A DNA stretch of 60,731 nt, counting the filler, from Basidiobolus meristosporus CBS 931.73 (Eukaryota > Fungi > Basidiobolomycota), in the NCBI GenBank assembly GCA_002104905.1. It is 5 parts of 5 records of this genome, joined end to end, with 100 filler letters (N's around TTAATTAATTAA, not from the genome) between each part and the next. Parts side by side here need not be neighbours in the genome. Positions count along the whole stretch, not along the records: positions 50,912 to 60,731 come from MCFE01001315.1; 4 more parts are not named here. One strand, written 5' to 3'. The notes below the pieces were generated by a model. The model was not told the DNA's origin, searched no databases, and saw only the letters and a list, made by a program, of their open reading frames with translations. Shown in pieces: positions 1 to 60,731 of this stretch. The position numbers and the translations under genes were made by a program. The stretch's first letter is position 1; each line of letters opens with the position of its first letter.

Positions 1-530
1 ATGAATTTGCTAACAATGATAACCCCCAATTGGTCTGCAAGCTTAAAAAGTCTCTAGGTGTCAAACAATCACCAAGAGCCTGGAATTGCAAGATAGGTTC
101 TTATTTGGAATCTTTGAGTTTCAAAAGCAGTAATGCTGAGTATAGTGTATACTATAAGCCAGATAGAGCAAATCCAGTTCTATTAGCTCTGAATGTGGAT
201 GATCTTATTATAGTCACCAATAATCTAGCAATATTGGAAGAGACTAAATCCAGCCAATCTAAGGAGTTCAAGATGTCCAATCTAGGAGAACTCAGCTACT
301 GCTTAGGGATTAAGTTTGCCATAGACAGAAGTACACAGACTATTACCCTAAGCCAATCAAAGTATTTTCAAGATATACTAAGGAAATCCCAAATGGAAGA
401 CTGTAAACCGGCAGCTACCCCAATGGAGACAAACCTCAACTTGGTCAAAACTAAACCAAATCAAGAGAGCTTAGTGCCCTCTGAAACCCTGACTTTCCTT
501 ATCACTCTATGGTAGGCAGTCTGATGTATA
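1..530 (+). pseudogene. Ty1/copia reverse transcriptase fragment (degenerate)
   Basis: ORF 30-515 VCKLKKSL..KQSPRAWN..LNVDDLII..KMSNLGELSYCLGI is a close paralog of 49727-50250; it carries a frameshift and stops. Confidence 0.9.
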
Positions 531-559
531 TCATGTCCAATGAACATCCAGATATCTCA

Positions 560-2384
560 TTCAGTGGGCTAGGATATCATTTTGCCACAGAGAGAACATT
601 CAGAAGTCAGCATGCAATTGCAGCACAGTTGGCAAGCTATTAGCCATTTGCTGGAATATGGAATCAGTTGGAAATCAGACATACTTAAGATAATAGGTAT
701 CTGCTGGAGCAACAACATTCCACTGGGAGCAATGCATTTGTTTTCAATAATATCCCTATACTGAAGACCAAGATGCACATGGGGCATTTCAACCTAAGTG
801 AGCCCATTGAGATATGGAGAAACTTAAAAGAATTGGCAAGATATTACAGAGTATCCACTACCCTAAGTACTTCTCACGGGTGCCAATTAATATTCATATG
901 CATAAGCAACAATACAAATGCAAAGACTGGATGAACTGGATATGTATTTATTCAAGTGGCATTCTGAAGCCATTCCTACCAAGAGTACATTGGAATTATT
1001 GGGTGTCAAATATGGACATTGTAGAATATTTTTCCAGAAGCAGATCACCAATGCCAACCTGATGCATCTACAGCTGTTGGGCAAGGAGTTTGTGACAGGA
1101 CTTGAGCGGCTTTAGTACAAACATAAAGCTGAAAATGTAGATTTTTCACCAACTGTATCCATTCTCTACTCCATCTTGCATGGTGTGTGGAGAATATTGG
1201 GGCTTGCTTGACCTTTTGGGAGTTTCCTATGGAGCGGATGTGTTGGGAGACAGCAAGACAAGTCAAGTTGCAGGTGCTACCATATACCAATCTCATCAAG
1301 AATATTACCTTCAAGTCCATGATGGATGTAATGAGTTGGCACATGAGAGACAGCCAGAAATAGTTGGAAAATACTGAGGACAGATGCACACATGGAGACA
1401 CCTATGCCAATGACATTAAGAAGCTAAGAACACCCAATGTGTCAGTAATCAGTTAAGTAATGCAAAGTTGGGTCAGGTGCAACAAGTAGCTAATCTTTAT
1501 TAAGAGAACTCTACCAAGGTATGCCAGATCTCTCATGGTCACAAGCTAATTTCTACTGCATTCAACAAAGAACTCACACAAACAAGAGCCAAAAGTACCT
1601 ATATAGGGGACTAGAATCCAACAAGGAGAAGCAATATATTGGCTGAGTACCAAGAAGTTCTTTGCGGATATTCAGGAGGCACTCATGGTAGAAGTGGCAA
1701 CAACCAAGCATATGTTTGCAAGATGTATGTGTTACCAGCAGTACAAGGTATATGGCTACTTTGCAAGTATCCAACTAAAAAGCTGTAAAGTTGAGGTGAT
1801 AGAAGTATCTCAATTGCAGCAGGTGTGCATGTTTGTAGAGGTTAGTAAGCAGGAGGCCATAGTTTTTTTTGATTTAAACCATATGTGGAATACCCAAGGT
1901 AGTAGTGGATAGCAAATAAAAAGGGGCAATTCTACAGTGGAATATATGAATTGCACATGGGGAGGTAGAAAAAGGAAATACCATATGGTATATTGGTACA
2001 GTGGCATTATAGAGATCTTGTTGTAGGCCATCATACTGCCATTATAATGCCATCAGAATCTTGCCATGAGGCTGTTAAAATACCATCAAAAACTCTGCCA
2101 TATAACGCAAATGAATGTCCTGGCCAGTAGGATCCACTCAAAGTAGCTGTAGAGCACAATAAGACTGCTACAATGCCATGTAATTATTGTCACATCACTA
2201 ATCAAATCCTGTCAAGTTTTATCACTTTGGCAGTAGAATTAGCAAAGCGCTGTTGTGATCCCATAATAAGATTGTTAAGAGGGCCACTAATTCCAAGCTG
2301 CTGATATTTTGACGGTCTCTAAGCAGGAACCTGATGGCTGATCTGGATTGAATCTACCCGTGGACTAAATTATTTTTCATAGGG
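560..2384 (+). mobile_element. CACTA-like (CMC superfamily) transposase relic ending at a terminal repeat
   Basis: ORF 814-1062 SIHYPKYFSRVPINIHMHKQQYKCKDWMNWICIYSSGIL resembles the Transposase_21/DUF4218 region. The right end reads CCCTATGAAAAATAAT on the minus strand and ends at 2384. Confidence 0.7.
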
Positions 2385-2679
2385 TTATATAATAGCGTTA
2401 CATTGTCAAACTGTTTGCCCATAGACAAGACTACTTTGAATCAATACTGTAAGAGTAGAGAAAAAGGATTATATGGCTATTACAGCAAGTCTCTCAGACA
2501 CAAAGGACACAGCCAGCATAGGAAGTATTACAAGGATCACGGCCAGTGTCTTGGCACACAATTCATATTTGACCATTCACCAAGTACTACTGTACCACCA
2601 ATACCCTGAGGAAAATTGCAGTGGTGCTCCTAACAAAAGGCTGTCAGAGATTCTCAGTCACATAGCTAAGAGGTACTAA

Positions 2680-5600
2680 ATCCATCAGGACACTGTGCAA
2701 ACACCATCAAAAAATAATGGCACCCCAGATATCATAAAAAACTTGGTCAAATTTTCATCACAACTATACAAAAGTGGCTTTTGATTGGTTTTCTGCCAAT
2801 TTTCTCATTCCCTGATCCTGGACACTTTAACTTCCAACATTTGTGTGTATTGATTAGCTATTGCCTCTTTTTCACACTTCTTACTACCTGACTCAACCGC
2901 TTCTCTTATTTTTCATTCATACAAATTTATTTATTTCTGTTGAAACTTCAATTGTACATCACTTGCCAATTGTATTGACCTATCCAAGTCCTTATATGCT
3001 ACACTAACATTAACCCCAAACCCACACTGAACAAGTAACTCCATTAAGAACCCACCACTCACTAAGTATTTCTGCTGTAACGCTCTGTTTCCACTGCATT
3101 AGCCAGAGCCCTATGGCTTTATGCCATTGATCATTTGCAGGTTCCCATACACCCTGACCTTCAGCTAGCACTGCAAGGTCTAGCTTCTCATCTGCCAGTC
3201 TGCAAGAAGTCTATGCAATATGCAAGTGAATTTTCTTAAGCACTGCTCTTGAAGAAGTGCCTCAGCTTCTTGGTGTGCCTATAAGTGTTCCAAATTTCAC
3301 TAAAGGCAATGTGATAACCTTTTGAGTTATTGACATTGTTACTTTTTCTGTCAATGGGATCCACACTCTGTCACAATGGAAGATGTGGAGGCTGTGGCAG
3401 ACAAATTGCCTTTCTCTGCAAAATCATTTACCCAATGGAGTGTAGCTACACTGGCTACATGTCCAACTCATGTGAGAGCAGCTGTTTTTGTTGTAAAAAT
3501 TCGTATTTCCACCTAAATATTCACCTAACTTAGTCACTTAGATCATCACCTTCAAATTCTAGAGAATACTGACCAAATTCCTTGTTGGGATTTACTTAGA
3601 ATATTATCACCAAAATACCAGGTACCCAGAACATGAAAATTCTCAAAGTTGTCCAAACAGCCCCAAACTTTGCACACATGTTCTTGGGACCTTCCTTAAC
3701 CTATTCTACATGTTTGTAATGCCAAGATCAGGTAAAAGTATAAATACTACTTTTAATTCAATGAATCATTAAGTGAAAACCACACAATCTACTTGTTCTC
3801 CCAATCACTTCCAATATCTCCAAGACTCTTACAACAGTTTTCTTGTTGATAATTTGTCTGGCTAGGATGGTATTGAGTCTATTCTGGGCTTACAGCTTCA
3901 ATTGGCAAGAACTGCAACCTTTTTCTCATGCTTCCCTGACTCTGGCTTGTGTAGACTGTTTCCCCTTTACCTTGCCCTTTTTCTCTGCCAAGTCTTTCAC
4001 TGCTACTTTGTATGAGTACCTCTAGTATTGAACCACATTTTCTCCATGATAAATGCTGCTCTAGTGCATCTTTCTTGGCCTGCTTGATCCTTGCTGGCAC
4101 TCTGCAGGCAACCTGACACTTCTTTCCTGCTTGTTTCAGGCTTGCAGCTGTTGCTGTGACAGGTTCCTTAGAGTTCCACTTATTTTTATCACTGCCAGAT
4201 CCTTCACTGTTACTATGACTGAGTGCTTCTTGAGTAGAACTATGCTTTTTCCATGGTAAATGTTGCGCTGCTGCATCTGTGCTAGCATACCAATGCTGGT
4301 GCAAAAACTGTTTGCTTTTTTGAGCTCAGGATAATTCTCATGGAGCAAGTCAAGTGTATTCTGCATTCAGCTTGGCCTTGAGTTCCAGATGGTCTCATGG
4401 TATGCCAGCCTTAAGGTGTTGGCGTGCTAGACTTCTAATTGCCTCTTGAATATTAGCCCACTCTTGATCATTACACTCAAAAGCTTCTACACCTGGAAAT
4501 ATTAATTGCTCTATACCATTTATTCACTCATCCTGCTTCTAGACTATTTCCTGATTTCTCTGAGCCATTGCATCTATCCAATTAGCCACAGCACCAAGGG
4601 CCTCATTAATACTTAGATATGAGCTGACAACATGCTTGCTAATACAGTTGGTGGTGAGGTTATGATGGCCACTTGCTGGTTGCCAACTGAAGGTACTGCT
4701 TTTGCTACATTCTCATTTTCCTCAGCAATATGGTCAGCTAGCTTCTCTGCACAGATTCCCAATTGCCTACTTGATAGAGAGCCTGAGGGGTCTGCATTAT
4801 TCCCTTCAGTGGGCACACTGTCCACAGGCCTTATTTGGTTATAGCCCCACTTGTTACACTGAATGTTAAAGGAAGCTGTTGTCCAACTTTTCTTTGGCTG
4901 TTATCAGCAGTGGGGCTTGGTTGGGAACCAGACAACTTTGCATCATTTTTTGGCAGCATATATATATAAATCAGTCAAACCAAAAGGGAAATGGTGCTAC
5001 ATATACATGTGTATGCGGTGCCACAACTTTATTAATAATGCTTACAATGGCAGGTCATCATTGGATCTTACATTCATGTAGGTGTGATGACTTAAATACA
5101 AGCCTGTCTTAAATTTGCATGAGTAGTAATAAAAAAGTGGTATAATAGCATAATGTTGTTGAGTGGCAAACTTTTTGCACATGGACAAGATTACTTTGAT
5201 TTGATGCTGTAAGAGAAGAGAAAAAAGACCATGCAGCTATTGTAGCAAGCCTCTCAGTCACAAAGCATGCAGACAGCATAGGAAGTATTACAAGGATCAT
5301 AGCCAGTGTTTTGGCACACAAGTGATATTTGACCAATAACCAGTCACTACTGTACCAACAATATCTTGCTAGCCTCTTGATACTTCTTTAATGGCATCTA
5401 GCTGTACTTGTCACCTTGCAGAAAGTGAGTCAGGAAAGTTTGTGACACCTTTGGGCTCACTCCAGCTTTCTGAATATGGCATGCAGAGTGATGGCTATGA
5501 AGAAGCAGGCTCACTGATGCATTGTGAGCCTATCTTCCCTCACAACATTACCCTGCATGAGCCTGGCAAGATACCATTATGTAATATGACAACACCTGTG

Positions 5601-7180
5601 GAAAAAAATGCCAAAGATACCTTATGGAGTCAAGTGAGCCCAGCAATCCATCTATTGGTAATTGATGTGATGTTTTAGCTACAGAAGTGGTGCATTACCA
5701 CTGATATCAGTAATGGGGGCTTTGAGGATCTACTACTGCTTCTTGACAAAATCATCCCAGGATGCATCCAACCATGTACATGGTATAAATGGAAAACTGT
5801 CATGCAGCTGGCAACATATGACCCAGAGACCATCCTGATACCAGCATATTTCAACAGTTGCACGGTGTTCACATGAGAAAAGCCACCATTGCAAGGTGCC
5901 CAATTTGTCAGGAATCCACCACCAATGGGGGGAAACATTGTTCACACTCTGGATATTTTCCATTAATACCTTATACAAAGAAGCTCATGCAGACCAACAA
6001 ATACTGTGAGATTATAAAGTATTACACTCAGTATCAATCAAGTGCAAATATATCAGATATATTTGATGGCAAACATTACAACAGCTAAGAAGCAAGGGCT
6101 ACTTTAAAGGTATGTATGCCAGTGCCTTTGCCTTGGCACTAGATGAACTATCATTAAACAAGGACTCTACCAGCAAATTCTGCTGGCCACTGATTATTAT
6201 CAACCTGAATCTGCTACCTAACTTGTGGTACCAGAGCCAAAATCTGATTGTAGTTTGACTGATATCAGGGCCTAAATCACAGACCTTGTTCAGCAACTGT
6301 ATCCATTCTCTACTCCATCTTGCATGGTGTGTGGAGAATATTGGGCCTTGCTTGACCTTTTGGGAGTTTCCTATGGAGCGGATGAGTGGGGAGATAGGAA
6401 GACAAGTCAGGTTTCAGGTACTACTATATCCCAATCTTATTACAAATATTACCCTCAAGTCTGTCACTAGAATCCAGCAGGGAGAAGGAGTATTATGGCT
6501 GAACACCAAGAAATTCTTTGAAGATATTCAGGAGGTATCAAAGGCAGAAGTGGTGGCCAGTAAGCATATGTATGCCAGATGTGTATGTTATTAGCAATAC
6601 AAGATATATGGTAACTTTGCAAGCATTGCACTAAAAGGTTGTCAAGTTGAGGTGATAGAAGTATGTCAATTGTGGTAGGTTTGTGCATTTGCAGAGGCTA
6701 GTAAGCAGGAGGCCATATTACTTTTTGATTCAAACTATATGTGGTATACCCAAAGTAGTTGTGGGTAAGCAAATAAAGGGGGGTGATATTACAGTGGAAT
6801 ACATGAATTGTGTAAGGGGAGGTAGAAAAAGAAAATATCATTTGGTAAATTGATATGGTAGCATTATATAGAACTAGCTTTAGGCACCCTTACTGCTGTG
6901 ATAATGCTATCAGAGGCTTCCAAAGAGGCCATCAAAACACTGTCAAGTCTTTTGCCATATAAGACAATTGGATGTACTGGCTGATTAGATCCACTCAAAT
7001 AGTTGTAAAGTGCACTAATACTGCAACAATTTCATGCTACCCTTAGCAAAACACTGTACAAATACCATTTAATTTAACAACTTTATATTGCTGTAAAATT
7101 TCCAAAACACAGTTGTGATCTCATCACAAGATTGTGTCAATGGTCATTAGTTCCAAGCTACTGGTATTATGGCAGTCTCC
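2680..7180. mobile_element. CACTA-like element copy: degenerate accessory ORF (minus, ~2700-4850) divergent from transposase relic (plus, ~5150-7100)
   Basis: Fragments HCPICQES..ISDIFDGKHY (5858-6088) and CIHSLLHLAWCVENIGPCLTFWEFPMERMSGEIGRQV (6286-6594) are typical CACTA transposase motifs. The minus-strand segment recurs at 8000-8650, 9830-11000, 21300-22000 and 42340-43100. Confidence 0.7.
3489..3836 (+). mobile_element. Solo LTR of the copia family (348 bp)
   Basis: TGTTG...CAACA termini; 5-bp TSD GTTTT on both sides; colinear with LTR 45742-46089. Confidence 0.92.
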
Positions 7181-7209
7181 TGATGGGATCAGTTGCCACA
7201 GCTGTATGC

Positions 7210-7990
7210 CTTGAAAGTAAGAGTTGTGACAGAACACTTTGTGAATCTACTCCAGTTGAGGTATAGTATGGATTCAAACCCAGTGCAAAACATTCAAAAA
7301 TAATTAGTTGTAACACATTTGCCAAGAAACTGTCCAGATATCAAGTATATATGACTCAAGAAGTGTAAAATACATATTTTGGGCTACTGCAATGAGAGTA
7401 AGGTATCAAGACCCTGCAACACCAAAGCAAAAAAGAACATGAAGTTCAGGGATGTATTATCTGATAAAAATTAGTAATATTGACAGAAAAATAACTTCAG
7501 ATGATGACTACTATGTGATCTTAAGTCCACCAATAGAGAGCTTTGAATCAGAGTAAAGCAATGCAATTCTTCACTATAGAGGACTCTACTGCCACGGTTC
7601 AGCCAAGATCAGTGCCTAGGAAAATTGCAGAAGTGATCATTCCAGTATCATAAACCAGGTGATCCAACTGAATCCAGAATAGCTCAGATTGCAACATCAA
7701 TGAGGGCACAAACTTAGCCTATTGCTATTCAGTGCATATAGCTGGGCCTCAGACTGATTGGGGACAGAACTTAGAAGACAGAAGATCCAACACAGAAAAA
7801 ACCTTTCTTTACTGTACAGGAGCAATTTCCTGGAACCCATGAAAGCAACCAGCCATTGCACTTTTCGCCACAGAGGCTGAGTATATGGCAGCCTGTGAGG
7901 CTACAAAAGAAGTATGGTGACTAAGGAAGCTGTTTACAAATTTACAATTAAGTCAAAAAATGACTATTATATTATATCAAGATAATCAAG
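7210..7990 (+). pseudogene. Internally deleted copia pol relic (integrase tail to RNase H)
   Basis: Patchwise similarity to 48700-50650, e.g. GGGCTACTGCAATGAGAGTAAGG and GCAGCCTGTGAGGCTACAAAAGAAG. Confidence 0.8.
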
Positions 7991-8679
7991 CCCTATGAGA
8001 AGTTATTATGATGGACCCATCAGAAGCCCATAATAAATTCCAAGTCCTGTAACAAAGAGCTGTTGATCCCATCAGGACACTGAACAAAGACTGTCAAAAA
8101 ATAATTACACCCCAGCATTGAAAAAAAACATAGTCAAAGATTTTTGTCACAATGATATGAAAGTGGCTTTTGATTGGTTCTCTGTCAATCTTCTCACTTC
8201 CTGATCCCAGACACCCTATAACCTCCTACACTTGTGTACATTGATTGGCTATTGCCTCTTTTTTACACTTCTTACTACCTGACTCAACTGTTGCTCTGAT
8301 TTTTCAAGCATAGAAATTGATTTATTTCTGCCAAAACTTCAGTTGTACCTCAATTGCCAATTGTATTGGCCTATACAGTCCCTATATGGTACACAAACCT
8401 TAAGCCCAACCCCACACTCAACAAGTAAGTCCATTAAGATCCACAACTCAATAAGTATTTCTGCAGCAATGCTCTGTTTCCATGACTTTGGCAGGAACCC
8501 TATGGCTTAATGCCATTGTTCATTCACTGGTTCCCATACATCCTGGTCTTCTGCCAGCACTGCAAGGTTTAGGACCTCATCTGCCAGTCTTTGCAATAAA
8601 TCCTTGCAATATTCAAGTGTGTGTTCCAGAGTACTGCTGCTGAAGAAGTGCAGCAACCTATTGGTGTGCCAATTAATAT
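7991..8679. mobile_element. CACTA-like terminus (CCCTATGAGAAGTTATT) plus accessory-gene fragment inserted into the copia relic
   Basis: The copia sequence stops at GATAATCAAG and is followed directly by CCCTATG; the downstream part matches 2690-3300. Confidence 0.6.
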
Positions 8680-11028
8680 CCCTACACAAAATAATCTGGT
8701 CCCATTGGTGGATCCAATCCAGATCAGCGATTAGAATCCCATTTGGAGACCATCATAATACCAGCAGCTAGGAATTAGTGACCCTCTTAACAATCTAATG
8801 ATGGGATCACAATGGCACCTACCATATCAGTTAACCAAATGGTATTTCCTTTTTTACCACCTCTTGTTCCATTCATATATTCCACTGTAGAATCACACCT
8901 CTTTATTTGCTTACACACCACTACTTTGGGTATTCTGCATAAAGTTAGAGTCAAAAAAACCATGGCCTCCTGCTGACTAACCTCTACAAATGCACACACA
9001 TGCTGCAATTGACATACTTCTATCACTTCAACTCTATGGTATTTTAGTGTGATACTTGCAAAGTTGCCATATACTGTTTACTGCTGGTAACATATACATC
9101 TTGCAAACATATGCATGGTTGTTGCCACTTATATGATGAGTACTTTCTGAATATTTGCAAAGAACTTTTTGGTATTTAGCCAATATATTCCTTCTCCCTG
9201 CTGCATCCTAGTCCCACTTATAGGTGTGCTCTGGTGCTTGTTTGTGTGAATTCTGCATTAAATAGTCCAGAAGTTGGCTTGTGACTATGAGATACCAGCA
9301 TACCTTGCCACCTCTTCCTGGCTGTCCTCCATGTGTCAACTCATCACATGCATGATGGACTTGAAGGTAATATTCTTAATGAAACTGTGATATGGTGGTA
9401 CCCGCAACTTGACTTGTCTTTCCATCTTCCCATACAACTGCTCCATAGGAAGCTCCCAAAAGGTGAAATAAAGTCAAATATTCTTTACACAGCAAGCAAG
9501 ATAGAGTACAGAATGGATTCAGTAGCGGATGATAACTACACATTCAGCTTTATGTTTGTAATACAGCCACTCAAATGATATTACAAACTCCTTGCACAAC
9601 TGCTGCTTATGCATAAGCTGGCATTGGTGATTTGCTTGTGGATAAATAATTCATCAATGTCCACATATGACATTCAATGATTCCAATGCACTGTTGGTAG
9701 AAATTGCTTCAGAATGCCACTTGTATAAATACATATCCAGTTCATCCATTCTTTGCAATTGTATTGTTCTATATGGGTATAAATAATGATTAAAGCCCAT
9801 AAGAAGTGCTTGGGGGAGCTCTCCTAACTACAGTTGAGAGCTCAAAACCAGCAGGAAAGAAGCATCAGGTTGCCAGAAGAGTGCCAACAAGGGACAAGCA
9901 GGCTTAAACAGATGAGTCAGAGCAGAATTTATTAAGGAGAAAACATAGTTCATTACAAGAAGCACTCAGACAAAGTAGCAGTGAAAGACTTGACTTTGAT
10001 AACAGAAAAGGTAAAGGGGTAAATGTCTACCCAAGCATGAGACAGGGAAGCATGCAAAAAAACTGCAGTTCTGGCCAGTTAACACCGCAAGCCTAGAACA
10101 GACTGAATCCCATCATTCCCAAGAAGTATTGCCAACAAGAAAACAGCTGTTTTCACAAGAGTTGGAAGTGCAGCCAGTTGAGCTACACTCCAGTAAGGTA
10201 GATGAGATTGCAGAAAAAGGCAATTTGTCTACCACATCCTTCACATCCTCCATTGTTGACAGAGTGGAGATACCACTGACAGACAAGGCTACAATATCAA
10301 GAACTCAAAAGACTATCATGATGCCTTCAGTGGGGTTTTGGAACATTACTAGGCACACCAAGAGGTTGCAGCACTTCAAGAACAGTGCTCAAGAAGACAC
10401 ACTTGAATATTGCAACAATCTATTGTAATGACTGGAAGAGGAGGTGCTAGACCTAACAGTGCCAGCTGAAGACCAGGCCATGTGGAAACCAGTGAACAAA
10501 CAGTAGCATAAAGCTACTGGGTTCCTGCCAAGTCATAGAATCAGAGTGTCTCAGCAGAAATACATATTCAGTGGTAAATTTTAATGGGGTTACTTGTTGA
10601 GTGTGGGGTTGGGCCTAATGTTAGTGTAGGGTATAGGGACTTGCATTGGTCAGTACAATTGGCAATGGAGGTATAACTGAAGCTTCAACAGAAATAAGTT
10701 AATTTGTATGTGTGAAAAGTAAGAGAAATGGTTGTATCAGGAAGTAAGGAGTGTGAAAAAGAGGCAATAGCCAATCAATGCACACAAATGTAGGAGGTGA
10801 TAGAGTGTCCCAAATCAGAAAGTGAGCATATTGGCAGGGAACCAATCAACATCTACTCATATATTGTTGTGATGAATAATTTTGACTAAATCTTTGGTGA
10901 AATCTGGGGTGTAATTATTTATCAGCAGTCTCTGGACTGTGTCATAACTGCATCAGTGTCTCTTAGTCATGGGGCTTTAGATCTGTGATGGCCTTTTGAT
11001 GGGATCATTACAATAGCTTTTCATAGTG
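8680..11028 (-). mobile_element. Internally deleted CACTA-like copy in reverse orientation with both termini
   Basis: Left end CCCTACACAAAATAAT; right end reads CACTATGAAAAGCTATT on the minus strand. Transposase 3' part lies at 8700-9830 (minus) and accessory region at 9830-11000. No TSD is recognisable. Confidence 0.6.
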
Positions 11029-11567
11029 AAATGTCATAGCCCTTTTGAGTGTAGTTCACTTAAGGCACTGAATGTCAAAGTAAACAGCTGTGCAACCATT
11101 CTTCTATTATTGTCTGCAGTAGGGTTTAGTTGGGAACCCAATAGCATTGCCTTATGTTTTGGCAGCAAATAAAAGGAGGTTTCAAATGTGGTAATTCTAC
11201 CTAAATACTCACCCAACACAGTCCCTTAAATCAATGCAAATAAATCTTGGAGAACACCTTTCCTACAAAAAATAATTTGGTCCCATGGGTGGATCTAATT
11301 TGAATCAACCATCAAGTTCCCAAAATGAAGCTGCCATAATGCCTGCAGCTTTAAGCTATTGAAACTCCTTATGATCTTATGATGGGATTGTGATGGTGTT
11401 TTGCCAAATCTACTGCTTGATAGGCTAGGAAACTTAACACTACTATAATGGTCCTGCATTGATATTTTTACATGCACTACTCAATTCTATGGCAGCCTAC
11501 ATATGTTTCAGAGGACTTGGCCATCTTGTACATGCAGTAACCATATTTGACAAAACTGATCAGTAAT

Positions 11568-12696
11568 TGTGGTGCAAAAGTTCATAATTGAACCTAAATA
11601 CTCACACCACTTAGTAACTTGGATCATTACCTACCAGGTCTTAGAGTATATTGATGGAATCCCTTGTTGGGACTTAACTTGAATAAATTCACCAAAGTAA
11701 CATGTACTCAGAGTATAGAAATTGTCAAAGTTGTCCAAACAGCCCCAAACCTTTTGCACATCTTCCTGAGTACTTCCTAAGCCTATTCTAAGAGCTTGTT
11801 AGGTCACAATCAGGTATATGTGTAGATACCAATCTTACAATTAGTAAATCATTGAGTGAAAATCACATATTCAACTTGTTCTCCTAGTCACTTCCAATAT
11901 CTCCAAGACTTGGCAACTAGCTATGGGTCTCCTGCTGTCACTCTCTGCAAAGTTTCCAACCACTCTTTCTAGAACTTTTCTCTCTGCTAAGAAGTTTGAT
12001 GGATCTATAAATTATAAATAAGGGAGAGGAAGCCTTGAAGTACCATAAGAGAGAGCAAAGTGCCTTCAACTGTATTTTCCTTAATGTAAAAGACAAATTA
12101 CTTAGTCAGAGCTCAACAGCATAAATAGCAAAGAAGGTAAGGGAGACATACATAGACATGAACCAGTTATGCTAAGCTGCTAACAAAATGTATCCTAGAC
12201 AAAGATTCTTCACTACAGAGATGCCAGCAGGAGTAGAAATGAAGAATCTGATTTAGAGAATTATCCTGCTAGTGGATGAGATGAAATCTGCCAGCATACC
12301 AACTACTGATGAGAATGTGATAGCTGCCATCCTGAATAGCCTGGCAGGCATGTTTCAGGGTCTTGTATCAGCTCTCAAGTCCAGAACTCAAGATCTACCT
12401 TAAAATACTTCTATGGAAGGCTCCTGGATGAAGAATTAAGTAATCAAGTAACACAAAAAGGAAAAAGAAAATGCTTGAATAGTCAGTGATGACAAAAAAA
12501 AAGATATTCAAGACCCTCTAAAGGCAATAGAAGCCTCTTTTGCCATTACTGCAAAAGTAAAGGATACACATCAGAATGGTTATTCATAAAGAGAGGTGTT
12601 CAGCCAAACAAGCCTGAATATGAAAATGCTGCAGCAACCAAAGACAAACTATTTATATCTTCCCTATGAACAACCACAAACAAGGACTCTCAGATG
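11568..12696 (+). mobile_element. Degenerate copia 5' LTR, PBS and gag relic
   Basis: LTR similar to 45742-46089; decayed PBS GCTATGGGTCTCC near 11920; gag remnant colinear with 46120-46830. Confidence 0.75.
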
Positions 12697-13037
12697 TGAT
12701 GTCATGCAATAACATTCAAAACTTGGCAAATTTTACTCCATTTCAAAATCTATCACCCTCATTGATTTTCCCTAATCCAAATATAACTCATCGCCCACAT
12801 GGTGTGTTTTGTTCCATCTCAGATTCTGATATTAGCTATCACTACTGATCAAATTTCATGTGTTCATTACATCCCCAATCTGGTCTGTTTAGCCCTTCCA
12901 GGTGATTAGTCATCTACAATCTATCCAACCACTTAGCAGCTATCAGGACATCAGCTGATTGATGATGCAAGTTTTGTTTTCTTTATGCACCTATCAACAC
13001 CCAAGCTGATTTAAATCAATCCAGTCCCTGGGCACAT
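12697..13037 (+). mobile_element. Partial LTR of the 699-bp family
   Basis: Colinear with the reverse complement of ~37720-38072, e.g. GTGATTAGTCATCT..TCCAACCACTTAG..GACATCAGCTGATT. Confidence 0.7.
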
Positions 13038-14035
13038 TGTAGTGGGGTGACAGTGACACCCACTGACAGATGTGCTCATTTCCTTCTTTTCTACTTTCCT
13101 ATATCTCTACTTCAGTTATTTTAGTTTTATCCCATTTGTCTTACCCAATCAGTACTATCCCATAAGCTGGTTGACTATCACACCTGCTTACCTTATTGCA
13201 TAAGTTACCCCTCACTTTATGTAGATTACTAGCTATAAGTGCTTTTATATTAGGCAAGTACCCACGCCAGTACCCGTGACACATGATCAACCCGTGTTAC
13301 CATCCCTACCATTTCCATACCATATATGGTATCCCCATGTTACACAGGTTTCAGAATACTGATTACTGATTGGTTGGATGTGCTGTGCCTCTTAGAACCT
13401 TCCGGCACCTACTTAGAACCTCCTTAGGTCATTCTGATGTCATTAAGATTTCTATTGATATTTGGAACCTTCTGGAACACCATGATTAGTAATTACTTAG
13501 CTAGTAAGAAAAGTATATAAGGGAGGCTATCCCTCAACAATAAATCATCATCCTTTTTATCAATATACCAACTTGTTGATTAGTGTGATCACTGCTACCT
13601 GCTGCTACCTGAACTTCCAACCCCAGACCACAGGACACTCCCAGGAAACCACGCTGACAGCCAACTGACCTTGGAGGCACTACTTGTGAGAACACTCAGA
13701 GTAGGTATTTTATTATATTTGATTCTTTCCCAAGTTTGTTCTTGTACACGGCAAAGATACTTTTCTGTCTTTGTAACTATTGACCACAGCTGCATTCTTA
13801 TCAAGTCCCTGCTGGTGGAGTTTACAGTTGTTTTGACTTTGGAAGCTTTAGTACATTGTCATCTCAAAGGATGCTGAACCCAGCACATACTTTTGTTAAG
13901 ACGCCAACTAAGTGGGGATATAGCTCAATAGTTTTCCCTTGACAAGCTTGTGGCTTATTCCCCTTCACATTAGATTAGAGACAGAACCCAAGTATTCCTA
14001 GCAAGCTTTTGCCAGAGGTTATTGCACCCAGTGAA
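13038..14035 (+). mobile_element. LTR of the 804-bp family, truncated by a gap
   Basis: Starts TGTAGTGGGG. Shares GGCAAGTACCC..CAGTACCCGTGACACATGA and GAGGTTATTGCACCCA with 46835-47638. Confidence 0.7.
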
Positions 14036-14135
14036 NNNNNNNNNNNNNNNNNNNNNNNNNNNNNNNNNNNNNNNNNNNNTTAATTAATTAANNNNNNNNN
14101 NNNNNNNNNNNNNNNNNNNNNNNNNNNNNNNNNNN
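14036..14135. other. Artificial contig spacer (44N-TTAATTAATTAA-44N)
   Basis: Seen directly; the 12-mer gives stops in all six frames. Confidence 0.97.
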
Positions 14136-14600
14136 ACTTACTTATCTGAATGGTCTTTTCTCATCAATTGTATCACTACCACTGGATTTCTGTTAACATA
14201 TTAGAGAAGAACAAAAAAAAAGCTGAAGCTCTATGATGAGATATTCAATCCTTTCAGAGCAAGGGTAGAGTATATGTATAGATATCTAAAGAAATTCACC
14301 ATGCTGACAGCTTAATACAGAGGAAAGTTATATATAGGAGAAAACAGCAGAATAGGTAAAATAGCTAAGATATATATTAATGCACAGTATATTCATTCAC
14401 AAAGACATCCAATAAGAGAAATATGTCTAGAGTATTAACAAGAGTAAATACAGCAAGAAAAGCACTGTTATGAGCAACATAAGAAATATTGAGTAAGAGT
14501 ACCAGTAACTCTATACTACCACATGCATAATAGCGGAAATTAGTGCGTCAGATAGTGCTGTAGAGTGCTAGATTGATCCTGCACTATAGATAGGCTAGCT
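14136..14600 (+). pseudogene. Deleted, degenerate copy of the PHIS DDE transposase and subterminal region
   Basis: ACTTACTTATCTGAATGGTCTTTTCTCATC and GCTCTATGATGAGATATTCAATC match the reverse complement of 27120-27150 and ~26480-26500. Confidence 0.75.
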
Positions 14601-14619
14601 TTAAGTGGCCCTATCCAAT

Positions 14620-15922
14620 GAAATAAGCCAAATATATTCCTTCTCACTGCCAAAATCTAATCCTGCTTTCATGTGTGCTCTGGCTCTTGTTTATGTGAAT
14701 TCCATAATGAGTGGTGCAGATATTGGCTTCTGACCCAGAGTAACCCTACATACTCTGGTAAGTTTATTGTAATAAAGTTTAGTTGTATATTACACCCTGT
14801 CTAGCTTTTCATTACTTGACTGATTACCTGTGCAGTGACGCTGTTTAGCTACTTAATACAAAAGGTACAGAAGTTTCCTTGTGCACATCTGTCCTTATTA
14901 TTTCCCAACATTTCCTGGCAGTCCTCTATGTTCCAACTCATCATATCAATAACAGACTTGAAGATTTTATTTTTCATGACATTGACAAGAGGTAGTACCT
15001 GCAACTTAACTCATCTTGCTATCTTCTTACTCATCCACAACATAGAAAACTCCCATAACAAGACGTAAAGCCCAATATTCTCCCCATACCACACATGATG
15101 GATTGAGAATGAATGCAGTAGTGGCAGAGATCTATGTGTCCAGCTTTTTGCTTGTAGTATTGCTGCTCAGTTCCTGTTACAAATTTCTTTCATAAAAGCT
15201 ATAAATGCAATAAGTCGGCATTGGTGATTGGCTTCTGGATAAATATTCCTACAATGTCAACATATGACTGCCTATACTTCAATATACTCCTGGTAGAAAT
15301 GGCTTTGGAAGGCCACCTAAATAAGTATATATCCAGCTCATCCACTCCTTGTATTTATACTGTTGCATATTAATATGAATACTGATTGGAGCCCACAAGC
15401 AGTACTTTCAATAACAGATATTTTGTAATAACTTGCCATTTCTTTCATATTTTTATGGTGTCTCAAAGGGCTCATTCAGCATGATATGCCCCATGTATTT
15501 TTTCCCTCTTCTCTGATGGCATTGATTGAAAGTAGTCTTCTCCACGGAGCTAACAGTTTGACATTCAACAATGTATTGCAATTAAATAACTTTTTTGTCA
15601 ATACACATATGAATTTACAACAGTCTTGTATTTAAGACATTACACCTATGCAGTATACAATTTCATGATAATCCACCATAGTAGCCATTATAAACTGGTT
15701 GTGGCACTACATATACATGATATGTAGCACTATTACCCCCTTAGTTTGACTCACCTCCATATTTATGCATCCAAAAAATGCAAAGTTGCCTGATTCCCAA
15801 CCAACCCCACTATTGACAGCATTAGAAGAATGATTGGACAACTGCTTGCTTTGACATTCAGTGCAACAAGCAGTGCTGCATCCAATAGACATCACGTTGC
15901 CAGCGTACCCACTGAAGATATT
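14620..15922. mobile_element. CACTA-like fragments (transposase minus strand; accessory region)
   Basis: 14620-15420 matches the reverse complement of 800-1620; 15700-15922 matches the accessory-gene start region (4800-5050 type). Confidence 0.6.
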
Positions 15923-18900
15923 TGTTACAAGTTTAGGTATAGGAGTTGTAGAGGAATACAAGTTGAGCTAATATTGAATTCACTAAAGCTTGAACTGATT
16001 TTCATCAAGGTTCCAGTAGCTCCTTATATACATTTTACCCAATCTATTGATGAATAATTATATTTCCTTATGTAGGTTGTGGCTGATGACTCATTTGATT
16101 GCATCATTATCACCCAATATGATCCTACATAATAATAATAATAATAATATTGATATATAAGTGTCATATACTGATAGGCTAAGCATATAACTAATTGGTT
16201 TGACTAAAAACTGATCTAACTTAAATGTTCATGCAGTATGTCATCACTCTCTTCCATACTAAAGTTGAGAGGGTGCTCCTGAATCTCTTTTCTTGTGATA
16301 CCAATATCTTGATGGTTCAGTGTTACCGGTAATCTTACAAGCTTGAGTCTGTCCCAATGCACTAAGTCTTCCCAGATATTGCCATATTTGTCCACCAGTT
16401 GGTAAGTTGCAAATGGACATTCTCTGATGATCTCAAATGGTCTTGTCCATTGCGGCTCATACCTCTTCCAAGTGTTGTTTCTTAGCAATACAAAGTTCCC
16501 AACTGCTAATGCTTCTGGTGCTATAGCCTTATTGAAACTCAGCTTCATGTTTTGTGGACTTTGAGATACTTTGGTCTGTGCCTCTTGACATCAGTGTTCC
16601 AGCTGCTGGTGTCTACTTGGTTGACTTAGTTCATCTTCCAAGGTGGCAGTAAGCTTTGGTTGTGTGAGATCTCCAGGAATCCTTGGTTCACATCCATACA
16701 CTAAGTAAAATGCCAATTGTTGGATGGTGTTGTGTACTCTGACTCTGCATACAAAAAGTGCTTGATCTAAATATTCATTCCATCAGCTGACAACTCCTTT
16801 GCATACATGGTCAGCATTCTTCTAAATAATCCATCAAACTTCTCAGTGACTCCATTAGTTCTGGGGGATATGCTAAGGTTTTCAAGTGTTTGATCTGCTT
16901 CATTCCCGGGTTGGCTTCCAATGTCTTTGCCATAGAGTTTGCACCTCCATTGGATAGAGTCTCTACAGAGCATCTAAACCTCATAAGGATCTCATGGTAG
17001 ATGAAACTTCCAACTTCTTGTTCACTGGCTATAGGTACATCTCTAGCCACTGGCCATTTGGTGGCATGGTCAATTGCTACCAGGATCCAATGGTTGCATT
17101 TCCTGGTAGTTGGCAGTCTTCCAATAAAGTCAATTCCCCATCTTTCAAATGGTCTTACAGGCTCCAAGGGAAAGAGTCCAGCAAATCTCTGTGGTTGGGC
17201 TTGGTTGATTTGGCAATTTGGGCATGTTTTCACCAGCTTCTCAATATCTTGTTTCATTCTGGGCCACCATGCTCTGGCTTTCACAAGGCAATAGGTTCTT
17301 TCAATTCCAAGATGTCCATATCCATTGTGTAGCTTATGTGTTAAATCCAGGCAAGAAACATTAGTGCAATAGGCAATAGGGCTTCCATCAACAATTTGGT
17401 AGAGTGTTTCATCCTGTACTACAAATTTGCTGGCTTCATCCTGGATTATCTTCTTGATAACTTCATCCACTGCATTAGGAATGGCTTTGTCCTGCAAGTA
17501 CTTTGGTAATAGGCTAGGCCAATCTGATTCATGCACCAAGCTGAGTTGTGCAACTTGTTCTAGTCTAGATAAGGCATCAGCAACTGTGTTGTTTTTCCCA
17601 GGGCTGTAGACAATCTCCAAATCAAATTGCTGAATGTATTCACTCCATTGTGTCATTCTTCTAGAGAGTACCTTCTGAGTAAATATATACTTGAGGGAGG
17701 CATGATCAGTCTTCACAGTGCATTTGATTCCTTCAATATAGCAACTCCATGTCTTCAAACAGTGTATTATAGCAAGCATCTCCTTCTCATGCACTAGATA
17801 TTTTTGTTCTGCTGAGTTCAGTTTGTTGGATTCAAAGACAACTGGGTAGTTCTTTCACTTGTGTACTTGGCTCAACACTCCACCAATTGCATAATCAGAA
17901 GCACCTGCACACAGAGTAAACTCTTTTCTGAAGTCAGGTAATCTTAAGCTTGGTATCTTAGCAAATGCATTCATGAACATCTGGAAGGCAGTCTCACAAG
18001 CTCTATCCCATTTGTAGGTGTTGTCCTTCTTGAGGATATCAGTTACAGGAGCTGCAATACTTGCAAAGGACTCAACAAATCTCTGATAACAGGAAACCAT
18101 TCCAAGGAATGATATGAGCTCTGATATGCTATGGGGCTGCCTCAGATTCTTGATAACTTCAACCTTCTTAGGGTCTAAGGTTACTCCTGTGCTAGTCACT
18201 ATGTGTCCCAGATTTTCAATATGTTCCTTGGAGAATTCACCCTTGGGTAGCTTGCCATTAAGTTTGTTCTCTCTCAGCTTCTTCAAGACCTTTTCAATAT
18301 GTACCAAGTGATCCTCCTCTGTCTTGCTGTATATCATTATATCATCTAGGTAATTATCACAAACCTGTTAAGTACTTGTGGAAGACAGTCTGCATTGGGG
18401 TCATCAATGTTGCAGGGGCATTGGTGAGGCCAAAACTCTTGACTAAGTACTTGTAATGTCCATATCTGGTCCTGAATGCTGCCTTAGGGATGTAATCTGA
18501 CTTCATCCTGATCTGGTTGTATCCTGATATGAAGTCAATCCTGCTGAAAATAGTGGCTCCATTGAGATGGTCCAAAAGCACATCAATCCAAGGTATGGGG
18601 TACTTATTCTTCATGGTAACTGAGTTGAGGGCTCTGTAGTCAATGCACATCTTAAGTGTTCCATCCTTCTTCTTCACAAAAAGTCTGGTGCTCCCCAAGG
18701 TGACTTGCTGAGTCTGATGTATCCTTGATCCAGTAACTGATCTATTTGTCACTTCATTTCCTCCAATTCCAATGGACTCATTCTGTAAGGTGTCTTGCTC
18801 ACTGGAGGGCTATCTTGTGTTTCAATGGCATGATCCACATCTCTGACTGGTGGTATGCCTACAAGCTCATCTGGAAATATGTCTGAATATTCCTTCAAAA

Positions 18901-20813
18901 GAGTCTGGACCTTGTGGTGTACTGGAGTAGAGGAATCCTCCTGTAATACTGCCATGAGGAACATCTGGGTGCCTTTTCTTAATGCTCTACAGAACTGTGT
19001 CTTGCTAAGTTCACCTGTCTCACACACACCGGAATTGACCAAGTTGAAATCCAGCCTGGCAGGTAATAGCTCATAGGTCTTGTTGTCTTTTTGGATCTGA
19101 GTAGCATGGGTTCTCCAGTTGATTGATGGATTACGGCAAAATAGCCAGGTTTTTCCAAGTACAAGGTCAAACTAGCAGTTCCCAAATATACAAGCCTGTA
19201 GGTCTTCTTCATAGTCATTGATCTTCATTCTTACTGGCTGAGTAATATGGTTGATTATGTGAGAGTTCCCATCAGCTGTTGAGACTGAAGTTGATATGGT
19301 GGGTTCCAACCTGATTCCAGCTTTCAAAGCAAACTACTCTGACATGTACTCTTGCAATGCTCCTAAGTCAATCATGATCTTGGCAGGTACTCCATTGATT
19401 ACTCCATTCAAGTATAATAGCTTTCCTGAGTTTGAGGTCATCTGGGATAGGTATTCTTCTGTCACATGGAAGGGGAGTTCTGAGTCTTCTTCAAGTTCAT
19501 CCTCCATATTACTATGATCCAGGGCTTTAATACGGCTAAAGGTTCTTGATGGCTGGTGCTCATTTCGTCTCTTAGGGAAGTACTTTGCAATATGCCCCTG
19601 CTGGTTGCAATTAAAGCAAAGTCCTTTCCTCTTACAATCCTCTCAGGTAGGATTCTTCTGCATAGCATCTATTTCCATTGGCACTGCTTCTGATTGTCTT
19701 CTTTTATAGTAATTTTTGCCTCTCTGATTAGTCATTGCGGGCTTCCCAACACTACACATAGCTGAGTCATAGTCAATGGCAATCTTGATACCTTCTTCAC
19801 TAGTTGGAGGTCTTTGATAATTCACTTCCATACATGTTCTTTCTTTCAACTCATCAATGAAGTATTCAACTTGATTTAGAGGGTCCATTCTTGCAATTTG
19901 TCTAAGTAGACATCTATATTCATAGATGTACTCTTAGACCATTCCTTTTTGTCTGAGTGTCTTCAACTTTCTTCTTGGCAGTGTCTGTTGGTGTGAGGGC
20001 TCAAAGGCATCCTGAATTTCTGACACACACTCACCCCAAGTAGAGATTGTAGAGCATCCCATAATGGTGGCTGACCTGATCTTGTTGTATTACCACTGTA
20101 AAGCTTCATCCACCAGGTAAGAGGCTGCATTGTTTAACTTACTTTCTGGAGCAATTCCCTAAGCCTTGAAAGCTTCTTCAATTTGGAAAAGCCAAGTTTC
20201 CAGGTTTTCATTGGGTCTACCATAGTACTGGTTGACCTTCACACTAAAGTTGCTCTTGACAGGGTTTTGCTGGTTTTGGGCCATGGTAGTCATTCCTTGT
20301 TGCTGCTGGCTAAGGATCTGGAGTAATTGTTGCTGCTAGGCCAGGATTTGTTGCATAGCATTGTTCCATTCTTGATTTTTGGACATTTTGAGGGAGGCTT
20401 CTTCTTTCTTCAGGAGGGAGGTTTCTGGTTATTGCTGCTACTAATGTTACAAGTGTTGGTACAAGAGTTGTAGAGGAATATGGAGTCTAGATGGTATTAT
20501 ATTCACTAAAACTTGAACTGATTTTTATTAAGGTTACAGCAGGTCCTTATATACATTGTGCCTGATCAATTGCCGACTAATTGTATTTCCTAATGTGGGC
20601 TGTGGCTGATGACTTATTTGATTAAATCATCATCACCCAATAAGATCCTACTTAATATATCTACTTCTGTCAGATAAGGATCTGCTGATTCATTTGCTGA
20701 CTAATGCTACTGATCTGATAGAAAATACAAATATACAGATAAGCAAAACATATAACTAATCAATTTAACTAGAAACTGATCTAACTTAAACATTTAAGTG
20801 GTAGATTATAACA
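15923..20813 (-). mobile_element. Ty3/gypsy family A, copy A1 (full length, pseudogenised gag-PR-RT-RH-IN)
   Basis: LTRs 15923-16246 and 20445-20813 (TGTTAC..ATAACA); decayed tRNAiMet-type PBS; PPT at 16247-16255. Motifs: zinc knuckle CFNCNQQGH, protease [21 protein letters not shown], integrase WGIDFIG, GPY/F WTRPF. Confidence 0.93.
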
Positions 20814-21272
20814 ATAGCACTCCTCCATACTTGATTTTCTGACATCACGGGGGAGGGTTCTTCTTTCTTCATGAGTGAGGTTTCTGACCATTGCTGCTAC
20901 CAATGTTACAAGTCTTGGTATAGGAGTTCTAGAGGAATAGAGAGTTTAGCTAGTATTGTATTCACTAAAACTTGAACTGATTTTTATTGAGGTTCCATCA
21001 GCTCCTTATAAACATTTTGCGATATCAATTGCTGACTAATTATATATCCCAATGTAGGTTGTGGCTGATGACTTATTTGATTGCATTATCATCACCCAAT
21101 AAGATTCTACTTAATATATCTATTTCTTTCTGACAGGGATCTGTTGATTCATTTGCTGACTGATGCTACTGATCTGATATATATTTGTGATATACTGATA
21201 AGTTAAAGATATAACTAATTGATTTGACTAAAAACAGATCTAACTCAAATATTCAAGTGGTATATCATAACA
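20814..21272 (-). mobile_element. 90-bp internal remnant (PBS + PPT) plus a third family-A LTR (20904-21272)
   Basis: PBS TGGTAGCAGC on the minus strand at 20893-20902; PPT-like CTCCTCC near 20820; LTR TGTTACAAG...TCATAACA. Confidence 0.85.
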
Positions 21273-22880
21273 TAATAATGTGGACTTCTCAAGCTCCCAG
21301 CAAAGTAGGCAAATGAGAATATCTGCAGAGCTGCAAGTTGACCATAGTGTTCTGGCAGATGAGAATGCAGCAAATGCAGTGCCCTTTGTTGAACACTAGC
21401 TAGTGGCCTTCTTAAAATAGCCACCACCCATATTAGTAATATGCTTGGGTATAAAGATCACAGTCTCTCCCTTGCATGTTATAATATATTTTTCTCTGGG
21501 TTTTACCTTTGGGCACTGTTGTTGTGCCACCAATATTTTATGTTGTTACTCTGCTGTTATACTGGGAAATGGTACAGCTCTTCACTGTGAGATAGAGCAA
21601 CTTGAGTTCCTTTGTTGCAGCATAGATACTGAGTTCTCTGCCTAGGATATTGATTGCTTAACACTTATTCTCCACTCTTCCTCTCTATGTTTCCTCATTT
21701 CTCTGGTCCATCTTTGGTATGTACTAACAACATACTTGCTAATAATGGTGATGCTGATGTCATGACAGTCATTTGCTGGTACTCTACTAGAGGCACTGTG
21801 TTTTCTACATTTTCATCTGCTTGAGCATAAATATGAGCTTGTTGCTCAACAGAGACTCTTAGTTGCCTTTTTGACTGGGAGCCTGAGGAGTACACATTAT
21901 AACCTTCATTGGGCACACTATCAGCAGGGATTTTTTGCATGTGGCCCTGCTTGTTGCAGTGAATGCCATAGCAAGCTGTTGTCCAACTGTTCTTCTGCTG
22001 CTGTTTCCAGTGCAGTTTGGCAGGGAACCAGACTAATTTGCTATAATATTTGCAACAATACATATGGAAGAGTGTCAGACCAAATGGGAGATTATGTTGT
22101 GTATTTATATGTATTTGATGTCATAGCTTTATTTATAATGCACACAATGGTAGTATGCATTGATTATTACAATTATGTAGGTGCAATATTTCAAATGCTG
22201 GACTGTCTTAAAATCAAATGAGTATTGAAAAAAAAGTGATATAACGGAGTTATGGTGTTGAGTGTCAAGCTGTTTGCCCATGAACAAGACTACTCTAATA
22301 CAATAGCATAAGAGAAGAGAAGAACTTCCATGTGGTTATTGTGGCCAGCCTATCAGCTATGAAGTACACAAAAAGTTCAAGAAGTATTACAGCTTCATGA
22401 CCAGTGTTTTGCTACACAAATCTTATTTGAGCACACATCAGTCACTATTATGCTAACAATACTATACTGGCCACTTGATACTTCTCTAATGGCACCCAGC
22501 CATACCTGTTACCTTGCTCAGACCAGCTTAGGTGAGTATGTGGCATCTTTTGTGTCACCTCAGCCTTTGGAATATGACCCACAGAGGGATAGCTCTTAGG
22601 ATGAAAGCTAAATGACGGATTGTGAGTCCATTCTCCACACAGTAGCACCCTGTATGGGCCTAGCAAGATCATTATATGCAATGAGATAACATAAAAGGAA
22701 TATTAGTTGAGGATAGTATAAGGAGTCAAGCAAGCCCAGTAATCCATATACTGCTAAGTGATGTGATGATATGGCTAGTGAAGTGGTGTGTCACCACAAA
22801 TTCAGTAATGGGGGCTTGGGGATTTACTGCCATTTCCTACCAAAATTTTTCCAAGATGCAACTTACCATATATATGGTAC
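21273..22880. mobile_element. CACTA-like relic (accessory region and transposase N-terminus)
   Basis: Colinear with 4650-5700; ORF 21695-22063 resembles 4613-4825. Confidence 0.6.
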
Positions 22881-22884
22881 AAAT

Positions 22885-23065
22885 GGACTGTTGGAATTTA
22901 CTTCAAATAACTTCACCAGATTATCATGTACCCAAAACATGAAAATTCTCAAAGTTGTCCAAACAGCCCCAAACTTTGCACACATGTTCTTGGGACCTTC
23001 CTTAACCTATTCTACATGTTTGTGATGCCAAGACCATGTAATACTATGAATGCTACGCTTACATT
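22885..23065 (+). mobile_element. Partial copia-family LTR interrupted by gypsy A2
   Basis: CATGAAAATTCTCAAAGTTGTCCAAACAGCCCCAAACTTTGCACACATG is identical to the 348-bp LTR at 3489-3836. Confidence 0.85.
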
Positions 23066-23842
23066 TGTTATGATCTGCCGCTTGAATGTTTAAGTTATAT
23101 CAGTTTTTAGTCAAATTAATTAGTATATGTTTTGGTTATCAGTATATCAGTTTTATCTATCAAATCAGTATCATTAGTCAGCAAATGAATCAGCAGATCC
23201 TTATCAGACAGAAATAGATATATTAAGTAGGATCTTATTGGGTGATGATGATGCAATCAAATAAGTCATCAGCCACAACCTACATTAGGAAGTACAATTA
23301 GTCAGCAATTGATATGGCAAAATGTATATAAGGAGCCGCTGGAACCTCAATTAAAATCAGTTCAAGTTTTAGTGAATACAATACTGGCTAAACTCCCTAG
23401 TCCTCTACAACTCTTGTACCAAGACTTGTAACATTGGTAGCAGCAATAACCAGAAACCTCTCTTGTGAAGAAAGAAGAAACCACCCTCAAGATGTTGGAC
23501 AATCAAGAATGGAAGAATGCCATGCAGCAAATTCTGGCCTAACAGCAACAGTTACTCCAGATCTTTGGCCAACAGCAACAAGGAATTACTACCATGGCTC
23601 AGAGCCAGCAAAGCTCTGTCAAGAGCAACCTTAGTGTGAAGGTCAACTGGTACCATGGCAGAGTCAATGAAAACCTGGGAACTTGGCTCTTTCAGATTGA
23701 AGAAGCTTTTAAAGCTAAAGGAATTGCTCCAGAAAGCAAGTTGCATTATGCAACATCTTACCTGGCAGATGCAGCTTTACAGTGGTACCACAACAAGATC
23801 AGGTCAGCTACTATGATGGGATGCTCTACAATCTCTACCTGG
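23066..23842 (+). mobile_element. Ty3/gypsy family A, copy A2: 5' LTR (23066-23433), PBS and gag start, cut by a gap
   Basis: TGTTATGA...GTAACA; PBS TGGTAGCAGC at 23435-23444; gag ORF from 23594 (NENLGTWLFQIEEAF..LADAALQWY). Confidence 0.92.
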
Positions 23843-23942
23843 NNNNNNNNNNNNNNNNNNNNNNNNNNNNNNNNNNNNNNNNNNNNTTAATTAATTAANN
23901 NNNNNNNNNNNNNNNNNNNNNNNNNNNNNNNNNNNNNNNNNN
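23843..23942. other. Artificial contig spacer
   Basis: 44N-TTAATTAATTAA-44N. Confidence 0.97.
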
Positions 23943-24486
23943 AGAATTGAGAATTGTAACAGTACAGACCACTGAAAGATATCAAGCGTTTGTGATAGGT
24001 CCATTATGGGACCATTGAGAAACCATGAAGACACCATTAAGTTTTCTATCAGAAGTGGAAATTCCAATGGCATAAGTGGCTGAAAGCAAATGGATTCTGT
24101 GATAAGGTCATTGTGCAGCCATTGCAAACATTACAGATAACTTTGAGAAGCTGTTAAGATTTGCTGAGGGTATTTGACATGTACCACTAATATAGGGCTG
24201 TCAAGGCTATGTGAGAAGTCTGCTGAACTCCATGTTAACAGGATTCATATGGTTCCATTGTAGGGTCTTTGCGGAGTGATCTAGACCTAATCCACTCAAA
24301 ATGTCAAAATATCTTTCATAGGAATCTAGGTATGCCTTCTGTATTGCTTGTTCCAGTACTAGTGCTGTTTACTGGACTGTGGACCAAAGAAAGCTGCCAA
24401 GCTACTAGACTTAGGCTTGTGCTTCTTACAGTACTTGGCTAGTGATGTGTGGATATTGTGATTGTCTATGATGGCATATTATATAG

Positions 24487-24835
24487 TGTTGTAAGAGTCT
24501 TGGAGATATTGGAAGTGATTGGGAGGACAAGTAAATTATGTGGTTTTCACTTAATGATTTACTGAATGTAAAAGTAGTAATTGTACTTTTACCTGGTCTT
24601 GGTATTACAAACATGTAGAATACGTCAATGCAGGTCCCAAGAACATTTGTGCAAAGTTTGGGGCTATTTGGACAACTTTGAGAATTTCCATGTTCTGGGT
24701 ACCTGGTAATTTGGTGAAAATATTGTAAGTAAATCCCAACAAGGATTTGGGTCAGTATTTTCTAGGATTTGAGGGTAATGATCTAAGAGACTAAGTTAGG
24801 TGAATATTTAGGTGGAATTACAAATTTTTACAACA
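24487..24835 (-). mobile_element. Solo LTR of the copia family
   Basis: TGTTG...CAACA; 5-bp TSD TATAG on both sides; reverse complement of 3489-3836. Confidence 0.9.
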
Positions 24836-24912
24836 TATAGAAGTGCATGAATGCAAATAGTATGTAGTGTGACCTATGTTTTGGTAGGGGGTTGTTCCAA
24901 TTTATATATGTT

Positions 24913-25645
24913 AGACTTGTTTCGTTGGATAGTGCCACATTGAGCCATGAGTGCCAAGTGATGCCATAGTGTGCCAGAGAGGTCAAGTGAGCCTATACTT
25001 GGCCACAGAGTGTGAAACATAGCTCTGTATCTTCATGTAAAGCAGCCCCTGTGTTTCACCCATTGCGCAGGAGAAAATCCATTTTTTGACCTTTTTTTGT
25101 GGATCAATGTAGCTCAGGATGTGTGAGAGCACAGGAGAACTGAAGATATGCATCTGGTACTCAATACCCATGGCACTCTGAATCTAGCTCCTGTGGCTTG
25201 TATCATGTCGCAAAAATGAATGGCACTATCTTGGTCCACTGGTACTATCTGGCACTATATTTAAATATTAGCCCTAAAGTAAGAACTATACAAAGCACTG
25301 ATAGTGCCAGATAGTACCAGTGGACCAAGATAGTGCCATTCATTTTTGCAACATGATACAAGCCACAGGAGCTAGATTCAGAGTGCCATGGGTATTGAGT
25401 ACCAGATGCATATCTTCAATCTGCTTGTACTCTATCATATCCTGCACAACATTGATCCACAAAAAAAGGTCAAAAAATAGATTTCTCCAACACAATGGGT
25501 GAAACACAGGGGCTGCTTTGCATGAAGATGCGGAGCTATGTTTCACACCCTGTGGCCAGGTAGAGGCTCAATTGGCCTCTCTGGCACACTATGGCATCAT
25601 TTGGCACTCATGGCCCAATGTGGCACTATCCAACGGAACAAGTCT
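24913..25645. mobile_element. Foldback MITE of the PHIS family (~346-bp inverted arms, 42-bp spacer)
   Basis: 24913-25258 is the reverse complement of 25301-25645. Ends AGACTTGTT(T/C)CGTTGG match the TIR of 26091-29491; 3-bp TSD GTT. Confidence 0.9.
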
Positions 25646-26273
25646 GTTATTTATTATAGCTTTAAATCATAATATCTTGAATTGTCATAGGGTCAACAAC
25701 TCATATATGAGACTGTCTAAAATCTGCAGGATATCCAGATGAAAAAAGATATATTTGAGCTATAATGCTGATCTAGGTTCAATTTCCCCTTTTGGGCACA
25801 ATTGCTCTGATGTCACAGGATAAAAAAGAAAAAAAAGACCAAGTTAGTACTGTAACCAGCATCTCACCCATGAGGCACAGTGCCAGCACAGAAAAAACTG
25901 TTGTGATTTAAGAAGTGATTTGGATATAAGGAACTTATCAAGAAATAGTGATAATAGTTGAACTGTTGTTTCTTCATAAAGAAGCTTGGTATTTATACCT
26001 TTGTAGAAGTAATACAGCTGTAACACTAAGTAAGGAGGGTTTCTCAATATTCAGGAGCATTCTGTAACAGTTTCAGGGTAAGTACATAATAGACTTGTTC
26101 CATTGGATAGTGCCACATAGTGCCAGCCTGCTTATAGTGCCGGATCAATCTGGCACTCTACAGCACTATCTGGCACTATAATTTCTACCATGATGCCAGT
26201 GGTATGATACAGTTACTGGTAATTTTACTCAATCTTACTTATGTTGCTCAGAATAGTGCTTGCCTTGCTTTAT

Positions 26274-27157
26274 TTACTCTTCATAATGCTCCAGACACAT
26301 TTCTCTCAGTGGATGTCTTCTTGTATGAACATACTGCGCATTAATAAGTATCTTAACTATTTTACCTATTCTGCTGTTTTCACCTATATATGACTTTCCT
26401 CTGTATTTACCTGCCAATATGCTGAATCTCTTCAGATATCCAAATGTGTGCTCTACCCTTACTCTGAAATGATTAAATATCTCATTGTAGAGCTTCTGCT
26501 TCCTGCTAAGCACACCATTCCTTGGCTTCCTATAAGCTGTAATACATCCTAATCTCTGACAATCCTCTCCTATATAGGCCAAGTCTGCCATACATTTCTC
26601 CCCTCTACTGAATTCAGGATGATTCTCTACCCAGAGTGCTTTGTCATGCCTACTTCCAGCAAATGGCCCACTAAACCAGATGATGTTACCCTCAATGTCA
26701 GACAGTGCTTGAAACTTCACACAGTGTGCCTGTACTTGCCAGAATAAAAGTGCCTCTGCCCTCTAGAAGGTCTGTTAATCCTCACTGGGAAGGTATCCAA
26801 AATACTCCTGATATGGAACCTGTTGCTGAACACTCTGGGATATGGAAGTCTATTGGAGCTTCTGAACCTAGTATTCCAAGCTTGCTCTAAGTCATTCATA
26901 CCCTCTGCAAGGTGGTTCTCCGTTGCTGTCAGCTGGGAATGAAAGCTTCTAGGACTTTTGTTGCCATGGATGGTGGGATGAAACCTTGTAGGGCAATAGT
27001 TCTTGTAATAGCAGAGAAGCTTAACAAGGGATCTCCTTGAGTAGATTGGGGTTGATGGTCCACAGTACTTGGAATAGATCTCCTCCAGTGTGTCAAAAGG
27101 AAATCCAGTGGTAGTGATGGGATTGATGAGAAAAGACCATTCAGATGAGTAAGTCAT
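26274..27157 (-). pseudogene. DDE_Tnp_4-type transposase with one frameshift (~26730)
   Basis: LDTFPVRI / MADLAY / RVRVEHTFGYLKRFSIL catalytic motifs. The paralog at 44706-45170 reads through (YSGKYKAHCVKFQ), showing a 1-nt deletion here. Confidence 0.9.
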
Positions 27158-27516
27158 ATTAAAATTGATGGATGATTGTATGGAGGCGGTTTGAATCAAT
27201 TTGGCACAATCGGCCTTATTTATCTGATTTTTAACACATTATGGTTAAATCTCCATCAATTGCCATGTATCCCATCATTATGTCGCAAAAATCATCCGCA
27301 AACAATGCCTTGGTACTTTTATTGATGCTTTAATCATAGGTCTATAATCAAATAGGAAATCTGCAATTGATGTGATCTGATCCGTGTCAACGCAATCCAA
27401 GATGCATCATGCATAATATATGGAAAATTCAACAATCACTTTAGTTTTCATATATATTTCATATAAGACCAGGTTGATGCCAATATACTGCTGTATAAGT
27501 ATCCAAATCCGTTGCT

Positions 27517-28728
27517 ATGGTCCCCATACCAAGCCTCAACTCATCTTTAGTACAACCCAGACAAAACCCATCCCCCAGCTCACAAGCGCGGTCCGGACCG
27601 GAAAAGTCAATGTCGGATCCGTTCGAGTTCTTGCCAAATGATTTTAGTATGGCCCAAGTGTCTATGATGAGCCTTCATACAGATATTTGGGCACTACTGA
27701 TTAATCTAGCAGAACTAGATACCTCAGAGAGTCGACAAAGATGGAAGAATTTGAGTAGAAAGCTGTGGCATGAGTTCTACATCAAGATGCCAGCCAATGT
27801 ATGTAAAAAGATATATAACAAGACAAGTATTGAAATTAAGAATGAGCTGAGAGTGAGGGGATTTGACAAGGAAGCCGCGCGGGAACGATTTCGCGCGCAA
27901 TTTGCACAGTACAGGCCGGACGCGTCCGTTTGTGCCTCAACTTTGGGAACCAAAGAGATTTTGAATGAGTTTTTGCCTCAAATGACTAATGTACTACTTG
28001 ATATATTATTAGAGCTGAGTGGCTTCCGAGAGCAATATACACAGGACTCATCCAGGCAACAGCTCCAAAGTATCAGACAGAGGGTAAGTGAATACCTTGA
28101 GGAATCAGATGGTGAGCTTCAGGAGGAAGAATACAGACCGCAAGTAACATCGTCCAGATTGCGCCAGCACGCCTTGCTGGATTCCCTACCATCTCTTGCA
28201 ACCACAGCGCGCCGGCGCACGTCAGTCCAGACCACGCCAACACCCTTTACCAGAACGCCCCGCGTCGAGTCAACGCGCGCGCTTCAGAGCAAAACTACAA
28301 GAACTCGCCAAACTGCTCATTTAGACACGAGTCCATTGGAGCGGACCGAGTTGCGTCAACATGCGGCATCACATCAAACTCAGCCAAGGGCCATCTTGAC
28401 GCGTCAAGGCACGCCTGCGCGTGCCGTTTTGCCTGACCATCAGCGAGTTACTTCTGGTGAACTGACTGATGATGACCAACATGAAGTGCCTCAACCACTG
28501 GAGCCCTTGGCAAGTAAAAGAACGCGTCAGCGCGTGGCACTACAGGCCGGTTCAGTTGGTTCAGTTGGAGCAATTCAGCGCAGCCAAGCTGCAGCATCGC
28601 ACTCATCAACTAGGAGGCAAAATACTGACTACGAATACACAAGTAGCCAAGATGATAGTCAGCCAGGAAGTAGTATAGGTGTGCAAAGTGAGTCACTACC
28701 AAATGCTTCAGTAGTAATCCCTGTGTGA
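27517..28728 (+). CDS. Transposon accessory protein (ORF2), function unknown; possible Myb/SANT/MADF-like helix
   Basis: Uninterrupted 403-codon ORF inside the TIRs; helical N-terminal part with SRQRWKNLSRKLW; long S/T/R/Q-rich, probably disordered C-terminus. The start may be Met at 27610. Confidence 0.7.
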   Translation: MVPIPSLNSSLVQPRQNPSPSSQARSGPEKSMSDPFEFLPNDFSMAQVSMMSLHTDIWALLINLAELDTSESRQRWKNLSRKLWHEFYIKMPANVCKKIYNKTSIEIKNELRVRGFDKEAARERFRAQFAQYRPDASVCASTLGTKEILNEFLPQMTNVLLDILLELSGFREQYTQDSSRQQLQSIRQRVSEYLEESDGELQEEEYRPQVTSSRLRQHALLDSLPSLATTARRRTSVQTTPTPFTRTPRVESTRALQSKTTRTRQTAHLDTSPLERTELRQHAASHQTQPRAILTRQGTPARAVLPDHQRVTSGELTDDDQHEVPQPLEPLASKRTRQRVALQAGSVGSVGAIQRSQAAASHSSTRRQNTDYEYTSSQDDSQPGSSIGVQSESLPNASVVIPV

Positions 28729-29899
28729 AAAAAACCTAGGAGGGGATAATGCAATTGCATTAAATTGCTATTATTTGTCATGATCCTAACAACACTTTTT
28801 TTTGCAATATGCATTGATCCATTGCAAATTAGCAATCACTAAACTTTTGATATAAGCAATATCAAGGTTGTCTCACATTTGAGACAGAACCCCTATAAAT
28901 AAACACCCTGCATATATATACGTCATCTGTAATACCAGTGCAGCTATTGGATCTGTTTTGCACCTACACAATCGCTTGCGTGCTAGCTATGACACCTTGC
29001 CCAATCACTAGGATCAGGGATCTACTTGCTCAATGGGCAAAATGGGATATTTGATGGCAAATCAGGTAGCTTTTTGAGTAGTCAATGAGCCAATTGGAGG
29101 CTGCCAGCTTCAGGATACTTTTGGACCAATTAACCACTGAGATACCGTCCAATTGGAGTGAGGGTAACCAAAATGGTAAGTAACAGTGTAGTTTATAGTG
29201 TGATACACATTTATTTCCATTTACATTAAAGAAACATATCCAAATACCGGATTTTACCTGCCATTATAGCGGTAACCGATTGCACACGTGATGCAAATAT
29301 TTTGAGTTGGCGCAATCATCCGCGCCAACCTCATCGTGTCAGATTGTGCCATAGTGTGTGAGATTGTCCCGCATAGTGCAAAATCGTCCAAGAACAATCC
29401 TGCCTTCTGGTAGCTAGAATATTGCACCTGATTGTTCTTTGCAACCACGGATTGCGCCGTGCGCCCTGGCACGGTACAATGGAACAAGTCTATTGTTTGG
29501 TAATAGTGCTAATTTGATTCTGACCATAGGGGAATAATCATAAGATCATAGATCTGAAGAAAGTGGCAAAGTTAGGGCTGTAAATTAGTCCCTTGGTGTC
29601 CAAGATTAGTCCAGAATTGCTAAGTAAATTTTGAGCTGCTGAATGACACCAAATAGTCCATTATTTCAACAAATACATCAAAGAATAGGGGGATTATTTT
29701 GCCACACATATATTATCTAGAGGATCTAGTACAAGTGCAATTTCTGTGGCATTTAGCTAGTCACTTAACAGTTTTTTAATGATAACTGACTTCACTATTC
29801 TCTTAGTATAAACTGAGCAGAGTGGGTATGACACATTAAGTTACTCTCCTCATACTTCTGAGGAGTCTCCTGGTAGTACAGCTAATAAAGAGGACCCAC

Positions 29900-31361
29900 A
29901 AGTAGACTGTGAGCCTATCTTGGAGAGCAATGGTGCCTGGCACAAAGCCTGCAAAACAAGTATATGAAAGAGTATATACCATCACAAATATTCTGTGTAG
30001 CCAAATGAGTCCACAAATTCATCACTGGCAAAGGATGTGATGCATTGGCTTGAGAAATGATACACTTTACCAATTTTAGTAGGAAGGGTATTGGGGACAT
30101 ACTGCTGCAACTGGTTAAAAAGCTTACTACACTGCAAGGCACCACTAACATGCTATAAGTGAATAAGCACAATGAATCTGACTACATATGACCTGGAGCT
30201 GACATAGAGACCATCATGTGCCCATAGCTGTACACTATGCCAATCAATGTATAATGCCATTACCAAATGTCCAATTTAAAAGGAATCTACAACCAATGTT
30301 AGCAAATATCTTTTACATTCTGGACATATTCTGGTGATACCCCATCAAAAGATGCTACCACAGTCTAATGAGTACAATCATGCAATATGGTACTGCTATC
30401 AGTTTGTGTCAGCCAAAGAATTGAAGGATATATTGGATGGAGAATACATCAACAAGCACAAGATTAAGGTCTTGTCAGAAGGTATGCTTGACCATGCCAT
30501 TGCCTTGGCATTTGGTAAATTGTCACCAAACAAGTACACTGCCAGTAAATCTTGCTTGGCACTAGATCTCATCAGCTTGTATTTACCATCAATGTTATAG
30601 TATCTGGGCAGAAGCCTGAAGATAGCCTCATTAATATCTGGTCCAAGCTCACTATTCAATTGGCTTAGCTGTTGGTACCCACTGTTAGCAAGGTTCCAGA
30701 TAATCTCCAGAGTTATACTATTAGATGGCTGTCATGTTAGAGCACACAGAAAGCTTAGCATTGGATATACACCTGTAACTAACAAGATTGATGGATAATT
30801 TGAGTACAATGAATGATGTTACTGTCAAATGTATGAGAATCATGAAATGTACTCCACCATCCATATAGACCATCTTTATCCAAGTACTAATACTAAAAAT
30901 GAGCCCTGTCCTCAAAAAGAGTGTTCCAAAGGTGGGTTGAGAATGCAAGAAAGCTGGCAAGTGATTAATCATCAGTCAAAGTATGGGACTAGCCAAGAGC
31001 CAGGTACACTGAGCATGGAGTGAGTCAGCTGGTGTGAAAGCAATCCACTAGAAAAAGTGCATTGCTATCCCACAATTCTCCTACAATATTGACAGAGCAT
31101 ACAAGGGACAATATAACCATAATGCACCAGTTGAGATTCCAGAGAAATTTAAACCAACTGGCAAGTTATTGTAATGCATCCATTGTCCAAGGTATACCCC
31201 AGAGGCACCAATTAATGTCCAAACACATATGCATCAACATAAGTGTGAGGACTGGTGGAACTGGATATTCACTTATCATGATGGCCTACTAAAGTAGTTT
31301 ATTCCAGCAGCACACTGGAAGCATTGCAAGCTATTTGTGAATACTATAAAGATGTTCCTTT
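29900..31361 (+). pseudogene. Divergent CACTA-like transposase relic
   Basis: TKCPI*KESTT..ELKDILDGEY (30250-30450) and PINVQTHMHQHKCEDWWNWIFTY (~31200-31290) parallel the motifs at 5858-6088 and 814-1062. Confidence 0.6.
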
Positions 31362-34300
31362 TGTTACAAGTATTGGTATAAGAGTTGTAGAGGGATAGAG
31401 AGTTTAGCTAGTATTGTATTCACTAAAACTTGAACTGATTTTTATTGAGGTTTGAGCAGCTCTTTATATACATTTTGCCAGATCAATTACTGACTAATTG
31501 TATTTCCTAATGTAAGTTGTGGCTGATGACTCATTTGATTGCATCATCATCACCCAATAAGATCCTACTTAATATATCTATTTCTGTCTGATAAGGGTCT
31601 GGGGATTCATTTGCTGACTAATGCTACTGATTTCATATATTATACTAATATACTGATAACCTAAACATATACTAATTGATTTGACTAAAAACTGATCTAA
31701 CTTAAACATTCAAGGGGCAGATCATAACATTCTCCTTACTAAAGTTGAGAGGGTTCTCCTGAATCTCTTTTCTTACGATACCAATATCTTGATGGTTCAG
31801 TATTATTGGCAAGTCTTGCAAGCTTGAGTCTGTCCCTATGCACTAAGTCTTCCCGTATATTGCCTTGTTTGTCCACTAGTTGGTAAGTTGCAAATGGACA
31901 TTCTCTGATGATCTTGAATGGTCCTGTCCATTGTGGCTCAAACTTCTTCCAAGTGTTGTTTCTTAGCAATACAAGGTTCCTAACTGTCAATGCTTCTGGT
32001 GCTATAGTCTTATCAGATCTCTGCTTCATCTTTTCTGCACTTTGAGATACTTTGGTCTGTGCCTCTTGACATCTTTGTTCCAGTTGCTGGTGTCTACTTG
32101 GCTGACTGAATTCATCTTCTAAGGTGTCTGTAAGCTTTGGTTGTGTGAGATCTCCTGTAATCCTTGGTTCACATCCATACACTAAGTAAAACAGTGATTG
32201 CTGGGTGGTGTTATGTACTCTGACTCTGCATGCAAAGAGTGCTTGGTCTATATACTCATCCCATCTACTGACAACTCCATTTGCATACTTGGTCAGCATT
32301 TTTTCAAATAATCCATTAAACCGCTGAGTGACTCCATTAGTTCTGGGGTGATATGCCAAGGTTTTCAGGTGTCTGATCTGCTACATTTCCAGGTAAGCCT
32401 CTAATGTCTTTGCAATAAAGTTTGCTCCTCTATCAGATAAGATCTCCACAGGGCATCCAAACTTCATCAGAATCCCATGGTAAATGAAACTTGCAACTTC
32501 TTGTTCACTGGCTATTGGTACAGCTTTAGCAACTGGCCATTTAGTGGCATGGTCAATTGCTACTATGATCCAACTGTTGCATTTCCTGGTGGTTGGCAGT
32601 CTTCCAATAAAGTCAATTCCACATCTTTCAAATGGACTTACAGGCTCCAAGGGAAAGAGTTTGGAAATTCTCTGTGATTGGCTTTGGTTGATTTGGCAAT
32701 TTGGGCATGTTTTCACTAGCTTCTCAATGTCTTGTTTCATTCTGGGCCACCATGCTCTGGCTTTTACAAGGCTATAGGTTCCTTCAATTCTAAGATGTCC
32801 ATATCCATTGTGTAGCTTATGTATGAAATCCAGGCAAGAAACATAAGGGCAATAGGCAATAGGGCTTCCATTAACAATTTGGTAGAGTGTTTCATCCTGT
32901 ACTACAAATTTGCTGGCTTCATCATGGATTATCTTCTTGATATCTTCATCCACCTCATTAGGAATGGCTTGGTCTTCCAAGTACTCTGGTAATAGGCTAG
33001 GCCAATCTGATTCACGCACCAAGCTGAGTTGTGCAACTTGATCTAATTTTGATAAGGCATCAGCAACCATGTTGTTTTTTCCAGGGCAGTAGACAATCAC
33101 CAGGTCAAATTGCTGAATGTATTCACTCCATCTTGTCATTCTTCTAGATAGTACCTTCTGAGTCAATATATACTTGAAGGAGGCATGATCAGTCTTCACA
33201 GTGCATTTGACTCCTTCAATATAGCATCTCCATGTCTTCAAGCAGTGTATTATAGCAAGCATCTCCTCATGGACTGGATAGTTTTGTTCTGCTGAGTTCA
33301 GTTTCTTGGATTCAAAGGCAACAGGGTAGTCCTTTTCCTTGTGTTCTTGGCTCAGCACTTCACCAATTGCATAATCTGAAGAATCTGTGCACAGAGTGAA
33401 CTCTTTTCTGAAGTCTGGTATTCTTAAGCATGGCAGGTTAGAAAGTTCATTCTTGAGCATCTGGAAGGCAGTCTCACCAGCTATGTCCCACTTGTAGGTA
33501 TTGTCTTTCATGAGGATATCAGTTAAAGGGGCTGCAATACTTGCAAAAGACTTGACAAATCCCCAATAATAGGAAACCATTCCAAGGAATGATCTGAGTT
33601 CTGATATGCTATGGGGCTGCTTCAAATTCTGGATAACTTCAGCCTTCTTAGGGAATAAGGCCACTCCTGTGCTAGTCACTATGTGTCCCAGATATTCAAT
33701 GTGTTCCTTGAAGAATTTACACTTGGCTAGCTTGCCATATAGCTTGTTCTCTCTTAGTTTCTTCAAGACCTTTTCAATGTGCACCACATGATCCTCTTCT
33801 GTCTTGCTGTATATCAATATGTCATCCAGGTTGATTATCACAAACTTGTCTAAGTACTCCTGAAAGACAGTCTGCATCAGCGTCATGAATGTTGCAGGGG
33901 CATTAGTGAGGCCAAAGCTTATGACTAAGTACTTGTAATGTCCATATCTGGTCCTGAATGCTGTCTTAGGGATATCTTCTGGTTTCACCCTAATCTGGTT
34001 ATATCCTGACATTAGGTCAATCTTGCTGAATATGGTGGCTCCATTAAGTTGGTCCAAAAGCTCATCAATCCAAGGTATGGGGTACTTATTCTTGACGGTA
34101 CCTGCAGTTGAGGGCTCTGAAGTCAATGCACATCCTAAGTGTTCCATCCTTCTTTTTCACAAAAAGCACTGGTGCTCCCCAATGTGACTTGCTAGGTCTG
34201 ATGTATCCTTGCTCCAATAGCTGACCAATTTGTCTCTTCATTTCCTCCAATTTCAATGGACTCATTCTGTAAGGTGTCTTGCTAACTGGAGGGCTATCTC

Positions 34301-35928
34301 CTGTGTCAATAGCATGATCCACATCTCTGACTGGTGGTAGGCTTACAAGCTCATCTGGAAACACGTCTGAATATTTCTTCAAGAGAGTCTGGACCTGCTG
34401 GAGTGCTGGGGTAGCGGAATCCTCCTGTAATACTGCCATGATGAACATCTGGGTACCATTTCTAAGTGCTCTACAGAACTGGGTCTTGCTAGGTTCACTT
34501 GTCTCACACATACTGGAATTGACCAAGTTGAAATCCAGCCTGGTAGGTAATAGCTCATAGGTCTTGTTGTCTTTTTGGATCTGAGTAGCATGGGTTCTCC
34601 AGTTGATTGATGGTTTACACAAAATAACCAGGTTTTTCCAAGTACAAGGTCAAACTTGCAGTTCCCAAATATTTAAGCTGGTAGGTCTTTTTCATAGTCA
34701 TTGATCTTCATTCTTACTGGCTGGGTAATATGGTTGATTATGTGAGAGTTCCCATCAGCTGTGGAGACTGAAGTGGATTTGGTGGGTTCTGAGTTGATTC
34801 CAGCTTTCAAGGCAAATTGCTCTGACATGTACTCATGCAGTGCTCCTGAGTCAATCATGATCTTAGCAGGTACTCCATTGATTACTCCATTCAAGTATAA
34901 TAGCTTTTCTGAGTTTGAGGTTATCTGGGATAGGTATTCTTCTGTCATGTGGAAGGTGAGTTCTAAGTCTTCTTCAAGTACATCCTCCATGTTACTATGC
35001 TCCATAGCCTCAATGCGGCTAAAGGTTCTTGATGGCTGGTATCCATTTCTTCTCTGAAGGCAGTACTTTGCAATATGTCCTTACTGGTGGCAATAGAAGC
35101 AAAGTCCTTTCTTCTTACATTCTTCTGAGGTGAGATTCTTCTGCATAGCATCTATTTCCATTGGTACTGCTTCTGACTGTCTTCTTTCATAATGATTGTA
35201 GCCTTTCTGATTAGTCACTGTAGGCTTCCAAACTCCAAACATAGCTGAGTCATGGTCAATGGCAATCTTGATGGCTTCTTCAATAGTCTGTGGTCTTCAA
35301 TAATTCACTTCCTTGCAAGTTCTTTCTTTCAACCCATCAATAAAGTATTCAACTTGATCCAGGGGGTTCATTCTTTCAATTTGTCCAAGTAGACATCTGT
35401 ACTCATAGATGTATTCTTGAACCATTCCTTTCTGTCTGAGTGTCATTAACTTCCTTCTTAGTAGTGTCTGCTGGTGTGGAGGTTCAAAAGCATCCTGAAT
35501 TTCTGTCACAAACTCATCCCAGGTAGAGATTGTAGAGCATCTAATCATAGTGGCTGACCTGATCTTGTTGTGGTACCACTGTAAAGCTGCATCTGCCAGG
35601 TAAGGAGCTGCATAATGCAACTTGCTTTCTGGAGCAATTCCTTTAGCTTTAAAAGCTTCTTCAATCTGAAAGAGCAAAGTTCCCAGGTTTTCATAAACTC
35701 TGCCATGGTACCAGTTGACTTTCACACTAAAGTTGCTCTTGACAGGGCTTTGCTGGCTCTGAGCCCTGGTAGTCATTCCTTGTTGCTGTTGGCTGAGGAT
35801 CTGGAGTAACTGTTGCTGTCAGGCCAGGATTTGCTGCATGGCATTCTTCCATTCTTGATTGTCCAACATCTTGAGGGTGGTTTCTTCTTTCTTCAGGAGG
35901 GAGGTTTCTGGTTATTGCTGCTACCAAT
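31362..35928 (-). mobile_element. Ty3/gypsy family A, copy A3 (3' LTR 31362-31729; 5' LTR displaced by the family B element)
   Basis: ORF pieces: gag 35297-35776, protease 34673-35005 (MIDSGA), RT/RH/IN 32381-34147 (INLDDILIY, GIDFIG, SDRG), integrase C-terminus 31739-32359. PBS TGGTAGCAGC at 35917-35926. Confidence 0.93.
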
Positions 35929-37373
35929 TGTTATGATTAGACACAAGGCAGGAGAGTAGAGCTAGGCAAGGCAGGACCAGGAAAGGACTTAGGTGTGGAT
36001 CATCAAGGCAAGGTGGGTTTCCAAGGCAAGGCTGTTTATTCAAGACCTGTGTTTATCAGACTGAGGTATACTTAAGGGGGAATAGGACTATATATACTTT
36101 TTAGTTATACTGATGCCAAGAGATATTGGCTAATACTAATGGGGTTGTGGGGTGAGGCGCAGCAATCTGCTGGGGATAATAATATAGAAGGCAAGGCACT
36201 GAGACAGGATAGGGAAATGGATTGGGTCACCTGATCATGTGACTAAGTCATGTGATTGGGTATTTCCATATATGGTACTGGACTATGAAACATACAATGG
36301 GAAGCTTCCATGGAATGTTCCATTGTGTAACAATGCTTTGGAATGGTCAGGAACTTTCTGAAAGGTGGTAGAAGGTTCCAGAAGGAATCTCTTAGAAATT
36401 GAGCTAGGAAGCTGAAACTTGGCATAGGTGTTCATGTTTGTCATGTGATCATGAAACTATTCTCCTCTTCCAGGCAAAGCTCTGTTTCCCTTTGGGGCAG
36501 GTTTTGCAGGATATTGCTGGTGGAACTAGGTAACTAGTTCTTGACAATTATTGAGATGGGTAGCTGGTTCCCATGTTTAGTCACTTGGACCATAACCAAT
36601 CCAGTCTACTAAGTAGTACAGCTTTGACCGGATATACTTGGAGCCTAGAATCTGTTTAACGTCAAATTCTTAATGTTGGTCAACCTGGATGGCTTGGGGC
36701 TTTTCTTCTTGCCAGTTTGGCATGGTGTTCCTACAATAAGGCTCCAGGAGGGACACATGGAAAGTATCATGGATTTTCATACTTGCTGGTAACCGTAGCT
36801 GATATATTATAGGGCTAAGCTTCTTCTTGATCTTGAAGGGACCAAGTTTCTTGAAATCCAACTTGTCACAAGGGCAGTTTGCACTGATGTTTTTTCTGAG
36901 CAACCATACAGAATCTCCTTCATTAAGATCAGGGCTGGGATGCCATTTTAGATTGGCATATTTCTTGTAGCTTTCCTGAGCTAAGGATAGTTCTTCCTTG
37001 AGGGTATTCCGGATGTCCTGAATTGCTTGGGCATGTTCAGCCACATGTGGGCTCATTGGGTTTGTTGGAATCTGTATATCAAACTGAGGGTGGAATCCAT
37101 AGTTTGCATAGAATGGTGTAAAACCGGTTGCACTATGGCTTGAGTTGTTGTAGGCAAACTCAGCAACAGGGAGTAGATCAACCCAATTGTCTTGCTGGTA
37201 ATTGATATAGCACCAGAGGTATAGCTCTAGAATCTGGTTGATTCTTTCAGTCTGGCCATCAGACTGTGGGTGGAAAGCAGTAGAGAACTTGACTTGAACA
37301 CCAAGGTATTGCATAAATGTTTCCAAAACTTGGACACAAACTGTGGGACTCTATCTGACACAATATCACTGGG

Positions 37374-38072
37374 CGTTGTATCCAAGAAAAAGTGTAATAA
37401 AACTCTTGAATAGTTTAACTGAACCAAAGGGACAATTAAGTGCAGAATCTTAGAATTGTCAGAGAGTGGCAGAAATATTAGCAGAAAGATTCTGATCTAA
37501 TATTGGTCTTGGATATAGCTGGGTTGGCTATAAAGACAATGATATTTGTTTGCTAGGCAGGCTAGGCTTGGTGTTCTTTGGAGTGCTAGATATACTAGGC
37601 TTGGATAGGAACTAGAACAGAATTGTTGGGTTCTTATTTTTGCTTGAGACAGAATCTTAATTTTGTTGAGACACACACTAAACCAAAAGGTTCAGTAAAC
37701 TTTATTTATACTTTTCTGATCAAGTTGAATTAGTAAGCGCCAAGAGACTGGACTAATTGAAAGCTGTAGGGGTGTTGATAGGTGCATAAGATAAATGAGA
37801 AATTGCATCATTAATCAGCTGATGTCTTGGCAACTACTAAGTGGTTGGACAGATCTCAGATGACTAATCACTTGGAAAGGCTTAGCAGATAAGTTGAGGA
37901 CATAATGACCACTTAAAAATTGATCAGGTGTGACAGCTAAAAATAGATCCTGAGAAGTGATAACATAAATCATGACAGGGATTAGTTATGATTGGGTTGG
38001 GGAAAATCAGTTAGGGTACTAGATTTTCTAACAGAGTGAAATTGGCTAAGTTTTAAATGTTGATGCACAACA
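37374..38072. mobile_element. Solo LTR (699 bp, copia-type termini) inserted in the family B integrase
   Basis: (C)GTTG...CAACA; 5-bp TSD CTGGG at 37369-37373 and 38073-38077; removing it restores RLHDIPS-DIVSDR. Confidence 0.88.
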
Positions 38073-41000
38073 CTGGGGATATCATGAAGGCGGAAAATAT
38101 TCTTCAGGACTAATGCAGCGGTTTCTTTTGCATCAGTGTTCTTACAGCAAGGGATAAAGTGAGCCATCTTGGTCAGCCAGTCAGCCACTACAAGTATAGC
38201 ATTGAAGCCACATGACTCAGGGAGGTCAGTAAAGAAGTCCATAGATATAGATCTCCATTGGTGTTCTGGGATAGACAAGGGCTGAAGAAGTCCATAGGGC
38301 TGGTGTCTGGCTGGTTTTGCACGGTTGCAAATATCAAAAGTCAGAATGTACTCTTTGATAAGATTTATCATTCTAGGCCACCAGAAATCTCTTTTGATAG
38401 CATTCAAGGTTTTGGCAGTAACAAAGTGGCCTGCAACCATTGAATCATGCTAAGACTTAATGATATCTAGCTGGGTGGCAGGGTCTGGGACATAAAGCTG
38501 CTGCTTGTGGTAGATGAAGTTGTTTACCATGCAGGTTCTGGATGTTTGGGAACTTGGGAGGAGGCCCAACTGGGGACTCCAGATATTTCTTGATGGTGCT
38601 GGAAGTCATATCAGAGGCTTTGGATTCTGATATCCTTACTAGGAATGAAGGGATGACAATACTTGAGGACTGGGTGGCAAGAATCTCAAAATATTTCTTG
38701 CTCAGCAATGGGTGTTCCATTTGTCAACAGGCATAATCTCCCTCTTCCAGGGCATATTCCTTTTTTCTGGACAGGGCATCAGGCTTTCCTTGCTTTGCAC
38801 CAGGTCTATAGGTGATAGTAAAGTCAAAGCTGGACAGGAAGAGTTACCATCTGGCTTGACTCTGGTTTAGTACTTTGGAAGTTGCAAAGTACTCAAGGTT
38901 CTTATGGTCACAGAAGACTTTGGTTTTGTGTTTTGCACCATCCAGGTAGTGTCTCCATTGCTCAAAGGCTACAATGATGGCAAGCAACTCCTTATCATAG
39001 ATATCATAGTTGATCTTGACAGGGGAAAACTTCCAAGAGTAGAATGCAATGGGGTACAACACATTGTCCTCATCATACTGGGAGAGTATGGCACCAAGGG
39101 GAAAATCAGAAGCATCAGTCTCCACTATGAATTGCTTCTCAAGGTCAGGGTGGGCAAGCAGGGGGGCCTTCAGGAAAGATTTCTTGAGTTGGTTGAATGA
39201 GGTGGATTGCTCCTCATTCCAGGCAAAAGGTGTGTTCTTCTGGGTAAGCTTAGTCAGAGGGGTGACTATCTTGGAGTAGTTGGCTATGAACCTGCAATAG
39301 AAGTTGGCAAATCCCAGGAAGAATTGTGCTTCCTTGACTGAGCTTGGAGTTTTCCAGGATTGGACTGAGTCAACTTTCTTTGGGTCCATTCTGGTTCCCT
39401 CAGGGCTGATGAGGTAACCAAGAAATTCCACTTCTCTCTGGTCAAATTCACACTTCTCTAGCTTGGCATAGAGACCAGCAGAGTCTAGTTTTCTCAATAC
39501 TGCTTGACATGTTCATCATGTTCATCTTGACTCTTGGAGTATATGAGAATATCATCAAGGTAGATTACCACAAACTGGTCAAGGTATTCACAGAATTTGT
39601 CATTCATGAGGTGTCAAAACACAGCAGGGGCATTGGTGAGGCCAAATGGCATTACTTTGTACTCAAAGTGACCATATCTTGTGCAAAAGGCAGCTTTCCG
39701 TTTATCACCAGGCTTGATTCTGACAAGATTGTAAGCTCCCCCCAAGTCTATCTTGGTGAAGACTTGGGCAGCAGATAGCTGATCCAACAGTGTGTTGATC
39801 AGGGGCAAGGGTAGCAGTTCTTGACTGTGATCTTTTTCAAAGCACGGTAGTCCACACACATTCTGAGGGTGCCATCCTTCTTCTTGACAAAGAGGATTGG
39901 GGCTCCAGCAGGTGATTTGAAGTGCTGAATAAAACCCTTCTGGAGGTTTTCTTCAATATAACCCTGAGGTTCTTTCAACTCCAGCTGGGGGAGGTTATAT
40001 ATTGGGCCAAATGGAGGGGCTTTTCCATCTTCAAGGTCAATAGGGCAGTCATAAGGCCAATGGTCAGGGAGGAGTTCTGCTTTCTTCTTGTCAAAGACAT
40101 GGGCAAACTCTTGGGACTTGGCTGGTATGTTTGCTCAGGGGGCTCCTTCAGCTGGCAAGTTATCTTGGGCTGTTAAACTGTTGGTAACAGTCTTTTCACA
40201 GTTACCAGGGTCTGGAGATTTCATGGAGTTGACTTGGTGGGATCTGGTGAATGACAGGATCTTGGATTTCCAATCAATACTTGGATTGTGGTAGCTCAGC
40301 CATGAGCTTCCAAGCACAGTAGGATAGTGTGGTGAGTTGATGATGTTGAAGGCAATTCTTTCTTGGTGAGCAGTACTGGACAGCTGAAGTAAGCATGTTT
40401 CATGGGTAACAGCACCAGATGAGAGTATTCTTCCATCAATAACTTCTACTTGGACTGGACAGGATTTCAAGGTAACAGGAATAGAGTGCTTCTGGACAAA
40501 GGCTTGGTCAATGAAACAGGATGCAGCACTGGAATCAATCAGGGCTAGGACTGGGACAGGACTGGAGTCAGGGATCTGGATTTTGACAGGCATTCTCAAG
40601 GACTGGATAGATTTTGTGGCAAAGGAAGATTCTTGGATATGCTGGATTTTCAAGGGTGGGTCCGGTTGCAAGCCTGTCAGTGCAACTGGACATTGGAGTT
40701 TCCCAACAGATCTGAGTCAGGTTGATTACTGGAGGACTGCATCAGCTTGAAGCTGGACTGCTTGTTGGGGCAGGACTTGGCAAAGTGACCTGGTTGGCCA
40801 CAGTATAGACAGAGGTTGGCTTGTTGACATCTGGACTTTTCACTCTTTGATAGTTTCTTGTATTTGGCACTATTAATCTGCATAGGATCTTCTGGAGTGA
40901 CTTGGGGAGCAGGAGGGGCTGGGACTGCAACAGGAATGTGTGTTTGACGGTTCTTTTGCTTCTTCTGGAATAGTCTGTTGTCACACCAGATTGCTTGGTG

Positions 41001-41224
41001 CATAGCTTCAACCAATGTATCTGGATCTGGGAGTGTGAGTAGCAGATCACAGACTTCATCATTAAGGCCATCTTGGAATTAGCTTATCAAGGCTGCTTGA
41101 CCCAGGAGCTGAGGTCACTGGAGAGTTGTCAGAATTCTGAGGCATAGAATGATGCTGGTTTGTTCCCTTGTTTGAGAGTCTTGATCTTGTTGGCAGAAGT
41201 TCTGGCTTGTTCAAGGTTACCAAA

Positions 41225-41429
41225 TGTTAGCTCCATCTCAGTGAGAAAAGCTTGGTAGTCTCTGAGGAGGGGAGAGTTGGTCTCCATTAATGGGGCAAAC
41301 CGCTGAGAGATGTACCAGTTAGCAGGTGTTAGCTCCATTTCAGTGAGAAAAGCTTGGTAGTCTCTGAGGAGGGGAGAGTTGGTCTCCACTAATGGGGCAA
41401 ACCTCTTGAGAGATGTACCAGTTAGCAGG
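41225..41429. repeat. Tandem duplication (~102 bp) inside family B gag
   Basis: FAPL(V/M)ETNSPLLRDYQAFLTEMELT is encoded twice. Confidence 0.9.
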
Positions 41430-42231
41430 TTGGAGAGGAAACCAACTTTGGCCTGGTCAGTGGGGTACTGGTTGGGCTGGAGTGCAAGATTGTTCTTCAC
41501 CATGTTGATGAAGCCGTGGAATTCATTCTGAGAGCCTTTGGACTTGATAGCAGGAGTATACTTGGGTTCTTGGTAGACTGGGACATGGCTAGTTTGCTGG
41601 ACATTTTAGTTCTGGAACTGAGCAAAAGTGTTTTGATGTCTGCATGGTCTTGCTGCAGTTGGGTAAAGACAGCCATGAGCTGGGCAAAGTTCAGCTCCAG
41701 GTTGGACATGGTAGCAGAGAAAGGCGGATGAACTTGCAAGGAATACTGGAATATACTATACTGGGTTGTGGGTTTGTAAAGCCACTAGTATGTCAAGAAT
41801 ACAACTATTGAGCCACAATCCCCAACTTAAATAAGTTAGTGTCACTTCAGAAGGTACTGGTTTCAACATCCTTTGATAGAGTATTGTACTAAAGCTTCCA
41901 ATACTGTAACAACTGTAAACTCCACCAGCAGGGTAATAAAGTGAATGCAGCTTTGACCAATAGTCTTACAAAGATAAAGTATCTTTGCCTTTATAGGACA
42001 AGACTAGGGAAAGATGATGGACTATACTTAAGGTGAGTATTCCTTTTACAAGTTTTCTTCAAACTTTGGGCAGAAGGCAGGGATCCACAGGCTAAGTCAG
42101 GAGAGTCTGATAAAGCTGTTATGAGTAGATACAAGGCAGGAGAGTAGAGCTAGGCAAGGCAGGACTAGGAAAGGACTTAGTGTGGATCATCAAAGGCAAG
42201 GTGGGTTTCCAAGGCAAGGCTGTTTATTCAA

Positions 42232-42331
42232 NNNNNNNNNNNNNNNNNNNNNNNNNNNNNNNNNNNNNNNNNNNNTTAATTAATTAANNNNNNNNNNNNN
42301 NNNNNNNNNNNNNNNNNNNNNNNNNNNNNNN
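42232..42331. other. Artificial contig spacer
   Basis: 44N-TTAATTAATTAA-44N. Confidence 0.97.
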
Positions 42332-44437
42332 TTGAGTTCCTGATAGTCACATGGTATGCTAGCCTTAAGGTAATGGTGCACTAGACTTCTGACAGCCTCT
42401 TGAATATTAGCTCACTCTTCATTTTTGCACCCAATGGCTTCACAGATCTTCAATATCTGCTGATTTTTAGGCTTTTGTATAATTACCACATTGTCTTCCC
42501 CCCATGCTGTAATAGGTTTATCTGTAAGCTTTATCTTTGAGCACTGATGTTGTTCTTCAGAGACTGTATCGTGTTCCTCTGCTGTTACATTGGGAAATGT
42601 CTCAATTCCTGGCTATGGCATCAAGTTACTTGAGTTCCTTCTTTGCAGCAAAGATGCTGCTTTCTCTACCTGGGATATTGATTGCTCTACACATATTATC
42701 CACTCATCCTGTTTCTCAACTATTTCCTAATTTATCTGGGATATTGCATCTGTCCTATTAGTCCCTGCACCTAATTGCTTCATAAATGCTTAAGTATGTG
42801 CTGCCAATATACTTGCTAATACAGGTGATGGTGATGTTATGACAGCCACTTGCTGGTCTTCAACTGAAGGTACTGTGATTGCTACATTCTCATCTGCCTG
42901 AGTATAATAGTCAGTTTGCAGCTCCATAGAGGTTCTCAATTGCCTACTTGACTGAGAGCCTGAGGAGGTTGCATTATTACCTTTGGTAGGCACACTGTCA
43001 AAGTGGCCTTTTTTGTATTTAGCCCTGCTTGTTGCATTGAAAGTTGTCATTGAATTTGTCATAGATACAAGACTGTTTTAAATTCACATGAATATTGACC
43101 AAAAAGTAATAAAAAAGCATTGCATTGTTGAAGGTCAAACTGTTTGCCCCATGGCCAAGACTACTCTGAATCAGAGCTGTAAGAAAAGAGAAAAAAGACC
43201 ATGTGGCTATTGTAGCAAGCCTCTCAGCCACAAAGCACACAGACAGCAAAGGAAGTAATACACAGATCACAGCCAGTATTTTGCCATACAAGTTATATTT
43301 GACCATTCATCAGTCACTACTGTACCAACATTATCTTGCCAGCCAGCTGATACCTCTATATTGGTACCTGGCCATCTTTGTCACCTTGTGCAAACTGAGT
43401 CAGCTGAGTTTGTGACACCTTTAGGCTTACTTCAGCCTTCTGAGTATGGCATGTAAAGTGATAGCTCTGACAAAGAAGGCTCACCAATGGATTGTGAGCC
43501 TATCTCCCCTAACAGCAGTACCATGCATGAGCCTGGTCAAATCTGAATATGGAATGAGGGAACACCTGTTGAAACAAATGCTGAGGATACTTTATGGAAC
43601 CAAGTAAGCCCAGTAACCCATCTACTGGTGAATGATGTAATGTTGTGGCTAGAGAAGTGGCACCTCTCCACTGATATCAGTAATGAGGGCTTTGAGAATG
43701 TACTACTACTGCTTTCCATAAATCATTCAGGGATGCAACTTACCATGAACATGGTTCAAGTGGACAACTGTCATGCAGCTGGTAACATATGACCCAGAGA
43801 CCATCCTGAAACTAGCATGTGCTAACAGTTGCATGGCATTCACATCCAAAAATTTCACTATTGCAACATGTCCAAGTTGTTGGGAATCCACCACCATTGA
43901 GGGAAAACATTGGTGATACTCCAGATATATTCTGGTAATACCGGGTTGAAAGAAGCTCATTCAGTCCAACAAATATTACAAAGCTATAAAGTACTGCACT
44001 CAGTATCAATCAAGTGCCAACATATCCAATATATTTGATGGCAAACATACAAACAGCTAAGAAGCAAGGGCTACCTTGAAGGTATGTATGGCCATGCCTT
44101 TGCCTTAGCACTTGATGAATTCTCATGAAGCAGGTACTCTACCAGTAAATCCTGCAGGCCACTGATTCTCATCAACCTAAACCCTGTGCAAAATTATTGT
44201 AGTGATCCTGTTGAAAGGCCATCACAGACTTAAAGTCCTGTGACTAAGAGATACTGATCTTGTCAGGACACCATCCAGGGACCATTGAAAAATAATCACA
44301 CCACAGATTTTACAAAAAACTGGGTCTAAATTTTTCATCACAACAATTTATAAGTGGCTTTTGAAGAGTTCCTTGCCAATTTGCTGACTTTCTGATCCCA
44401 GACATTCTATCACCTCCTACATTGGTGTGCATTGATT
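42332..44437. mobile_element. CACTA-like relic with a second copy's terminus inserted at 44182
   Basis: 42340-44180 is colinear with 4350-6210; CCCTGTGCAAAATTATT at 44182 resembles the terminus at 7991. Confidence 0.65.
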
Positions 44438-45741
44438 AGACTTGTTCCATTGGATAGTGCCACATGGTGCTAGCCTGTATATAGTGCCAGACCAATCTGG
44501 CACTATCTGGCACTATAATTCCACCATAATGCCAGTGGTAGGATATATTTACTGGTAATTTTACTCATTCTTACTTATGTTGCTCAGAGTTGTGTTTTCC
44601 TTGCTTTATTTACTCTTCATAATGCTCCAGACACATTTCTTTCAGTGAATGTCTTCTTGTATGAATATACTGTGCATTGATAAGTATCTTAACTATTTTA
44701 CCTATTCAGCTGTTTTCTCCTATATATGACTTTCCTCTGTATTTACCTGCTAATATGCTGAGTCTCTTCAGATATCCAAATGTATGCTCCACCCTCACTC
44801 TGAAATGATTAAATATCTCATTGTAGAGCTTCTGCTTGCTGCTAAGCACACCATTCCTTGGCTTCCTATAAGCTGTAATACATCCTAAACTCTTACAATC
44901 CTCTCCTCTATAAGCTAAGTCTGCCATACATATCTCCCCTCTACTGAATTCTGGATGATTTGCTACCCAGAGTGCTTTGTCATGCCTACTTCCTGCAAAT
45001 GGCCCACTAAACCAGATGATGTTACCCTCAATGTCAGATAGTGCTTGAAACTTCACACAGTGTGCCTTGTACTTGCCAGAATAAAAGTGCCTCTGCCCTC
45101 TAGAATGTCTGTTAATCCTGACTGAGAAGGTATCCCAAATACTCCTTATATGGAACCTGTTGCTGAACACTCTGGGATATGGAAGTCTATTGGAGCTTCT
45201 GAACCTAGTACTCCAAGCTTGCTCTAGTCATTTATACCCTCTGCAAGGTGGTTCTCCATTGCTCTCAGCTGGGAATGAAAGCTTCTAGGTCTTTTGTTTC
45301 CATGGATGGTGGGATGAAACCTTGTAGTGCAATAGTTCTTGTAATAGCAGAGAAGCTTAACGAGGGATCTCCTTGAGTAGATTGGGGTCAATGGACCACA
45401 GTACCTGGTGTAGATCTCCTCTAATGTGTCAAAAGGAAATCCAGTGGTAGTGATGGGATTGATGAGAAATGACTATGCAGAAGAATAAGTTTTATTAAAA
45501 TTGGTAGAGAATTGGGCTGAGGTGATTTGACTTGATTTGGCACAATCAGCTTTATATATCTGATTTTCCATGCATCATAAATAAATTTCCATCAATTGCC
45601 ATGTATCCCATTATTATGTTGCAAAAATCATCCTCCAACAATGACTGTGTATTTTTATTGATGTTTTACTCATAAGTCTATAATCAAATAGGAAATCTGC
45701 AATTGATGTGATCTGATCCGTGTCAATGCAATCCAAGATTC
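44438..45741 (-). mobile_element. Second copy of the PHIS element (left TIR and transposase), truncated by the copia insertion
   Basis: TIR AGACTTGTTCCATTG at 44438 with left flank ATT; colinear with 26091-27400; transposase fragment ORF 44706-45170. Confidence 0.9.
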
Positions 45742-48700
45742 TGTTGAAAAATTTGTATTTCCACCTAAATATTCACCCAACTTAGTCACTTAGATCATCA
45801 CCTTCAAATCTTAGAGAATACTGACCAAATTCCTTGTTGGGATTTACTTGGAATATTTTCACCAAAATACCAGGTACCCAGAACATGAAAATTCTCAAAG
45901 TTGTCCAAAAAGCCCCAAACTTTGCACACATGTTCTTGGGACTTTCCTTAACCTATTCTACGTGCTTGTAATGCCAAGACCAGGTAAAAGTATAAATACT
46001 ACTTTTACATTCAATAAATCATTAAGTGAAAGCCACATAATCCACTTGTTCTCCAAATCACTTCCAATATCTCCAAGACTCTTCCAACAGGTTATGAGCC
46101 CCAAGCTGTCACTCTCTGCAATGTCTACTACTGCTATTACTGGAATTTTTCCCTCTGCTGAAAAGTTGGATGGATCTAACTACCAAGTGTGGAAGGTGAA
46201 GATGAAGATGCTGCTACAAGAAAGAGGCCTTTGGGATATTGTCATGGGAGAAGAATGCCCTCCTAAAAACATGGGAGAGGAAGCCTTAAAGTACCAGAAG
46301 AATGAACAAGGTGCCTTTAATTGCATTTGCCTTAATGTTAAGAACAAATTGCTAATTCAATGCTCAAGAGCAAAAACGGCAAAAAATGCCTGGAAAGCAT
46401 TGGAAGACACCTACCAGTCATGTTCAGCTGCCAAGAAAATGTATCTAAGACAAAAACTCTTTACTACAAAGATGCTGCCAGGAGAAGAAATGAAAAATCT
46501 AATTAACAGAATTACCCTGCTGGTAGATGAGATGGAATCTGTGGGCGTACCAACTACTGATGAGAATATGATAGTTACCATCCTGAATAGCATGACAGAC
46601 AAGTTTCAGGGCCTTGTATCAGCCCTAGAGTCCAGAACTGAAGATTTGACCTTAAATTATGTATATGGAAGGCTCCTGGATGAAGAATTAAGAAAATCAA
46701 GCGCCAATAAGAAGGAAGAAGAAAATGCTTTAATAAGCAATGATAACCAACAAAGGAGGTACCCAAGACCCTACAAAGGCAACAGCAACCTGTTTTGTAA
46801 CTACAGCAAAAGGAAAGGACACATATCAGACCGGTGTGGTAGGGTAAACATACCTCCCACAGACAAGTTTATTCATATAGTCATTATGATATACTTATCC
46901 ATATTTTATCTTATCAGTATTATCCCATTCTTCTTTTGCCCATATTATCAGTATTATCCCCATATGATGTTTACCCTGATTAGTTATTAGCATTAGTTAT
47001 CCCAGATGTTATTCAGCTTTGTGATCAGTAGATGTATCTATATAAGGCAAGTACCCGCGTCAGTACCCGTGACACATGACCTAGGTCTGTGTTACCATCT
47101 CTACCATTTCAATACCATATACGGTATTTCTATGTTGCACAGGTTTCAGACTACTGATTCCTGATTGGTTGAGGGTGCTGTGCCTTTTAGAACCTTCCAG
47201 GACATTCTTGGCATATTTTTAGCTCATAGTGATGTCATTAAGAATTCCACTGATACCTAGAATCTTCTAGAACCTTGTCATTAGTAATCACTTGGCAATC
47301 AGGAAAAGTATTTAAGGGAAAGCAATCCCTCATCAATAAATCATCCCTTCTATCAGTAACACTTCTACCTTATTGATTAGCAGTTGATCACTGCACCTGC
47401 CTTCAACAGTACATCTCAGACCTGCCATCAAGGAGCTTTTCAGGGTAGTGCACAAGACACACAGAGGCCTTTGGAGACACTTGGAGCACCTAGGAAGCTA
47501 GAGAAGCAGGAGCTTTTACCATAGTGACATATTGACAAAGACACCAGCAGTTTAGACACAGAGGTTATTGCACCCATCAGACACCTCACACACCTTGAGT
47601 TGTGTAGCTTCTCCCAGGAGTACCTCTACACCACCACACCGGTGTCTCAAAAAGAAAGATAATCAGCAAAAGAAGCCTGAATATGGAAATGCTGCAACAA
47701 CTGAAGATAGACTATTCATATCTGCACTAAATATGACCACAAACAAGGATTCTCAGACGTGGTATATTGACTCTGGAGCATCTCAACACTTTACACACCA
47801 AAAAGAACTTTTTACCCAATATCAAGAAATTCCAATTAAGAAGGTTTTCATGGGTGATAATAGAACACTTGATGCAGTGGGAGAAGGAACTATCCAAGTA
47901 AACCTTAGAAGCAGTGAAGGAAGCCATACACTGACCTTTAAAGAACTACTCTATGTACCAGAAATAGCCAAGAACCTACTCTCTGTAAGCAAGGCCACAG
48001 CAGAAGGACTCAGTTTCAGTTTTGACAATTCTGGATGCAGGATCACTGATCAAAATGGTGCCCATATTGCTTTGGGCATCAGAGATCAAAATCTATACAA
48101 GTTGACTTATGTTCCATCATATCTGGAAGCCAATATAAGTAACTTAAATGAAGAAACACCAATGCTTTGGCACAGGAGATTTGGGCACATCAATTTTGAT
48201 TATTTGTGTAAAATGATCAAAGATCAGCTAATTTCTGGAGTAAGAATTGATCCCCCAGCTAATTTGGAGCACTGTGAAGCCTGCATATATGGGAAACAAG
48301 CCAGACAACCATTCAAGATCTCTGGGTTAATCAAAACTAAGAAAAAATTAGATCTAATTTACTCAGATCTGTGTGGACCTATGCAAAATTTATCCTTAGG
48401 CGGGATGAAGTATTTAATCACTTTTATTGATGATTATACAAGATACACATGGGTCTACCTCGTGGAGAGAAAGGAAGAAGCTCTGTCTAAGCTCAGGGAG
48501 TTTAAAGCCATGGTGGAGACAGAAACTGGTGAAAAAATCAAGAAAATACACTCTGACAATGGTGGAGAATAGACCTCAAAACTCTTCATCCACTTCTGCA
48601 AAATTCATGGGATAAAGCAAGAGACTACTGTACCATACTCCCCACAGCAAAATGGAGTAGTAGAATGAGCTAACAGATCAATAATTGATATGGCAAGATC

Positions 48701-50811
48701 TATGATCCATGATCAAAAATTATCCTATGATTTTTGGGTGGAATCAGTTGCCACTGCTGTATACCTTAAAAATAGGAGTTATAACAGAATACTTTGTGAT
48801 TCTACTCCATTTGAAGCATGGTATGGATACAGACCAAGTGCAGAACATCTAAGAATATTTGGGTGTACAGCATATGCCAAAAAACTGGCCGGAAATCAGT
48901 CAAAATATGAGCCAAAAAGTGTAAAATGCATATTTTTGGGCTACTGCAATGAGAGTAAGGCATACAGACTCTACAATACAAAAGCAAAGAAGCTTATCAA
49001 GTCCAGGGATGTGTTGTTTGATGAAAATTCAAAATTTTCACAAAAAATGACATCAGATGATGACAAAAATTTGATCTCAAGTCCACCAATTGTCAGGATT
49101 GAATCAGAGCAAAACAATGAGAATTTTTTCACTCCAGAGGACTCTACAACCGTGTTTCAGCCAGAATCAGTGCCCAGGAATATCCCAGAAGTGATCATTC
49201 CAGTATCAAATGCCAGGAGATCCAATCAGAGAAGAAATAACCCAAATTACTATAACAATGAGGGTACAAACTTAGCCTATGCCTATTCAGTCCATATTGA
49301 TGAGCCCCAGACTGTAAAAGAGGCCCTTAATAGCCCTCAGACAAAGTTTTGGAGATCTGCAATGACTGAAGAATATCAGGCCCTGATGGAAAATCAAACT
49401 TGGGACTTAGTCAAATTACCAATCAACCAAAAATCAATTGGATGCAGATGGGTCTTCAAGACAAAATACAAGGCTGATGGTACAATTGACAATACAAAGC
49501 AAGACTTGTAGCCAGAGGATACTCTCAAACAAAAGGACTTGACTATAGTGAGACCTTTGCACCAGTAGCCAAGTTTAATTCCATCAGATTAATATTGGCT
49601 ATTGCAGCCAAATATAAGTTTTTTATTCATCAAATGGATGTAGAAACTGCATTTTTGAATGGAGAACTTGCTGAGGATGTGTATATGGACTAGCCTGATG
49701 AGTTTGCTGACCAAAATAACCCCCATTTGGTCTGCAAGCTTAAAAAGTCACTATATGGTCTCAAACAATCACAAAGAGCCTGGAATTGCAAGATAGATTC
49801 TTATTTGGAATCTTTGAGTTTCAAAAGGAGCAATACTGACTATAGTATATACTATAAGCCAGATAGGGCAAATCCAGCTCTATTAGCTCTATATGTGGAT
49901 GATCTTATTATAGCCACCAATAACCTAGAAACATTGGAAGAAACTAAATCCAGCCTATCTAAGGAGTTCAAGATGTCTGATTTAGGAGAACTTAGTTACT
50001 ACTTAGGGATTGAGTTCTCCATAGACAGAAGTACCCAGACTATCACCCTAAGTCAATCCAAGTATATTCAAGATATACTAAAGAAGTACAAAATGAAAAA
50101 CTGTAAACCGGCAGCTACCCCAATGGAGACAAACCTTAACTTGGTCAAAACTCAACCAGATCAAGAGAGCTTGGTGCCATCTGAAAGCCCTGAATTTCCT
50201 TATCAATCAATGGTCGGCAGTCTGATGTATATCATGCTTGGAACACGTCCAGATGTCTCATATTCAGTGGAAGTTGTCAGCCAACATAATCAGAATTATG
50301 GATCTGATCATATTGCAGCAGTTAAGCGGATTTTTAGATACCTAAAAGGAACTGCTGATATCTGCTTAAGATACACTTATAAGGATTCAGAACAGAATCT
50401 TGTGGGATACTCTGATGCAGATTGGGGACAAAATTTAGAAGACAGAAGATCCACCACAGGATACACCTTTCTTTACTGTAAAGGAGGAATTTCATGGAAT
50501 TCAAGAAAGCAACCAACTGTAGCACTTTCCACCACAGAGGCAGAGTATATGGCAGCCTGTGAAGCTACAAAAGAAGCAATGTGGCTAAGAAAGCTGTTTA
50601 CAGACTTAGGCCTATATCAAAAAATGCCTAATACTTTATTTCAAGATAATCAAGGATGTATACAATTAGGTAGAAATCCAACTTTTCATGCTAGAACCAA
50701 GCACATAGATATTAGACATCATTTCATACGTGAAGCTATAGAGAATAACTTAGTTAGCTTAGTTTACTGTCCTACAGATGAAATGATTGCAGACATATTT
50801 ACCAAACCATT
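45742..50811 (+). mobile_element. Ty1/copia retrotransposon (5' LTR, PBS, gag-PR-IN-RT-RH; stops and frameshift; cut by a gap)
   Basis: LTR 45742-46089; PBS GGTTATGAGCCC at 46090-46101; gag from ATG 46121 (KLDGSNYQVWKVKMKMLL). Motifs WYIDSGASQH, LWHRRFGH, SDLCGP, FIDDYTR, SDNGGE, LYVDDLII, GYSDADWG, TEAEY, KHIDIRHHF. Confidence 0.95.
46835..47638 (+). mobile_element. Solo LTR (804 bp) inserted in the copia zinc knuckle
   Basis: TGTGGT...ACCACA; 4-bp TSD CCGG at 46831-46834 and 47639-47642; removing it restores KGHISDRCLKKK. Confidence 0.9.
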
Positions 50812-50911
50812 NNNNNNNNNNNNNNNNNNNNNNNNNNNNNNNNNNNNNNNNNNNNTTAATTAATTAANNNNNNNNNNNNNNNNNNNNNNNNNNNNNNNNN
50901 NNNNNNNNNNN
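50812..50911. other. Artificial contig spacer
   Basis: 44N-TTAATTAATTAA-44N. Confidence 0.97.
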
Positions 50912-52458
50912 TTGGGTGACAGATGATATTTTGCATCATCCTTGTTGATTACAACTTCCTGAGTCTGCCAGTTTATGTCAGGATTGTGCTTTCTTAGCCA
51001 AGTTTGTCCCACATTGATTTCAAAGTTGGCTTGGGGTATGATAATTGGGGAAATGGTGTCTTGGAAGTCCCTGATTTGTAAAGTCAAGGGTTCAGTCCTG
51101 CTGTTCACTATAATTGATTCCTTGGTGGCACAGAGGATGTGAATTGGGGGGCAAGGGATTGTTTGTAGCTTCATCTGATCAGCTACATCTTTTGAAATGT
51201 AGACATCAGTTGCTCCACTGTCAATGAGTACAGAGACACATTGGTTGTTGTTGAGAATCCCTGGGAGTTTCAGCATCTTTGGGGTAGTATATAAGCTCTG
51301 AGTCCTCTGATACTCCTTAACAAGGCTGATTGTGTGCTCCTCCTCCTTAGTGGAGAGTTGGAATACTCTTTGTAATGGCCTCTTTGGGCATTCATTGACT
51401 TTATGACCCTGTTCCTTGCAGTAAAAGCATAGTCCAAGCTTGAAGCATTCCTCTTTAGAAGGTCTTGGTGTGCTCTGCATAACATCTAGGTCCATAGGCT
51501 CCAGTGTGTGGGGGTAGTGTGCACCTTGTTCAGTGATTGGTTGACTACCAATAGGTATGTGGTTATTGGCTTTGAGGCATGTAGTAGTTCTTGAGTGACC
51601 AATTCTGTGGTTGACAGCCCTTCTGAAGTGTATGGCATCATATCTTTCTGCCAGTTCCATAGCCTCTACTAGGGTTTTGGGGTCTTTGTATTCAATTTCC
51701 CATCTAGTGTTGGATTTCAGGCCTCTTAGGTATTGCTCAAGTAGTTCAGTATCAGGCATGTTTTGAATTTCCATACTAAGCAAGTTAAACTGCTCATTGT
51801 ACTCTTGAACAGACTTGGCTTGAAAGAGTTTGGACAGTTTTTCTCTTGCCATTCTATCAGCATTGATAGGTGTAAACCTCTTTCTCAATGCTTTAACAAA
51901 GTCAGCCCAGGAGGCTATGGGTGGAAAGATGCCCCTATTCATTCCTTGAATGTGAAGTTTCCACCACATGGTTGCTTCCTTTCTGAAAAGTGAACAGGCA
52001 TAATGTACTTTGACTTCTTCAGAGTCATCTGAGAAGTATAGGTACTGCTCTACTTCAAATATCCAAGTCTCTAGAGTGGCAGTGTGTCTTTTGCCTTCAA
52101 AGATGTTGGGTTTCTGAAGTTTCAGATTTGTTGCTCTATATTGTTTTGTGAAGTCCAGAGAGCCTTGCCCATCTTCTCCAAGATTCAAGGAATTGGGAGG
52201 CACCGCAGGTCTTACAGATGAGGCTTCACCCTCTCTCTGTATACCTTGACCAGTAAACCATGATCTCTGGGTGTTCACAAAATGTAAAGAGTCCAAGTCT
52301 GTCTGCCTACCCATTCTTGGGTCCAGACTAGGGAGGGCCGCAGGCTCAGTTGTGTGGGACTGTCCTTGACCGGCTAACTCAGCAACTTGTTGTTCAAGAC
52401 TCTCAATATAGGCCAACATTTCTTCTGAAGAGCTAAATTTTGGCTTTTCTTCACTCAT
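50912..52458 (-). CDS. Gag-protease polyprotein (open until the gap)
   Basis: Retrotrans_gag region (LETWIFEVEQY..ATMWW), zinc knuckle CFYCKEQGHKVNECP, protease LIDSGATDVYI. Confidence 0.9.
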
Positions 52459-52564
52459 TTTGTTTTTGGGTATTGTTTGATTTGCGGTAGGCGGGTGTGT
52501 TTACCAAGGGGGCTGGTTCTCTGGCAGAATTGACTGGGTACTGTTTTTTTCTTTTTTTTTGAGT

Positions 52565-52880
52565 GAAACGGAGGGTTTCTCTGGGAGGTTGGGAGGGTCT
52601 CGGGCAGGTACGGAGGGTATCTCTGGACAGTTGGAAGAATATCTGGGAGATCGGAAGAGTTTCTCTGGGAGGTCAGGGAATGTTTCTGGGAGGTTCGGAG
52701 GGTTTCTTTGGGGGATTGGAAGGATTTCTGGGAGATCGGAAGAGTTTCTGGGAGATCGGAAGAGTTTCTGGGAGATCGGAAGAGTTTCTGAGAGATTGGA
52801 AAAGTTTCTGGGAGATCGGAAGAGTTTCTGAGAGATTGGAAAAGTTTCTGGGAGGTACGGAGGTTTTTGTTTTTTGGAGA
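52565..52880. repeat. 20-bp tandem repeat array in the gypsy C leader (GATCGGAAGAGTTTCTGGGA)
   Basis: Several exact and near-exact units at ~52734-52853, with degenerate units on both sides. Confidence 0.9.
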
Positions 52881-54379
52881 TCGGAGGTTCGCTGCTACCA
52901 ATGTTATGAATCGAGGGCAAGCGGAGGAGGACCGGAGGATGTCCAATACGAATCAGAGAGGTTATCTGAATAGTTGATGAACCGGTAAAAGGTTGATGCT
53001 TTATTGATAGTGTTCAAAGGAGTTTATATAGAGATAGCCTCGGAGGGAGAGCTTCCGATAACGTAGGGCAAGCTTCCAAAAGGAGGGTTCAAGATGTATT
53101 AAATAACGTGTGTATCACTGAGTGCGATTGATCGTCTGTGTGGAATTCCAGGTGTTCGATCAGTAGTGTTCAAGTGATCGGTAGTGACTAGTTAGGATTT
53201 AAATCATAACACACTGCTGTTGGGTAAAGTATACCAGCAGGATGAGTGGTAGGCACTCCGTAGAGGACAATCAGCTCTACTGATAAAAGACCTATCATGC
53301 TGATCTGCACCCAAATAGAGTTACTCTGACAAAAACCCTATCTATCACTAAACCCTAATCTAGCATACAGTATATAAAGCACACCATGAATAACTATTGC
53401 AGACAGACTCGTACGCGAATAAAACATCTTCCCCTCATATCCTGGATCCACTCTTACTCTCACCAGAATCCCAAGAGATTTACCGTTTAGCCGGGATTTC
53501 CCTCTACGAGGGTGACAATACTCCTAAACGAAAGGTGATCAATTCAATTTTAGCTAGTAACTACTAATCTCACCAACTCCCTATTTCAGCTATAATATCA
53601 TGAATCCAACCATGTGCAGTAATAACAGATTGACATAGTAGTTGTAACACTTGAACGATTTGCTGATCAGTAACGCATTCTTATCAATTGTAAGCTAGAT
53701 CATTCTTTTGCTGATCTAACATATCATATTGAAGGAATTACTGACAAGCCTTAGCTTCATTATGCCAGCTTTGATAGGCAGGTAGAAAGTTGTGAATAGT
53801 CATGACTGGCAAATACGCTAAGAAGTCCCGAGAAGATAGGCTGTGTCCAACGGACTGGGACCCATGATGAAGCATTACTACATTTATAATCATGCATCCT
53901 ATATAGCACAAGCAAGGCTACATCAATCAATATATCATTACGACACTTGAATGTCTACTTTTCAAAGGGTATATTCATGCATTCTATGAGAGAGTGGTGA
54001 ATGCAAGCCCGCCTCGAAATCATAACTGAGCAACGCACCAGTACAAGAGCATCAAATTTCAGCTACAACAATTATGACCATCTCCAAGTTTAGCGGATCA
54101 TCCTTCTACAGAGTTTGAAACAAAAGGAAGGCTCCAGCGCAAGAATTTAAGGAGACTATTGATGCACGTAACTGAATCACCAATACTTACCACCTCATCC
54201 TAGTCACAGCCCGTGATAGAGCAAACAGAATTCAAAATAGCCATCTCGTCCGACTGGTAGAGGCATACCGCACCTACGACTATAAACGTGCTAAGATCGA
54301 TCCATCGGATATGTGCCACCAAAACAACGCTTAATCCTCACAAATTTAAAAAAGGGTTAAATAAAAAGCACATTCAGTC

Positions 54380-54750
54380 GTGAACCATCCCTAAAACCAA
54401 CCATGTATGTCTTGGCCACTCCGGATACTGTATACTACCTTGAAGGTCTATACTGCTTAATGCCCTTATTTGTATACGCACCAACCGCCCTCTCAGGTGT
54501 TTTGGAGATGAAAGGGCTTAAGCGTGCAACACTTGCCCAGATCATTGATCACCTGGAAAACACTTACTGTGGCCACATATCATTCGAGTTCATGCACATA
54601 GCAGTATGATACACTGCGCTTTGTTGTGAGCCTCGCTAATTTTAGATAGTAGAGACCCCGTCGTTCACGTCAACGGAGATTACCCCAAACTAGCGGCAGT
54701 TGCTGGACGAATTGCATGCTTTGAATTTCTAGCAAGTAGAGCTTGGTAAA
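54380..54750 (+). pseudogene. 2-oxoglutarate/2-oxoadipate dehydrogenase E1 (OGDH/DHTKD1-like) fragments
   Basis: After the intron 54405-54496 (GTATGT..CTCAG) comes ATLAQIIDHLENTYCGHISFEFMHI, then PVVHVNGDYP, a motif normally hundreds of residues downstream, then a stop. Confidence 0.7.
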
Positions 54751-54934
54751 TGGTTTGATTTTCAGAACAACAATCAAAATCACTCCCTAATCACACTCGG
54801 TAAGATATGCTGTATACATTTATATACATTATATTGGGTTTAGTCTTTATTACACAATGTCAATAAATGGTACTTCCTAGGACCCTGGATAGAGTAGCAT
54901 CCGTTCCTGGTTTACGAGCAGTCCAAAAATGTTG

Positions 54935-55007
54935 CGAGGCGCATGGGACTCGAACCCACAATCCCCAGATCCGAAGTCTGATGCCTTATCCATTAGGCCA
55001 ACGCCCC
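54935..55007 (-). tRNA. tRNA-Arg (anticodon UCG)
   Basis: 73-nt cloverleaf GGGGCGT..GCCT-AATGGATA-AGGC..TCAGA-CTTCGGA-TCTGG..GTGGG-TTCGAGT-CCCAT..GCGCCTC-G; downstream T5 Pol III terminator. Confidence 0.95.
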
Positions 55008-55915
55008 ACTCCCTAACCCCTTGATTTTTTAAAAATCCCAGATCTACGCATCAGATATCAACAATGAATTTCAAAATGAATCTGCAGTCTGATATTGTAC
55101 TCTGTGAAATTAAATTTCATTTCAGTACTATTTTCTAATGAAGTCAACCCCTCAACTTTTATATTACAAACACTTGATAACATACAACTTTTTTTGTTGG
55201 GAAACTCCCACTCATCATAAATTGACCAGAGATACATTTCAATCCCAACGGTGATATACCATGATTGCCAAAATCATAGCAATGCCCTATGAACACTTTT
55301 TATGAATGTGGGTTACTTCAATCTCTTTATTTGTAGATTGTGGACTTGGATAAATCACATAAACATCATTTTTGTAAATTGATTTCTTAAAGGCAGCAAA
55401 TATAACATAACGGTCATTAAACTTTGGTATGCCTATATAGCAAATTTAGACTAATAAACACATAAAAACCTCTGCGTACATTCACTTGTTTAATGGACTG
55501 CACTGCAGCGTAAGAAGACTACATAATCCTTATCCTCATTCCCTTATTATAACTGGCTTCCAATATGGAAGCGATACAGTCATATAACCTATATTAAAAT
55601 CCACATTCGTTTTTTGCCAAGCAATGTATTGATTAGCAATGAATACAGCTTGCTTGGCAGATATGATCTTATTTGTGGGAGCGCTAATCTTAATCACACT
55701 CCTCATATAACTCCTACTTAGTTGTATGTCACTTGTATACGCATGATGATGAGCAGCATAATTTCTACTGATCATTCTCGTTCATAGAACAGTCTATGAT
55801 GGATGCTTGCTGTTGTGCTTTGTGCCTGTAAGGAGGATTACAATTAGGTAATAAAAGTTTCTGACAACTACAGACGCATCTTAAGTGTTAAGCTGATTAC
55901 TGAGGTTTATAGAGA

Positions 55916-57730
55916 TTACAGAAAATCAAACAAGTATTTTTCGATTTCGAAACGAACGGTTCTTGAGACCTTGCGTATGTACTCGTAGCTAACATTGGTC
56001 TTGCACTTCATGGTATCCAGCGCATCCATACTTGTTGTACGGGTGAGCAGACGTAAAGTGATCAGCGATGCGATCTAATGAGAAGGTTAAGTGAGATGTA
56101 GATGGGAGCTGAATACGAGGAGACCTACTTGGGAGTGAATATCTACAGTACTGTCCAAGGGCCTATCTAATATGCTGAAGAATATGGCTAGCATGCGCTC
56201 CACTGGGAAAGCCTTGGGCCCCATGAGTTGTTGTCGCGTCTGGTGAAGATAGTTAGAATCCGATGTTGATAGTGATGGTGTAATGATACACGTCCACCTT
56301 TTTGCCGGTCTTGTCAACGCCTTGCTTGCGCCCTCGCTTTTTTCCGTTTGGATCGTTGCCGCGAGTGAAGTACCTTTGGTCAAGTCGCGGTGGATTGTAG
56401 GATGCCAAGTAGGATGCTATTAGAAGGAATCTAGAGAAATACGGAAGCTCACAGTCGCCGAGATCTGAGTGGAGCAGAGTTAGTCTTGGGTGGAGAAGGG
56501 AACAAAAGATTCGCGCCGTACTCTTGGATGTCAGCTCCGCAATATCCAGATCATTCTTTTTCTCCCACTCAGCGCTGGAGATCTCTCTAAGATATAGTTT
56601 GTCCGCAGCAGCCGTAAGGTATGGCTGAACTAAACGAAATAGCTTGGTAGTCTCTGATCTCTGGGCTAATAGGAAACATAGATGATTAACCAGCGGATTA
56701 AACAATCCCAACCTCCATGCGAACGAACCTTGATTGTCTAATACTGGTTGTATATATTTCGGGAATATCATGGCCACCAAATGGCGCATCTCATTCAAAT
56801 CCTTGCAATTTCTATGGAACACGTCGTAAAGTACATCCACAAATCCCAGGAAGAACGTAGGCTCCTCGTCCTCGGGGCAATCCATCGCTATGATATTCAA
56901 TATATCTTGTGGGGCTGAGTTAAAGAATTACTGGGCACGCCGGCCGCATGCGACATTCACGTTTAAAAGGATATCTTTTGTATACTCCGGGAAACGGATG
57001 ACCAATGGTTCGAAGCAACCGCTCTTCCCGCGAAACTTTTCCCACACCACAGAGCTTAGCATGATGACGCAGATGTTTTGTCTTGTCTGTTTGAATGGAT
57101 GAGCTAGAGTGTTTCTATTCTGATGCTCCAGTTACTTACCAATTCTGACAACCGTAGCAAGGCGGGGAGTACCGTTCCAGGCATGTCTCTTAACCGCTCA
57201 GCTTTATCCAGGATCTGGATAGTATTAAGAGCTTATTACACATCGTATCTTCAAGTTCACTCCTAGTATAGTGGCTTACCAAGTAACGTGTCTCCAGGGG
57301 ACTCTCATTCTGACACACCTGGCGCAAATGAAGGAGGAATTCGTTGATTGAATCACAGCGGGAGTAGCTTTTGAATTTGTTTTCGAAACTGGGAATGGTG
57401 CCAGAAAGCTGGTTCAAGGCATGTTCAAATAGCAACCTTGGAGTATAGCATTCAACGCAATTCAAAAAGGCGTAGTGTGTTCTAGGGAGCATCTCCCGGA
57501 AAAGACTCTTTAATATCGAAGTCTTACCGGAGGCTTGATGTCCATAAACGAATATAGAAGGAACTGTGACATCCTCCGGCTGGCATATTTAGCACTGTTA
57601 GTAATGGCGAGAGAGGGTTTTCTATTGAGCTGGTTACCTTCCCCAGCAATACCAGCAGCTGTTTGATCTGCTTTGAACGGCCCGGAAAGGTCTTACTTAA
57701 ACGGGCCTCTATATCTTCGTGGTTAGACAT
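55916..57730 (-). CDS. ORC5: Origin recognition complex subunit 5 (9 exons by manual splicing)
   Basis: Walker A IFVYGHQASGKTS; LNCVECYTPRLLFEHALNQL; ASYLASYNPPRLDQRYF; GPKAFPVERMLAIF; C-terminus ..RFEIEKYLFDFL*. Seven GT-AG introns and one AT-AC intron give a continuous frame. Confidence 0.92.
56909..56974 (-). other. U12-type (minor spliceosome) AT-AC intron, 66 nt
   Basis: 5'SS ATATCCTTTT, branch TTCTTTAAC at 56927-56919, 3'SS CAC. Splicing gives the in-frame PEYTK-EDILNIIAMDCPE; the unspliced frame hits a stop. Confidence 0.9.
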
Positions 57731-58536
57731 TATATTGAAGAAATCCTATAGCATGCAGGTCGAATACATGTCTGTGAATGAGTGATGAAGGTAACCCAAA
57801 CAATTGAACAACCCAAAACAAACAATCATGAAGAATAGGTGAATACCATCGTGAATACCACGGCATAAATTTAGTCACTCTTGATGTTCTGGTGCTGGAA
57901 TTATCTAATATGGAATGAACTGGCATCAATGCCTTCTCTTCTCCGACAGGGGGAGAGCTCAAGGCCAGGGATCCTACAGCGAATGAAATGTTGAGAAATC
58001 AAGAGAAAAAAAGATTAGTCGGGCTATCCAATCAACACTGAATACCTAGACAGGGGGCAGCGAACAAATTTGCTGGGATGGCTTGATATAAAATTAACCC
58101 CCCAAGCCAGTTGCTCCTTCAGAACACTAGCAAAGAATCGCGATTCGAAGCATCACCTACTGAAAGGAAGTTTACTTGCCTTTGGATTTGCTTTGGGGAA
58201 AGTCCTCGGACCTGTGGTAGAAAGTACCGTCTATAATTGATCATCCGTTTGCTTGGTTTGGTTGGCATAGATGGAGAACATCCGGAGCCTTAAGCCAGAT
58301 TGCTTACGGCCGTTCGTCATAGCACAGTAATGCGATTGTGGTTCAAGAACCATAACACAACGGGGCTCACTCTTGCAGTGTTCTCACCTTTTTCGTTTCA
58401 TTCCCCTCATTGGCATGCCGTCCAGTGGACTTTATACTCCATCTGGTAGGGGTGTGATTGAGGAGAAGGAACCTAGAAGGTCAGTTTCTATGGCGTATCT
58501 ACAAGGTAAGCAGAGTATCTAGTTATTGGAAGTTAC

Positions 58537-58612
58537 TGGAGTGATGCTTTTTGAATTTCTTCACCTGAAAATAAGATGTGGTTTCATTAACCGAGCTTTT
58601 TAACCCTGACCA
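58537..58612 (+). ncRNA. Box C/D snoRNA, U36/snR47-like, copy 1
   Basis: C box GTGATGC; guide TTGAATTTCTTCAC + D' CTGA (LSU GUGAAGAAAUUCAA); guide CGAGCTTTTTAAC + D CTGA (SSU GUUAAAAAGCUCG); flanking stem GGAAGTTA/TAACTTCC; inside intron 58506-58675. Confidence 0.88.
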
Positions 58613-58752
58613 TTAACTTCCTCTATTGAATACCCGTATTCTTGGAACTCTACTAACTAATCTATTGTTCAATAGATGTTTCCGATCATGTGAAGTGTCC
58701 ATCATCGTATGAACATTAACGTAAGTTGCGTTCCATTACCCATCACTTTTCC

Positions 58753-58830
58753 TGGGAAAGATGTTTTTTGAATTTCTTCACCTGAATACAAAATGTGGTT
58801 TCATTAACCGAGCTTTTTAACCCTGACCCA
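58753..58830 (+). ncRNA. Box C/D snoRNA, U36/snR47-like, copy 2
   Basis: Both guides and the D'/D boxes are identical to copy 1; variant C box AAGATGT; TGGG/CCCA terminal stem; inside intron 58721-58891. Confidence 0.78.
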
Positions 58831-58925
58831 TCACTTTGTTTCCTACTTCAACCCAACTCTACATTTGGCACGATTCTAATCAACTTCACAGTTATGTAGA
58901 ATGCTATGGTGATTGCGGGATATAT

Positions 58926-59006
58926 TTGAATGATGAACCAATTAATCAAAAGGCTTAACCATTGAGGTGATTTATCACCGAAAGATACTTGATTTGTTCT
59001 GACATT
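58926..59006 (+). ncRNA. Probable third box C/D snoRNA, target unassigned
   Basis: Perfect C box ATGATGA at 58930-58936 and D box CTGA at 58999-59002 with typical spacing, next in line in the same host. Confidence 0.55.
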
Positions 59007-59306
59007 ACAACTTCTTGCAAAGAGTGGTCTCTTACAATTGGGTTCGATTCCCATATTTGCTTACATATATACTAATACATATGGAGGAGAGGTGGCAATT
59101 ATGTTGTTCGTCAGCGGGGTTGCATACATGTCCTGTAGAACATTGTTCGTAATTGCCATCTGAAAAAAAGAGATTTGTGAATACATATCTTATAAAGCGT
59201 TTATTTATATACATCAAAAGCCAACTGTATGTTTTTGCCTATCGCTCCTATGTTGAAGGGAGGAGTGGAAGGTATGGGGTTGGTTATGGGAATTGATGAA
59301 ATACAA

Positions 59307-60620
59307 TTATTTCTTGGCGAATGTGATGTGAACTTTGTGTCCGGGCTGGATTTCGTATTCCTTGAGAGCCTCTTTGGCTACAGCCGCTTGATGCTCATTA
59401 TCGTATTCGACGAATGCTATATCCAATTTCCCGGGAACAAGACGAACCTCCTTGAATCCCATGTACCTGTGTTGGAAATGGTGACGGCTTCATTAGTTTA
59501 CTCATGGGTCGATACTTCGATATATCTCACTTACGTTTGGAAAATCCCAGTTAGCATTGCTTCGGTAATACCAGCTGGAATATTTTGAATGAACAAAATC
59601 TTGTTAAGGTGGAACATCGGATCTCCCGAGTACATTCCTACACCAAAGCGCCATCAGTAAAAACACTTGAAATCCTGCTCTGCTGTGTCTGATAGTACCT
59701 TTAGGAAGACCCATTGGATTTGGGTTGTGGTTTCGCCGAGATAGGTCCACGCTTTTCTAAAAGGCGTGGTTAACTATTGTTTAATACTGGCAACCTATAC
59801 CAAAACAAATTACCTTTTTCCTCTAAACGTCTTTTCTTGTGTTCTTCGAACTGGTCCTCTCCTTCTCTCTTGACAATGGCGTCCGATTTTCCTTTAGAAT
59901 ATTGAAGTAACTAAAAAAAAGCTTAGTCCGAGGGCACATCGAAAACCCGAGCACGTACACCCCTACCAATTGTCTGTTACGGTGAACAAAATGCTGCGCT
60001 TCCTCCAAGGCTTTGGTAGCACTTTCCTCCTCATCGTACACGATGAAGGCCTGCCCGCGCATACGAAGGTTGGCGTGTGCTACGATTTCTACGATCTTCC
60101 CGTATTTTTGAAATATACTTGATAGTTCTTTTTTCAGCTCTAGTGGGTAGAAAGATTTTTAAGTGGTGTGCAGCGTATGGGGGAATATTCCGGATTAACG
60201 GGAGTCTAGGTGAAGCATACTGCTCTCTGGTTGATACTTACTGGGAATCTTGACTTTTTCGTCGATATTACGAATATATAAGGTGTTGCTGGGTGTTTCT
60301 GGCGCTGGGTCTTTGGGAGTGGGTGCCGTGATCACCGGAATAACAGGTGGTACAATAGGGGCCATTCCTGGCATAGGGAACGCACCTGGAACAGGTATAA
60401 AGGGTGGCTGTCCGGGAAGAGGCACGGGTGGGAACGGTGGTTGCCCGGGTAAAGGAGCACCAGCTGGTAACCCAACAGGCATCGCGGGAGGTGGTGAAGT
60501 CAGTCCCGGTTGAGGAGCAGAAAGAGGATTCTGACCTCCAGGGGTCGATGCGGGAGAGATGGTTGTTGGGTTAGCCGCGGGGTTGGTACCGGTTATCTCA
60601 GGAGTCGAAAGTTGGCTCAT
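59307..60620 (-). CDS. U1A/U2B''-family snRNP protein (two RRMs, proline-rich N-terminus)
   Basis: RRM1 SNTLYIRNIDEKVK..LKKELSSIFQKYGKIVEI..LRMRGQAFIVY..LQYSKGKSD; RRM2 NKILFIQNIP..GFKEVRLVPGKLDIAFVEY..ITFAKK*. The frame is continuous only if 59699-59756 is skipped. U1A and U2B'' cannot be told apart by eye. Confidence 0.85.
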
Positions 60621-60731
60621 CCTGTGCAATGGTCGGAATGTGGTGTTTTGAACTTCGTAATTTTACTTCACTATTAGCAAATCTAAAATCTCTTTGGGAT
60701 TTCTAGCAAGGTACTGTCACGATCGTTGATT

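Follow-up and report, generated by a model that had tools for sequence, protein, structure and literature searches.

A very probable U12-type AT-AC intron in the ORC5 gene of Basidiobolus meristosporus, with counterparts at the same position in other fungi

The ORC5 gene of Basidiobolus meristosporus CBS 931.73, found in a stretch of DNA of 60,731 nt (hereafter the window), is interrupted on the minus strand by a short segment with AT-AC ends. A sequence-only reading had proposed that this segment (56909-56974) is an intron of the minor spliceosome. The question is therefore whether the segment is removed from the ORC5 message at exactly these ends, by which machinery, and whether the same intron occurs in other fungi. 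Our analysis indicates that it is very probably a U12-dependent AT-AC intron, and the ends, the motifs and the reading frame agree with the proposal.

The ORC5 exons were searched singly, exons 4 and 5 being joined only in the frame tests described below. Pfam matches to AAA_16 (3.9e-08), to ORC5_lid (1.8e-12, in exon 5) and to ORC5_C in three exons (5.6e-14, 3.2e-06 and 3.4e-11) identified the gene as ORC5, with the AAA+ domain, the lid and the C-terminal winged-helix region in the order of known ORC5, including the human and fly ORC5 structures. The gene is collinear with residues 17-447 of Neocallimastix ORC5 and with the B. ranarum protein P0001. Among PDB protein sequences, residues 3-36 of exon 4 aligned with residues 150-183 of human ORC5 (E 2.7e-10) and residues 4-57 of exon 5 with residues 189-242. 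All seven remaining introns have GT-AG ends and CTAAC-like branch sites, and measure 54-66 nt. Two of them, intron 5 (63 nt) and intron 6 (57 nt), are in frame and stop-free, forming a single open reading frame with exons 5-7, so that retention of either would insert residues without truncating the protein. The coordinates of all features are collected in Table 1.

Table 1. Features of the ORC5 locus in the window, and counterparts in other fungal genomes (locus handles L and protein handles P as used in this analysis).
Feature	Position	Strand	Description
ORC5 coding sequence	55916-57730	-	9 exons, about 446 aa; ATG at 57730, stop at 55918-55916
ORC5 exon 1	57638-57730	-	
ORC5 exon 2	57280-57579	-	
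ORC5 exon 3	57140-57214	-	
ORC5 exon 4	56975-57086	-	TRQNICV...FPEYTK and base 1 of the split codon
ORC5 exon 5	56729-56908	-	last 2 bases of the split codon, then DILNIIAMDCPED...
ORC5 exon 6	56522-56665	-	
ORC5 exon 7	56298-56464	-	
ORC5 exon 8	56129-56239	-	
ORC5 exon 9	55919-56074	-	followed by the stop codon
Very probable U12-type AT-AC intron (intron 4)	56909-56974	-	66 nt, phase 1, between exons 4 and 5
5' splice site ATATCCTTT	56966-56974	-	9/9 match to RTATCCTTT; U11/U6atac recognition sequence
Branch-point motif TTCTTTAAC (putative U12 pairing site)	56919-56927	-	one mismatch to TTCCTTAAC; ends 10 nt before the 3' end
3' terminal AC	56909-56910	-	intron ends CCCCAC
Open reading frame through exons 5-7	56253-56900	-	215 aa
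RNase MRP RNA, then two SNORD36-like C/D snoRNAs	58122-58831	+	MRP 118 bits; snoRNAs at 58536-58614 and 58753-58831
Last exon of RRM-domain protein gene	59310-59462	-	RRM_1, E 3e-4; syntenic in B. ranarum
tRNA-Arg (anticodon TCG)	54934-55007	-	about 900 nt downstream of the ORC5 stop
B. ranarum MRP/SNORD36 trio	L001 1781-2488	-	same arrangement as in the window
B. ranarum ORC5 models	L001 3111-5004		split: 206-aa AAA_16 protein and 248-aa ORC5_lid/ORC5_C protein, 54 nt apart
Jimgerdemannia flammicorona (Endogonales) ORC5 models	L002 1951-4212		ORC5 model split in two
J. flammicorona second model	P0107		continues into the intron as NILFHDFYMDW...
J. flammicorona intron	L002 2813-2986		174 nt; branch TCCTTAAC, 15 nt to the 3' end
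Endogone sp. model	P0035		reads K-NIL, then jumps
Paraglomus brasilianum (Glomeromycota) model P0019	L004 2501-4398		exon 4 and a portion of exon 5 skipped
P. brasilianum intron	L004 3295-3363		69 nt; branch ACCTTAAC, 12 nt to the 3' end
Neocallimastix intron	L010 1678-1815		138 nt; branch-like TTCTTTAAC, 63 nt to the 3' end
Gamsiella multidivaricata intron	L005 2304-2441		138 nt; AT...AC ends, 5' end ATATGTTCGT

On the minus strand the region reads ...ACAAAAG/ATATCCTTTT ... TTCTTTAAC TCAGCCCCAC/AAGATATATTG..., where slashes mark the intron boundaries. The RTATCCTTT pattern was matched once in the whole window, at this 5' splice site, against 0.21 matches expected. The single mismatch of the branch-point motif is a C to T change, expected to pair with U12 as a G-U wobble, and the candidate branch A is position 56920 or 56921, at 11-12 nt from the intron 3' end. 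The bases between this motif and the 3' end, TCAGCCCCAC, contain no polypyrimidine tract. From base composition, the chance of finding both motifs at one fixed site was estimated at about 1e-8. The intron boundary can slide by one base at most, since the intron and exon 5 each begin with A; AT-AC is the canonical placement.

Read-through meets an in-frame TAA at 56930-56928, and excision of 66 nt joins the split codon G/AA (Glu) in the product ...FPEYTK-E-DILNIIAMDCPED.... In the alignment with human ORC5, exons 4 and 5 are spaced by exactly one junction codon with no gap, and, since one bridging codon is required, the segment removed must be exactly 66 nt long. A full enumeration of GT-AG, GC-AG, AT-AC, AT-AG and GT-AC pairs gave 52 combinations with an open frame, and only 56974/56909 reproduced the human ORC5 spacing.

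Comparison with Basidiobolus ranarum was carried out starting from the 215-aa open frame, whose best protein match in a word-index search was a 248-aa B. ranarum "hypothetical protein" beginning MDCPED, directly after the intron. Protein identity between the window and the B. ranarum locus is 92% for exon 4 and 95% for exon 5, and the two sequences, aligned pairwise, differ within these exons at the third positions of codons. B. ranarum carries, at the same codon and in the same phase, a 72-nt intron of the form ATATCCTTTT...TTCTTTAAC...CCCAC. The 5' site ATATCCTTTT, the branch motif ATTCTTTAACT and the last five bases CCCAC are kept between the two species, whereas the interior is unalignable and the length differs by 6 nt. 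Functional splice signals would be expected to leave such a pattern of retained motifs and diverged interior. Taken together, the [AG]TATCCTT 5' site, the branch motif, the missing polypyrimidine tract, the AT...AC ends, the restored frame and the selective conservation of the signals make the assignment to the U12-type AT-AC class very probable.

The neighbourhood of ORC5 is also syntenic with B. ranarum, with the RNase MRP RNA and two SNORD36 genes lying between ORC5 and the upstream gene for the RRM protein. Together with the exon identities, this synteny places the window in a Basidiobolus species distinct from the sequenced B. ranarum strain. The trio is antisense to both flanking genes, and its conserved arrangement might reflect a shared transcription unit. 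The peptide encoded by the last exon of the RRM-protein gene may resemble the C-terminal RRM of U1A/U2B''.

The sequence-only reading had called for a comparison of the intron position across ORC5 orthologues, and this yielded the same site and phase in four other fungi. A phase-1 ATATCCTTTT...AC intron was found at the same position in B. ranarum, Jimgerdemannia, Paraglomus and Neocallimastix, and ATATCCTTTT is identical in the window and in all four. In Jimgerdemannia, Paraglomus and Neocallimastix the intron is placed right after the Lys codon of a F-P/S-x-Y-S/T-K motif. Transcript data were available for Neocallimastix, where the 449-aa open reading frame runs without interruption through six contigs (about 1.5 kb each) of RNA-derived assemblies, which skip exactly 138 nt relative to the genome, thus demonstrating that the orthologous AT-AC intron is spliced in vivo. 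The only good U12-like branch motif of this intron, TTCTTTAAC, lies at least 63 nt upstream of the 3' end, an unusual distance for a U12 intron. A (TTA)n run between this motif and the 3' end varies in copy number among three assemblies (L010, L014 and L015).

No intron was found at this ORC5 site in Mucor circinelloides, Mortierella alpina, Tieghemiomyces parasiticus, the chytrids Kappamyces and Spizellomyces, or the cnidarian Nematostella. Judging from the shared codon position and phase, the intron is ancient within fungi, being common to Basidiobolus, Endogonales, Glomeromycota and Neocallimastigomycota, and would have been lost in several lineages. The simplest history would have it present already near the base of fungi and then deleted repeatedly.

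The intron also leaves its mark on public gene models, since ORC5 is split, read into the intron or deprived of an exon in four of the five species examined. This bears out the expectation that GT-AG gene predictors mis-annotate such introns, with split models in B. ranarum and Jimgerdemannia, intron-reading ones in Jimgerdemannia (P0107) and Endogone, and exon skipping in Paraglomus. The K-NIL read of the Endogone model implies A/ATATCCTT at the junction in that genome as well. The Neocallimastix intron (P0100) is correctly annotated. Tieghemiomyces parasiticus also has a two-gene ORC5 (148 aa and 278 aa, L003 2307-4755), broken further upstream; its lack of an intron at the AT-AC site means that this split model has another cause. 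Proteome-based surveys of ORC and annotation-based counts of minor introns are biased wherever ORC5 models break, that is, in at least four sequenced fungi.

Three other explanations of the locus were weighed, the first concerning which splice is used. The GT-AG pair 56960/56906, whose donor reads GTGAAT and which the sequence-only reading named as the competing splice, removes 55 nt, shifts the frame and does not occur among the open-frame combinations. Other pairs do leave the frame open, namely AT-AG to 56906, which would yield a protein one residue shorter and whose acceptor AG (56907-56906) lies at a usable distance of 14 nt from the branch site, and GT-AG 56960/56871. Use of either is nevertheless very unlikely, as both conflict with the 66-nt removal demanded by the human ORC5 spacing; B. 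ranarum has AC only, and no AG, at the homologous 3' place, and the 56960/56871 splice would delete the residues IIAMDCPE, which are conserved in the B. ranarum protein with synonymous changes in the DNA.

Removal of the same AT-AC intron by the major spliceosome appears slightly less likely still. U2-type AT-AC introns reportedly exist, and the Gamsiella orthologue, with AT-AC ends and a U2-like ATATGT start, illustrates that such a state can arise at this very site. The Basidiobolus intron, however, begins with the perfect U12 consensus ATATCCTTTT and not with ATAAGT or ATATGT, has no polypyrimidine tract before its 3' end, and keeps a U12-type branch motif 10 nt from that end while its interior is not conserved, in a genus where minor snRNA genes are present and minor introns number in the hundreds. 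The least credible of the three explanations, to which we give hardly any weight, is that the segment is not spliced at all, the locus being a pseudogene or encoding two separate proteins, as suggested by the B. ranarum and Jimgerdemannia annotations that place AAA_16 in one protein and ORC5_lid and ORC5_C in another. Against this, all nine exons are intact and under purifying selection, all the solved structures that were matched show ORC5 as one chain, the Neocallimastix transcripts do not contain the orthologous intron, and the split falls exactly at a perfect U12 5' splice site.

We infer that the ORC5 intron is spliced in B. meristosporus and that its splicing depends on U11/U12. According to the established knowledge of U12 introns, U11 and later U6atac would pair with ATATCCTTT at the 5' end, and U12 would pair with TTCTTTAAC, accommodating the C-to-T position as a G-U wobble. 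The bulged A (56920 or 56921) would then attack the 5' end, and the exons would be joined at the AC located 11-12 nt downstream of the branch A. Excision would join G/AA into the Glu codon and give the complete ORC5 protein (about 446 aa). Were the intron retained, translation would stop at the TAA after about 15 intron-encoded residues, just past the last beta-strand of the AAA+ base domain, and the lid and the winged-helix region would be lost.

The proposal that this early-diverging fungus, correctly described as such, has a working U11/U12 system is upheld only indirectly, by the U12 signals of the orthologues, the Neocallimastix transcripts and published surveys. An Rfam scan of the 9.8-kb piece that carries ORC5 returned no minor snRNA gene, finding only RNase MRP, the two SNORD36 copies and a tRNA. 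B. meristosporus has been credited with 237-249 minor introns (PMC10639083, Larue & Roy 2023; PMC11347168, Olthof et al. 2024), the latter study reporting 237 of them, genes for U11, U12 and U6atac, and a divergent U4atac candidate (PMC11347168). That the genus has a working minor spliceosome is thus already known from these minor introns and snRNA genes, and the surveys and the conserved U12 signals make U12-dependent removal the best explanation for the ORC5 intron. The further suggestion that this system controls origin licensing found no support, as nothing in the locus demonstrates regulation; the survey of Larue & Roy favoured neutral explanations and saw no cell-cycle-linked minor splicing in the fungus studied (PMC10639083).

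Finally, we considered the Mortierellomycota, in part of which the intron may have taken a different form. The Gamsiella multidivaricata intron has the same ORC5 position and phase, and its 5' end corresponds to the fungal U2 consensus GTATGT with G1 replaced by A; it lacks both a good U12 branch motif close to its 3' end and a frame-preserving GT-AG pair. Possibly, the U12 intron has here given rise to a U2-type AT-AC intron. Six predicted ORC5 proteins from Entomortierella, Dissophora, Mortierella claussenii, M. polycephala and Haplosporangium (P0064, P0071, P0072, P0079, P0090 and P0110) contain aberrant stretches after ...QYSK/QYTK, starting DI, DM or NI (for example DMF, DISF, NIYF). Such stretches fit read-through into an ATAT-starting intron, which suggests that the intron survives in part of the Mortierellomycota; M. 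alpina, Linnemannia and Podila are without it.

A broader history can be drawn from these comparisons, which we put forward tentatively and, as a whole, regard as rather doubtful. The intron would be at least as old as the last ancestor shared by Chytridiomyceta, Zoopagomycota and Mucoromycota, and what became of it would mirror what became of the minor spliceosome. It would show perfect U12 signals where the machinery was kept and have been deleted in Mucorales, Mortierella alpina, Kickxellomycotina and some chytrids, while Gamsiella, and probably Dissophora and Entomortierella, would appear caught as an ATATGT U2-type AT-AC intermediate; throughout, the intron would systematically split ORC5 in public fungal proteomes. 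If this were true, the Mortierellomycota state would represent a rarely seen intermediate of minor-to-major conversion.

The surmise that the intron position might be unreported is consistent with the literature searched, in which no main text links ORC5 with minor or U12 introns, and one supplement of PMC10639083 contains no ORC5 entry. The published B. meristosporus catalogues (PMC10639083, PMC11347168) start from annotated introns and would miss the ORC5 intron where models break, as they do in B. ranarum. The locus reveals no new mechanism. What it provides is a clean example, verified by comparison, of an early-diverging fungus with a minor intron in a gene at the core of replication, as well as a marker common to four deep fungal lineages that is useful for tracing the loss and conversion of minor introns. 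More interesting than the intron itself are its deep conservation in fungi together with the damage to ORC5 models, and the possible minor-to-major intermediate in the Mortierellomycota.

With respect to known systems, the Basidiobolus intron resembles the U12-type AT-AC introns of animals, plants and early-diverging fungi (/ATATCCTT, TCCTTAAC) in its ends, its 5' consensus, a branch site 10-15 nt from the 3' end, the lack of a polypyrimidine tract and its occurrence as a lone minor intron among U2-type ones in an information-processing gene. It differs from the class in being very short (66 nt) and in the T that replaces a C in the branch motif. A transcript-supported relative is the annotated Neocallimastix ORC5 intron (P0100; loci L010 and L013-L015), which shares the codon position, phase 1 and the ATATCCTTTT...AC form, but is 138 nt long and AT-rich, with a polymorphic (TTA)n run and a distant TTCTTTAAC. 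The ORC5 intron is thus a further example of a known intron class, in a genus with an established abundance of minor introns.
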